A stretch of 53,111 bases of DNA from assembly GCA_963764715.1 (NCBI GenBank), contig CAVXTP010000025.1, positions 1 through 53,111 of the forward strand, written 5' to 3'. The translations under genes and the position numbers were made by a program. Shown one piece after another: positions 1 through 53,111 of this stretch (position 1 is its first letter; each line of letters starts with the position of its first letter). This DNA is from an uncultured Acidobacteriota bacterium. GTDB taxonomy: Bacteria > Acidobacteriota > Thermoanaerobaculia > UBA5066 > Gp7-AA6. The notes below the pieces were generated by a model, which saw only the letters and a program-made list of their open reading frames with translations, was not told where the DNA came from and did no database searches.

Positions 1-2488
1 GCCCTCGAGACGCCAGAAGGTCTGCTCCAGTGTGGACACGATGTGGTCGCGCTCGAGCTGCGTCAACGTCTTCGCACCGTCCGAATCCTCCGTGTCCGGC
101 GCCGAGGACGGACGCGCCGGTGAAAACTCGGACCCGAGGCGCAGCGACGAGCCCGTGCTCGAGATGACCGCTCGTTCCACGACGCTCTCGAGCTCGCGGA
201 CGTTGCCCGGCCATTCGTGCGACTCGAGGTCGCTCATCGCGCCCTGCGAGATCTCGAGCGGTGGCTTCCCGATCCGGCGACAGTGCTTCTCGACGAAGAA
301 ACGAACCAGCAGCGGAACGTCCTCGCGCCGCTGGCGCAGGGGCGGCACCGTGATCGGAAAGACGTTCAGGCGGTACCAGAGGTCCGCGCGGAAGCGGCCC
401 GCCCTCACCTCCTCTTCGAGATGACGGTTGGTGGCGGCGATCAGTCGGACGTCGGCCTTGCGGGTCGCGGTGCTTCCCACCCGTTCGAACTCCCCGTCCT
501 GGATCACGCGGAGAAGTTTCGCCTGGAGCTCGATGGGCAACTCGCCGACCTCGTCGAGGAAGAGCGTGCTGCCGTCGGCAATCTCGAAGCGGCCCTTCCG
601 AAGAGCCACGGCCCCGGTGAACGCCCCCCGTTCGTGCCCGAAGAGCTCGCTTTCGACGAGCGAAGGCGGCAGCGCGGCGCAGTTGAGCTTGACGAGAGGC
701 CGTCCGCGGCGGGGGCTCAGCGCGTGGATGGCGCGCGCGACGAGGTCCTTCCCGACGCCCGTCTCGCCGAGGAGCAGCACCGTGCTCGACGTCGGCGCGA
801 CCTGCTGGGCCTTCGAGAGGACGTAGCGCATCGCATCGCTCGAGCCCACGATCCCTTCGACGCCCTGCTCCGGCTGCAGCTGCTCGCGCAGATACGTATT
901 GTCCGCCTCCAGACGGTCCTTGAGCCGTTCGATCTCCGACAGGGCGCGCCGGAGTTCCGCCTCCGACTGCTTGCGCCGGGAGATGTCCCGGTTCGACCCT
1001 CGAACACCGAGGAACTCGCCCCCGTCGCCCGTGACCCTGGAGCAAAGGTGTTCGATCCAGCGGACCTGCCCGGTCTTGTCACGGATGCGGAACTCGAGAC
1101 CCTGGGGCGCTCGTCCCGCCTGGGCTTCCGAACGATGCTCCTCCCAGGCCTCGCGGTCCTCCTCCACGACCAGCTCGGACGGCAGGGACGGTCTCCGATA
1201 GAGCTCCTCGGCCTCATAGCCGGTCGTCCGCAGGCACGAGGGCGACACGTAGGCGAAGGAGCCGTCCGGCCGCTTCCAATACTCCCAGTCGTACGTGAAA
1301 TCCGCGACGGTGCGGTAGCGCGCCTCCGCCGCACGCAGGTCCGCCTCCGCCCGGCGGCGGTTGCGCTGCGCCCGAAGCAGGGCGAGGATCACGAAGGTCT
1401 GGGCAACGAGCAGCGCGAAGAGCCCCAGGATGCGTCCTTTGTACTCGGACCACAGCGTCTTTTCGCGGTAGAGAACGACGCTGCCTGGAGGAAGCTTGTC
1501 CTCGTCGATCTTCCAGCGTCTGAGCTCCCTCCAGTCGAACATCAGCCGGCTCGACGGATGCTCGATCGGCGGGATCGCTGACGCCGCCTCGCCTCGCAGA
1601 ATCCGTGCGGTCAGCTCGCCGGCCTTTTCCCCGATCGGCCCGTACTGGATGAGGTCGCCCCCGACGATGCCCTGGCCGAGAAACGTCTCCGATGCGCCGT
1701 AGATCGGCGCGTTCGAGACCCGGGCGAGTTGACGGAGCACTTCACGGGCGATCGTCGACCTGCCCAGTGTGTCGGAGCGATAGCTGAGGAAGATCACAAC
1801 ACTCTTCTCGGGCAGGTTCGCCAGCCGCTCGACCTGCCGCGCCAGAGGCAGGCCCACGAGGGAAAGGATTTCCTGGCCGGGGGCCTGCTTTTCGATGAGC
1901 TGTCGCGCGAACGCCTCCGCGCCACGGTCGAACCGCGAGGCTCCGCCGACGAGGACGACTCGCCTTGCGTCCGGGTGCAGGAGGAGGGCCACGCTCACCG
2001 TCTTCTCCCCTCCGTTCGGAAAGGAGCCGGTCGAATCCCGCGGCGCAGGCCCGTTTCCGAGCGCGCTCCGGGAGACGTCCGTGAAAACCAGTGGCACCCC
2101 CGGGAAAAGAGCCTCCCGGTTCTGGAGCACGTAGTTCAGCGCCTCGCTGCGTGCGGTCACGACGACGTCGACGGGCCGACCGGAATACTTCTCCCGCAGC
2201 AGTTCGGTGAGCCGCCGAACATAGGCGGAGGTGGCCGTGTCCGGCAGATCGAGGTACTCGAGGTGAATCTCGACGGGCGCGTCGAAGTTCTTCTCGAGCG
2301 CCCCGCGGAAGGCAGATTCCAGGGTCGCCACGGCCGGAGCCGTGCTTCGCAGGGAAAAGAGCAGGAGGACGGAGCGGGGACGGGCTGTCCGGGTCGTCCG
2401 GCGCGGCCGCGAGCGCGGACATCGCGAGGACCGGGACGATCAGACGGAGAGCGGCTCCCTTTCGCCAGGCCGATCGCGCCGTCCACAT
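1..2488 (-). CDS. Sigma-54-dependent activator (FhlA/NtrC-type AAA+) with signal peptide, periplasmic substrate-binding-like domain, TM helix and PAS; 3' end outside window; apparent frameshift near 2376-2379
   Basis: Manual minus-strand translation: GETGVGKD Walker A (~745-770), LVESELFGHERGAFTGA (~610-660), QLERDHIVSTLEQTFWRLEG HTH start (1-60), PAS RYRTVADFTYDWEYW, TM GRILGLFALLVAQTFVILALL. The signal peptide MWTARSAWRKGAALRLIVPVLAMSALAA (ATG 2488) is in a different frame from the body. Confidence 0.88.
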
Positions 2489-2525
2489 GATGTCGGGATC
2501 ATAGTTCTCCGGCCTTCCCGCGCCC

Positions 2526-2558
2526 GCGAAATGTCGCGGTTTGGCGAGATGTCGCGGT
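2526..2558. promoter_or_regulatory. Tandem near-palindromic boxes, candidate upstream activator sites
   Basis: GCGAAATGTCGCGGT (2526-2540) and GCGAGATGTCGCGGT (2544-2558), 18-bp period, about 100 bp upstream of a -24/-12 motif. Confidence 0.55.
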
Positions 2559-2643
2559 CCGCGGCGGTGCTTCGCGGTTCCGTCGGACCCGCAACACGCT
2601 GATTCCAAAGGGCCGCGGGCTCTCGACCGCGTGTGCCCGAACC

Positions 2644-2659
2644 GGGCCCGGCCCTTGCT
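2644..2659 (+). promoter_or_regulatory. Putative sigma-54 (-24/-12) promoter
   Basis: gGGCCCGGCCCTTGCT: GG (2645-46)-N10-GC (2657-58) with TTGCT, divergent from a sigma-54 activator. Confidence 0.55.
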
Positions 2660-2696
2660 TTCTGGAGAAGTCGAAGTGATCGAGCTGAACCAAGGA

Positions 2697-3044
2697 ATGA
2701 TCGTGCTCACCGCGCGCATCGTCGCCCGCCCGGCCGAACGCCGGGAGTTCTCCCAGGCGCTTGTCGCCTGGCTGGCCGCGGCACGACAGGACGCCGCCCT
2801 CCAGTTCGGAGACGTCTACGAAGACCTCGAGGTCCCGGCCACGTTCGGGCTGGTCACCGCGTGGCGTACGTCAGCGGCGCTGGACGCTCACCTGCGCTCG
2901 GATGCGTTCGGCGTCCTGCAGGGCGCCCTGAGGGTCCTCGCCCGGCCGCACCGAATGACGATCATCGGGCCGACGCCGGAACCGCTCACCGAAACGATGG
3001 CCGCGATCCATCGACTCTGGAATGACCAGGAGGCCGACGCATGA
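2697..3044 (+). CDS. ABM (antibiotic biosynthesis monooxygenase)-like dimeric alpha/beta barrel protein
   Basis: MIVLTARIVARPAERREF...VYEDLE...W...ALDAHLRSDAF pattern; AAGGA next to ATG 2697; ATGA overlap with the next gene. Confidence 0.75.
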   Translation: MIVLTARIVARPAERREFSQALVAWLAAARQDAALQFGDVYEDLEVPATFGLVTAWRTSAALDAHLRSDAFGVLQGALRVLARPHRMTIIGPTPEPLTETMAAIHRLWNDQEADA

Positions 3045-5446
3045 GCTCGAACCCGGTGGCCCCGCCAACGACATATCCCCGGCCCAAGACACTGCCGGGA
3101 ATTCTCGGCCTCCTTCTCGCGGTCGGCGCCGCGCGGGCCTCGGCGCAACAGGCGACCCCGGCCGACGGCTCCGTGCTTCCGTTTCCGCCGGTGCCGTCGG
3201 CGAGCGTCGCCCGGCCCACGCTGCAGGAGTCGAAGCTCGCCAGTCGTGCCCAGCCGGACCATCTGCCGAAGAACGCTCCGAACGTCCTCATCATCCTGCT
3301 CGACGACGTCGGCTTCGGCTTGCCCGAAACCTACGGCGGCCCGATTCACACACCCACGCTCACGCGCATCGCAAATCAGGGCGTCAGCTACAACTCCTTC
3401 CACACCACCGCGATCTGCTCGCCCACGCGGGCGGCGCTCCTGACCGGCCGCAACCACCAGCGCGTGGGCTCGGGCACGATCGCCGAGCGCGCCGTGGACT
3501 GGGACGGCTACACGGGTGTCATTCCGCGGACCTCGGCGACTCTGGCGAAGGTGCTGGGGGCCTATGGTTACAAGACCGCCGCCTTCGGCAAGTGGCACAA
3601 CACCCCCGCGACCGAGACCACGGCGATGGGGCCGTTCACCCTCTGGCCGACCGGAGAGGGGATCGGCTTCGACTACTTCTATGGATTCCTCGCGGGCGAG
3701 ACCTCGCAGTGGGAGCCGCGGCTCTACGAGAACCTCAACCCGATCGAGCCTCCGCACAGCGAGACCTACCACCTGAGCGAAGACCTGGCGGATCGGGCCG
3801 TCGCGTGGATGAAGCGCCACCAGGCGTACGCGCCCGACAAGCCCTTCTTCATGTACTGGGCCCCCGGCGCCGGTCATGGCCCGCACCACGTCTCCAAGGA
3901 ATGGGCCGACAGGTACAAAGGCCGGTTCGACGGAGGCTGGGACGTCCTGCGCGAGACGATCTTCAAGCGCCAGAAGGAGCTCGGCTGGGTCCCGGCCGGA
4001 ACGAAGCTCACGCCGCGGCCCGAGTCGATGGCCGCCTGGGCCAGCATCCCCGAGTCGGAGCGGCCGTTCCAGCGGCGCTTGATGGAGGTCTACGCGGGCT
4101 TCGTCGAGCACGTCGACGCCCAGGCCGGCAGGGTCATCGACGGACTCGACCAGCTCGGCCTGCGCGAGAACACGATCGTCTTCTACATCTGGGGCGACAA
4201 CGGCTCGAGCGCCGAAGGCCAGAACGGCACCATCAGCGAGCTTCTGGCTCAGAACCAGATCCCGAACACGATGGAGCAGCAGCTCGCCGCTCTCGAAAAG
4301 CTCGGCGGCCTCGATGCGATCGGCGGCCCCAAGACCGACAACATGTACCACGCCGGCTGGGCGTGGGCGGGCGACACCCCGTTGCGGTACACGAAGCTCA
4401 TCGCCTCGCATTTCGGCGGCACGCGCAACCCGATGGCGGTCTCGTGGCCGGCGCGCATCCGGCCCGACAAGACGCCGCGCGCGCAGTTCCACCACGTCAA
4501 CGACATCGTGCCGACGATCTACGACGTCCTCGGCATCACTCCGCCGAAGGTCGTCGACGGCTTCGCGCAGGACCCGATCGACGGCGTGAGCATGGCCTAC
4601 ACCTTCGCGGATGCGAAGGCGCCCGGGCGCAAGCGCACGCAGTACTTCGACAACAACGGCAGCCGCGGCATCTATCAGGACGGCTGGTACGCCTGCACGT
4701 TCGGACCCCTGACGCCGTGGCTCACGGTGAGCCCGGGGCTGGCGACGTGGGACTCGAACAAGGACGTCTGGGAGCTCTACGACACCCGGACCGACTTTTC
4801 GCAGGCGAACGACCTCGCCGCCAAAGACCCGAAGCGGCTCAAAGACCTGCAGGCGTTGTTCCTGAAAGAAGCCGAAGCGAACAAGGCCTTCCCGATCGGC
4901 GCCGGGATCTGGCTGCGCCTCCACCCGGAGGATCGGGTCAAGACGCCCTACACGAGCTGGCAGTTCGACGCGACGACGACCCGCATGCCGGAGTTCACCG
5001 CGCCCGGCCTCGGCCGCGAGAGCAACCGCGTCACCGTCGATGTCGAGCTTCCCGAGAACGCTTCGGGCGTCCTCTACGCGCTGGGCGGCGCATCCGGCGG
5101 CCTCGCTCTCTACATGGACAAGGGCCAGCTCGTCTACGAGTACAACATGATGATCATCGAGCGCTACACCGCGCGCTCGAAGGGCAGGCTCGCGCCCGGC
5201 AAGCACCGGATCGAGGTGGACACGACCATCGCGAAGCCCGGCGCGCCGGCCGAGGTCGTTCTCTCCGTCGACGGCGCCGAGGTCGCCCGCACGACCGTCA
5301 AGCGCACGGTGCCGGCGGCCTTCACCGCCAGCGAGACCTTCGACGTCGGCGTCGATCTCGGCTCGCCGGTCTCGCTCGATTACTTCGACCGGCGGCCGTT
5401 CCGGTTCGACGGCACGGTCGAGGCGGTTCGAGTGGAGCTGAAGTAG
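3041..5446 (+). CDS. Arylsulfatase (Cys-type, secreted)
   Basis: Signal peptide, PNVLIILLDDVG, CSPTRAALLTGR, GKWH, GDNG motifs. Confidence 0.95.
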   Translation: MSSNPVAPPTTYPRPKTLPGILGLLLAVGAARASAQQATPADGSVLPFPPVPSASVARPTLQESKLASRAQPDHLPKNAPNVLIILLDDVGFGLPETYGGPIHTPTLTRIANQGVSYNSFHTTAICSPTRAALLTGRNHQRVGSGTIAERAVDWDGYTGVIPRTSATLAKVLGAYGYKTAAFGKWHNTPATETTAMGPFTLWPTGEGIGFDYFYGFLAGETSQWEPRLYENLNPIEPPHSETYHLSEDLADRAVAWMKRHQAYAPDKPFFMYWAPGAGHGPHHVSKEWADRYKGRFDGGWDVLRETIFKRQKELGWVPAGTKLTPRPESMAAWASIPESERPFQRRLMEVYAGFVEHVDAQAGRVIDGLDQLGLRENTIVFYIWGDNGSSAEGQNGTISELLAQNQIPNTMEQQLAALEKLGGLDAIGGPKTDNMYHAGWAWAGDTPLRYTKLIASHFGGTRNPMAVSWPARIRPDKTPRAQFHHVNDIVPTIYDVLGITPPKVVDGFAQDPIDGVSMAYTFADAKAPGRKRTQYFDNNGSRGIYQDGWYACTFGPLTPWLTVSPGLATWDSNKDVWELYDTRTDFSQANDLAAKDPKRLKDLQALFLKEAEANKAFPIGAGIWLRLHPEDRVKTPYTSWQFDATTTRMPEFTAPGLGRESNRVTVDVELPENASGVLYALGGASGGLALYMDKGQLVYEYNMMIIERYTARSKGRLAPGKHRIEVDTTIAKPGAPAEVVLSVDGAEVARTTVKRTVPAAFTASETFDVGVDLGSPVSLDYFDRRPFRFDGTVEAVRVELK

Positions 5447-5487
5447 TGCCTAGCCAGCGGTTGCCCCGGGAGGGGATGAAGGGAGAG

Positions 5488-6432
5488 ATGATGCATCGTC
5501 GCGTTCCCGTTTCCGTCCTGTTCGTGCTCGGCCTCGTCCTGCTGCTGCCCGGCCGGATCCTCGCCCAGGGCGAAGGCGCTCACACCTACCTGCCGGCCCC
5601 GGAGGGCACGAACATCCTCGTTCCCACCTACATGGACATCTCGAGCAACTACAACTTCACCCAGAGCATCCAGATCCGCAACGCGGACATCCGGAGCCAG
5701 ATCGGCGTACTGAGCTACCTCCACTTCTTCTGCATCGCAGGGCAACTCGCCGAGCTCTGGGCGAGCCCGATCTTCGGCAGCGTCAGCGGCACGCTCGACC
5801 TGCCCACCCCCGATGGCGGATCTCAGACGGTCAACGTGCGGCCGCATTCCGGGTTCGCGGATCCGTACGTGGCTCTCCGAGTGGGCCTCTTCGGCGCGCC
5901 CGCCCTCGAACCTGCCGAGTTCGTGAAGCACAGGCAGACGTTCCAGGTCTATGGACTGGTCGGGGTCATGCCGCCGCTCGGCTCCTACGACAGCGACCGG
6001 CTCATCAATCTCGGCACGAACCGATGGGCGTTCCGGCTGGGAGCGCCGATCGTGGTGCCGTTCGGGGACTCCAAGGACCCGTTCTGGCTCGAAGCGAACC
6101 CGAACGTCTATCTCTACACCGACAACACCGACGTGTCCGGACCGGGAACCGAGCGAAGCCAGAACCCGCTGTGGGTCCTCGAGACACACCTCTCGCACGA
6201 CCTCACGAAGATGTTCTGGCTCTCGTTCGATCTGCGCGGCCAGTACGGCGGCGCGACGACCTCCGACGGCGTTTACGACGACAACCGGATCGAACAGCTC
6301 GGCGGCGGCGGGACCCTCGGCATTCAGCTCAGCCGGCCCCTCGGGCTTCAGGTCACCTACGGAACCATCTTCGCCAAGAGCGGGGACGCGCGAGGAAACA
6401 TGTGGCGCGCCCGAATGACATACGCATTCTGA
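5488..6432 (+). CDS. Outer-membrane beta-barrel, phenol-MetA-deg/QbdB-like 'transporter' family
   Basis: GGGAGAG RBS, signal peptide, SGFADP and PPLGSYDSDRLINLGTNRW motifs, C-terminal TYAF. Confidence 0.8.
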   Translation: MMHRRVPVSVLFVLGLVLLLPGRILAQGEGAHTYLPAPEGTNILVPTYMDISSNYNFTQSIQIRNADIRSQIGVLSYLHFFCIAGQLAELWASPIFGSVSGTLDLPTPDGGSQTVNVRPHSGFADPYVALRVGLFGAPALEPAEFVKHRQTFQVYGLVGVMPPLGSYDSDRLINLGTNRWAFRLGAPIVVPFGDSKDPFWLEANPNVYLYTDNTDVSGPGTERSQNPLWVLETHLSHDLTKMFWLSFDLRGQYGGATTSDGVYDDNRIEQLGGGGTLGIQLSRPLGLQVTYGTIFAKSGDARGNMWRARMTYAF

Positions 6433-6528
6433 AGTGAATCGAAACGGTTGGACGCGCAAACCGCTCGGAACGGTGCGGGACGCGCACGGAGGAGGACTGG
6501 CAATGAAGGAATCCATGAGGAGAGCGTC

Positions 6529-7297
6529 ATGATCACCGGCAAATTCAAGGCAGCGCTGGCCGCCGCGCTACTGATGGCGCTCGCGGGCACGGCTTCGGCC
6601 CAGCAGGCCGCCGCGTCCGCGATCGACCCCGGAGCGGTGGCGGCGCTCGACAGGATGGGAGCGTACCTGCGGACCGTCAAGACCTTCCGGGTGACGGCCA
6701 GGACCACCCGGGACAAGGTCCTCGACGACGGGCTTGCTCGTCCAGCGCGACGGGAAGGTCGACATCCTGGCCCAGTTTCCCTCGCACCTGAGGATCGACA
6801 CCATCAACGGCGAGAAGCAACGGCTCTATCTCTACGACGGCAAGAACTTCACGCTCTACGGCCAGGCGATCCAGTACTACGCCACGGTCCCGGCGCCCGC
6901 GACGATCGGTCAGCTCGCCGGCGTGCTCGCCGACAAGTACGACATCGAGCTACCCCTCGAAGACCTCTTCTGGTGGGGGACGGAGAGAGTGAACTCGAGC
7001 GCCCTCGTGGCGGCGGCCAATGCCGGTCCGAGCGACGTCGCCGGCACCACGTGCGAGCACTACGCGTTCCGCCAGGAGGGTCTCGATTGGCAGATCTGGA
7101 TCCAGCGGGGAGATTACCCGCTGCCGCGCAAGCTCGTCATCACGACGACGACCGACGAGGCGCGGCCGCAGTACTCGGCCGTCTACACCTGGGACCTCGC
7201 GCCGTCCTTCAACGAGGCGGCGTTCACCTTCGACGCCCCCGCCGACGCCAAACGCATCGTTTTCGCCAACGCCACCGGCTCGGCCGGCGGGAACTGA
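6529..7297 (+). CDS. DUF2092-like periplasmic protein; apparent +1 frameshift at 6730-6732
   Basis: N-part MITGKFKAALAAALL...ALDRMGAYLRTVKTFRV joins LVQRDGKV...CEHYAFRQEGLDWQIWIQRGDYPLPRKLVIT...PQY if one G of GGG 6730-6732 is removed. Confidence 0.8.
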
Positions 7298-7307
7298 GAG
7301 GAGCGAC

Positions 7308-7836
7308 ATGAACAAAGCCATTTTTCGACAGACGATCGCCGCCTTCCTGACGGCTCTTCTCGCGGCAGCGACCGGTCTCGCCCTTCCGAACAAGCCGGGC
7401 GGCGGGGGCGGGAGACTCGCGCGGCCAGGCCAAGTCGAGCGTCAACAACGCCGGCAGCCGCAACGACAACAAGAACCGAAACACCAACGTCAACCAGAAC
7501 AAGAACGTCAACGTCAACCAGAACAAGAACGTCAATCGGAACACCAACGTCAACGTCGATCGCGACATCGACATCGACGTGGACGTCGACCACCACCATG
7601 GCTACGGCTACAACAACGGTTGCTGCTTCAACGACAACCCGATTGCCACAGCCGCCGCCATCACCGCGACGACGATGGTCACCGCGGCCGTCATCGGCTC
7701 CATCGTCAGCACGCCCCCGGTGGGCTGCATGACGACCGTCATCAACGGCATCGCCTACCAGCAGTGCGGCTCGACCTGGTATCAGCCGCAGTATGCCGGG
7801 ACTTCGGTCAGCTACATGGTCGTCGGCCATCCGTAA
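7308..7836 (+). CDS. Secreted Asn/Val-repeat protein with C-terminal Cys-containing domain (DUF6515-like); apparent +1 frameshift at 7404-7412
   Basis: GAGGAG RBS, signal peptide MNKAIFRQTIAAFLTALLAAATGLA; after removing one G it reads DSRGQAKSSVNNAGSRNDNKNRNTNVNQNKNVNV...CMTTVINGIAYQQCGSTWYQP. Confidence 0.7.
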
Positions 7837-7849
7837 GAGGGAGAACACA

Positions 7850-8287
7850 ATGATGAGAACAACGAGAACCATCGCGATGGCCGCCGCGATGCTCGCCATG
7901 GCCTGGGCCGCGCCCGTCCATGCGGGGCAAAAGACCGTTCAGCCCAAAGCGGCGCCGGCCGGATCATGGGTCGTCATCGGGCAGACGCACGCCAGCCACT
8001 CGGCGGACCACGACGGCATCGTCGTCCAGGGTCCGTTCGACAACTTCCGCAAGATCAAGTTCAAGGTCACAGACGCACCCCTGAACATGCAGCACATGGT
8101 CGTCACCTACGACAACGGCCAGCCCGACAGGATCGACGTGCGGCAGAACATCCCCCAGGGCGGGGAGAGCCGGGTGATCGACCTCAAGGGCGTCGGCCAG
8201 CGGAGCATCCGCCGGATCGACTTCTGGTACGACACGAAGGGCTCCGGGAAGGGCAAGGCGGACGTCACCGTGTTCGGGATGAAGTGA
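7850..8287 (+). CDS. Secreted beta-rich protein, DUF2541/YaaI-like
   Basis: Signal peptide ending AAPVHA; FRKIKFKV...MVVTYDNG...GESRVIDL...RSIRRIDFWY. Confidence 0.7.
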   Translation: MMRTTRTIAMAAAMLAMAWAAPVHAGQKTVQPKAAPAGSWVVIGQTHASHSADHDGIVVQGPFDNFRKIKFKVTDAPLNMQHMVVTYDNGQPDRIDVRQNIPQGGESRVIDLKGVGQRSIRRIDFWYDTKGSGKGKADVTVFGMK

Positions 8288-8314
8288 GCCGCAGGAAAGG
8301 ATAAGGAGTCGAGG

Positions 8315-9232
8315 ATGCCGAAACTCAAGACGCTGAGCTCGCTGCTGACGATGGCTTGTGCCGTTCTCGTGAGCGCTTTCGTCGGATGTTCCTATCCGAC
8401 GGAGGTGATCAACGCGAACCAGGCCGTCGAGTCCGCCAGGCAGGCCGGCAAGGACAAGCTGTGCCCGGACGATTTCAGGGCGGCGGAGCGGCTCAAGGAC
8501 GAGGCGTATGCACTCTGCAGGTCCTGCGATACGACGAAGGCGATCGCCCTGGCCAAGGAGGCAATCGACAAGGCCAACGGCCTGTGCCCGCCCAGGGTCG
8601 TCGCCGAAGCCCGGCCGGCGCCTGCACCGGCTCCCGTCCAGCCGCCGGCGCCTGCGCCGACGCTGTCCCTCTCGGCGAGCCCGGCGTCGCTCCAGCAGGG
8701 GCAGTGCGCGACGCTGACGTGGTCCTCGGCGAACGCTTCGAGCGTCTCGATCGACCAGGGAGTCGGAAAGGTGGATCTGAACGGCTCCCGGCAGGTCTGC
8801 CCCGATCGCACGACGCAATACCGCATCGCCGCGCTCGGCGCGGGCGGATCCCGCGAGGCATCCGCGACGGTCGCCGTGGCCGCCAGGGTCGTCGATCGCC
8901 TGACCCTCCACGTCAATTTCGATTTCAACAAGGCGACCGTCAGAAAGCCGGACGATGCCGACCTGCAGAAGGCCATCGACTTCGTGAAGAAGTACTCGGG
9001 CTACCAGATTTCTCTGATTGGTTACACGGACAGCATCGGCAGCGACGCGTACAACCAGGCCCTCTCGGAGAAGAGAGCCGATACCGTGAAGGGATACCTC
9101 GCGGCGCACGGCGTCGACGCCGCGCGGATCCAGGCCTCGGGGCGCGGAGAATCCGACCCCGTGGGAGACAACTCGACGGAGCAGGGGCGGTTTCAGAACC
9201 GCCGGGTCGAGATCGTGGTTCTTTCCGAGTGA
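8315..9232 (+). CDS. OmpA-family lipoprotein with DUF4398-like N-terminus
   Basis: Lipobox FVGC, Pro-rich linker, VNFDFNKA, GYTDSIGSDAYNQALSEKRA, NRRVEI. Confidence 0.9.
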   Translation: MPKLKTLSSLLTMACAVLVSAFVGCSYPTEVINANQAVESARQAGKDKLCPDDFRAAERLKDEAYALCRSCDTTKAIALAKEAIDKANGLCPPRVVAEARPAPAPAPVQPPAPAPTLSLSASPASLQQGQCATLTWSSANASSVSIDQGVGKVDLNGSRQVCPDRTTQYRIAALGAGGSREASATVAVAARVVDRLTLHVNFDFNKATVRKPDDADLQKAIDFVKKYSGYQISLIGYTDSIGSDAYNQALSEKRADTVKGYLAAHGVDAARIQASGRGESDPVGDNSTEQGRFQNRRVEIVVLSE

Positions 9233-9290
9233 CGAACCACCGAAGTCCGACGAGGTCGAACTGCCGGTCGAACAGTTGGGAGATCGAAAG

Positions 9291-11663
9291 ATGACGAAAG
9301 CCATGACAGGGGTCCGATCGACCGTCCTCGGCCTCGCGCTGGGCGCGCTGTGCGGCCAGACGGCAGGCGCGCAGGAAGTTCTGCCCTTCGCGCCTGCGCC
9401 GTCCGGCTCCACTGCGGGGCTGACGATGAAGGATTCCACCTACAAGAAGCGGGTCGAACCGAAGCATCTGGCCGATGGAGCTCCGAACATCCTGATCATC
9501 CTGATGGACGACGTGGGACCGGGCACGCCCTCGACCTACGGCGGCGAGATCGACACGCCGACGCTCGATCGCGTGGCGAAGATTGGCGTCTCGTTCAATC
9601 GCTTCCACTCCACGGGCATGTGCTCGCCCACGCGCGCCGCCCTCCTGACCGGACGGAACCACACCCGGGTCGGCAATGGCCAGATTTCGGCGATTGCCAA
9701 CGACTTCGACGGCTTCAGCGGAACGATTCCGAAGTCGTCGGCGACCGTCGCCGAAGTGCTCAAGGACTACGGCTACAACACCGGGGCCTGGGGCAAGTGG
9801 CACAACACGCCCGAGGAGCAGATCACGTCCAAGGGTCCGTTCGACTACTGGCCGACCGGCTATGGCTTCGAGTACTTCTACGGGTTCCTGGCCGGCGAGG
9901 CCTCGCAGTACGAGCCGACCCTGACACGCAACACCACCCAGGTCACCGAGGAGCTCCCCAAGGGTTACCACCTGACCGACGACATCGCGTCCGACGCGAT
10001 CCACTGGCTGCGTGAACAGAAGGCCTTCGCACCGGACAAGCCGTTCTTCATGTACTGGGCGCCGGGCGCATCGCACGGCCCGCACCAGGTCATGAAGGCA
10101 TGGGCCGACAAGTACAAGGGCAAGTTCGACGACGGCTGGGACAAGTACCGCGAGCGCGTTTTCGCGCGTGCCAAGGCCAGGGGCTGGATTCCCCAGGACG
10201 CCCGGCTCACGCCGCGCCCCGCTTCCATGGCTTCCTGGGACTCGATCCCCGAGGCCGAAAGGCCGTTCCAGCGCCGGCTGATGGAGGTCTTTGCCGGGTT
10301 TACCGCGCACGCCGACTACAACGCCGGCCGGGTCATCGACGAGATCGAGAAGCAGGGGAAGCTCGACAACACGTTGATCTTCTACATCTGGGGCGACAAC
10401 GGATCCTCGTCGGAGGGCTTGAACGGAACCATCAGCGAGCAGCTCGCGCAGAACGGGATTCCGACCAGGATCTCGCAACACATCGAGGCGTTGAACGAGC
10501 TCGGCGGCCTCGACGCACTTGGCGGCCCGAAGACCGACAACATGTACAACGCCGGATGGGCTTGGGCGGGCAGCACCCCGTACAAGGGCACCAAGCTGAT
10601 GGGGGCCTACTTCGGCGGCATCCGACAACCGATGGCGGTCGCCTGGCCCAACCGCATCAAGGCCGAACCGACGGCCCGGCCGCAGTTCCACCACGTGATC
10701 GACATCGTCCCGACGATCTACGAGTTGACGAAGATCACCCCGCCCCGGGTGGTGAACGGGTTCGAGCAGGACTCGATCGACGGCGTCAGCATGGTCTACG
10801 CGTTCGGCGATCCCAAAGCGCCGGGGACGCGGAAGACCCAGTTCTTCGACATCATGGCCAGCCGCGGGATCTACGACGCCGGCTGGTTCGCGAGCGCCCC
10901 GGGCCCGCGTGAGCCGTGGGTGGGCGGAATGCCGAAAGGCATCAAGGAGTGGTCCCCCCTCACCGACAAGTGGGAGCTCTACAACATCACGGAGGATTGG
11001 AGCCAGGCGAACGACCTCGGCGCTGCGAATCCGCAGAAGCTCGAGGAGATGAAGGACCTGTTCCTTCTCGAGTCCACGAAGAACAAAAACCTCCCCATCG
11101 GCGGCGGCATGTGGTCCACGGCGATGTTCCATCCGGAGGACGCCCCCGCCTCGTCGCTCACCGAATGGACTTTCGATGCGCCCATCACCCGGATGCCCGA
11201 ATCGGCCGCGCCCAAGCTCGGCAAGGTCGACAGCCTCGTGACCATGGATGTGGACGTGCCGGCGAACGCCAACGGCGTGCTGTACGCGCTGGCCGGCTTC
11301 TCCGGAGGCGTCACCTGCTACGTGAAGGACGGCATTCTCAGCTACGAGTTCAACCTGTTCGAGGTCCAACGCACGAAGATCAAGGCCAGGGAGAAGCTGC
11401 CGACCGGCAAAGTCAAGGTCGAGGTCGAATCGAAGCTGGCCGCGGCCATCGGGGGCCCGATGAACGTCACCCTGAAGGTGAATGGCGCCGTGGTCGGCCA
11501 GGGCCAGGTGCCGGCCGCCATGTCGCTCCACTTCACGTCCAACGCCACGTTCGATATCGGACGGGATCTGGATTCGCCCGTGTCGCTCGACTACTTCGAC
11601 CAGGCGCCGTTCGCGTTCAACGGGGCGATCGGCACGACGAAGATTTCGTATCTGAAGAAATAG
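9291..11663 (+). CDS. Arylsulfatase (Cys-type, secreted), paralog of 3041-5446
   Basis: PNILIILMDDVG, CSPTRAALLTGR, GKWH; colinear with the first sulfatase. Confidence 0.95.
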   Translation: MTKAMTGVRSTVLGLALGALCGQTAGAQEVLPFAPAPSGSTAGLTMKDSTYKKRVEPKHLADGAPNILIILMDDVGPGTPSTYGGEIDTPTLDRVAKIGVSFNRFHSTGMCSPTRAALLTGRNHTRVGNGQISAIANDFDGFSGTIPKSSATVAEVLKDYGYNTGAWGKWHNTPEEQITSKGPFDYWPTGYGFEYFYGFLAGEASQYEPTLTRNTTQVTEELPKGYHLTDDIASDAIHWLREQKAFAPDKPFFMYWAPGASHGPHQVMKAWADKYKGKFDDGWDKYRERVFARAKARGWIPQDARLTPRPASMASWDSIPEAERPFQRRLMEVFAGFTAHADYNAGRVIDEIEKQGKLDNTLIFYIWGDNGSSSEGLNGTISEQLAQNGIPTRISQHIEALNELGGLDALGGPKTDNMYNAGWAWAGSTPYKGTKLMGAYFGGIRQPMAVAWPNRIKAEPTARPQFHHVIDIVPTIYELTKITPPRVVNGFEQDSIDGVSMVYAFGDPKAPGTRKTQFFDIMASRGIYDAGWFASAPGPREPWVGGMPKGIKEWSPLTDKWELYNITEDWSQANDLGAANPQKLEEMKDLFLLESTKNKNLPIGGGMWSTAMFHPEDAPASSLTEWTFDAPITRMPESAAPKLGKVDSLVTMDVDVPANANGVLYALAGFSGGVTCYVKDGILSYEFNLFEVQRTKIKAREKLPTGKVKVEVESKLAAAIGGPMNVTLKVNGAVVGQGQVPAAMSLHFTSNATFDIGRDLDSPVSLDYFDQAPFAFNGAIGTTKISYLKK

Positions 11664-11668
11664 GAATC

Positions 11669-11704
11669 CGATGACCGCCGCGGCATACGCCCGCGCGGTC
11701 ATCG
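11669..11704 (+). other. Intergenic stem-loop (possible mRNA stabiliser or weak terminator)
   Basis: CGATGACCGC (11669-78) / GCGGTCATCG (11695-704) perfect 10-bp inverted repeat; no U-tract. Confidence 0.45.
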
Positions 11705-11771
11705 CGCAGAGAGCTTGAATGCAGAAGGCCCGGGGTGTGCCGGTCCTCGACACAGGAAGGGTGAGACAAAC

Positions 11772-12086
11772 ATGGTCAGCCCGATCATCCAGCTCATCAG
11801 CGGCGCCGTCGCCGGTAACGTTGCCGGGAACCTCTTGAAGAAACTCGATCTCGGCCTGGAGGGCAACTCGATCGCCGGGACCGTCGGCGGCGCGCTGGGC
11901 GGCCAGATCCTCGGCATCCTGACCACGGGCGGGACTGTGGCGGCCACGGACGGCGGCATGGACCCTGGGTCGATCATCGGAAGCGTCCTCGGCGGAGGCA
12001 TCGGCGGCGGTGTGCTGATGGCCATCATCGGCGCCATCAAGTCGGCGATGAGCAGCAAGTCGGCCCGGGTTCTGCGGCGCCCATGA
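11772..12086 (+). CDS. Small glycine-zipper membrane protein
   Basis: MVSPIIQLISGAVAGNVAG...GNSIAGTVGGALGGQILG...GGGIGGGVLMAIIGAIK. Confidence 0.8.
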   Translation: MVSPIIQLISGAVAGNVAGNLLKKLDLGLEGNSIAGTVGGALGGQILGILTTGGTVAATDGGMDPGSIIGSVLGGGIGGGVLMAIIGAIKSAMSSKSARVLRRP

Positions 12087-12116
12087 GAACAGCGGCCTGA
12101 TCCGGAGGAACTGAAC

Positions 12117-12959
12117 ATGACGGCGAATCTGGTCCTCGTCCTGAAGCTCGCGATCGTGACGCTCATTTTCGCGGTCGGGCTCGGGTCGACGCCTGCCGAC
12201 CTCATGTACCTCTGGCGGCGTCCGAAGGAGCTCCTGCGCTCCCTCCTGGCGATGTACGTGGCGGTGCCCCTCGTCGCCCTGCTCGTGGCCAAGACGCTGC
12301 CGCTCGGGGTCGCGGTCAAGACGGCGATCCTCGTCCTCGCCATCTCGGCCGGTGCGCCGTTGCTGCCGAAGAAGCTGATGAAGATCGGTCGGAAAGGCTA
12401 CGTGTTCAGCCTGGTCGTCGCGTCGTCGCTCCTAGCCGTCGTGGTCGTGCCCGCCTGGCTGGCCATTCTCGGCCCCCTCTTCGGCCGGGACGCTTCCGTG
12501 GAGCCTCGCGCGGTGGCCCTCATCATCGCGAAGGCGTTCCTCGCTCCCCTGCTCGCGGGCATGATCCTCCGGCGGCCGCTCGCCAAGATCGCCGAGCGTC
12601 TGTCCGAACGAATTCTGGGCGTGGCGGGCGCCGCCCTTCTCGTGGCCGGCGTCGCGTTACTGGTGCTGCACTGGCGCCTGCTCGTCGAGGTCGGCTGGGG
12701 CCCGCTCCTGGCGCTCGTGGGAATGACCGCAGTGGCCCTTGCGATCGGGCACGTCTTGGGCGGACCCGATCCCTCGGACCGCACGGCGCTCGCCATCTCC
12801 TGCGCGAGCCGCCACGTCGGAATCGCGATGCTCGCGGCCTCGACCGTGCCAGGTCCGAAGACCGTCGCCCTCGTCCTGGCGTATTCCCTCGCCTCGGCGG
12901 CCGTCTCGATCCCGTACCTGAAGTGGCGACAGCGCTCGCCCGCGCTCGCAAAGGGTTAG
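12117..12959 (+). CDS. Bile acid:sodium symporter (BASS)-family transporter
   Basis: GGAGG RBS; about 9 hydrophobic segments; AISAGAPLLP, LGGPDPSDRTALAISCASRHVGIA. Confidence 0.8.
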   Translation: MTANLVLVLKLAIVTLIFAVGLGSTPADLMYLWRRPKELLRSLLAMYVAVPLVALLVAKTLPLGVAVKTAILVLAISAGAPLLPKKLMKIGRKGYVFSLVVASSLLAVVVVPAWLAILGPLFGRDASVEPRAVALIIAKAFLAPLLAGMILRRPLAKIAERLSERILGVAGAALLVAGVALLVLHWRLLVEVGWGPLLALVGMTAVALAIGHVLGGPDPSDRTALAISCASRHVGIAMLAASTVPGPKTVALVLAYSLASAAVSIPYLKWRQRSPALAKG

Positions 12960-12970
12960 CGACGCATTCC

Positions 12971-12998
12971 GCCTACCGCCTACTGCTTACTGCTTACT
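12971..12998. repeat. Heptamer tandem repeat GCYTACY x4
   Basis: GCCTACC GCCTACT GCTTACT GCTTACT abutting the tRNA CCA end. Confidence 0.8.
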
Positions 12999-13073
12999 GG
13001 CTGTGGGGGGTGGAATCGAACCACCAACCTTCCGGTTAACAGCCGGACGTTGTACCAATTCAACTACCCCACA
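12998..13073 (-). tRNA. tRNA-Asn (GTT)
   Basis: Minus strand: TGTGGGG acceptor paired with CCCCACA, anticodon arm CCGGCT-GTT-AACCGG, T arm GGTGG TTCGATT CCACC, encoded CCA; 76 nt. Confidence 0.97.
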
Positions 13074-13085
13074 ACCGCACGTCCA

Positions 13086-13940
13086 TCATAACGGCGGAAG
13101 GAACGGGATGACGCGGGATGCGAGGGGCTCGGGAATCGCCGAGAGCGCGGTCAGGATCTCCTCGGGCCGGTAGCGCTGCGAGAAGTGCGTCAGGACGACG
13201 GCTTCGTTCTCGAAACGGTCGGCGCGCGCCAGGATGTCGTCGAGGTGGATGTGCGCGTACTCGCGCGCGCGGCCGACGTCCTCGGGCAGGACGAACGAGC
13301 ACTCGAGCAGGAGCACGCGGGCGCGGAGGATCTCCGGCGCGGCGTCGAAGATCTCCGCGGAGCAATCCCCCGGGTACGCGAAAAGAGGGATCTCCTCGCG
13401 GCGCGTGACCTCGACGCCCTTCCTCCGGAGAGCGGCGATCTCCTCCCCGCCGTGACCCGCGAGCTCGTCGATGAGCTTGTGCCGGACCTCGGAGAAAAGA
13501 TAGCCGACCGTCGGGACGCGATGCCTCCCCGGCAGCACGCTCAGGGACAGGTCGTTTCGAAGGGCGATACGGTCGCCCGGGGCCGCGGCGACGATCTCGG
13601 TCCCGTACTCGATGTCCTCGAGCCGCTCGCAGGCCGCGACCCAGGCCTCGACGTCCTTCGCCGCCTCGGCCGGGACGAAGACGCGGGCCGCGGGCAGGCG
13701 GGCGAGCCGCCGGCGCGAGGCGTGGTGGGCGAGCCCGGCCATGTGGTCGAGGTGTCCGTGCGAGACGCAGACGTCGGCGTAGCCGACCGTGTCCTCCGGC
13801 GCGCGGCCGAACTCGAGCAGGGCACGGAACTGCGGGACCTTGTAGAAGGACTCGTGCCCCGCGATCGAGACGCCCTCGATCGAGATGCCCGCGGCCTCGA
13901 TCGAAACCCGGCCGCGGCCGGGCATGTAGTCCGCGGTCAT
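13086..13940 (-). CDS. MBL-fold hydrolase, short-form RNase Z-like
   Basis: SHGHLDH motif, PGD, ECSF, HIH, LTHFSQRY; short TM-type exosite KLIDELAGHGGEEIAALRRKGVEVT. Confidence 0.8.
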   Translation of the reverse strand: MTADYMPGRGRVSIEAAGISIEGVSIAGHESFYKVPQFRALLEFGRAPEDTVGYADVCVSHGHLDHMAGLAHHASRRRLARLPAARVFVPAEAAKDVEAWVAACERLEDIEYGTEIVAAAPGDRIALRNDLSLSVLPGRHRVPTVGYLFSEVRHKLIDELAGHGGEEIAALRRKGVEVTRREEIPLFAYPGDCSAEIFDAAPEILRARVLLLECSFVLPEDVGRAREYAHIHLDDILARADRFENEAVVLTHFSQRYRPEEILTALSAIPEPLASRVIPFLPPL

Positions 13941-13979
13941 CCGCGCGAGAGTAGCCCAGGGCGCTCGGCCCCGGACGGA

Positions 13980-14144
13980 TCAGCGCGCGGTCACGACCCG
14001 GGGAGGGCTCGGCGCCGCCGTCGGCGCGCCGCGAAGCCGGCCTCCGAGCGCGCTGACCGCGATCGACGCGGCGCCCGCCCAGACCAGGGCCGCCACCGCC
14101 AGCACGAGCGCGAGCTTCATCGACCAGCCTGCGGTTGTCTTCAT
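13980..14144 (-). CDS. Small 54-aa membrane/secreted peptide (not in ORF track)
   Basis: GGGAGAG RBS, MKTTAGWSMKLALVLAVAALVWAGAASIAVSALGGRLRGAPTAAPSPPRVVTAR*. Confidence 0.55.
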   Translation of the reverse strand: MKTTAGWSMKLALVLAVAALVWAGAASIAVSALGGRLRGAPTAAPSPPRVVTAR

Positions 14145-14319
14145 CGTCGTGTGCTCTCCCCGGCTCTTCGAGAGGGCAAAGCGCGTACCACGCGGCCAGG
14201 CCCCGTGTAACTCGCTGCCCGCGAGGGAGATCGGCGACCGGGCGAGGCAGGCTTCCGGGAGGAAAGATGCCTGCCTGTCACCGACGGTGACAGCCGCTTC
14301 CCGCGCTACCCTTCCCGCC

Positions 14320-15363
14320 GTGCGCGTCGACCTCTTCGACTACGAGCTCCCGGCCGACCGGATCGCCCAGGAGGCTCGCCCGCGCGGCTCGAGCCGTCTG
14401 ATGACGCTCGATCGGCGGACCGGCGAGGTCGGGCACCGGCGCTTCGCGGAGCTCCCGCAGCTTCTCCGCGAGGGGGACCTCCTGGTGCGCAACGACGTGC
14501 GCGTGCGGCCGGCCCGGCTCTACGGCCGGGACGCGGCGGGGCGCCTCGTCGAGATCTTTCTCCTCGAGAGGCGCGATCCGAACTGCTCCCGCTGGCTCGC
14601 CCTCGCCAAGCCCGGCCGGCGCGCCAAACGCGGCGGCCGGATCGCGTTCGACGAGGGATTGAACGCCGAGGTCACGGATGTCGACGACGACGGAGGACGC
14701 ACCGTCGCCTTCGATCGGCCGCTCGACGAGTCGCTCCTCGAGCGGATCGGCCACGTTCCCCTGCCGCCCTACATCCGCCGCGAGGCCGGCTCGCCCGACC
14801 GCCCCGAGGACCGGTCGGCCTACCAGACCGTCTTCGCGCGCGAGCCCCTGGCGGTCGCGGCGCCGACGGCCGGCCTCCACTTCACGGAGGAGATCCTGTC
14901 GGCGATCCGCGCGCGCGGCGTCGAGATCGCCGACCTGACCCTCGCGGTCGGCGCCGGCACCTTCAAGCCGGTGACCTCCGAGGACACCGAGGAGCACGTG
15001 CTGCCTCCGGAGCACGTCGTCATTCCCGGCGCCACGCGCGACGCGATGGAACGGGCGCGGGGGGCGGGCCGCCGGATCGTCGCCGTCGGAACGACCGTCG
15101 CCCGTTCGCTCGAGGCCGCGGCCCGCCGGACGGACGCGCCGCCCCGCGGCGATCTCGCCTTCGAGACGGACCTCTTCATCACCCCGGGCTTCGAGTTTCG
15201 CGCCGTCGACGCGCTGCTGACCAACTTCCACCTGCCGCGCTCGACGCTCCTCATGCTCGTGTCCGCGTTCGCCGGTCGCGAGCGCGTCCTCGACGCCTAT
15301 GCCCAGGCCGTGCGGAGCGGCTACCTGTTCTACTCCTTCGGCGACGCCATGCTCATCCAGTGA
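14320..15363 (+). CDS. queA: S-adenosylmethionine:tRNA ribosyltransferase-isomerase
   Basis: FDYELP..IAQ, PLPPYI, YQTVFA, AVAAPTAGLHFT, VGAGTF, TNFHLPRSTL, YSFGDAM; GTG start. Confidence 0.96.
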   Translation: MRVDLFDYELPADRIAQEARPRGSSRLMTLDRRTGEVGHRRFAELPQLLREGDLLVRNDVRVRPARLYGRDAAGRLVEIFLLERRDPNCSRWLALAKPGRRAKRGGRIAFDEGLNAEVTDVDDDGGRTVAFDRPLDESLLERIGHVPLPPYIRREAGSPDRPEDRSAYQTVFAREPLAVAAPTAGLHFTEEILSAIRARGVEIADLTLAVGAGTFKPVTSEDTEEHVLPPEHVVIPGATRDAMERARGAGRRIVAVGTTVARSLEAAARRTDAPPRGDLAFETDLFITPGFEFRAVDALLTNFHLPRSTLLMLVSAFAGRERVLDAYAQAVRSGYLFYSFGDAMLIQ

Positions 15364-15392
15364 TCGCCGCCGGGCCATAGAATGACCCGAGC

Positions 15393-16829
15393 ATGAAGGC
15401 CGGACCGCGGTGGATCGGATACCCCGCGTCGGTGCTGATCGTCGCCGCGACGGTTGGGCTGCTCAAGCTCTTCCCGGCGCTCACGGACTCCTCGGTGGCC
15501 CTTCTGCTGCTGCTCGCGGTCTTCTTCTGCGCCTCCCTCTGGCAGAGCGGGCCGGGCGTGCTGGCCGCCCTTCTCGCGACACTCGGGTTCAACTTCTTCT
15601 TCCTGCCGCCGCTCTACACGTTCACGATCCAGGACCCGCGCAACGTCGCGGCTCTGTTCGTCTTCCTGGTCTCGGGTCTCCTCATCGGAAGGCTCTCCGC
15701 GCTCTCCCGGCGTCGCCTCGAGCTGCTCGAGACCGAACGCCGCGATCTGATCGCGCTGACGAAGCTTTCGCAGGGTTTTCTCTCCGACACGAACCGCGAA
15801 ACGCTGCTCGGCGTCGCCGCCGACCGGCTGCGGCAGGCCCTCGTGTGCGAACAGGTCGCCATCCTGATCGCGGACGACAAAGGGCAGCTCTCCCAGCGGA
15901 TCGAGACGACGAAGGTCTCGTATCGCGAGGACATCGCCGAGCTCGCCTTCCGACAGGGCAACTCGGCGGCGTTCCCGTCGGAGCTCGGCGGCACGGACAT
16001 CTACCTTCCGGTCCCCGTCGGCCTTCAGCGCGCGGGGGTGCTGGTCGCCCGGGGCTTGCGCGCGAGCGAACGCATGGCCGAGGCCTGCGCGCTCCTGCTC
16101 GGCCTCGCCGTGGAGCGCGAGCGCTTCCTGCGCCTGACGCTCGTGGCCGAGGAGACGCGGACGAGCGAGCAGATGAAGTCGACGCTCCTCGCCCAGCTGG
16201 CTCACGACCTCAAGACGCCGGTCGCGGCCGCGCTCGGCGCGATCGAGAACTGGGAGGCGGGAAGCGGCGGCTCCGACGCCGCGCGGCTCGCCCGGGAGCA
16301 GCTCACGTCGCTTTCCCGCCGCGTGACGGAGCTGATGGACGTCGTCCGCCTGGACTCGGGCGCCGCGCGGCCGCGCCCCGAACGCGTCGGCTGCGGAGAG
16401 ATCGTCGAAGCCGCCGTCGCCCGCTTCGGCGAGTCGCTCGCGGACCATACCCTCGTCATCGAACCGCCACCGCTCGACGCGCTGGTGGAGGTCGACCCGG
16501 CCCAGCTCACCGAGGCGCTCGGGCACGGCCTGGAGAACGCCGCGCGTTATTCCCCTCCGGGGTCGACGATTCAGGTCGCGATCGTCGCCGACGCGCAAGC
16601 GGTCTACATTCGGGTGGCGGACCAGGGCCGCGGCGTCCCGCCGGCCGACCGCGATCGCGTCTTCGAGCGCTTCGTCCGCCTCGACGACGCGCGCGACGTT
16701 CCCGGTAGCGGTCTGGGCCTCTTCATCGCCCGCAGCCTCGTCGCGTTGAACGGCGGCCGCCTGCGCCTCGCCGAGGCCGAGGGCGGCGGAACGCTCTTCG
16801 AGATCGCGCTGCCGCGGAGCGCCGCGTGA
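15393..16829 (+). CDS. kdpD: KdpD-type sensor histidine kinase, C-terminal half (DUF4118 TM + HisKA/HATPase)
   Basis: FNFFFLPPLYTFTIQDP, AHDLKTP H-box, ENAARYS, DQGRG, GSGLGL; lacks the N-terminal KdpD/Usp domains. Confidence 0.85.
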   Translation: MKAGPRWIGYPASVLIVAATVGLLKLFPALTDSSVALLLLLAVFFCASLWQSGPGVLAALLATLGFNFFFLPPLYTFTIQDPRNVAALFVFLVSGLLIGRLSALSRRRLELLETERRDLIALTKLSQGFLSDTNRETLLGVAADRLRQALVCEQVAILIADDKGQLSQRIETTKVSYREDIAELAFRQGNSAAFPSELGGTDIYLPVPVGLQRAGVLVARGLRASERMAEACALLLGLAVERERFLRLTLVAEETRTSEQMKSTLLAQLAHDLKTPVAAALGAIENWEAGSGGSDAARLAREQLTSLSRRVTELMDVVRLDSGAARPRPERVGCGEIVEAAVARFGESLADHTLVIEPPPLDALVEVDPAQLTEALGHGLENAARYSPPGSTIQVAIVADAQAVYIRVADQGRGVPPADRDRVFERFVRLDDARDVPGSGLGLFIARSLVALNGGRLRLAEAEGGGTLFEIALPRSAA

Positions 16830-17506
16830 GTCGGGTCCTGGTGGCGGACGACGAGCCGGCGCTGCGAAAAGTCGTTCGCGACGCCTTCGAGCGGGAAGGC
16901 CACGAGGTCGTGGCCGTGATCGACGGCCAGGAGGCCCTCGAGCGTTTCGAGGAGGGCGGCTTCGATCTCGTCGTCACGGACCTGGCGATGCCCAAACTCG
17001 GCGGCCTCGAGCTCGTCCAGGAGATCCGGCGGCGGCGCGCCGCGACCCCGATCCTGGTCCTGACGGTCAGGAGCGAAGAGCGCGAGAAGGTGCGCCTCCT
17101 CGACGCGGGCGCCGACGATTTCGTGACGAAGCCCTTTGGCGTGGCGGAGCTGCTCGCCCGCGCCCGCGCGCTCCTCCGTCGCCGGGAGCCGGCAAAGCCC
17201 GCTCTCGCGCGCTGGGGGGACATCGAGGTCGACCCGGAATCGCGCACGGTGAAGAAACGCGGGCGCGCAGTGCACCTGACTCCGCTCGAGTTCTCGATCC
17301 TGCTGGCGCTGCTCGGCAAGCCCGGAGCAGTCTGGACGCACCGCCAGCTCCTCGCCGCGGTCTGGGGGACCACGGCGGGCGTCACGAACGACACCCTGCG
17401 CGTGCACATGGGAAGCCTGCGGCGAAAGCTCGAGGACGATCCCAACCGGCCGCGCTGGTTCCGCACGGAGCCCTGGGTGGGCTACCGGTTCGCGCCGGAA
17501 GGCTGA
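16826..17506 (+). CDS. kdpE: KdpE-type OmpR-family response regulator
   Basis: LDAGADDFVTKPFG, THRQLL..VWG, LRVHMGSLRRKLEDDPNRP..FRTEPWVGYRF. Confidence 0.9.
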   Translation: MSRVLVADDEPALRKVVRDAFEREGHEVVAVIDGQEALERFEEGGFDLVVTDLAMPKLGGLELVQEIRRRRAATPILVLTVRSEEREKVRLLDAGADDFVTKPFGVAELLARARALLRRREPAKPALARWGDIEVDPESRTVKKRGRAVHLTPLEFSILLALLGKPGAVWTHRQLLAAVWGTTAGVTNDTLRVHMGSLRRKLEDDPNRPRWFRTEPWVGYRFAPEG

Positions 17507-17622
17507 GCGCCCGGCTCCCCGTCTCCCGTGGCGGCCCCCGGGGGTCCGGCTGATCCAGTTGAATCACGCCCGCACGGGCCGAGTGGAAGAGGCTCGCCTC
17601 ATGGAGGCTTCGTCTTTCGCGT

Positions 17623-17649
17623 TTCTTTCGGCCTTCCTCCGGACTTCTT
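17623..17649 (+). promoter_or_regulatory. 27-bp box copy 1, candidate KdpE site
   Basis: TTCTTTCGGCCTTCCTCCGGACTTCTT; one mismatch to copy 2; ATG 28 nt downstream. Confidence 0.6.
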
Positions 17650-17676
17650 GGCGCGCCGGGACCGAGGATTCGCCTC

Positions 17677-17970
17677 ATGGCGCCCTTCCGAGTCGTCGCC
17701 GCCGCCATCGCTCGTCTGCTCGCCGGCATCGCCGCGTGGGCCAGCCTCCTTCTCGCCGCAACGTCCTTTCGCGACCCGGGCCCGGGGCGCACCCTCATCC
17801 TTTTGGCGTTTGCCGGCCTGGGCGCGGGCATCCACGCCTGCACCCGGACCCTGGTCCGTGGCGCCTCTGAAAGACGCGACAGCGGCCGATCCCCGCACCC
17901 CGGTTCTTTGGAGTTCTTTCGCCCTTCCTCCGGACTTCTTTCTGGCCCGCGACGCACCATCGACCCATGA
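17677..17970 (+). CDS. Hypothetical small membrane protein (2 hydrophobic segments)
   Basis: 97 aa; start positioned after box 1 as the next ORF is after box 2; stop overlaps the next ATG. Confidence 0.4.
   Translation: MAPFRVVAAAIARLLAGIAAWASLLLAATSFRDPGPGRTLILLAFAGLGAGIHACTRTLVRGASERRDSGRSPHPGSLEFFRPSSGLLSGPRRTIDP
17914..17940 (+). promoter_or_regulatory. 27-bp box copy 2, candidate KdpE site
   Basis: TTCTTTCGCCCTTCCTCCGGACTTCTT; ATG 27 nt downstream. Confidence 0.6.
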
Positions 17971-18866
17971 ACACGAAACGCAAAGCTGCGGCCTTCGCCG
18001 CGCTGGCCCTCTCGGCACTCGCTGCCGGCTGCGCAGCGGCCCTGATCTTCGGCCGGTTCGAAGTTCCCCTGGTCATGGCCGGATACCTCGCGTACGTCAT
18101 CTTCGGGAGGCAAGCCATGAATCTCTGGCGTATCGACGAGAAGGTCTTCGACCACGGGCGGACGCAACGGTCGGGCACGCGGGGCGGGAATGCCGCGCGG
18201 GCAGTCGCGGCCACCCTCTTCCTCTCGGCCGTGGCCGCGCCGCTCTGGGCGCAGCAGACGATCTTCAACGTGCCCTCGGCGGACGTCCTCGACAAGGGCA
18301 AGACCTACCTCGAGCTCGACGTGCTCGGAAGGCCGCAGGACCCGAACTTCGCGCTCTTCACGGCTCGCGGCGTTTACGGCTTCGGGTCCAACATCGAGGC
18401 CGGCGTCAACTTCGGCGGCTTCCTCGTCCCCGGACGCTCCGTCCCCTACGCGACGCCCAACATCAAGTGGCAGCCCTGGCACAACGACAAGCTCGCCTTC
18501 ACGACCGGCGTCTTCGGCCTCTTCTACCTGCGCGGCTCGAAGGACGGCGACCCCGCGGTGCTCGGCTACGCGGAGGCCTCGTACAAGCTTCCGACCAACA
18601 CGCGGCTGACCGCGGGAGGCTACTGGGCCTCATCCGGCTATGCGGCGTCGGACCCCCAGGCCGGCGCCCTCCTGGGCTTCGAACAGAAAATCAACGACCA
18701 CCTGAACATCATCGCCGACTGGATCAGCGGAGACAACGGAATCGGCTACTTCACGCCGGGCGTCTCGGTTCCCCTCGGGGCCTGGACGATCTATGCGGGA
18801 TACTCGATCAAGAACGGGAACTCCGATGGCAACGCGATGCTGATCGAAGGCGGATTCACCTTCTGA
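17967..18866 (+). CDS. Putative outer-membrane beta-barrel protein of the kdp operon (alternative start 18117)
   Basis: Signal-like AVAAPLWA|QQTIFNVPS, alternating aromatic strands, C-terminal GGFTF. Confidence 0.7.
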   Translation: MNTKRKAAAFAALALSALAAGCAAALIFGRFEVPLVMAGYLAYVIFGRQAMNLWRIDEKVFDHGRTQRSGTRGGNAARAVAATLFLSAVAAPLWAQQTIFNVPSADVLDKGKTYLELDVLGRPQDPNFALFTARGVYGFGSNIEAGVNFGGFLVPGRSVPYATPNIKWQPWHNDKLAFTTGVFGLFYLRGSKDGDPAVLGYAEASYKLPTNTRLTAGGYWASSGYAASDPQAGALLGFEQKINDHLNIIADWISGDNGIGYFTPGVSVPLGAWTIYAGYSIKNGNSDGNAMLIEGGFTF

Positions 18867-18876
18867 GGAGGATGCC

Positions 18877-18960
18877 GTGCCGGACCTCATTTTCCTGGCG
18901 GCGACGATCCTGCTGTTCTGGCTGTCGGTCGTCTACGTGCGCCGCTGCGACCGGATTTGA
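18877..18960 (+). CDS. 27-aa single-TM kdp accessory peptide (KdpZ/KdpG-like)
   Basis: GAGGAGG RBS, GTG start, MPDLIFLAATILLFWLSVVYVRRCDRI*. Confidence 0.75.
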   Translation: MPDLIFLAATILLFWLSVVYVRRCDRI

Positions 18961-18979
18961 AGAAAGGACGAGGACTCCG

Positions 18980-19069
18980 ATGGGATGGGAAGACGTTGTG
19001 GGGCTCGCGGTGAGCCTCGGCCTGCTCTGGTACCTGCTCTGGGCCATGGTCCGGGCCGAAAAGGTGTGA
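18980..19069 (+). CDS. kdpF: K+-transporting ATPase subunit F
   Basis: MGWEDVVGLAVSLGLLWYLLWAMVRAEKV*, matches the YL..A...EK pattern directly before kdpA. Confidence 0.88.
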   Translation: MGWEDVVGLAVSLGLLWYLLWAMVRAEKV

Positions 19070-19073
19070 CGCC

Positions 19074-20801
19074 ATGACCAACATCAACTTCGTCGAGATC
19101 CTGGTTTTCCTGGCGATCATCGTCGCCATCACGCCGGTCCTGGGTCGTTACATGGCCAGGGTGTTCTCCGGCCAGCGGACCTTCCTCGACCCGGTGCTCA
19201 AGCCCGTCGAGCGCGGCCTGTACCGCGTCTGCGGAGTCGACGCCTCGAAGGACCAGACCTGGGTCGAATGGACGATCACGATGCTGATCGTCAACGCCGC
19301 CTCGCTCGTCATCCTCTACGCGATGCAGCGGCTCCAGAAGTTTCTGCCCTTCAACCCGAACGGATTCGGCGCGGTGAGCCCGGATTCCTCCTGGAACACG
19401 GCGGTCTCCTTCACCACGAACACGAACTGGCAGGGCTACTCGGGCGAAACGACCATGTCGCACTTCACGCAGATGGCCGGCCTCGCGCTGCACAACTTCC
19501 TGTCGGCCGCCACCGGCATCGCGATCGCGGTGGCCGTGATCCGCGGGATCGCCCGCGAGAAGGCCGCGGGAATCGGCAACTTCTGGTCCGACTGCACGCG
19601 GGCGATCCTCTGGCTGCTGCTGCCCCTGTCGTTTCTCGCCGCTCTCTTCTTCGTCTCGCGCGGCGTGGTGCAGAACTTCCAGGCCGACGTGGCTGTGAAG
19701 ACGCTCGAGGGCGCCGAGCAGAAGATCCCGCAGGGCCCGATCGCCTCGCAGGAGGCGATCAAGGAGCTCGGGACCAACGGCGGCGGCTTCTTCAACGCCA
19801 ACTCGGCCCACCCCTACGAGAACCCGACGCCCGGGACCAACTTCCTGCAGGTCGTCCTGATCTTCGCGATCGGGGCGGGCCTGACCAACACGCTCGGACG
19901 GATGACGGGCTCGGTCCGCCACGGCTGGGCGGTCTTCGCGGCCATGGCCCTCCTCTTTCTCGCCGCGGTCGCGATCTGCGGAATCGCCGAACAGAAAGGC
20001 AACCCGATCCATCAGGCGGCCGGCGTCGAGGCCCGGCCGACGGCCGGCGGGACCGGCGGCAACATGGAGGGCAAAGAGGTCCGCTTCGGCATCGGGGACT
20101 CGGCGCTCTTCGCGACGGTCACGACCGCGGCCTCGTGCGGCGCCGTGAACTCCATGCACGATTCCTATACGCCGATCGGCGGCCTCGTGCCGCTCGCCAA
20201 CATCGCGACGGGCGAGGTCATCTTCGGGGGCGTCGGCGCCGGCCTCTACGGGATGTTCCTGTTCATCATCCTCTCGGTCTTCATCGCCGGTCTCATGGTC
20301 GGGCGCACCCCGGAATACCTCGGCAAGAAGGTCGAGGCGCACGAGGTCAAGCTCGCGATGCTCTCGGTGCTCATCCTCACCCTCTGCATCCTCGGATTCA
20401 GCGCGGCGGCGTCAGTGCTTCCCGCCGGCCTCTCCTCGCGGAACAACCAGGGCCCCCACGGCTTCTCCGAGATCCTCTACGCGTTCATGTCGGGCGCCGG
20501 CAACAACGGCTCGGCCTTCGCCGGACTCAACGCCAATACGCTCCTCTACAACACGACTCTCGGCCTCGACATGTTCTTCGGCCGCTTCTTCATGCTGATC
20601 CCGATTCTCGGGATCGCCGGCTCGCTCGCCGCCAAGAAGAAAGTCCCGGAGTCGGCCGGCACCTTTCCCGTGACCGGACCGATCTTCACCCTTCTTCTCG
20701 TCAGCGTGATCCTGATCGTGGGCGCCCTGACGTTTTTCCCGGCCTTTTCGCTCGGTCCCATCGTCGAGCAGCTGCTGATGAAGGCCGGGACGCTCTTTTG
20801 A
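19074..20801 (+). CDS. kdpA: K+-transporting ATPase subunit A
   Basis: [55 protein letters not shown]. Confidence 0.98.
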
Positions 20802-20812
20802 GGAGGACCAAC

Positions 20813-22840
20813 GTGGCCCAGCACCGTCGCACCGCGCTCTTCGACCGGGCGATCGTTCGTCCGGCGATCGTCGATTCGTTCCGCAAGCTCGACCCGCGCC
20901 TCCAGGCGCAAAACCCGGTCATGTTCGTCGTGCTCGTCGGCGCGGTCCTCGTCACCGTCCTGCTCGTGCGCGACGTCGCCCGCGGCAAGGACGTGCTCTT
21001 CAACCTCCAGATCGCCCTCTGGCTCTGGTTCACGCTCCTTTTCGCCAACTTCGCCGAGGCGATGGCCGAGGGCCGCGGCAAAGCCCAGGCGGCCGCGCTC
21101 CGACGCGGTCGGACCGAGACGATGGCCCGGAGGCAGACGAAGAAGGGCGAGGAGTCCGTCCCGGCCACGGCCCTGCGCAAGGGGGACCGCGTCATCGTCC
21201 AGGCCGGCGAGACGATCCCGGGCGACGGCACGGTGGTCGACGGCATCGCGTCCGTCGACGAGTCAGCGATCACCGGCGAGTCCGCCCCCGTCATCCGGGA
21301 GTCCGGGGGCGACCGGTCGGCCGTCACGGGCGGCACCCGGGTCCTCTCCGACCAGATCGTCGTCGAGATCACCTCGAACCCCGGCGAGACGTTTCTCGAC
21401 CGGATGATCGCGCTCGTCGAAGGGGCCTCGCGCCAGAAGACCCCCAACGAGATCGCGCTCTCGATCCTGCTCGCCGGCCTGACGATCGTCTTCCTGATCG
21501 CCACGGTGACGCTGCGCCCCTTCGCCGTCTACGCCGGCGGCGCGGCTTCGACGGCGGTGCTCATCGCGCTCCTCGTCTGCCTGATCCCCACGACCATCGG
21601 CGGCCTGCTCTCGGCCATCGGCATCGCCGGCATGGACCGCGTGCTCCAGCACAACGTCCTGGCGATGTCGGGCCGCGCGGTCGAGGCGGCCGGGGACGTC
21701 AACGTCCTCCTCCTCGACAAGACGGGCACGATCACGCTCGGCAACCGCCAGGCGACCGACTTCTACCCGGCGCCGAACGTCCTGCCGGGCGATCTCGCCG
21801 AGGCGGCGCAGCTCTCGTCGCTGTCGGATGAAACGCCCGAAGGCCGCTCGATCGTCGTCCTCGCCAAGGAGAAGTTCAGCCTGCGGGCCCGGCGGGTCGA
21901 AGGCATGCACTTCATCGCTTTTTCAGCGCAAACACGGATGTCCGGCGTGGACTTCAACGGCCGCCAGATCCGCAAGGGCGCCGGCGACTCGGTGGTCGAG
22001 TGGGTCCGCGGCCAGGGCGGCGCGATCGACCCGGTCGTCTCGGACCTCCTGAACAAGATCTCGGCCGAGGGCGCGACGCCGCTCCTCGTCGCCGATGGCC
22101 CACGCGTGCTCGGCGTCGTCGCCCTCCGGGACGTCGTGAAGGCCGGGATGAAGGACCGGTTCGACCGCCTGCGCGCGATGGGCATCCGCACGATCATGAT
22201 CACGGGCGACAACCCTTTGACCGCCGCGGCCATCGCCCGCGAGGCGGGTGTCGACGATTTCCTCGCGCAGGCCACGCCCGAACAGAAGCTCGCCCTCATC
22301 CGCAAGGAGCAGGAGGGCGGCAACCTCGTCGCGATGACGGGCGACGGCACCAACGACGCGCCGGCCCTGGCCCAGGCCGACGTCGGCGTCGCGATGAACA
22401 CCGGCACCCAGGCGGCGCGCGAGGCCGGCAACATGGTGGACCTCGACTCGAACCCGACCAAGCTGATCGAGGTGGTCGAGATCGGAAAGCAGCTCCTGAT
22501 GACCCGGGGATCGCTGACGACCTTCTCGATCGCCAACGACGTCGCCAAGTACTTCGCGATCCTGCCGGCCATGTTCGCCGCGACCTACCCGGCCCTGAAC
22601 GCCCTCAACATCATGGGACTCGGCAACCCGAAGTCGGCGATACTCTCGGCGGTCATCTTCAACGCGCTCATCATCATCGCGCTTATCCCGCTGGCGCTTC
22701 GGGGAGTGAAATACCGGCCGCTCGGCGCGGCGCGGATCCTGGCGCGCAATCTCTGGATCTACGGCGCCGGGGGCGTGATCGTGCCGTTCGTCGGGATCAA
22801 GCTCATAGACTGGATCGTCCTGGCCCTGCACCTGGCCTGA
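20813..22840 (+). CDS. kdpB: K+-transporting P-type ATPase subunit B
   Basis: GAGGAGG RBS, GTG start; [28 protein letters not shown]. Confidence 0.98.
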
Positions 22841-22849
22841 GGAGACACC

Positions 22850-23431
22850 ATGAAGCTCGCCATTCGTTCGACCCTGTACGTGGTCGCCCTGACCGTCCTC
22901 CTCGGAGGCGTCTACCCGGCGGCCGTCACGGCCGTCTCGCGGCTCTTCTGGAAGGACGAGGCGAACGGGTCGTTCGTTGAGGCCGGAGGCCGGGTCGTCG
23001 GCTCGGAGCTGATCGGCCAGAACTTCCAGGGAGCGCAGTACCTGCATCCCCGTCCCTCCGGCTCCGGCAAGAACGGCTACGACGCCACGGCCTCGACCGG
23101 GAGGAACAAGGGCCCGACGGACAAGGACCTCGCGAAATGGGTCGAGGAGGCCGTCGCCGCCGCGCGGGCCGACCGTCCCGGGGACACGCGGCCGGTCCCC
23201 GCGGACCTCGTGACCGCGTCGAGCTCCGGGCTCGACCCGCACCTCTCGCCGGACGGCGCCCAGTGGCAGGCCGCCCGCATCGCGAAGGCCCGCGGCGTCG
23301 AGGAGGCCCGGGTCGCCGCGATCATCCAGAGGCACGTCGAGCCCCGCACGCTGTGGATCCTGGGCGAGCCACGGGTCAACGTCCTCCTGACGAACATCGA
23401 CCTCGACCGCGAGCTTCCGGTTCGCCCTTAG
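22850..23431 (+). CDS. kdpC: K+-transporting ATPase subunit C
   Basis: GSELIGQNF, HPRPS, PADLVTASSSGLDPHLS, GEPRVNVL. Confidence 0.97.
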   Translation: MKLAIRSTLYVVALTVLLGGVYPAAVTAVSRLFWKDEANGSFVEAGGRVVGSELIGQNFQGAQYLHPRPSGSGKNGYDATASTGRNKGPTDKDLAKWVEEAVAAARADRPGDTRPVPADLVTASSSGLDPHLSPDGAQWQAARIAKARGVEEARVAAIIQRHVEPRTLWILGEPRVNVLLTNIDLDRELPVRP

Positions 23432-23441
23432 AATCGTCTCA

Positions 23442-24581
23442 ATGCCGCAGGAGGAAAGCCGGCGCACCTCTCCGGACGTGTTCCTGCGGCTCATCGAGAA
23501 GTCGCGCCGCGGGAAGCTCAAGATCTACATCGGCCACGCGGCCGGCGTCGGCAAGACGTACCAGATGCTCGAGGACGCCCACCTTCTCAAGAAGCAGGGG
23601 GTCGACGTGGTGGTCGGTCTCGTGGAGACGCACGGCCGCGCCGAGACGGCCGAGCGGATCGGCGACCTCGAAGTCATCCCCCGCCGCGCCATCGTCTACA
23701 AGGGGAAGCGGATCGAAGAGATGGACCTGCCGGCGATCCTGCGCCGAAGGCCCGAGGTCGTCATCGTCGACGAGCTCGCTCACTCGAACGTCCCCGGAAC
23801 CGAGAACGCCAAGCGTTACCAGGACGTCGAGGACCTGCTCGAGGCCGGGACCTCGGTCATGACGGCCGTCAACATCCAGCACTTCGAGTCGCTCCAGGAC
23901 ATCGTGTCGCGCGTGACCGGGGTCGACGTCCAGGAACGGGTGCCCGACCGGATCCTCCGGCAGGCCGACACGATCGTGAACGTCGACCTGCCGTCGGCGG
24001 AGCTCCAGGAGCGCCTGCGCGCCGGCAAGATCTATCCGCCGGAGCGCATCGGGCCGGCCCTCGAGAACTTCTTCACCGAAGAGAACCTGGCTTCGCTGCG
24101 GGAGCTCGCCATGCGGCAGATCGCCGACCGGTTGGAGGCCGAGCGGCGCGGACCGCACGCGACCGCCGCGACCGAGCCGGTGGGCACCAAGGCCATGGTC
24201 GCGATGTCCTCCAATCCGGAGACCACGCGCCTCCTGTTGCGCCGCGCCTCCGCGCTCGCGGGCAAGCTCAACACCAACTGGTTTGCGGTCTACGTCCGCA
24301 CGCCCCGGGACAGCCCCCAGCGGATGTCGGCACGCGAGCACCGCCTGCTGTCCGAGAACGTGACGCTCGCCATGGAGCTCGGCGCAAAGGTCGTCTGGCT
24401 TTCGGGCGAAGACGTCGCCCGCGAGCTCCTCCGGTTCGCCCGGGAGCACGGCGTCACGCTCGCGATCTTCGGAAAATCGCGGCGCCCCGTCTGGATACGC
24501 GCCCTGCGCAAGGGCCCGATCGAGGCGTTTACCGCCTCGGGTTCAGGAATCGACGTTTACGAGATCGAGACGGAGAGCTAG
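23442..24581 (+). CDS. kdpD: KdpD N-terminal half (KdpD domain + Usp domain)
   Basis: RGKLKIYIGHAAGVGKTYQML, VETHGR, DELAHSN, KRYQDVEDLL, then a Usp domain; no TM or kinase. Confidence 0.92.
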   Translation: MPQEESRRTSPDVFLRLIEKSRRGKLKIYIGHAAGVGKTYQMLEDAHLLKKQGVDVVVGLVETHGRAETAERIGDLEVIPRRAIVYKGKRIEEMDLPAILRRRPEVVIVDELAHSNVPGTENAKRYQDVEDLLEAGTSVMTAVNIQHFESLQDIVSRVTGVDVQERVPDRILRQADTIVNVDLPSAELQERLRAGKIYPPERIGPALENFFTEENLASLRELAMRQIADRLEAERRGPHATAATEPVGTKAMVAMSSNPETTRLLLRRASALAGKLNTNWFAVYVRTPRDSPQRMSAREHRLLSENVTLAMELGAKVVWLSGEDVARELLRFAREHGVTLAIFGKSRRPVWIRALRKGPIEAFTASGSGIDVYEIETES

Positions 24582-24614
24582 GACCCACCGAGCTTGCGCC
24601 GCGCGCACGCGGTC

Positions 24615-24728
24615 GTAGGGGCGGACCTTGCGGCCGCCCTGGGCGGGGACGGTCCGACCACCAGCGGGCGGCCCGCGTCAGTAAGAGACGACGGCCGCAG
24701 GCCGTCGGCAACACAGCCCCGCCCCTAC
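24615..24728. repeat. GTAG-family REP doublet (REPIN-like), copy A
   Basis: Starts GTAGGGGCGG, ends CCGCCCCTAC; reverse complement aligns to 44458-44574. Confidence 0.8.
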
Positions 24729-25639
24729 GACGCAGGCTGCGACTGCTCGTCGAGCACCGCTCGCAGCGCGCGCGTGTGCTCCGGCGTCGTACCGCAACAG
24801 CCGCCCACGATCCTCGCCCCGAGCTCGAGCCAGCGGCGGGCGTGAGCGGCGTAGTCATCCGGCGACAGCTCCTCGGTGAAGGCCCAGCCGCGGCTCTCGT
24901 CGGGCAGCCCGAGGTTGCCGTAGGCGGAGAGCGGGATCCCCGGGGCGGCCGAGGCCAGCGCTTCGAGGTCGCCCGCGAGCCGCGCCGCCGGCACGCAGTT
25001 GATGCCGAGGGCGTCCGGCGCGAGGGGCCGGACGGCGCGAACGGCGTCGGCGATCGATTCTCCAGAGAGCAGCTTTCCCGCTCCGTCGGTCACGAACGAG
25101 AGAACGACGGGCAGACCCGTCGCCTTCGCCGCCGAGAGCGCCGTCCTCGCCTCGCGGATCGAGTTGTGCGTCTCCGCGAGGATCAGGTCGACTCCGGCCT
25201 CGGCCAGGAACCGGGCCTGCGCCGCGTGCTCGCGCGCGAGGGCCTCCTCGTCGGGGGCGAGATCGGGCCGGTAACAGTCCTCGAGGGGCGACAGCGACCC
25301 GGCGACGAAGACGTCCCGCCCGGGCACGGCCGCCGCCTGGTGAGCGAGCTGGACGGCGCGGGCGGTCAGCTCGCCCGAGCGCGCCGCGAGCCCCGCCTTG
25401 CCGAGCGTGCGCGCGTGCGTCCGGAACGTGTTGGACGTCAGGATGTCGGCGCCGGCCGCGACCTCGTCGCCGTGGATCGTCCACACGAGCTCGGGGTCCC
25501 GGATCAGCGTCTTCGCGCTCCAGAGGGGCAGGGCCGTGTCCGCGTCGCGCCGCTGCAGCTCCGTCCCCATCGCGGCGTCGAGCAGGAGGGGACGCGCGGC
25601 GGCGAGCCGCTCGCGCAAGGCCTTCGACAGGACGCCCAT
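24725..25639 (-). CDS. Homocysteine S-methyltransferase family protein
   Basis: LLDAAMGTEL, AGADIL, AGVDLILAET, GINC, IVGGCCGTTPEH. Confidence 0.92.
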   Translation of the reverse strand: MGVLSKALRERLAAARPLLLDAAMGTELQRRDADTALPLWSAKTLIRDPELVWTIHGDEVAAGADILTSNTFRTHARTLGKAGLAARSGELTARAVQLAHQAAAVPGRDVFVAGSLSPLEDCYRPDLAPDEEALAREHAAQARFLAEAGVDLILAETHNSIREARTALSAAKATGLPVVLSFVTDGAGKLLSGESIADAVRAVRPLAPDALGINCVPAARLAGDLEALASAAPGIPLSAYGNLGLPDESRGWAFTEELSPDDYAAHARRWLELGARIVGGCCGTTPEHTRALRAVLDEQSQPAS

Positions 25640-25668
25640 GTTTTACAGTCTACCCGAGCCTCGAGGCT

Positions 25669-25705
25669 AAAAAAATAAGGCCAGAGTCGCCTCTGGCCTT
25701 ATTTT
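25669..25705 (-). terminator. Rho-independent terminator of glnA (potentially bidirectional)
   Basis: AAAATAAGGCCAGAG-tcgc-CTCTGGCCTTATTTT 15-bp stem with A/T runs on both sides. Confidence 0.85.
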
Positions 25706-25720
25706 ATTCGAATCAGCGGC

Positions 25721-27094
25721 TCAATAGGTTTCGAGGTACTTCTCGGTCTCCCAGGGCTGGACGCGCGAGATGTACTCGGCCCACTCGCCGCGCTTGGCCT
25801 CCAGGAAGTGCGTGAGGATGTGCTCGCCGAGCGCGTCGGTCACGACGGGGTCCTTCTCGAGGTTGTCGCAGGCCTCGGACAGGTTCGCCGGCAGCTGGTC
25901 GATCCGCAGGCGCCGCTTCTCGCGCTCGCTCATCTTGAAGATGTTGCGGTCGACGGGCTCGCCCGGATCCATGCGGTTCTTCACGCCGTCGAGGCCCGAG
26001 GCGAGCATGGTCGCGAAAGCGAGGTACGGGTTGCAGGACGGATCCGGCATCCGGACCTCGATGCGCGTTCCCATGCCCCGGCGCGCCGGCACGCGGACGA
26101 GCGGCGAGCGGTTGCGCATGGACCAGGCCACGTTGATCGGGGCCTCGTAGCCCGGCACCAGGCGCTTGTAGGAGTTGACGAGGGGGTTCGTGATGGCGAC
26201 GAACGCCCGGGCGTGCCGGAGGATGCCGCCCGTGTAGTGCATCGCGGTCTTCGAGAGCTGGTACTTGGCCTTGGCGTCGTAGAAGACGTTGTTGCCCTTC
26301 TTGTCGAGGAAGGACTGGTGCACGTGCATGCCCGAGCCGTTGATTCCGTAGATCGGCTTCGGCATGAACGTGGCGTGCAGGCCGTGGTCCATGGCGACCT
26401 TCTTGACGATGAACCGGAAGGTCGAGACGCGGTCGGCGGTCGTGATGGCGTCGGCGTACTTGAAGTCGATCTCGTGCTGGCCGGCGGCGACCTCGTGGTG
26501 GGCGGCCTCGACCTCGAAGCCCATCTGCTCGAGGGCGAGAACGATGTCGCGCCGGGCCTCCTCGCCGCGGTCGACCGGGGTCAGGTCGAAGTAGGCGCCC
26601 TCATCGTGCGTGTCGACGATGGGATCGCCGTTGGCATCGCGGCGGAAGAGGAAGAACTCGGCTTCCGGACCCGTGACGAGCGTGTAACCGAGGGCCGAGG
26701 CCTTGTCCATCTGCTTCTTCAACGTCATGCGAGGACAGCCGGCGAAGGGGCTGCCTTCCGGGTTGTACACGTCGCAGATCAACCGGCCGACCTTCTCTCC
26801 GTTGCGGTGCGCCCACGGATAGATCGCGAACGAATCCAGGTCCGGCACCAGGTTCATGTCGGACTCTTCGATCCGCGTGAAGCCCTCGATCGAGGACCCG
26901 TCGAACTGGATCTCGCCGTCGAGCGCCTTCGCGAACTGCGAGCTCGGCAGCTCGACGTTCTTGATCACGCCGAAGATGTCGGTGAACTGCAGGCGCATGA
27001 AGCGGACGTTCTCCGCCTCGCACACCTTCAGGATCTCGGCCTTGGAAAGACCCCCGCCCGCCGCGTCGAATTTCAGGACCTTCGCTTTCGCCAT
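25721..27094 (-). CDS. glnA: Glutamine synthetase type I (GSI-alpha-like)
   Basis: FDGSSIEGF, GPEAEFF, HHEVAAGQHEI, TFMPKP..NGSGMH, NSYKRLVPGYEAP, NRSPLVRVP. Confidence 0.98.
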   Translation of the reverse strand: MAKAKVLKFDAAGGGLSKAEILKVCEAENVRFMRLQFTDIFGVIKNVELPSSQFAKALDGEIQFDGSSIEGFTRIEESDMNLVPDLDSFAIYPWAHRNGEKVGRLICDVYNPEGSPFAGCPRMTLKKQMDKASALGYTLVTGPEAEFFLFRRDANGDPIVDTHDEGAYFDLTPVDRGEEARRDIVLALEQMGFEVEAAHHEVAAGQHEIDFKYADAITTADRVSTFRFIVKKVAMDHGLHATFMPKPIYGINGSGMHVHQSFLDKKGNNVFYDAKAKYQLSKTAMHYTGGILRHARAFVAITNPLVNSYKRLVPGYEAPINVAWSMRNRSPLVRVPARRGMGTRIEVRMPDPSCNPYLAFATMLASGLDGVKNRMDPGEPVDRNIFKMSEREKRRLRIDQLPANLSEACDNLEKDPVVTDALGEHILTHFLEAKRGEWAEYISRVQPWETEKYLETY

Positions 27095-27124
27095 GCTGCC
27101 CCCTTTTTTTGACGATGGAGCAGG

Positions 27125-27152
27125 ATATTAGCCTCATTTCGCTGGAATGCAA
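27125..27152 (-). promoter_or_regulatory. Putative sigma-70 promoter of glnA
   Basis: Minus strand TTGCAT-N16-TAATAT. Confidence 0.5.
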
Positions 27153-27191
27153 CCCGAAACTCGTGAAATGACGTCCGAAATCCGCCAAAGA

Positions 27192-27209
27192 TGCACATTT
27201 CTATGTGCA
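27192..27209. promoter_or_regulatory. Palindromic operator candidate upstream of glnA
   Basis: TGCACAT-ttct-ATGTGCA. Confidence 0.5.
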
Positions 27210-27262
27210 CCGCGCAGACTCCCCGACCGGCCACCTCGGAACGATAGAATCCGGCCAACTCG

Positions 27263-29929
27263 ATGGCACTTCCTGCCGGGCGGCGGCTCGGACCCTACGC
27301 GATCCTGGCTCCGCTCGGCGCGGGCGGGATGGGCGAGGTGTACCGGGCGCGCGACACGCGGCTCGATCGGGAGGTCGCCGTCAAGGTCCTGCCCGAGCGA
27401 TTCTCCGGCTCCCCCGAGGCGCTCGCGCGATTCGACCGCGAGGCGCGCGCCGTGGCGGCCCTCTCGCACCCCAACATCCTTTCCCTCTTCGATTTCGGCC
27501 GCGAGGAGGGGATCGCCTACGCGGTCACGGAGCTTCTGCAGGGCGAGACGCTTCGAGAGCGCCTCTCCCGCGAGCGCCTGAGCGAGCGCAAGGCGGTCGA
27601 GATCGCCGCGGCGATGGCCGACGGGCTCGCGGCGGCCCACGCCGCCGGCATCGTCCATCGCGATCTGAAGCCCGAGAACGTGTTTCTCACCTCGGACGGG
27701 CGGGTGAAGATCCTCGATTTCGGGCTCGCCCGCGTCGACGGGGCGAGCGACGCGACCGCCGCCACCTCGGCGCCCACGACGCCGCCGCCCACGGAGCCCG
27801 GGGTCGTGATGGGCACGGCGGGGTACATCTCGCCGGAGCAGATCCGCGGGCGGCCGGCCGATGCGCGAAGCGACATCTTCGCCTTCGGCGCCGTCCTCTA
27901 CGAGATGCTGACGGGCGAGCGGGCCTTCATCGGCGCAACCACAGGGGAGTCTCTCGCGGCGATCCTGCGGGACGAGCCGCCCGAGGCCTCGGCGAAAGCC
28001 CCGGCCGTCTCGCCCGCGGTCGATCGCCTCGTGTCGCGCTGCCTGCAGAAGAGCCCCGACGAGCGTTTCCAGTCGGCCCGGGATCTCGCCTTCGCCCTGC
28101 GGGAATCCGGCTCGGGCCGCGTGGCGCCCCCGAGCGGCCCCGCCGCGGCCGCTCCCCGGCCCCGGGGACTTCGCCTCCTTCCGGCCGCCACCCTCGTCCT
28201 GGTCGCGTTCGCGGCCGGCTGGCTGCTGCGCCCGGCCTTCGCGCGCCGGGCCGCGCCCTCGATCGACGGCGTCACGCGCCTGACGTTCGGTCCGGGCCGC
28301 AATTTCGGAGCCGCCATCTCGCCGGACGGAAAGTGGTTCACGTACCTCTCGGACGCCGGCGGCCAGATCGACGTCTGGGCGCGGTTCGTCGCCGGCGGAG
28401 AGGCCGTCAACCTGACCTCGAAGTCGGGGCTCGCCGTGGAGGACCGCGCGGAGATGGGCGGTCTGGACATCTCCCCCGACGGAAGCCTCATCGCCTTCGG
28501 CGCGGCGCCGTCCCGAGACAGCTCGATCACCGACTTCACGACGTGGGTGATCCCGGCGCCCCTCGGCGGGGTGCCGCGACGGCTGGTCAACCGGGGAATG
28601 GGCGCACGCTGGTCTCCGGACGGCAAGCGCATCGCCTACGTCAGCCCGGGAGGAGGAGGAGGCGACGCCCTTTTCGTCGCGGATGCCGACGGGGGCCACG
28701 AGAAGGAGATCCAGCGGGCCGCCCTGCATCTTCACGCACCGGCATGGTCCTCGGACGGACGCTTCCTCTACTTCCTGAGGGCCGTCATCACGTTCAACCG
28801 GGCGCCGGCGGAGCTCTGGCGGGCTCCGGCCGATGGCGGCCCGGCCGAGCGCGTCGTCGCGACCTCGCGACGAGCCATCTATGCCGAACCGCTGCCGGAG
28901 GGCCGCGGCCTTCTGTACTCCGCGGACCCCGATTCCGCCGACCTCGCTCTCTGGTGGCTCTCGCCCTCCGGCGGCGCACCGGCCCGAGTGACCACGGGGC
29001 TCGGCGACTTCGAGCTCGCCCGCATCTCGCGCGACAGCCGGTCGATCGTCGCGACACTGACGAACAACAAGGAGGCGCTGGCGACGATCCGGATCGACGA
29101 CCCCTCGCACACGATGAAGGAGCTGACCGGCGGCGAGTCGGGCGACTCCGACCCCGACCTGTCCGCGGCGGGCGACCGTCTCGTGTGGTCGTCGGCGCGA
29201 TCCGGAAACCGCAACCTCTGGATCGGCGCGCCGGACGCCTCCGGAGCGACGCCTCTCACGAGCGGCAACTCGCTGGACGATCGTCCGGCCTTCTCGCCGG
29301 ACGGCAGGCAGGTCGCGTTCATTTCCGCCCGCTCGGGAGAGCGGGGCGTCTGGCTCGTGCCGTCCGAGGGCGGCACGCCGCGCGAGATCTACCGCGGCGA
29401 GGCGGTGGATCGGCCCTCCTGGTCGCCGGACGGAAAGGAGATCCTCGTGGGGACCCACGTCCACGACGTCGGCGCGCTCTTCCGCGTCTCCGTCGCAGAG
29501 GGCCGCTCCACGCCGGTGAACACGCCGACGGGAGCCCTGGCCGCGGACTGGAATCCGAAGGAGCCCCTGATCGCCTACCTCATCCAGGTCCCGGCCACCG
29601 CCGAGCCCAAGCCGACCCGCAACCGCCTGGCATTCGCCGACCCCTCCGGGCAGCCGCGCTTCCAGGACCTGCCACCGGGCCCGGCCTTCCAGAACGGTTA
29701 CCTGAAGTGGGCTCCGGACGGCCGCCGCCTGCTCGCCCTGCGGCAGTCGATGACGTTCCCGCAGGAGGTCTATGTCGTGGATCCGCGAAGCGCGGATCCG
29801 TATCGGCTCATCTACCGGGCGGCCACCGGCGTCTGGATCCGCGGCGCGACCTGGTCGCCCGATGGCTCGACGATCACGATCGGGATCGGGCGCCCCACGA
29901 GCGACATCGTCCTTCTCGCGACCCACTGA
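27263..29929 (+). CDS. Hanks-type Ser/Thr kinase with TM and TolB-like (PD40) propellers
   Basis: LGAGGMGEVY, VAVK, HRDLKPEN, DFG, GTAGYISPEQ; repeated WSPDG motifs. Confidence 0.95.
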   Translation: MALPAGRRLGPYAILAPLGAGGMGEVYRARDTRLDREVAVKVLPERFSGSPEALARFDREARAVAALSHPNILSLFDFGREEGIAYAVTELLQGETLRERLSRERLSERKAVEIAAAMADGLAAAHAAGIVHRDLKPENVFLTSDGRVKILDFGLARVDGASDATAATSAPTTPPPTEPGVVMGTAGYISPEQIRGRPADARSDIFAFGAVLYEMLTGERAFIGATTGESLAAILRDEPPEASAKAPAVSPAVDRLVSRCLQKSPDERFQSARDLAFALRESGSGRVAPPSGPAAAAPRPRGLRLLPAATLVLVAFAAGWLLRPAFARRAAPSIDGVTRLTFGPGRNFGAAISPDGKWFTYLSDAGGQIDVWARFVAGGEAVNLTSKSGLAVEDRAEMGGLDISPDGSLIAFGAAPSRDSSITDFTTWVIPAPLGGVPRRLVNRGMGARWSPDGKRIAYVSPGGGGGDALFVADADGGHEKEIQRAALHLHAPAWSSDGRFLYFLRAVITFNRAPAELWRAPADGGPAERVVATSRRAIYAEPLPEGRGLLYSADPDSADLALWWLSPSGGAPARVTTGLGDFELARISRDSRSIVATLTNNKEALATIRIDDPSHTMKELTGGESGDSDPDLSAAGDRLVWSSARSGNRNLWIGAPDASGATPLTSGNSLDDRPAFSPDGRQVAFISARSGERGVWLVPSEGGTPREIYRGEAVDRPSWSPDGKEILVGTHVHDVGALFRVSVAEGRSTPVNTPTGALAADWNPKEPLIAYLIQVPATAEPKPTRNRLAFADPSGQPRFQDLPPGPAFQNGYLKWAPDGRRLLALRQSMTFPQEVYVVDPRSADPYRLIYRAATGVWIRGATWSPDGSTITIGIGRPTSDIVLLATH

Positions 29930-29965
29930 GCGGAAACGCCCGGCGCCTCCCGGTACAATCCCGCC

Positions 29966-30550
29966 ATGAACGCGACCGACCGCTGGCCCTCCCGCGACGA
30001 AGCCCGCGCCCTGCTCCACGAGTTCACGCAGTCCGACGCCCTGCGCAAGCACGGCCGGGCGGTCGAGGAAGCCATGCGTGCCTGTGCGCGGCGCGCCGGC
30101 GTGACCGACGAGGCCGAGATCGAGCGCTGGGGGATCGTCGGAATGCTCCACGACTTCGACTACGAGCAGAACCCGACCGAGGACACGCACCTGCACGTCG
30201 GAGGACGGATCCTGCGGGAGCGCGGGTACGCCGAGGAGATGGTCTCGACGATCGAGTCCCACGCCGACTACATGAAGATCCCCCGCGACACCCCCATGAA
30301 GAAGGCGATCTACGCCTGCGACGAGCTCGTCGGCTTCATCGGGGCCTGCGTCAAGGTCCGGCCGACGAAGAAGATCGCCGACCTGCCGGCCTCTTCCGTC
30401 GTGAAACGCCTGAAGGACAAGGCCTTCGCCCGCTCGGTCGACCGCTCCTACGTCTACGGCGGCGCCGAGGCGGTGGGCGTGCCCCTGGAGGAGCACATCG
30501 GGTTCCTGATCGAGGCCCTGAAGCCGATCGCGGACGAGATCGGCCTTTGA
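29966..30550 (+). CDS. HD-domain (HDIG) phosphohydrolase
   Basis: LRKH...VE..M, GMLHDFDYE, SHAD, ACDELVGFI, KDKAFARSVDR. Confidence 0.88.
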   Translation: MNATDRWPSRDEARALLHEFTQSDALRKHGRAVEEAMRACARRAGVTDEAEIERWGIVGMLHDFDYEQNPTEDTHLHVGGRILRERGYAEEMVSTIESHADYMKIPRDTPMKKAIYACDELVGFIGACVKVRPTKKIADLPASSVVKRLKDKAFARSVDRSYVYGGAEAVGVPLEEHIGFLIEALKPIADEIGL

Positions 30551-30630
30551 GCCTCGGGCCGGCACGAAATCTGCTATAAATGTCGGTTCCCGGCGAACTC
30601 AAACCCTTTGCCGCAAAAGGACTTGCACTC

Positions 30631-32175
30631 ATGAGCAGCGTCGAGACCGTCTCTCCGCGAACCATCCGGGCCCGATCGATCGCCAAGGACCTCTCGGGCG
30701 AGGAGCTCCGCGCGCTGGCGCGTTCGGGCGAGAAGACGACCGAGTACGGCTCCCCCGTCTACGCCACCCGCATCAAGAACCGCTCGGCCAAGAAGACCTA
30801 CGTGGTCGCCGACGGGGTCAAGGTCGGCGTGATGCAGCAGGCGATCGAAGGAAGCAAAGCGGCCGAAAAGATCCGCGAGGTCCAGGAAGCGCTCTCGAAG
30901 ATGGACCTGATCCAGGTGGACCGGCGAATGGGCATGAGCCCGGAGGCGCCGATCCACTGCCGCCTCTTCGTGCCGAAGGAGTACGCCCGGATCGCGTACA
31001 TGTGGAACAACATGCTCTTCCCGTCCGATTCCGCGAAGGAGCCGGACTTCATCTCCGTCTACGTTCCCGACTGGCCCGAGACGCTGATCTTCCTCGACGT
31101 CAACCAGGGCTACACCTACATCCTCGGCACGGACTACCCCGGCGAAGCCAAGAAGTCGATGCTCCGGCAGGCCATGTACTGGATCAAGCGCCGCGGCGGG
31201 CTGGGGCTCCACGCGGGCTCGAAGATCCTCCGCGTCCTCGGCCCGGACCACGAGCTGCGGGACGTCGGGTTCCTGCTCTTCGGCCTCTCGGGCACGGGCA
31301 AGACGACCCTGACGCTGCACGACCACGGCCTGAAGGAGCCGGAGCGCGCGATCATCAAGCAGGACGACGTCGTCCTGCTGACGCGCGACGGGCGCGCCTT
31401 CGGAACCGAGGACGGCTTCTACATCAAGACCGAGGGCCTCGAGCCGTCGCAGACCGTGCTCTGGGGCGCCGCGACGCACCCGACGGCGGCGTACGAGAAC
31501 ATCTCGGTCGCCGACAACGGGAAAGTCGACTTCCTCGATACTTCGATCACGTCGAACGGCCGCGGCGTGGTCCTGCGGCGCTACATCCAGGGCACCTCGG
31601 ACGGGATCGACCTGACGAAGGCCAACAAGATCGTCTTCATCACGCGGCGCAACGACGTCGTGCCGGTCTGCGCGCGCCTGTCCTCCGAGCAGGCCGCCGC
31701 GTACTTCATGCTCGGCGAGTCGATCGAGACCTCGGCCGGCGATCCGACGAAGGCCGGGCAGGCCAAGCGCGAGGTCGGAACGAACCCGTTCATCGTGGGG
31801 CCCGAGGCCGAGGAGGGCAACCGCGTTCTCCAGATCCTCCGCGAGAACCCGGACATGCAGGCGTACATCCTGAACACGGGCTCGATCGGGGCGAAGTCCG
31901 GAAGCCCCGGCGACAAGATCACGATCAAGGTGTCGACGGAGATCATGAAGCAGATCGCCAAGGAAGGGATCCGCTGGCAGAAGGACCCCGACTGGGGCTA
32001 CGACGTGCCGACGGAGGTCCCCGGCGTCGACCTCGCGAAGTACGACCCGCGGCGCCACTATTCGACCGAGGAGTACGGGGCCCTCGTCGACAAGCTTCGC
32101 GCGGAGCGGCGGGAGTGGCTGGCGAAGTTCCCGGGTTTGGATCCGGTGATTCCGAAGGCGGTCGAAAAGGGTTAA
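30631..32175 (+). CDS. pckA: Phosphoenolpyruvate carboxykinase (ATP)
   Basis: GTDYPGEAKKS, LHAGSK, FGLSGTGKTTL, QDD, EDGFYIKT, YEN, TSNGR, LNTG. Confidence 0.9.
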   Translation: MSSVETVSPRTIRARSIAKDLSGEELRALARSGEKTTEYGSPVYATRIKNRSAKKTYVVADGVKVGVMQQAIEGSKAAEKIREVQEALSKMDLIQVDRRMGMSPEAPIHCRLFVPKEYARIAYMWNNMLFPSDSAKEPDFISVYVPDWPETLIFLDVNQGYTYILGTDYPGEAKKSMLRQAMYWIKRRGGLGLHAGSKILRVLGPDHELRDVGFLLFGLSGTGKTTLTLHDHGLKEPERAIIKQDDVVLLTRDGRAFGTEDGFYIKTEGLEPSQTVLWGAATHPTAAYENISVADNGKVDFLDTSITSNGRGVVLRRYIQGTSDGIDLTKANKIVFITRRNDVVPVCARLSSEQAAAYFMLGESIETSAGDPTKAGQAKREVGTNPFIVGPEAEEGNRVLQILRENPDMQAYILNTGSIGAKSGSPGDKITIKVSTEIMKQIAKEGIRWQKDPDWGYDVPTEVPGVDLAKYDPRRHYSTEEYGALVDKLRAERREWLAKFPGLDPVIPKAVEKG

Positions 32176-32193
32176 GCCGGTTCCGCGGCGTCC

Positions 32194-34863
32194 CTAGAAG
32201 CGAAACGTCCGCGTCAGGAAGACGGCCATCTGTCCCCGGGTGACCGGGCTCGCCGGACAGTAAAGGTGCGCGCCGCATCCGCCGGTGATTCCGCGCCGCA
32301 GGAGCTCCTCGATCCAGTCCACGGCGAACCCGTCGGGGCACGGCACGTCGTCGAACACGCCCACGCAGTCGGCCGGCGAGTGGAACGGGCCGTAGATCGC
32401 CTTCAGGAGGAAAACGGCCATCTGTGCCCGCGTCACCGGCTGGTCCGGGCAGTAGAGCCCGCCTCCGCAGCCGCCCGTCACACCCTCGTTCGCGAGCTCC
32501 TCGATCCACGGCGCGTACGGGCTGCTGCACGGCACGTCGGGGAAGACGCCCTGACAGGGCGGCGGGACGAACTCCGGGACGTACGCGTTCTTCGCCTTGA
32601 CCACGAAGACCGCCATCTGGGCCCGCGTGATCGCCGCGTTCCGGCAGTAGCTCCCGGCCCCGCAGCCGGCGGTGATGCCCTTGCGGAAGATCGTTTCGAC
32701 GAACTCGTGGAAGCCGTCGCTCTGCGGGACGTCCAGAAAATCCGTCATCCAGAACCGCGACTGGAGGACGCGGCCGTTGTGCCACGTCAGCTCCAGGTCG
32801 TTCAGCGTCCCGGGCGGCGCGAGCCCCGGAACGACGCCGACGGCGAGCGCGCCGCCGTCGAGCGGGTTGCGGTGCACGTCCGTCAGCGGCACGCCGGAGA
32901 ACTTCGCGCCCAGCGGATCCTCCAGGTTGTACGCCGAGATCTTGACTGTCATGCCGCCGGCCGCCGGACCGGAGGTCGGCGTGCAGGCGCTGCGCGGCAG
33001 GTCCACGCTGCCGAGCTTGTCGCGGGACGACTCGGCGAAATAGATCCGACCGTCCGTCGCGACGGCGATGCCCTGCGCGCCGGCGAGCGTCGACGGCATG
33101 GGAATCTCGTCGATCGTGCCGGTCGGCGTCGTGATGCGGCCGATGCGGTCGCCCGAGAACTCCGTGAACCAGAGGCTGCCATCGGATCCCGCCGCAATCC
33201 CCAGGGCGCCGGCGCTGTCCGTCGGGATGTTGTGGGAATCGGTCTCGCCGTCGGGAGTCATCTTGACGATCTCGTTCGCAACGATGTCCGTGAACCAGAC
33301 GTTGCCGTCCGGCCCCGCGGCGATTCCCCAGGGAACGCTGGGACTCGCCGGCGTGTCGAACTCCACGGCGTCGCCCGAAGGAGTCATGCGCCCGATCTGG
33401 CCGGCGCCAGACTCGGCGAACCAGAGGTTGCCGTCGGCCCCGGCGGTGATGCCCTGCGGCCCCGAGGCCGCGGTGGGTATCGGAAATTCGGTGATCGTTC
33501 CGGCCGGCGTGATCCGGCCGACCTGGTTGGCGAGCGCCTCGGTGAACCACATGTTCCCGTCCGGGCCGAGGGCGATTCCGGAGGGTCCCGAGTCGAGGGT
33601 CGGTATCGGGAATTCGACGACGCCTCCGATGACGTCCGCCACGGCGATCCGGTTGGCTGCGTACTCGGCAACCCAGGCCCTACCGGCTCCGTCGACGGCG
33701 ATGCCGCGCGGCATTGAGTTCGGCGTCGGCAGCGGGAAGGGCGCCTCCGAGACGCCGGTGACCATGCGCACCACGCTGTTGGTGTCCGAGGCGGTGTACC
33801 AGACCGCCCCGCCGGGACCGGCGGCGACGCCGTAGAGGCCGGTGCCGAGTGGATCGAACTCGAGGATCGGGGCCACCCGGCCGATGCCGCCGGCCTCGGC
33901 AAACCACAGCGCCCCGTCGTAGCCGCTCCCGATGCCGAGCGGTGCGGACAGCGCGTCGGGCGTGTAGTAGGCCGTGAGGCTTCCGTCCTCCGAGACGCGT
34001 GCGATCCGTTCGGTGTCGGTGAGCGTCATCCACAGGCCGCCGTACGCGTCCCGAGCCATCGCGTGCGGGTGCGAAACGAGGAATCCGGGCCCCGGGATGG
34101 GAAATTCCGTCAGCACGCCGGCGGGGGTGATGCGGCCGAAGAGGTTGGCCTCGTTCTCGGCGAACCACAGGTTGCCGTCCCAGGCGTACGCGATCCCCTG
34201 GGGCGCGGCGCCGGAGTCCGGCAGCGAGTATTCCAGCAGGTCGTTGCCGTCGGGCCCGATCCGGCCAATTCGCCCGGCCTTGCGCTCGGTGAACCAGATC
34301 ACGCCGACCGGGCCCTCGACGATGCTCCACGGCTGCACCCAGTTCTGGGGCAGCGGGAACTCGACGATGGTCCCGTCGGAGGAGATGCGGCCGAGCTTCC
34401 CAACGCCGTCGGCCGACTCCGTGAACCAGAGGTACCCGCCCTGCGCCGGAGCGATGCCCTTCGGCGCGGCAGCCGCCGTCGGGAGCGGGAACTCGGTCAG
34501 CATTCCGCCGGGCGTCAGCCGGCCGATCCGGTTGCCGGTTTCCTCCGTGAACCAGAGGTTGCCGTCCTCGCCGGCCGCGATCGAGCGCGGCGTCGAGTTC
34601 GGCGACGGAAGCGGGAATCGCCGGTAGATGCCGAGCCGCGAGACGCGGCCGATCGCGTTGCCGTCGGGAAGCGTGAACCAGAGCCCCCCGTCCGGTCCCG
34701 CCGTGATCTCCGCAGGCCGGCCGACGTCGTCCCACGCCAGCGGTAAGTCCGTGAAGGTCTGCCCCGCCGCGGCCACGGTCAGCGCCGGGCAGGCGAGCGC
34801 CCCGAGAACGAGGACGCGCATCGCAAAGCGTCGGAAGCAGCGAAACGCAGGTCTGGACTCCAC
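32194..34863 (-). CDS. Secreted Vgb-lyase-like beta-propeller repeat protein with IPT/TIG-like and three Cys-containing SLH-like repeats
   Basis: About 14 'P.GI.AGPDGNLWFTE' repeats; C-terminal FxDVP...GITAGC...YC..TRAQMAVF x3; alternative start 34821. Confidence 0.88.
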   Translation of the reverse strand: MESRPAFRCFRRFAMRVLVLGALACPALTVAAAGQTFTDLPLAWDDVGRPAEITAGPDGGLWFTLPDGNAIGRVSRLGIYRRFPLPSPNSTPRSIAAGEDGNLWFTEETGNRIGRLTPGGMLTEFPLPTAAAAPKGIAPAQGGYLWFTESADGVGKLGRISSDGTIVEFPLPQNWVQPWSIVEGPVGVIWFTERKAGRIGRIGPDGNDLLEYSLPDSGAAPQGIAYAWDGNLWFAENEANLFGRITPAGVLTEFPIPGPGFLVSHPHAMARDAYGGLWMTLTDTERIARVSEDGSLTAYYTPDALSAPLGIGSGYDGALWFAEAGGIGRVAPILEFDPLGTGLYGVAAGPGGAVWYTASDTNSVVRMVTGVSEAPFPLPTPNSMPRGIAVDGAGRAWVAEYAANRIAVADVIGGVVEFPIPTLDSGPSGIALGPDGNMWFTEALANQVGRITPAGTITEFPIPTAASGPQGITAGADGNLWFAESGAGQIGRMTPSGDAVEFDTPASPSVPWGIAAGPDGNVWFTDIVANEIVKMTPDGETDSHNIPTDSAGALGIAAGSDGSLWFTEFSGDRIGRITTPTGTIDEIPMPSTLAGAQGIAVATDGRIYFAESSRDKLGSVDLPRSACTPTSGPAAGGMTVKISAYNLEDPLGAKFSGVPLTDVHRNPLDGGALAVGVVPGLAPPGTLNDLELTWHNGRVLQSRFWMTDFLDVPQSDGFHEFVETIFRKGITAGCGAGSYCRNAAITRAQMAVFVVKAKNAYVPEFVPPPCQGVFPDVPCSSPYAPWIEELANEGVTGGCGGGLYCPDQPVTRAQMAVFLLKAIYGPFHSPADCVGVFDDVPCPDGFAVDWIEELLRRGITGGCGAHLYCPASPVTRGQMAVFLTRTFRF

Positions 34864-34936
34864 GGCTCTTCCCCCCTGGAAGAGAAGCGGAATCGCCGCC
34901 CGAAACGCGACACGCGGAGGGCTCCCCGCCTCGCCC

Positions 34937-35656
34937 CTACTCTCCCAGGTACGCTTCCTTCACCTTCGGATTCGCGGCCACCTCCGCCGAAGTCCCCTCC
35001 AGCGCCACGTGCCCCGTCTCGAGCACGTACGCCCGCTTCGAGTGGCGCAGGGCGGCGTTGGCGTTCTGCTCGACCAGCAGGACGGGGGTGCCGTGCCGGT
35101 GGATCTGCTCGATCGCCTCGAAGATCGCGTGGACGACGATCGGCGCGAGGCCGAGGGAGGGCTCGTCGAGGAGCAGGACCTTCGGCTTCGACATGATGGC
35201 CCGGCCGATCGCGAGCATCTGCTGCTCGCCGCCCGAGAGGGTGCCGGCCGTCTGCGACAGCCGCTCCTTCAGGCGCGGGAACAGGGTGTAGACCTTCTCG
35301 TAGTCGGAGGCGATGCCCGCCGCGTCGCGTCGGGAGTAGGCGCCCATCTCCAGGTTCTCGCGGACCGACAGGTTCGCGAAGACGATGCGCCCCTCCGGCA
35401 CGAGGACGAGGCCGTCGCCGACCAGGCGGTGCGTCGGCCGCGAGCGCGTCGGCTCGCCCTGGTAGCGCACCTCGCCGCCCGCGGCCGGCACGAGGCCCAT
35501 GATCGCGCGGAGCGTCGTCGTCTTCCCGGCCCCGTTGGCTCCGATGAGCGTCACGATCTCGTCCTGCGCCAGCGTCAGCGACACGCTCTTGAGCGCCTTG
35601 ATGGCGCCGTAGGCGACGGACAGATCCCGCACCTCGAGGATCGGCTGGCCCGTCAC
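34937..35656 (-). CDS. livF: Branched-chain amino-acid ABC transporter ATPase
   Basis: GANGAGKTT, VPEGR, LSGGEQQML, LLDEPSLGLAP, LVEQN. Confidence 0.95.
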   Translation of the reverse strand: MTGQPILEVRDLSVAYGAIKALKSVSLTLAQDEIVTLIGANGAGKTTTLRAIMGLVPAAGGEVRYQGEPTRSRPTHRLVGDGLVLVPEGRIVFANLSVRENLEMGAYSRRDAAGIASDYEKVYTLFPRLKERLSQTAGTLSGGEQQMLAIGRAIMSKPKVLLLDEPSLGLAPIVVHAIFEAIEQIHRHGTPVLLVEQNANAALRHSKRAYVLETGHVALEGTSAEVAANPKVKEAYLGE

Positions 35657-36414
35657 GCGCCCCCCAGGTAGGCCTCGATGACCTTCGGGTTCTTCTGGAT
35701 CTCGGCCGGAGGCCCGATGGCGATCGTCGAGCCGTAGTCGAGCACGTGCACCTTCTCGCAGATGCCCATGACGACCTTCATGTTGTGCTCGACGAGGAGC
35801 ACGGCCATGCGGAACTGGTCGCGGACCCAGCGGATCAGGTCCATCAGCTCGTTGGATTCCTGGGGGTTCATGCCTGCCGCCGGCTCGTCGAGGAGGAGAA
35901 GCCGGGGCGCCGTCGCCATCGCGCGGGCGATCTCGAGCCGGCGCTGGCTGCCGTAGGGCAGGTTCTTGGCCTTCTCGTCGGCCAGGTGGTCGAGCTTGAA
36001 GATCTTGAGGAGCTCCCGGCTCTCGGCGTCGACGCGGGCTTCCTCGGCGCGGTGCTTCCGCGTGCGCAGCACCGCCGTCGTCAGCGTCGTCGCCTGCCGG
36101 CAGTCGAAGGCGACCTTCACGTTGTCGAGCACCGACATCTCCGAGAAGAGCCGGATGTTCTGGAAGGTGCGCGCGATGCCGCGGCGCGTGATCCGGCCGC
36201 ACCGCTGGCCCTCGATCGAGGCGTCCTCGAACCGGATGGCGCCGGAGGTCGGGACGTAGACGCCGGTGATGACGTTGAAGACCGTCGTCTTGCCGGCGCC
36301 GTTGGGGCCGATCAGGCCGTAGAGCTGCGAGGGCTCGATCGCGAGGTCGAGCTCGTTGACGGCGACGAGGCCGCCGAAGCGCATCGTGACGCGGGAAAGC
36401 TCGAGGATCGCCAT
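35653..36414 (-). CDS. livG: Branched-chain amino-acid ABC transporter ATPase
   Basis: GPNGAGKTT, RTFQNIRLF, LPYG.QRRLEIARA, LLDEPAAGMN. Confidence 0.95.
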   Translation of the reverse strand: MAILELSRVTMRFGGLVAVNELDLAIEPSQLYGLIGPNGAGKTTVFNVITGVYVPTSGAIRFEDASIEGQRCGRITRRGIARTFQNIRLFSEMSVLDNVKVAFDCRQATTLTTAVLRTRKHRAEEARVDAESRELLKIFKLDHLADEKAKNLPYGSQRRLEIARAMATAPRLLLLDEPAAGMNPQESNELMDLIRWVRDQFRMAVLLVEHNMKVVMGICEKVHVLDYGSTIAIGPPAEIQKNPKVIEAYLGGA

Positions 36415-36417
36415 CGG

Positions 36418-36549
36418 CTAGTGCTCTGTACCCGAGGCGTCGATCGCGCCGTCCGGCCTCTGACAAGCACCGTGGCTCTCGTTCTTCAAGACCTGCAGCA
36501 CCATTCGAGCGCCGAGGTTGACATCGGACCTCCCGTGACAGGGCACTAG
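36418..36549. mobile_element. Putative MITE-like insert (124 bp between two CTAG) in the liv operon
   Basis: CTAGTGCTCTGT...ACAGGGCACTAG (11/12 inverted match); removing it leaves livM TAG 3 nt from livG ATG. Confidence 0.65.
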
Positions 36550-37562
36550 TTGTTCCCCGTGGTGCCGGGCGCCCCGCCGATCGAGCGGCGGCGCCGCGTC
36601 AGGAAGGTCACGAACTCGCGGTGCCCGAGGATGCCCTGCGGGCGCACGATCATGATCACGATCAGGAGCAGCGAGAAGAGGATCATCCGGTACTGCGCGA
36701 ACTCCCGCAGGCCCTCGGTCAGGCTGATGAAGAGGACGGCGCCGAGCACCGAGCCCGTGATCGACCCCAGTCCGCCGATGACGATCATGATGATGATCTC
36801 GAAGGACTTCAGGAACGTGAAGGAGTTCGGGTTGATGTACATCAGGAAGTGGGCGAAGAGGCCGCCGGCCACACCCGCCATGGCCGACGACACCACGAAC
36901 GAGATGACCTTGGCGCGGGTCGTGTGGACGCCCATCGCCTCGGCGGCGATCTCATCCTCGCGGATGGCGACGAGCGTGCGGCCGAAGGAGGAGTGGACGA
37001 TCCGGTAGACGACGAGGATCGTCGCGGCCGCGAACAGGTAGATCCAGAAGAAGTTCGCCAGCCGCGGGATGCCCGAGAAGCCGCGCGCCCCGCCCACGGC
37101 GTCGATGTTCAGGATCGAGACCCGGATGATCTCGCCGAAGCCGAGCGTGACGATCGCGAGGTAGTCCCCGCGCAGGCGCAGGGACGGCACCCCGACGACG
37201 AACCCCGCGATCGCCGCCAGCACCGCCGCGATCGACAGACCCAGGAGAAGCAGCACGCCCTGCTGCCCGAACTCGGGCAGGAAGGACAGCGGCACGCGGA
37301 GCCGGTCGCCGAAGGTCACCGTGAAGTAGGCCGAGGAGTAGGCGCCGATGGCCATGAACCCGGCGTGGCCGATGGAGAACTGGCCGGTGAAGCCGTTGAT
37401 GAGGTTGAGGCTCACGGCGAGCGTGATGTTGATGCCCGCGAGGCAGATGACCTGCAGGAAGTACGGCGAGATGGACACCCCGCCGATGAGGGACCCCGAG
37501 AAGAGCCCGTTCGCCACGAAGAGGACCGCCACGAGGCCGACGGCGGCGGCGAGCCCCTTCAC
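36546..37562 (-). CDS. livM: Branched-chain amino-acid ABC permease
   Basis: GFTGQFSIGHAGF, LRLRGDYLAIVTLGFGEI, AIREDEIAA. Confidence 0.95.
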   Translation of the reverse strand: MKGLAAAVGLVAVLFVANGLFSGSLIGGVSISPYFLQVICLAGINITLAVSLNLINGFTGQFSIGHAGFMAIGAYSSAYFTVTFGDRLRVPLSFLPEFGQQGVLLLLGLSIAAVLAAIAGFVVGVPSLRLRGDYLAIVTLGFGEIIRVSILNIDAVGGARGFSGIPRLANFFWIYLFAAATILVVYRIVHSSFGRTLVAIREDEIAAEAMGVHTTRAKVISFVVSSAMAGVAGGLFAHFLMYINPNSFTFLKSFEIIIMIVIGGLGSITGSVLGAVLFISLTEGLREFAQYRMILFSLLLIVIMIVRPQGILGHREFVTFLTRRRRSIGGAPGTTGNN

Positions 37563-38455
37563 ACCTTCTCCTTCTGCACGCGCCCGAGGAGGCCCTGGGG
37601 CCGCAGGATCAGGACGAGGATCAGGATCCCGAACGCGATCGCCTCGCGGTAGGTCGACGACAGGTACCCGACGACCATGACCTCCGAGATCCCGATGAGG
37701 AGGCCCCCGAGGACGGCGCCGGGGATGCTGCCGATCCCGCCGAGCACCGCGGCCACGAAGGCCTTGAGCCCGTACATGATCCCCATGAGCGGATCGACCT
37801 TCGGGATCTGCATCCCGATCAGCACGCCCGCCGCGGCGGCGAGGGCCGAACCGAGGGCGAAGGTGATGGCGATGATCCGGTCCGTCGAGATCCCCATCAG
37901 GCGCGAGGCGTCGAGGCTGAAGGAGACGGCCCGCATCGCCTTTCCGGTCCGCGTCTTGAGGATGAAGAAGCGCAGGGCCACCATGAGCAGGACCGAGACG
38001 GCGATGACGGTGATCTGCTCGCTCGTCAGGCGCACTCCGCCGAGCAGGATGTCCGCGTGCGGCGCGAGCGACGGGAAGAACTTCGGGTCCGGGCCGAAGA
38101 CGAGCTGGGCGACGTTCTCGATGAAGAGCGAGACGCCGATGGCGGTGATCAGGAGCGTCAGCCGCGCCTCGCGCCGCACGGGCCGGTAGGCCAGGCGCTC
38201 GATCAGCATGCCGAGCAGGGCGCAGGCGATCATCGAGCCCGCCATCACGAGCAGGGCCGAGACGATCGACGGCTGCTCTCCCTGGAGCTTGCGCGACAGG
38301 TAGTAGCCGACGTACGCCCCGACCATGTACACGTCGCCGTGGGCGAAGTTGATCAGGCGCAGGACGCCGTAGACCATGGTGTAGCCCAGGGCGATCAGGG
38401 CGTAGATCGACCCGAGCGACAGGCCGTTGACGAGCTGCTGGAGGAAGGTGGTCAT
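37559..38455 (-). CDS. livH: Branched-chain amino-acid ABC permease
   Basis: QQLVNGLSLGSIYALIALGYTMVYG..INFAHG, KAFVAAVLGGIG. Confidence 0.95.
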   Translation of the reverse strand: MTTFLQQLVNGLSLGSIYALIALGYTMVYGVLRLINFAHGDVYMVGAYVGYYLSRKLQGEQPSIVSALLVMAGSMIACALLGMLIERLAYRPVRREARLTLLITAIGVSLFIENVAQLVFGPDPKFFPSLAPHADILLGGVRLTSEQITVIAVSVLLMVALRFFILKTRTGKAMRAVSFSLDASRLMGISTDRIIAITFALGSALAAAAGVLIGMQIPKVDPLMGIMYGLKAFVAAVLGGIGSIPGAVLGGLLIGISEVMVVGYLSSTYREAIAFGILILVLILRPQGLLGRVQKEKV

Positions 38456-38498
38456 GCGACGGGGCCGCCCGCCTCCGGGATCTGTGCCGCCAAGCCCC

Positions 38499-39647
38499 CT
38501 ACTGCACCGACTCGGGCTTGATGGTCTCGGTCAACAGGTACTTCCCGTTCTCGACCTTGACGATCACGGCCGACTTGACCGCGTTGCGCTCCTGGTTGAT
38601 CGAGATGTTGCCGGTCACGCCCGGGAAGTCCTTGGTCGAGGCGATCGCGTCCCGCACCTTCTCGCCGTCGGTCGATCCGGCGCGCGTCATCGCGTCGGCC
38701 AGGATCCGCGCGGCGTCGTACGCGAGGGCCGCGAGCGCGTCGGGGAGCTGGTTGTACTTGGCCTTGTAGTCGGTCACGAACTTCTGGACGACCGGGCTCG
38801 GGTCGTCGGTCGCGTAGTGGTTGGAGAAGTAGCAGCCGTTCAGGGCGGTCCCGCCGATCTCCCAGAGCTTCGGCGAATCCCAGCCGTCGCTGCCGAGGAA
38901 CGGCACCGTGATGCCGAGCTCGCGGGCCTGGTGCACAATCGTCCCGACCTCGGTGTAGTAGCCCGGCACGTAGATCGCCTCCGGGTTGAAGGCCTTGATC
39001 GCCGTCAGCTGGGCCCGGAAGTCCGAGTCGCCCTGGCTGTACGACTGCTCGGAGACGACCTTGCCGCCGAGCTTCTTGAAGGCCTGGCCGAAGAACGTCT
39101 GGAGACCCACGGAGTAGTCGCTGCGGACGTCGACGAGAATCGCCACGTTGCGGACCTTGAGGGTGTCGTAGGCGAACTTCGCCATCACGGCGCCCTGGAA
39201 CGTGTCGAGGAAGCAGACGCGGAAGATGTAGTTGCCCACCTGCGTCACGCGCGGGTTCGTCGACGAGGGGGAGATCATCGGGATCTTCTCCGACTGGCAG
39301 ATCGGGGCGGCCGCGAGCGAGTGGGAAGAGGCGACGTGGCCGAGCATCGCGACCACGTGGTCCTGGTGGATGAGCTTGTTGACGACCGTGCCGGCTTCCT
39401 CGGGCTTGGACTGGTCGTCCTCGACGAGGAGCTTGATCTTCTGACCGAGCACACCGCCCCGGGAGTTGATGTCCTCGAAGGCGAGCGAGGAGCCGTCCCG
39501 GGTCGAGATGCCGAAGGTGGCGATTCCGCCGGTCAGCGAGCCGTACTCGCCGACCAGGATTTCTTTGTTCGAGGCCTTCGAACCGCAGGAGAGCGTGACG
39601 GCCGCAAATGCCGCCAGACAGACTGCGGCAAGCACTCGGAACTTCAT
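38499..39647 (-). CDS. livK: Branched-chain amino-acid ABC substrate-binding lipoprotein
   Basis: Lipobox LSC, SLTG..ATFG, EDDQSKPEEA, FRVCFLD.FQG, DFRAQLT. Confidence 0.9.
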   Translation of the reverse strand: MKFRVLAAVCLAAFAAVTLSCGSKASNKEILVGEYGSLTGGIATFGISTRDGSSLAFEDINSRGGVLGQKIKLLVEDDQSKPEEAGTVVNKLIHQDHVVAMLGHVASSHSLAAAPICQSEKIPMISPSSTNPRVTQVGNYIFRVCFLDTFQGAVMAKFAYDTLKVRNVAILVDVRSDYSVGLQTFFGQAFKKLGGKVVSEQSYSQGDSDFRAQLTAIKAFNPEAIYVPGYYTEVGTIVHQARELGITVPFLGSDGWDSPKLWEIGGTALNGCYFSNHYATDDPSPVVQKFVTDYKAKYNQLPDALAALAYDAARILADAMTRAGSTDGEKVRDAIASTKDFPGVTGNISINQERNAVKSAVIVKVENGKYLLTETIKPESVQ

Positions 39648-39691
39648 GACTTCGAACCTCCTCGTCCCCGGGGTCGCCCGAAAGACGGCGT

Positions 39692-39720
39692 ATTGTTTCG
39701 CACCGAGGAGGGGAAGTCAA
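39692..39720 (-). promoter_or_regulatory. Putative sigma-70 promoter of the liv operon
   Basis: Minus strand TTGACT-N17-AACAAT. Confidence 0.6.
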
Positions 39721-39783
39721 AAGATCCTTTCTTTCAATGGCTTAAGCTAGAATCGTCGATCGAGGACAGAGAGGCCGAACTTC

Positions 39784-41139
39784 ATCAGCGACACGCACTC
39801 CCCCGTTCACGAGACGGAATCCCCCGCCGCCCGGTCACCCGAGCCCGCACCCCGCATCCGGCCCCGCGCCGAGCACCCGATCTCGCGCTCGCGCATCGAC
39901 CCGGATGCCCTCAAGGTGCTCTATCGGCTGCGGGCCACGGGCTACAAGGCGTACCTCGTCGGAGGCAGCGTCCGCGACCTGCTGCTCTCGCGCGCGCCGA
40001 AGGACTTCGACATCGGCACCGACGCGCACCCGCAGGCGCTCCGCAAGCTCTTCCGCAACTGCCGGCTGATCGGGCGCCGCTTCCGGCTGGCGCACATCCT
40101 CTTCGCCAACGGGAAGGTCGTCGAGGTCGCGACCTTCCGCGCGCGGCCCGACCCGGCGGCCGTCGAGAAGGGCCAGGAGCTGCTGCAGACGTCCGACAAC
40201 ACGTTCGGCACTCCGCGGGAGGACGCCCTGCGGCGGGACTTCACGATCAACGGGCTCTTCTACGACATCTCGGACTTCTCCGTGATCGACTACGTCGGCG
40301 GGCTCGAGGACCTCGAGGCCGGCCTCATCCGCACGATCGGCGATCCCGACATCCGTTTCCAGGAAGACCCGGTGCGGATGATGCGCGCCGTCGAGTTCGC
40401 GAGCCGGCTCGGCTTCGCCATCACCCCGGACGCGTACGAGGCGATTCTCCGCCACCGCAAGGAGATCGTGAAGTCGGCCCCGCCGCGGGTGACCGAGGAG
40501 CTCGCCCAGGCGCTGCGCGGCGGCCATGCCCTCCCGACGCTCCTGCTGATGCGCGAGGTCGGCCTGCTCGACGCGCTCCTGCCGGAGCTCGCCGAGGTCC
40601 TGCGCGAGCTCGACCCCGACCATCCCCGCGGCACCGGCCACTTCTTCTGGGCGCTGCTCGAGGTCCTCGACGCCGAGCGCCGCCGGGGCCGCGCCTACGA
40701 CGACGCGCTCCTCTTCGCCCTGCTCTTCGTCCCGATCGTGCGCGCCCGCGTGCGCGAGGTCTCGCCGGGGGCCGAGCCCGACCCCGGCCGGCTGTCGGTG
40801 ATCATCGAGGACGTCGTCTCGCCGCTCGCGCTCCGGATGTCGCTTCCCCGCGCGGCGACCGACCGCCTCAAGCAGGCCCTCTCGATCGTCGGCAAGCTCT
40901 CGCACCGCCCGGACTCCAAGGTCGCGACCCGGCGCGTCGCCTTCCGGGAGGCCTTCCCGATGGCCCTCGACCTCTTCGAGCTGACGGCCATGGCGACGGG
41001 CCGCGGCCAGGAGATCGTGCGCGACTGGCGAAGCCTCCAGGCCCGGATCCAGCGCGGCCGCGAGACCGGTGAGATCCCGACGCCCCCGCCTCCCCCGCCC
41101 CGGCGGCGCCGCCGCCGCGGCCCGCGGAGAAAAATCTAG
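39784..41139 (+). CDS. pcnB: Poly(A) polymerase I; probable non-canonical ATC start
   Basis: VGGSVRDLL..PKDFD, PAP signature LIGRRFRLAHI, RRDFTIN, EDPVRMMRA, Arg-rich tail; conserved-looking RAEHPISRSRIDPDALKVLYRL lies upstream of the first GTG (39916). Confidence 0.9.
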   Translation: MSDTHSPVHETESPAARSPEPAPRIRPRAEHPISRSRIDPDALKVLYRLRATGYKAYLVGGSVRDLLLSRAPKDFDIGTDAHPQALRKLFRNCRLIGRRFRLAHILFANGKVVEVATFRARPDPAAVEKGQELLQTSDNTFGTPREDALRRDFTINGLFYDISDFSVIDYVGGLEDLEAGLIRTIGDPDIRFQEDPVRMMRAVEFASRLGFAITPDAYEAILRHRKEIVKSAPPRVTEELAQALRGGHALPTLLLMREVGLLDALLPELAEVLRELDPDHPRGTGHFFWALLEVLDAERRRGRAYDDALLFALLFVPIVRARVREVSPGAEPDPGRLSVIIEDVVSPLALRMSLPRAATDRLKQALSIVGKLSHRPDSKVATRRVAFREAFPMALDLFELTAMATGRGQEIVRDWRSLQARIQRGRETGEIPTPPPPPPRRRRRRGPRRKI

Positions 41140-41226
41140 GGGGTCAGGTCTTCATTTTTCGGATTTCAGGACGGCCTTCGCCGGGCACGGGTCGGGCCGA
41201 AATCCGAAAAATGAAGACCTGACCCC
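41140..41226. repeat. 87-bp palindromic element with 28-bp perfect inverted arms (REP/MITE-like)
   Basis: GGGGTCAGGTCTTCATTTTTCGGATTTC (41140-67) / GAAATCCGAAAAATGAAGACCTGACCCC (41199-226). Confidence 0.85.
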
Positions 41227-41241
41227 ATTATCATCCGCGCC

Positions 41242-42141
41242 ATGCAGCTCTACGACAACTTCCTCGGCATCCCCCCGGAAGACAGCTCGCTCGAGAAGAG
41301 CCGCGTCGTCATCCTGCCGGTGCCCTACGAGCGCACCGTCTCCTACGGACCGGGGACGCGCAACGGCCCGGGGGCGATCCTCGAGGCCTCGCACTACGTC
41401 GAGCTCTACGACGACGAGCTCGACGAGGAGGTCTACCGGATCGGAGTGCACACGCTGCCCGCGTGGCTCCCGGACGACATGGAGCCGGCCGGGTGCGTGG
41501 CCGAGCTCGAGACGGTCGTCGCGGGGCTCCTCTCGCCCGGGCGCTTCGTCCTGACGCTCGGCGGCGAGCACTCGATCGCGCCCGCTCCGATCCGCGCGCA
41601 CCACGCGCGGCACCCGAAGATGTCGGTCCTCCACTTCGACGCGCACGGCGACCTGCGCGACGAGTACGAGGGACAGAAGAACTCGCACGCCTGCGCGGCC
41701 CACCGCTGGGTCGAGCTCGGCATCCCGTCGGTCCACGTCGGCATCCGGTCGATCTCGAAGGAAGAGGTCGACTACGTCCGCAAGACGGGCACCCTCATCG
41801 TCTCCAACCGCGAGATGCACCGCTCGGACGCCTGGATGGAGAAGGCCCTGGCGAAGCTCACGGGCGAGGTCTACGTGACCTTCGACGTGGACTTCTTCGA
41901 CGGCGCCCTCGTCCCGGGCACCGGCACGCCCGAGCCCGGCGGGGGGACCTACGACCAGGCCCTCGCGATCCTGCGCCGGGTGGCCTCCGAGCGGAAGATC
42001 ATCGGGGCCGACGTCGTCGAGCACTCCCCCCTGCCCGGCAACCGGGCCCCCGACTTCATGATCGCCAAGCTCTGCTACAAGCTCCTGGGGTACGCGCATT
42101 TCCCGGAGAAGGCGAGGAAGCCGGTTTTGTCGCCGGGGTAG
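41242..42141 (+). CDS. speB: Agmatinase (ureohydrolase family)
   Basis: GGEHS, DAHGDLRD, SHAC, TFDVD, PGTGTPEPGG. Confidence 0.92.
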   Translation: MQLYDNFLGIPPEDSSLEKSRVVILPVPYERTVSYGPGTRNGPGAILEASHYVELYDDELDEEVYRIGVHTLPAWLPDDMEPAGCVAELETVVAGLLSPGRFVLTLGGEHSIAPAPIRAHHARHPKMSVLHFDAHGDLRDEYEGQKNSHACAAHRWVELGIPSVHVGIRSISKEEVDYVRKTGTLIVSNREMHRSDAWMEKALAKLTGEVYVTFDVDFFDGALVPGTGTPEPGGGTYDQALAILRRVASERKIIGADVVEHSPLPGNRAPDFMIAKLCYKLLGYAHFPEKARKPVLSPG

Positions 42142-42144
42142 GAC

Positions 42145-42204
42145 GACGGCAGACGGCAGACGGCAGACGGCAGACGGCAGACGGCAGACGGCAGACGGCA
42201 GACG
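42145..42204 (+). repeat. Heptamer tandem repeat (GACGGCA) x8.6
   Basis: Eight perfect copies plus GACG just after the speB stop. Confidence 0.95.
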
Positions 42205-42253
42205 AATGCTAATAGTCTTGGATTCAGACATTTGCATGAATCCCCAGTCGCTT

Positions 42254-42281
42254 TGCGGTCTGCGGTCCGCGGTCTGCGATC
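42254..42281 (+). repeat. Heptamer tandem repeat (TGCGGTC-like) x4, inverted relative to 42145-42204
   Basis: TGCGGTC TGCGGTC CGCGGTC TGCGATC. Confidence 0.85.
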
Positions 42282-42290
42282 TCCTCCCCC

Positions 42291-42315
42291 GAACATTCCT
42301 TAAGAACCTGCGTTA
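42291..42315 (+). promoter_or_regulatory. Putative ECF-sigma autoregulatory promoter
   Basis: GAAC-N16-CGTTA, 19 nt before the sigma TTG start. Confidence 0.45.
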
Positions 42316-42333
42316 CTTGGGTTTGAGGCCAGA

Positions 42334-42948
42334 TTGAGCGATACCGACGACAAAGACCTGGTCTCGCGTTGCCGCGACGGCAACGACGACGCCTGGAGGG
42401 ATTTGGTGGACCGCTTCGGCCCCAAGGTCTACGCGATCGCTTACCACTTCACCCTGAAGCGGGAGGACGCGGAAGAGCTGTCCCAGGAGATCTTCCTGAA
42501 GATCTTCGAGAACCTGCATCGCTACGACGGGGGGTTCCCGCTCGTGGCGTGGATCCTGTCGCTTTCGCGAAACCTCTGCATCGACCGGTACCGGCGCCGG
42601 AAGCGCGAGAAGTCCTTCCGCTTCGTTTCCGACGACGCCGTCTCCGCGCTCCTCAAGTCCGACGACGATCCCGCGAGCGTGGCCCTGAAGAAGGAGCGCA
42701 CGAAGCTCCTCTTCTCGGCCCTCTCCGAGATCCCCGAGGACCTCGCCGAGATCCTGGTCCTCCGGGACCTGAACGGCCTCGCCTACGACGAGATCGGCAA
42801 GGCCCTCGAACTGCCGGACGGGACCGTCAAGTCGCGCCTCTTCCGGGCGCGCGCCGAGGTGGCGCGCAAGATCCGCGAGCGCCACGAGACCCGCGGCGCC
42901 GGAAACGCCTTCGCGTCGATCGCCATCGCGGCGGCGGGGATCGTATGA
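42334..42948 (+). CDS. ECF RNA polymerase sigma factor
   Basis: DAEELSQEIFLK, W...RNLCID, LAYDEIG..L..PDGTVKSRLFRAR; TTG start after GAGG. Confidence 0.93.
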   Translation: MSDTDDKDLVSRCRDGNDDAWRDLVDRFGPKVYAIAYHFTLKREDAEELSQEIFLKIFENLHRYDGGFPLVAWILSLSRNLCIDRYRRRKREKSFRFVSDDAVSALLKSDDDPASVALKKERTKLLFSALSEIPEDLAEILVLRDLNGLAYDEIGKALELPDGTVKSRLFRARAEVARKIRERHETRGAGNAFASIAIAAAGIV

Positions 42949-43766
42949 GCTGCCGCGAGCTCGAGCACCTCTTCGTGGCCGGCGCGTCGGAGGCCGACGT
43001 GGCCGCGCACCGGAAGAACTGCGGCGAGTGCGCTCGCCTCGGCTGGGACCTCGACGAGGCCCGGTCGCTGACCGACGGCCTCGATGCGCCCCGCTGGAGC
43101 CCCGGACTGCGCGCCGCCCTGCTCGAGATCCCGCGGCAGACCGTGACCTGCGAGGGCGCGGAGATGCTGCTCGCCGCGGCCGTCGGCGACGAGCTCGCCG
43201 CGGCCGACCGCCTTCGCCTCGACAGCCACCTGTCCCGTTGCGCGGCCTGCACCGCCGCCGCCAACGTCCTGCTCTCGATGCGCGAGCTCGAGGCCCCCGC
43301 GCCCCCGGCCTGGCTCGCGACGCGGCTGACGGCCGCGCGCCCGGTGAAGCAAGCCTCCCGGTGGCGGGGCTTCTTCTCGGGACGCGCCGTCGTCGCGTAC
43401 GCCTACGCGGCCGCGATCCTCGTCATGGTCATGGGCTGGAACCCGACGGCGGTCGTCAAGAAGGCGAGCTTCGCGAGCCTCGGCGTCAGCACCCGCCACG
43501 TCGTGACGGTGGCGCAGAGCTCGCTGACCGACCGGCTCGGCGCGCTCCAGGAGAAAGCGATCCGGACGCTCGCCGTCTGGAAGGGCCACATCGGCGGCTA
43601 CGGGCGCGCGGCGGTCTCGAACGCCATCGCGATCGTGTCGCGGCCCGAAACGAAGAAGACGCCGAGCCGTCCCCGGCTCGGAAAGGACGGCGCCGCCGGT
43701 CTCGACGGATTTTCGACCGCGCACGCCGCGCGCAGGGAACCTTTGCCCTCCCGATTTCGTGTCTAA
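42945..43766 (+). CDS. Zinc-binding anti-sigma factor with two HxxxCxxC motifs and a TM helix
   Basis: MSC...HRKNCGEC; TC...HLSRCAAC; TM AVVAYAYAAAILVMVMGW; ATGA overlap with sigma. Confidence 0.85.
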   Translation: MSCRELEHLFVAGASEADVAAHRKNCGECARLGWDLDEARSLTDGLDAPRWSPGLRAALLEIPRQTVTCEGAEMLLAAAVGDELAAADRLRLDSHLSRCAACTAAANVLLSMRELEAPAPPAWLATRLTAARPVKQASRWRGFFSGRAVVAYAYAAAILVMVMGWNPTAVVKKASFASLGVSTRHVVTVAQSSLTDRLGALQEKAIRTLAVWKGHIGGYGRAAVSNAIAIVSRPETKKTPSRPRLGKDGAAGLDGFSTAHAARREPLPSRFRV

Positions 43767-43799
43767 GAGCGACGACAAGACGTCGTCGAGGAGAATGAA

Positions 43800-44402
43800 A
43801 TGAGCGAATACGCCAACCCGCAACCCTCGGCCCCGCAGGCGACGCCCGCGGCCCCGACGGCGGCCCCGCCGCCGCCCGTGACCACGACGCTGGTCCAGCC
43901 TGTCATCGTGGACCGCAAGTCGCCGGGACTGGCGGGCTTCCTGTCCATGTTCCCCGGCCTCGGCCACGTGTACCTCGGGCTTTACCAGCGCGCGTTCGCG
44001 ATCGGCGGCGCGTTCATCCTGGGGATCTCGATGACCTCCCACGGAAACGCGGGAGAGTTCTTCGGCCCGCTGATCGCCTTCGTCTGGTTCTTCGCGATCA
44101 TCGACGCGGTCCGCCAGGCCAAGGCCATCAACCGCGGACAGCTCGCCGAGGCGGGCTTCGCCGGCGAGACGCAGCTCAAGGCGGCCGCGGGCTCCGGCGG
44201 CCTGACGTGGGGCGTCATCCTCGTCGGCCTCGGCATCCTGTGGCTGATCGACCGGTACTTCGTGATCGACTGGTCCTTCATGGAGGAGTGGGGCGGACCC
44301 GCGGCCTTCATCCTCCTGGGACTGATCCTGATCGTGAGCCACGTGCGCAAGCGCCGTCAGGAGAACGAGCAGCAGGTAGGGATGCCGCCGCGGAGCATGT
44401 AG
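43800..44402 (+). CDS. LiaI/LiaF-like (DUF5668/DUF6677-like) membrane protein
   Basis: KSPGLAGFLSMFPGLGHVYLG, WGVILVGLGILWLI...ILLGLILI. Confidence 0.75.
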   Translation: MSEYANPQPSAPQATPAAPTAAPPPPVTTTLVQPVIVDRKSPGLAGFLSMFPGLGHVYLGLYQRAFAIGGAFILGISMTSHGNAGEFFGPLIAFVWFFAIIDAVRQAKAINRGQLAEAGFAGETQLKAAAGSGGLTWGVILVGLGILWLIDRYFVIDWSFMEEWGGPAAFILLGLILIVSHVRKRRQENEQQVGMPPRSM

Positions 44403-44424
44403 GTCAGGAGGCAGGCGGCGGGAG

Positions 44425-44456
44425 GCAGTAAGCAGTAAGCAGTAAGCAGTAAGCAG
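44425..44456 (+). repeat. Heptamer tandem repeat (GCAGTAA) x4.6
   Basis: Reverse complement of the GCTTACT unit at 12985-12998. Confidence 0.9.
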
Positions 44457-44457
44457 A

Positions 44458-44574
44458 GTAGGGGCGGGGGTTAACGCCGGCCGTTGGCCGGCGTTTCCTA
44501 TTTCCAGGGGCGGGCCGCTGGTGGACGGATGTCCCCGCCCTTCTTCATTGGGCGGCCACAAGGGCCGCCCCTAC
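44458..44574. repeat. GTAG-family REP doublet (REPIN-like), copy B
   Basis: GTAGGGGCGGGG...TCCCCGCCC...GGGCGGCCACAAGGGCCGCCCCTAC. Confidence 0.8.
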
Positions 44575-44579
44575 GGTTT

Positions 44580-46091
44580 CTAGGCGATCGTCGCGAGCTC
44601 GGCCAGGTAGTCCACGAAGGACCGGGTCGCGCCCTCGTAGCCCTGGACCTTCGGGTTGGACGACTCCAGCACGTAGAACTCGTCGGGGCCGTGGGCGCCG
44701 CTTCCATATCCGAGGCCGAAGTGGCCGGCCGGCAGTCGGAGCGGTTCTCCCGTGAAGACGTAGCCCGGCCACGAGCCGGCGTTGCGGGGCCAGAGGATCG
44801 GCGGGAGGCCGGCGCGCCCGTACACCGCCTGCTCGGCGCGGATGATCGCCGCGTCGGCGGCGGTGCTCGTCGGGTCGTAGCCGCCCGTCATGTTCACGTC
44901 GATGTCGCCGAAGCCGCGCGAGACGAGGTGCGCCTTGAGCGCCGCGAGCGCCTCGGAGGCCTTCATGTCCGGGACGAGCCGCAGGTCGAGCTTCGCGACC
45001 GCCTTGTGCGGAAGGACCGTCTTGCCGCCGGGGCCCGTGTAACCCCCGACGAGACCCTCGATGTTCACCGTCGGCCGCGAGACGAGCATCTCGAGCGCCT
45101 CCGGCCACGCGGCGTCCCCGATCCAGCGCGAGACGCCGAGCTGCTTTTTCGCGATGGCTTCATCCACGCGGCGCGACGCCTCCAGCACCATGGCCTTTTC
45201 GGCCGGCGAGATCGCCCGCGCCCGGTCCGCGAATCCGTCGATCGCCGGCGTGTTGCCGTCGGGCCCCACGAGCGTGTGGAGGGCCTGGACGAGGTGCCAG
45301 GCCGGGCTGTCGACGCGCGCCTTGTTGCTCGAGTGGACGTCCTTCGTCGGCCCGCGGCCCCAGCGCTCTCCGCTCGAGGTCAGCTCGCACTCGATCACGC
45401 CCTTGGCCCCGAGGCTGACCATCACCACGCCGTCCGGGCCCTGCGCCGCCGACGGCATGAAAACGCCGGAGCACCGGCCGAGGGCCTTCGCGACGTCCGG
45501 CGAGCGCACGATCTGCGGGAAGTGCGGCGAGCCGATCTCCTCCTCGCCTTCGGCGACGAGCACGAGGTTGACGGGCAGCCTCACCCCGGCGCCGCGGTAG
45601 GCGTGGAGCGCGGCGAGAAACGCCGACTCGGGGCCCTTCTGGTTCACGGCGCCGCGGCCGACGACGACGCGCCCGGTCTCGGGCTTCTCGACGATCGCGG
45701 CCTCGAACGGCGGCGACGTCCACTCCGACGGATCCACCTGCTTGACGTCGTACATGAAGTACACGCCGACCGTGCGGGGCGCGCCCGCGTCGAGCGTCGC
45801 GAAGACGCCGGGCTGGCCGTCGGTCGGGACCTTCACCGCGCCCTGGAACCCGGCATCCGTCAGCATCCGGATGAGGAGCTCGCAGCCTTCCGCCATCCCC
45901 CGGTTCTCGGCCGCGATCGACGGCAGGCGGATCCAGTCCTGCAGGCGCCGGACGGCCTCGGCGTTTCGCTTGCCGACCTCGGCGCGCACGCGGTCGAGGC
46001 CCGGCGTCGTCGGGCGCGCGCCGGCGGCAGGGGCGAGGGCCAGTCCGGCCGCGCCGGCGGCGACGTCGTGAAGAAATTCGCGGCGGTCCAT
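44580..46091 (-). CDS. Tat-exported M20/M25/M40-family metallopeptidase
   Basis: MDRREFL twin-arginine signal; MYDV, GRGAVNQKG, EGEEEIGS, DVHS, AHGPDE. Confidence 0.88.
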   Translation of the reverse strand: MDRREFLHDVAAGAAGLALAPAAGARPTTPGLDRVRAEVGKRNAEAVRRLQDWIRLPSIAAENRGMAEGCELLIRMLTDAGFQGAVKVPTDGQPGVFATLDAGAPRTVGVYFMYDVKQVDPSEWTSPPFEAAIVEKPETGRVVVGRGAVNQKGPESAFLAALHAYRGAGVRLPVNLVLVAEGEEEIGSPHFPQIVRSPDVAKALGRCSGVFMPSAAQGPDGVVMVSLGAKGVIECELTSSGERWGRGPTKDVHSSNKARVDSPAWHLVQALHTLVGPDGNTPAIDGFADRARAISPAEKAMVLEASRRVDEAIAKKQLGVSRWIGDAAWPEALEMLVSRPTVNIEGLVGGYTGPGGKTVLPHKAVAKLDLRLVPDMKASEALAALKAHLVSRGFGDIDVNMTGGYDPTSTAADAAIIRAEQAVYGRAGLPPILWPRNAGSWPGYVFTGEPLRLPAGHFGLGYGSGAHGPDEFYVLESSNPKVQGYEGATRSFVDYLAELATIA

Positions 46092-46109
46092 GCAGCTCCT
46101 TCCGCGCGC

Positions 46110-47834
46110 CTAGCGGCGCTTGAAGTACTTCTCGAGCTCGACCTCACCCATCGCCAGGACGACGGGGCGGCCGTGGGGGCAGGTGAAGCGGTCCTGGGTC
46201 TTCGACCAGTCCGCGATGAGCCGCCGGATCTCTTCCGGCGCGAGATGGTAGCGAATCGTGACCGCGGAACGGCAGGCGACGCTCGCGGCCAGCCGGTCGC
46301 GCCGGATCGCTTCGTCGCCCGGGCCGGCCTCGGCCAGGGCCGCGAGGGCCGCGTGCAGCGTCTGGCCCGGATCGCGGTCGGTGGCCTCGGCGGGAAGCGC
46401 CGCGATCGCGTAGGAGCTTCCCGACATCGGCTCGATCTCGAAGCCCGCGGCCGACAGGTCGGCCATGCGCGCGGCCAGCGTCTCGGCCTCCTCCGGAGTC
46501 GCCTCGAAAAGGACCCGCAGGAGCAGGCGCTGCGAGAGCATCCTCCCGGAGGCGATGCGGTCGCGGATGCGCTCGTAGAGCGTGCGCTCGTGGGCGGCGT
46601 GCTGGTCGATGATGAGGAGGCCCTCGTCCCCGGAGGCGACGATGTACGACTCCCGGTGCTGGCCGATCGGAAGAATCTCGGGAGCGCGCGGCGCCGGCTC
46701 CGGCGGCGGAGGCGCTTCGGCCGGCGGCGGCGCGGGCGGGACGCCGACCGGGGAGCCGGGAGGCGCGGCGAACGGGTCGCGGTAGGGCGCAGCACCCTCG
46801 GCCACGACGCCGCCCGAGGGGACCGAACGCAGCCGCCGTTCCTCCTTTCCGGCGAGAAGCGCCGAATGGAGCGAGTGATAGACGAGCCGGAACGCCGTCG
46901 CGGGATCGGCGAACCGGACCTGCGTCTTCGAGGGCGAGACGTTGACGTCGACCGCTCCCGGCTCGGCCGTCAGGAAGAGGAAGACGCCGGGGTGGCGGTC
47001 GATCCGGATCGCGTCCTTCGAGGCCTGCGTGATGGCTTTGGAGAGCGCGCGGTCCTCGACGGGCCGGCCGTTGACGAAGAGGTACTGGTAGCGCCGGCTC
47101 GGGAACGTCACCGCGCCCCGCGTCGCGTAGCCGGCCAGGCGCAGGGGACCGGACTTCGCCTCGAAGGCCTCGAGCTCGCCGAGCGTCGAGCGGCCGAAGA
47201 CCTGGAGGATCCTCGAGGCGCGGTCGACGGCGGCCGGCGCGTCGAGGGTCTGCCGGCCGTTGGAGGTCAGCGTGAACGCCACGGCGGGGTTCGACAGCGC
47301 GGCCTTCGTGACAGCGGCCGCGACGGCCCGCCCCTCCGCCTCGGGCGAGGAAAGGAACTTGCGCCGGGCCGGCGTCCGCGCGAAGAGGCTCTCGACGAGA
47401 ACGTCCGTGCCGCGCGGCCTCGCCGCGGGCTCCTCGCCCGGAGCCGCCCCGAACTCGATCCGCAGGCGCACGGCCTCCGGGCTCGACCCGTCCGCGGTCG
47501 TCAGCGTCAGGCGGGCGACCGAGGCGATCGAGGGCAACGCCTCGCCCCTGAACCCGTAGGTCCCGACGCGGACGAGGTCCTCATCCGAGGCGATTTTCGA
47601 GGTGGCGTGCCGCTCGAGCGCCAGGCGCGCGTCCTCGCGGCTCATGCCGGAGCCGTCGTCGCGGACGAGGATCCGGTCTCCCCCGCCGCCGTCGATCTCG
47701 ACGTCGATCCGGGACGCCCCCGCGTCGAGGGCGTTCTCGAGGAGCTCCTTGACCGCCGAGGCCGGCCGCTCGACGACCTCGCCGGCCGCGATGCGATCGA
47801 TGACGGCGCTCGACAAACGACGGATGCGAGGCAT
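46110..47834 (-). CDS. mutL: DNA mismatch repair protein MutL
   Basis: IAAGEVVERPASAVKELLENALDAG, GFRGEAL, DQHAAHER endonuclease motif, ACR, CPHGRP. Confidence 0.97.
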   Translation of the reverse strand: MPRIRRLSSAVIDRIAAGEVVERPASAVKELLENALDAGASRIDVEIDGGGGDRILVRDDGSGMSREDARLALERHATSKIASDEDLVRVGTYGFRGEALPSIASVARLTLTTADGSSPEAVRLRIEFGAAPGEEPAARPRGTDVLVESLFARTPARRKFLSSPEAEGRAVAAAVTKAALSNPAVAFTLTSNGRQTLDAPAAVDRASRILQVFGRSTLGELEAFEAKSGPLRLAGYATRGAVTFPSRRYQYLFVNGRPVEDRALSKAITQASKDAIRIDRHPGVFLFLTAEPGAVDVNVSPSKTQVRFADPATAFRLVYHSLHSALLAGKEERRLRSVPSGGVVAEGAAPYRDPFAAPPGSPVGVPPAPPPAEAPPPPEPAPRAPEILPIGQHRESYIVASGDEGLLIIDQHAAHERTLYERIRDRIASGRMLSQRLLLRVLFEATPEEAETLAARMADLSAAGFEIEPMSGSSYAIAALPAEATDRDPGQTLHAALAALAEAGPGDEAIRRDRLAASVACRSAVTIRYHLAPEEIRRLIADWSKTQDRFTCPHGRPVVLAMGEVELEKYFKRR

Positions 47835-47998
47835 TCGTCTCATCCTATCGCGCCGGTCCGGCGCGCTTCGTCGCGCCCCGACACCGGCTCGGCGAATACC
47901 GCAGCCGCCTCCGGAGCCGGCGTCGCCCGGCGTTTGCTCGCGACAAAGAGTAGGACGAGAGCCTCGCCGGCGAGCTCCCCCGAAAAGGAGTGGCGAAC

Positions 47999-50900
47999 AT
48001 GTCAAGAAAACTTCCGCGGACGCTCCTGCTCTGCCTGCTCGTGCTCACGGGGCGCCGGCTCGAGGCGCAGTCCGGACCCGACAACGATCCGGACGCCGCC
48101 CCCGGCTACACCAACAGCGTGTTCCATCACGACGCGTTCGACTCGATCAACATCTACAACGGCCAGCTCACGCTGCCGATCGCCCTCGGGCCCTCGTACC
48201 CGATCGGCCCCAGACTGCGGTTCCAGTTGAGCCTCGTTTACAACTCGCGCGTCGACGACTACGGCGCGCCCCTCCCCGGCCAGCAGCAGACGAGCTTCGT
48301 CTACAAGCCGCTCGCGGGCAACTCGTCGCTCCCGATCGGCTGGGAGATGTCGCTCGGCGCGATCAAGTCCTGCCGTCACGGAACCACGACCGCGCCCTGC
48401 TACGTCGCGCCGGACGGGAGCCAGCACCTCTTCGTCCGGAGCCAGGGCAACGGCAAGGTCACGGGCGACGGGAGCCAGTACTTCCTGAAGGGCGCCGGCC
48501 CGTACGAGATGTGGGACGGCGACGGCAACCACTACGTCTTCGACCAGCAGGCGGCCGGCTTCGACGACCCGCTGACCGACGGCTTTACCCACGACTTCGG
48601 GCGCGGCCGCGACGGCTGGTACCTGGGCTCCCTCCGCGATCCGCACGGCAACGGCTACAGCGCGACGTACTGGACGGGGACGCAGCCGCAGTGGACCTAC
48701 GGGACCTCGACCTGCAGCGCCGGAATCACGTCGTTGATGCAGATGCGGGCGCCCTCGGGAACGGGCGGCTGGGTCCCGAAGGACATCCGCCTGCCCTCGG
48801 GACAGTCGATTCACGTGGATCGCGGCCACAACGGCTTTCTCGACGGCATGGTTCTCTCGGCCACGTTTCCGGTCTTCGCCAACGGCGCGGCGACGACGCG
48901 GACATGGTCGTTCGTCTACGACTCGCCGTACGCCGGCTATGCACACTCGTGCGCGACGGGAACGGTGCCCGTCAACCTCCAGCGCCTGAAGGAGCTGAGG
49001 CTCCCGTCGGACCTCGCGGGCTCCCCGAAGTACCAGTTCTCCCAGTCGAGCCTGCTCACGAACCTGACGCTCCCGACGGGCGCCCGGGCCGAGTACTGCT
49101 ACGGGGGCTACGCGTTCTTCCACGGCCGCGCCGGCGCCCTCGCCCCGAACTGTCCGGGGCTCCCGCCGCCCTCGCAGGCCTTCACCACGGTCTCCCCGAC
49201 GGCCTTCCTCTGCGGGACTGCGATCGGAGACCCCGGCCCGCCGATCGAAGCCCGGGCTTCCTGCACCGAAGACAACGAGGCCCGCTGGATGGACTCCCAG
49301 GTCGGCGTCCTCAAGCGCACCGTGACCGAGCCGGTGCGGGGACGCGTCTCGACGACGACCTACACGCAGTACGCGTTCCCGTTCGGCGAGTCCGGCTCCG
49401 CGGCGTCGCCGGGAGAGCCCCAGACGCTCACGGTCGTCGTGCTTCCCGCGACCGACCAGAACGAGGCCGGCTCGCCCGGCCGCTCGCGGGCGCAGGCCAC
49501 CCTCTTCCTGTCGAGCCCGCGCGTCGTGCAGGCGCCCGCGGGAACGACGCGACCGAGCGTGCCCGGCGACCGGGTCGGCGCCGACGTCGAGCAGCGATTT
49601 TTCGAGACGGACCCCAACGTCGCGACGCCGGCCTCGCCCGCCTGCCCCGGCACCTCCGCCGACGCGAAGTTCTGCTCGAGCAAGTCGCTCCGCACGGTCC
49701 GGCGGACCTTCGAGTACGACGATGCCCTCAACCTCGAGGGCAACCGGCGCCTCCAGAGCGAGCGCACGATCCACGGCCCGGGCAACTGCACGAACTGCCC
49801 GTTCCATCTCGTCGCCCTTTCCAACTCCGCCGGCTCGTGGGAGGCAAACGGCCGCCACTACGAGAACGAGGCCCACTCGGGGTCGCTCGGCAACGACAGC
49901 CGCTCCACGTTCACGGACTGGGCGCCGGTCAACTGGTCGACCGGCCCCGACGCCGGCGAAGCCGTGCTGCCCAACCTCTTCGCCGAGCGCCGCGCGGCCG
50001 AGGGGTCCTCGGTCCGCGACGAATACTTCGAGTTCGACGCGACGAGCGGCTTCCTCCGGGGGTCCTTCGTTTACGACGCGGCCCGCGACATCGCCTTCCT
50101 CCGCTGCCGCTACCCGGACGGCGGCGGAAGTGTCGACAAGGAGTTCTCGAAATCCTTCGCGGCCGCGAGCCCGCCGCCGCCGGCGTACTGCTCCCTCAAC
50201 CATCCCGTATTCCCGTCCTCGGTCGGAACGGACGGAGACAGCTTCGGCAAGGACTACGCCTGGCAGAACGGCGAGCTTCTGTCGGCCCGCTGGATCAAGG
50301 GCCCGGTCGGTGCGCCGACCTTTCCGACGCGGAGCTATGCCCGCGACGCCACCACGGGCTGGGTTCTTTCCTCGAGCGACACCGCGGGCCTGACGACCCG
50401 CTACGCCTACGACGCCCTGGGTCGCGTCACGCAGATCACGCCTGCGGCCGCCGGCGAGCTGAAGACCTGGGTCTGCTACGAGGGCCCGAACGCCACGACG
50501 GCCTACCGGGCCGCGTCCGCCCAGGCCTGCCCGGTCCCGGCGTCGAACGCCGGCGCGAAGACCTGGGAGCACTTCGACTACGACGGCCTCGGCCGTCTCA
50601 CGCGGGAGAGGACGGTCCGTCCCGGGGCCGGGGTCGCCAAGCGGTTCCACCTCTTCGACGCCGCCGGCAACGCGTACTTCCGTTCCGAATGGATCGCCGA
50701 CGTCGTGGGCGAGTCCATCGTCGCCAATCTCGCAACGGCCTGCGTCTTTGCGGGCGGCAACTTCCCCACGTCCCGCCCGTCGTCGGCTCCGGGGACCTCC
50801 AGCCTGTGCTTCGACCCCTTCGGCCGCGCGCAGCAGATCGTGGGAGCCAAGCACTCGAGCCTCGTCACGGTCGACCGGCGGGACGGGCCCGTCGTCTACA

Positions 50901-53111
50901 GCGACACGGCCGAGGCGATACTGACCTACTGTCTCAACGGCACGTTCGCGAACCTGCAGTCGGCGGCCTGCTCGACCGGCGGCCTGAACGCGACGACCCA
51001 GGTCCGCAAGGACGCCTTCGGCCGGACGATCACGGTCACCGAGCCGACGGGGGACGTGACGACGTACGCCTACGACGTCAATTCGAAGCTCACCCGCGTC
51101 ACTCAGGGCGCCCAGTCCCGCACCTACGGCTTCGACGCCGCGGGAATGCTGCGCGAGGAGACGACGCCGGAAGGCGGGAAGGTGACGTACGACGCCGTCG
51201 GCACCCTGGGCAACGTCCGGCAGGAATCGCGGCCCGGAAACCTCGTCGTGACCCGCCAGTTCGACTTCGCGGGACGCGTCACGCGCGAGGACGCCGGCGG
51301 CTCGAAGCATGCCGTGCACTGTTACGACGGCTCAGGCGCCTGCGCCGACGGCTCGCCCAACTTCCCGGGCGGCGCGAGCCCCGGCGGAAAGCTGACCCGG
51401 CGCTACGGCTACAACTTCCTTCCCACCGCCGGACCCGTCGTGGACGAGACCTTCGAATACGGCGCTCCGGGAGGCCGGCTCTCGAAGCTGACGACGGCCG
51501 CGGGCAACGGCGGCCTGACCGCGTCCGCTTCGCAAACCTGGACCTACGACGCCCTCGGCCTGCCCGCCTCGCACGCTCATCCCCGGCTCGCGGGCTCCCC
51601 CGCCTTTCCGGTGACGATCGGCTACGGGTACGGGCTTCCCGTCTCGATCGTCGCGAACGGGCAGTCCGTCGTTCCCGCGGCGGCGTACGGGCCGTCCGCG
51701 GCCCTGTCGTCCTGGACCGCCGGGAACTCCGGCACACCCGTCGTCACGACGATTTCGCCCGACGCGAGCCTCCTTCCCCGGCCGGCCAGCATCTCGAACG
51801 CTCTCTGGAGCTCGGGCGCCTACGCCTACGACGGCGCGGGCGACATCCTCAGGCTCGGAGGAAGCGACGCCTTCACCTACGATTCCCGCGCCCGCCTGAC
51901 CTCGGCGCGGTTCGGCTCGGTCAGCCGCGCTTTCGGCTACGACCGCTGGGGCAACCTCACCCGGAACGGCTCGACCGTGTTCACCGTCGACTCGCTCACC
52001 AATCGCGTCACGTCGGGCGGCGCGCAGTACGACGCGCGGGGCAACCTGATCTCGGCCAACGGCGAGTCGATGGCCTGGGATCTCCTCGACCGCCAGTACC
52101 GCAACACCGGCCCGGGCGCCGACTGGGTCTACGTCTTCGCCGGCTCCGGCGAGCGCGTCGCGAAGTTCCCGGCGAAGGTCGCCGTTCTCAGGCGCGAGAT
52201 GGCCCGCTACGTGGCCGAGGCCAACGTTCTCGCGAAGGGCTGGTCGGTCCCGGCCTGCGCCGGATCGTTCGCGGACGTCGACTGCTCGGACCCCGACGCT
52301 CGGCACATCCAGCTCGTCTACGAGAAGAACGTCACCGGCGGCTGCGGCGGCGTTCCGCTCCAGTACTGTCCGGACGCGCCGCTCACGCGCGCGCAGATGG
52401 CGGTCTTCGTCGTCAAGGGTTACAAACCCGACGGCTTCGTGCCCCCGGCCTGCGCGGGAACTTTCCAGGACGTCTCGTGCGCCGGCCCGTATGCGCCGTT
52501 TGCCCCCTGGATCGAGCAGCTCTACCGGGACGGCGTCACCGCCGGCTGCAGCGCCGGCCCGCTCCAGTTCTGTCCCGGCAGCTCCGTCGGCGAATGGGAG
52601 ATGCTCGTCTGGCTCGCGAAAGCCCCCGGATCGACGCCCGGCTCATCCTTCTGGAGCGCGTACCATCCCGTGCCGCGCGGCACGATCTATACTTTCCGCG
52701 ACGACTCCAATCGCATCGTGACCGAGATGGCGGGCGGCTCGACCGGCTCTGCGACGGCCACCCTGTCGGTGACCCGGGACAACGTCTTCCTCGGCAACCT
52801 CCTCGTCGCCTCCTCGGTCGCCTCCCCGGTCGGGTGGCAGTACACGACCTCGGACCACCTCGGCAGCCCCCGCATCGTCTTCAACCAGTCCGGCCAGGTC
52901 GTCGAGACCCACAAGTACTGGCCGTACGGGGAGGACACGACGGGCACTCCTCCAACCCAGCGCCTCGCCTACTGCCTGATGGAGCGCGACGCCGAGTCCA
53001 CGCGCTTCTACGACCACGCGCGGACGCACGATCACGCCCTGGGAAGGTTCCTTTCGCCGGACCGCCTCGGAGGCACGCCCCGGGATCCGCAGTCGTGGAA
53101 CCGGTACGCGT
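47999..53111 (+). CDS. Signal-peptide-bearing Rhs/YD-repeat protein (>1700 aa, C-terminus outside window) with internal SLH-like module
   Basis: AAGGAG RBS, MSRKLPRTLLLCLLVLTGRRLEA|Q; DSINIYNGQLTL...LVYNS; many YD..GR repeats; DHLGSPR..YWPYGE; ends GRFLSPD...DPQSWNRYA in the same frame. Confidence 0.93.
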   Translation, partial: MSRKLPRTLLLCLLVLTGRRLEAQSGPDNDPDAAPGYTNSVFHHDAFDSINIYNGQLTLPIALGPSYPIGPRLRFQLSLVYNSRVDDYGAPLPGQQQTSFVYKPLAGNSSLPIGWEMSLGAIKSCRHGTTTAPCYVAPDGSQHLFVRSQGNGKVTGDGSQYFLKGAGPYEMWDGDGNHYVFDQQAAGFDDPLTDGFTHDFGRGRDGWYLGSLRDPHGNGYSATYWTGTQPQWTYGTSTCSAGITSLMQMRAPSGTGGWVPKDIRLPSGQSIHVDRGHNGFLDGMVLSATFPVFANGAATTRTWSFVYDSPYAGYAHSCATGTVPVNLQRLKELRLPSDLAGSPKYQFSQSSLLTNLTLPTGARAEYCYGGYAFFHGRAGALAPNCPGLPPPSQAFTTVSPTAFLCGTAIGDPGPPIEARASCTEDNEARWMDSQVGVLKRTVTEPVRGRVSTTTYTQYAFPFGESGSAASPGEPQTLTVVVLPATDQNEAGSPGRSRAQATLFLSSPRVVQAPAGTTRPSVPGDRVGADVEQRFFETDPNVATPASPACPGTSADAKFCSSKSLRTVRRTFEYDDALNLEGNRRLQSERTIHGPGNCTNCPFHLVALSNSAGSWEANGRHYENEAHSGSLGNDSRSTFTDWAPVNWSTGPDAGEAVLPNLFAERRAAEGSSVRDEYFEFDATSGFLRGSFVYDAARDIAFLRCRYPDGGGSVDKEFSKSFAAASPPPPAYCSLNHPVFPSSVGTDGDSFGKDYAWQNGELLSARWIKGPVGAPTFPTRSYARDATTGWVLSSSDTAGLTTRYAYDALGRVTQITPAAAGELKTWVCYEGPNATTAYRAASAQACPVPASNAGAKTWEHFDYDGLGRLTRERTVRPGAGVAKRFHLFDAAGNAYFRSEWIADVVGESIVANLATACVFAGGNFPTSRPSSAPGTSSLCFDPFGRAQQIVGAKHSSLVTVDRRDGPVVYSDTAEAILTYCLNGTFANLQSAACSTGGLNATTQVRKDAFGRTITVTEPTGDVTTYAYDVNSKLTRVTQGAQSRTYGFDAAGMLREETTPEGGKVTYDAVGTLGNVRQESRPGNLVVTRQFDFAGRVTREDAGGSKHAVHCYDGSGACADGSPNFPGGASPGGKLTRRYGYNFLPTAGPVVDETFEYGAPGGRLSKLTTAAGNGGLTASASQTWTYDALGLPASHAHPRLAGSPAFPVTIGYGYGLPVSIVANGQSVVPAAAYGPSAALSSWTAGNSGTPVVTTISPDASLLPRPASISNALWSSGAYAYDGAGDILRLGGSDAFTYDSRARLTSARFGSVSRAFGYDRWGNLTRNGSTVFTVDSLTNRVTSGGAQYDARGNLISANGESMAWDLLDRQYRNTGPGADWVYVFAGSGERVAKFPAKVAVLRREMARYVAEANVLAKGWSVPACAGSFADVDCSDPDARHIQLVYEKNVTGGCGGVPLQYCPDAPLTRAQMAVFVVKGYKPDGFVPPACAGTFQDVSCAGPYAPFAPWIEQLYRDGVTAGCSAGPLQFCPGSSVGEWEMLVWLAKAPGSTPGSSFWSAYHPVPRGTIYTFRDDSNRIVTEMAGGSTGSATATLSVTRDNVFLGNLLVASSVASPVGWQYTTSDHLGSPRIVFNQSGQVVETHKYWPYGEDTTGTPPTQRLAYCLMERDAESTRFYDHARTHDHALGRFLSPDRLGGTPRDPQSWNRYA

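Follow-up and report, generated by a model that had tools for sequence, protein, structure and literature searches.

An S-layer-homology module nested in the YD-repeat shell of an Rhs protein from an uncultured Acidobacteriota bacterium

Introduction

Little is understood of how Rhs toxins released without a type VI secretion system reach a cell surface and are retained there, particularly in Gram-negative bacteria. The WapA-type Rhs toxins of Bacillus subtilis and Streptococcus suis are among the closest described systems. They have a Sec signal peptide, a cell-wall-binding part and an Rhs shell, comparable to the signal-peptide-like N-terminus, putative binding module and shell of the protein analysed here, and a polymorphic C-terminal toxin with a neighbouring immunity gene, to which the variable tails and adjacent ORFs of its homologs may correspond; in the available part of that account their wall-binding region, made up of LysM or other repeats, is N-terminal (PMC12704120). 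The bacterial teneurin-like proteins (TLPs) likewise enclose toxins in a YD shell; their C-terminal toxins vary and an immunity gene lies downstream, and in the portion of the report at hand their S-layer-homology (SLH) or wall-binding domains fall in a variable N-terminal region (10.1101/2025.11.11.687626). As far as these two accounts go, YD-shell toxins that bear SLH or wall-binding domains have been described with N-terminal anchors (10.1101/2025.11.11.687626; WapA, PMC12704120). Internal insertions are known from other proteins. In the mosquito protein SGS1, domains inserted within the Rhs/YD repeats decorate the exterior of the shell, two of them sugar-binding, and TcB of the Tc toxins also has domains inserted in its YD repeats (PMC9935623). 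The inserted folds in these proteins are a beta-sandwich CBM, a lectin and propellers, and none of those described in the sections available is an SLH module. SGS1 is moreover a eukaryotic salivary protein and Tc an ABC toxin, according to the same partial source, unlike the bacterial Rhs container considered here.

The SLH fold consists of a parallel three-helix core plus lobe helices and, in the part of the structural report available, the primary pocket of SpaA is formed by Arg43 of SLH1, the Gly29 loop of SLH2 and Trp13 of SLH3 (PMC6081394). Canonical SLH trimers, such as those of B. anthracis Sap, P. alvei SpaA and G. stearothermophilus SbsB, comprise three full repeats at the end of a protein. 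SLH domains are further characterized by the binding of a pyruvylated secondary cell-wall polymer, in which the Arg of the TRAE motif contacts the pyruvate group. A further point of comparison is provided by the Rhs effectors of type VI systems (RhsA, 7q97; Tse15, 8uxt; Rhs1, 7pq5), which have a YD-repeat cocoon, an Rhs-associated core and a C-terminal toxin; the present protein has the cocoon and the start of a core, and its homologs have a core and a putative toxin tail.

The Acidobacteriota are diderm. We have analysed a window of 53,111 nucleotides from an uncultured member of this phylum, at the end of which lies an Rhs gene. Unlike the WapA proteins of Gram-positive bacteria, the product of this gene carries a putative SLH anchor nested in a hairpin of the shell, in a diderm host. 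The statement in the original prediction that no description of this architecture was known was too strong, since both the shell insertions of SGS1 and N-terminally anchored YD-shell toxins have been published. Our literature searches found no published description of an Rhs shell that holds an SLH module within its repeats, and the arrangement would be a variant of known ways to fix such toxins to cell surfaces.

Results

The gene encodes an Rhs shell with a probable signal peptide

The gene and the recognizable beginning of its core domain are located as follows.

47990..53110, plus strand: gene for an Rhs/YD-repeat protein, with 1707 codons inside the window and its 3' end beyond it
52913..53110, plus strand: start of the Rhs-associated core (KYWPYGE...), TIGR03696, cut by the window end

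A GC3 of 0.92 marks the frame 47990-53110 as coding, with the ATG at 47999 as the likely start, and the N-terminus of the protein, judged by eye from the sequence, resembles a Sec signal peptide. The protein matches Pfam RHS_repeat (PF05593) at 1.5e-17 and TIGR01643 at 2.6e-14. TIGR03696 matches residues 1643-1707 with 26.1 bits against a cut-off of 32.5; this match takes in the first 65 residues of the core and is cut by the window end, beyond which the toxin tail and any immunity gene of the locus would lie. An AlphaFold (AF2) model of residues 508-1707 had a pLDDT of 80.4 and matched Rhs, Tc and teneurin shells with E values down to 2.9e-27, including 8fjp and TcdB2-TccC3. The two family matches and the shell model together show the YD repeats and the cocoon fold that characterize the Rhs/YD-repeat polymorphic toxins. 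A sequence search of solved Rhs structures with the C-terminal 707 residues gave weak repeat matches, none of which spanned the insertion site. A feature search over residues 28-720 returned Rhs-type clusters only, which serves as a lead rather than a test, and scans of the window for tRNAs, Rfam families and promoters yielded nothing bearing on the insert.

Two assignments were rejected. At E<=1, Pfam reports RHS_repeat alone and thus neither a PAAR nor a VgrG-type domain. Among the genes annotated in the window, which have housekeeping functions (mutL lies upstream), there are none for type VI secretion. A T6SS-delivered Rhs effector is therefore not indicated, and the protein differs from such effectors in its signal-peptide-like N-terminus and its SLH insert. 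Membership of the TLPs was discarded as well; in the available account, FN-plug and NHL domains define this group, and at the same threshold Pfam found neither an FN-plug nor an NHL propeller ahead of the YD shell.

A truncated SLH triple occupies one YD hairpin

The insert and the strands that flank it are laid out below; residue numbers refer to the model of the insert.

52121..52171, plus strand: YD-repeat strand pair before the insert (...DWVYVFAGSGERVAKFP), model strands E3-7 and E13-18
52184..52225, plus strand: remnant of SLH repeat 1, core helix alone (VLRREMARYVAEAN), model helix 25-39
52268..52417, plus strand: complete SLH repeat, unit 1; unit HMM 68.7 bits, 1.7e-23; TRAQ motif, two Cys pairs
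52463..52621, plus strand: complete SLH repeat, unit 2; unit HMM 50.2 bits, 1e-17
52622..52675, plus strand: return linker to the shell (APGSTPGSSFWSAYHPVP), not a repeat fragment; coil in the model, pLDDT 88-94
52676..52726, plus strand: YD-repeat strand pair after the insert (RGTIYTFRDDSNRIVTE), model strands E190-194 and E200-204

About 167 residues (window 52172-52674) separate '...GERVAKFP' from 'RGTIYTFRDD...', two YD-repeat strands between which relatives with an empty site have -1 to 12 residues. Such empty sites were seen in 42 of the 150 best representatives and also at locus L043, and they bear out the proposal that some 165 residues intervene between normally adjacent strands. The hairpin lies near the C-terminal end of the YD-repeat shell, about 80 residues upstream of the Rhs-associated core. 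In an alignment of 36 family members, invariant residues occur in the strand pair that precedes the insert (G9, E12, R13), in the remnant (R25, R26, E27, R30, E34, N36) and in the return linker (Y182, P184, P186).

The remnant of repeat 1 retains the Arg and Glu of the TRAE motif. It aligned with the repeat profile in the correct register with hhalign (E 0.0015), and the unit HMM alone gave it a weak 0.7 bits. Unit 1, modelled with helices 61-69 and 91-102, has the motif Arg in 91 of 91 A-type inserts. The motif of unit 2 (helices 126-137 and 159-167) is degenerate, reading VGEW, and the Arg is found in 0 of 91, with a Gly kept in 90 of 91. Exactly two SLH units were detected in 91 of 92 A-type inserts. 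The insert is an SLH triple truncated at its N-terminus, in which repeat 1 is reduced to its core helix and is followed by two full repeats and a linker. It had been proposed that the module is apparently circularly permuted, opening with the second half of a repeat and closing with a first-half-like piece. The first of these points stands, since the insert does open with the last helix of a repeat. The closing piece, by contrast, does not correspond to the start of a repeat: the unit HMM gave no match in this tail, the model shows a coil there, and hhalign aligned it only to inter-repeat linker columns with an E value of 0.14. Circular permutation was therefore rejected.

The insert is related to SLH domains and predicted to fold like them

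Against Pfam SLH (PF00395) the window insert scores 17.5 bits (E 0.0042), or 16.5 bits with its flanks, below the cut-off of 20.8. At E<=0.01, 27 of the 36 aligned family members match this model, and some members exceed the cut-off as whole proteins, for example P0057 with 36.9 bits and P0047 with 35.7 bits. A single-sequence search of the PDB with the insert gave only chance-level matches, the best (E 0.042) being to a fatty acid synthase, and a profile search was therefore needed. The profile of the 36-member family matched Sap (9g93) at 2.4e-10, 3pyw at 1.4e-9 and SbsB (4aq1) at 4.3e-7. The window itself contains a useful comparator.

32194..32790, minus strand: canonical C-terminal SLH triple of the same Cys-bearing type, three units by unit HMM

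This triple sits on a Vgb-lyase-like beta-propeller protein (gene 32194-34863) and scores 56.7 bits on Pfam SLH; BLASTP aligned the insert with it at E 8e-27. The 11-mer TRAQMAVFVVK, whose identity in the two proteins had been pointed out in the original prediction, is encoded by DNA that is identical at 30 of 33 nucleotides. Homology to bona fide SLH domains is established by the profile search and BLASTP, as the original prediction of an SLH-like insert had anticipated.

An AlphaFold (AF2) model of the insert with its YD strands had a pLDDT of 92.2 and a pTM of 0.86, with five helices between the strands. When this model was compared with the PDB by Foldseek, the 14 best matches were all SLH trimers (Sap or SpaA), with a probability of 1.00 and target-normalised TM-scores of 0.57-0.67 over about 150 columns. 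The helix count and these matches both point to the SLH fold, in a predicted form that corresponds to a trimer minus one lobe, with three core helices and two lobes. By its profile matches and predicted fold, the insert is a genuine SLH module. It resembles the canonical trimers in sequence, in fold and in the TRAE-type Arg, which is present on the remnant and on unit 1 and missing from unit 2. It differs from them in that three complete tandem repeats are absent according to the unit HMM, hhalign and the model. Two and a third repeats are instead placed inside another domain, one lobe is missing, the third motif is without its Arg, and there are eight conserved Cys, which probably form four short-range disulfide pairs.

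The counterparts of the SpaA pocket residues are kept: the remnant helix carries R[RK][ED] in 87 of 92 A-type inserts, unit 1 its Gly in 90 of 91 and unit 2 the lobe aromatic in 86 of 91. Judged from these residues, the insert would retain one complete ligand groove of the solved SLH domains. Because one lobe and the third motif Arg have been lost, binding may differ from that of canonical SLH domains or be absent.

The architecture is conserved, syntenic and optional

When the architecture was sought in other genomes, as had been suggested, 42 of 45 independent loci, from different MAGs, were found to have the insert at this position and in frame. Misassembly, which the original prediction had named as a way in which it might fail, is ruled out by this recurrence. 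The upstream synteny of the window is common to 32 of the 45 loci, and the G+C and GC3 of the insert are similar to those of the rest of the Rhs gene. Across 29 loci, the insert has a median identity of 71% to the window, compared with 59% in the shell segment that precedes it and 76% in the one that follows, values that indicate purifying selection on the insert. Frameshifts were noted in several related loci from long-read MAGs.

In a tree of the flanks, close relatives that lack the insert are interleaved with carriers, so the insert is dispensable for the shell. This was a quick tree, of 298 columns and with Rhs tips that recombine, and on it A-type inserts require 7 changes, of which well-supported branches force at least 2. 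An AU test did not reject a single clade of A-type inserts (p 0.477). The architecture is conserved and syntenic in the Thermoanaerobaculia, yet optional.

Related arrangements occur elsewhere. In a second Rhs family, with 6 representatives, a full SLH triple occupies another hairpin, and among the 120 matches listed many Rhs-annotated proteins cover the whole SLH query region. A third Rhs family or clade has a different domain in the same hairpin (10 representatives), for which we found no Pfam match and no PDB sequence match; a feature search with this alternative insert returned unnamed clusters only, at 0.83. In carriers of the SLH module that are not Rhs proteins, three units are present in 65 of 67, and the last unit lies at most 25 residues from the C-terminus in 63 of 67. 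Judged from these carriers, the module is a general tag in this lineage, located at the C-terminus of many secreted proteins.

Homologs carry variable tails and changing adjacent ORFs

Most full-length homologs run on to the motif ...NP.K.(V/I)DP.G and then into a variable tail; after the core (...RYAY..NP.K..DP.G) conservation falls from about 0.8 to about 0.4. The tails are about 200 residues long and belong to several unrelated classes. Next to the Rhs gene lies a small ORF, its start between -27 and +72 nucleotides from the Rhs stop, which varies with the tail class; when 41 of these adjacent ORFs were scored, 25 were seen to encode at least 2 hydrophobic segments. G+C is lower in the DNA downstream of the homologous Rhs genes. 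The class-1 tail gave a weak alpha/beta-hydrolase signal (PDB thioesterase 6vap, 4.8e-5; Pfam Thioesterase below cut-off), the class-2 tail had no PDB match, and the downstream ORFs had no meaningful Pfam match. The median number of residues after the core is 207 with the insert (64 full-length proteins) and 199 without it (22 proteins), so proteins with the insert do not have a smaller cargo. The variable tails and the co-varying ORFs, which are putative immunity genes, support the polymorphic toxin that was originally predicted.

Discussion

We suggest that the gene product would be a Sec-exported container of the Rhs polymorphic-toxin type, with no sign of type VI secretion, in which a shortened SLH module is built into a hairpin of the YD-repeat shell, close to its C-terminal end. 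The module would be placed on the outside of the shell and would share its ligand, a glycopolymer of the cell envelope, with the C-terminal SLH triples of many secreted proteins of this lineage; this binding would keep the loaded container on a cell surface. The C-terminus would remain free for an exchangeable toxin and the interior of the shell for cargo. We hold this proposal as a whole to be somewhat better than an even bet, and the surface tether named in the original prediction can reasonably be inferred.

A different reading makes the module a target-recognition domain with which a released container would dock on the envelope polymer of neighbouring cells. The available part of the source (PMC9935623) interprets the domains inserted in the SGS1 shell, and likewise the propeller of TcB, as receptor domains, another clade has an alternative domain at the same hairpin, as expected of swappable receptor binders, and there are two insertion sites. 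However, the same module tags the C-termini of dozens of unrelated secreted enzymes, for which it is simpler to assume that they are retained on the producer cell, and the insert is conserved, with variation located in the tails. We regard target recognition as rather unlikely, and the two readings are compatible if kin cells share the polymer.

Less probable still is that the module now binds no glycan and instead braces the structure, or closes the shell near its C-terminal end like a lid or latch, for example to control opening or autoproteolysis. Its position so close ahead of the Rhs-associated core would suit such a role, as would the loss of one lobe and of the third motif Arg and a return linker that is invariant at several residues and confidently modelled. 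Yet the groove residues are the best conserved of the insert, and no brace seems to be needed, since empty-site relatives have the same shell and cargo lengths. That the insert is an assembly artefact, or a recent neutral insertion without function, might be suspected from a gene cut by the window end and from the frameshifts in long-read loci; this possibility is extremely improbable and for practical purposes refuted by the loci with the insert in place, the shared upstream synteny and the purifying selection, to which the gene-like G+C and GC3 may be added.

Returning to the surface tether, a broader picture can be drawn, which we offer tentatively and consider possible rather than probable. 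The Thermoanaerobaculia may possess a display system based on Cys-stabilised SLH modules and an envelope polymer, together with a core-genome, contact-dependent Rhs toxin that is independent of type VI secretion and held by a single SLH groove. Our searches found no description in the literature of an SLH-polymer system in Acidobacteriota. YD hairpins might then be general display sites that bacteria have used repeatedly for binding domains, as the two SLH insertion sites and the alternative domain at this hairpin would indicate.

The locus and its relatives amount to a natural experiment, in which close relatives have the insert, an empty site, another domain in the same hairpin or a full SLH triple elsewhere. 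The insert defines the smallest SLH unit kept by evolution, with one predicted groove, and could guide work on ligand binding by SLH domains. It also suggests that uncultured soil Acidobacteriota possess an unstudied SLH-based system of surface display.

An SLH module inserted in the Rhs shell

The G+C content of the window is 65-73%, and as a result long spurious ORFs occur on both strands. Third-position G+C separates the real genes, and by this measure the frame that carries the Rhs protein is real (GC3 0.92). The 1248-aa ORF at 44484-48230 (+), which overlaps the M20 and mutL genes, is an artefact of the high G+C, as are further long ORFs that are in an incorrect frame or strand. The genes neighboring the Rhs gene are housekeeping genes, with mutL divergently transcribed. 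The features needed here are:

47990-53110, +, Rhs protein, 1707 residues visible, continuing past the window end
52172-52674, S-layer-homology (SLH) insert within the Rhs gene
32194-34863, -, Vgb-lyase/NHL-type beta-propeller protein with a signal-like N-terminus and a canonical Cys-bearing C-terminal SLH triple

The Rhs protein begins with what appears from its sequence to be a signal-peptide-like stretch, contains RHS/YD repeats (Pfam 1.5e-17; TIGR01643 also matches) and ends, as far as it is visible, within the Rhs-associated core, of which the first 65 residues are present. In the visible protein Pfam at E<=1 returns RHS_repeat only and no PAAR/VgrG-type domain. An AlphaFold2 model of residues 508-1707, from a 46-row alignment, is almost entirely beta (pLDDT 80.4, pTM 0.75) and resembles the solved shells of Rhs, Tc and teneurin proteins (E down to 2.9e-27).

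About 167 residues, encoded by 52172-52674, separate '...GERVAKFP' from 'RGTIYTFRDD...' in this protein. The original prediction held that these strands are normally adjacent, and the best 150 hits of an exhaustive representative search bear this out. The site is empty in 42 of these (-1 to 12 aa, e.g. 'SERVAKLPGGGTLQYTYRDE') and holds an SLH insert of the window's type in another 42 (gap 151-182 aa). A different segment of 129-145 aa is present in 10, and in 6 the site is empty and a full SLH triple lies farther upstream in the shell. The rest are SLH proteins without Rhs flanks (20), fragments (29) and one odd case. Because the query included the insert, these counts are not frequencies. Among 45 fetched genome loci the insert is in place in 42, although in two of these the contig begins inside the insert and leaves just the final 33 residues. 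Of the other three, the L043 site is empty, and L042 and L044 cover just the region downstream of the site. The G+C and GC3 of the insert are those of the Rhs gene. The insert is thus real and not a product of misassembly, and the SLH module in the Rhs shell is a conserved, optional graft.

The insert is a truncated SLH triple

The window's own insert scores 17.5 bits against Pfam SLH, slightly below the 20.8-bit cut-off, and the triple that ends the Vgb-lyase-like protein scores 56.7 bits. The two align over 151 residues with 39% identity (E 8e-27). The insert family was aligned as 36 rows, of which L026 and L040 contain partial frameshifts; 27 of the 36 match Pfam SLH at E<=0.01. The profile of the family reaches SLH domains of known structure, those of Sap and SbsB, at 2.4e-10 to 4.3e-7. 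When the insert was modeled with its flanking strands (52-row alignment; pLDDT 92.2, pTM 0.86), the 14 top-ranking PDB hits in Foldseek were all Sap or SpaA SLH trimers, with probability 1.00, target-normalised TM-scores of 0.57-0.67 and about 150 aligned columns. Together these comparisons uphold the proposal that the insert is SLH-like. One 33-nt stretch of the Vgb-lyase-like gene is identical to the Rhs insert at 30 of 33 positions.

The module had also been proposed to be circularly permuted, opening with the end of a repeat and closing with the beginning of one. A 48-position repeat HMM, built from 171 units in 67 non-Rhs proteins, identifies two full units in the insert, scoring 68.7 and 50.2 bits; ahead of them it gives a weak partial match (0.7 bits) to a unit's final helix, and after them no match. 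In profile-profile comparison the opening piece falls in the correct repeat register (E 0.0015), and the closing piece matches the inter-repeat linker only (E 0.14). The helices of the model (25-39, 61-69, 91-102, 126-137 and 159-167) correspond to three core-type and two lobe helices, and its tail is coil. The opening piece is therefore the last helix of a repeat, as proposed, but the closing piece matches no repeat start, and circular permutation was rejected; the insert is an N-terminally truncated SLH triple. Of 67 canonical, non-Rhs carriers of the Cys-type SLH, 65 contain three units, and in 63 the last unit ends at most 25 aa from the C-terminus; Rhs genes of the window's insert family always have two.

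In SpaA all three repeats contribute to the primary ligand pocket: the first provides the TRAE Arg, the second the Gly loop and the third the Trp (PMC6081394). We counted the equivalent residues in 92 inserts of the window's type, the counts for units 1 and 2 being out of 91. The remnant helix has R[RK][ED] in 87 of 92, most commonly as LRRE (61 of 92) and in several divergent members as TRRE. In unit 1 the Gly is kept in 90 and the unit's motif Arg in all 91, and the Trp position is variable. In unit 2 the Trp position is aromatic in 86 and the Gly is kept in 90; the motif Arg is lost (0 of 91). By this mapping, which is of motifs and not of coordinates, exactly one complete ligand groove would survive. 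Eight Cys positions show little or no variation, and their spacing suggests four local disulfides. Compared with the window's sequence across 29 loci, the insert is more conserved than the preceding shell segment (median identity 71% versus 59%), and it is the higher of the two in 24 loci.

Distribution and other inserts

All named sources of insert carriers but one are Thermoanaerobaculia or Acidobacteriota, and the relatives with an empty site are likewise Acidobacteriota. The exception, L029 (DASQYQ010000527.1, 3431 bp), is an insert-bearing Rhs fragment binned as Sphingomicrobium, probably in error. Among the matches listed, a great many secreted proteins of the lineage bear the Cys-type SLH triple as a tag, including PQQ sugar dehydrogenases, S8 and M14 peptidases and FG-GAP and IPT/TIG repeat proteins; the triple is also present in Chloroflexota-named proteins (P0333, P0334, P0357, P0368).

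Two further families carry inserts in the shell:

P0188 aa about 1067-1307, also P0183, P0187, P0209, P0217 and P0260; window equivalent about 51560-51700; full three-unit SLH module
P0205 aa 1288-1420, also P0201, P0203, P0218, P0224, P0225, P0235, P0236, P0246 and P0255; window equivalent 52172; alternative domain of 129-145 aa ('..TITPCR.LDTR ... D.SGYY')

The first, again from Thermoanaerobaculia, has its module at a site mapping to about residues 1190-1239 of the window's Rhs protein, in a hairpin about 170-200 aa upstream of the window's site, and looks like an independent insertion; NCBI labels one member 'S-layer homology domain-containing protein'. The alternative domain occupies exactly the window's hairpin in a separate Rhs clade and has no Pfam match and no PDB sequence match, its Atlas clusters all being unnamed. 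In a quick flank tree, from 94 rows and 298 columns, each of these families forms one clade, and carriers of the window-type insert are interleaved with empty-site proteins; a single clade of window-type carriers is not rejected (p-AU 0.477).

Variable tails and adjacent ORFs

The window's own tail and any immunity gene lie past its end, and the following data are from homologs. After the Rhs core, column conservation drops from about 0.8 to about 0.4, and tails of about 200 aa fall into unrelated classes, among them two with GxSxG-like elbows, one with a '..H..II' start and two with HExxH. The sole nameable signal, a weak one, is alpha/beta-hydrolase. Close to the Rhs stop, at -27 to +72 nt, begins a small ORF whose sequence co-varies with the tail class; at least two hydrophobic segments are present in 25 of 41 such ORFs scored (crude scale). 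The 1 kb downstream has a lower G+C (0.56-0.73), and some loci have extra immunity-like ORFs. The variable C-termini and candidate immunity genes expected of a polymorphic toxin are thus found in the homologs. In 32 of the 45 loci the upstream genes come in the same order as in the window (arginase, ECF sigma, LiaF-like, (M20), mutL); the chromosomal locus is therefore stable, and its tip is exchangeable.

Several other elements were seen in these regions. Locus L031 has, beyond its main gene, an orphan cassette (15387-16042) of the Rhs C-terminal region. Its sequence begins midway through the SLH insert and spans the core, as expected if tip-swapping recombination reached into the insert. A conserved ORF without a Pfam match follows Rhs genes with differing tail classes, and could be a further immunity-type gene or unrelated:

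for example L008:14173-14760, also L001, L002, L003, L013, L026, L030, L040 and L042; ORF of about 185-200 aa ('..SQAVDEHPVWSPDG..')

A small two-gene pair after the Rhs-immunity region (for example L002:15312-15922, L011, L016, L005 and L040) we take, by eye, to resemble a Phd/YefM-type antitoxin and a PIN-type toxin. The Rhs genes of L004, L016, L018, L022, L024, L026, L040 and L045, mostly on long-read MAG contigs, are broken by frameshifts that may be sequencing errors or pseudogenes; P0113, whose contig is as long as that of L018, looks like a truncated ORF of this sort.

Position on the shell and possible role

In full-length proteins with (64) and without (22) the insert, the median number of residues before the site region is 1242 versus 1230, and after the core 207 versus 199. 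Since shell and cargo lengths are unchanged by the insert, other proteins hold another domain at the same hairpin, and the sugar-binding domains inserted in the YD shell of SGS1 sit on its exterior (PMC9935623), an exterior rather than interior position is favored on indirect grounds. SGS1 differs in that the window's insert is an SLH module. In the available descriptions of WapA, a wall-anchored Rhs toxin, and of teneurin-like proteins with SLH or wall-binding domains, these elements are N-terminal, whereas the window's SLH module is inside the shell. A literature search that covered few subscription journals found no published description of an Rhs shell that encloses an SLH module in its sequence. 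The original prediction saw in this protein a surface-tethered polymorphic toxin or adhesin, and a putative anchoring role for the SLH insert is plausible.
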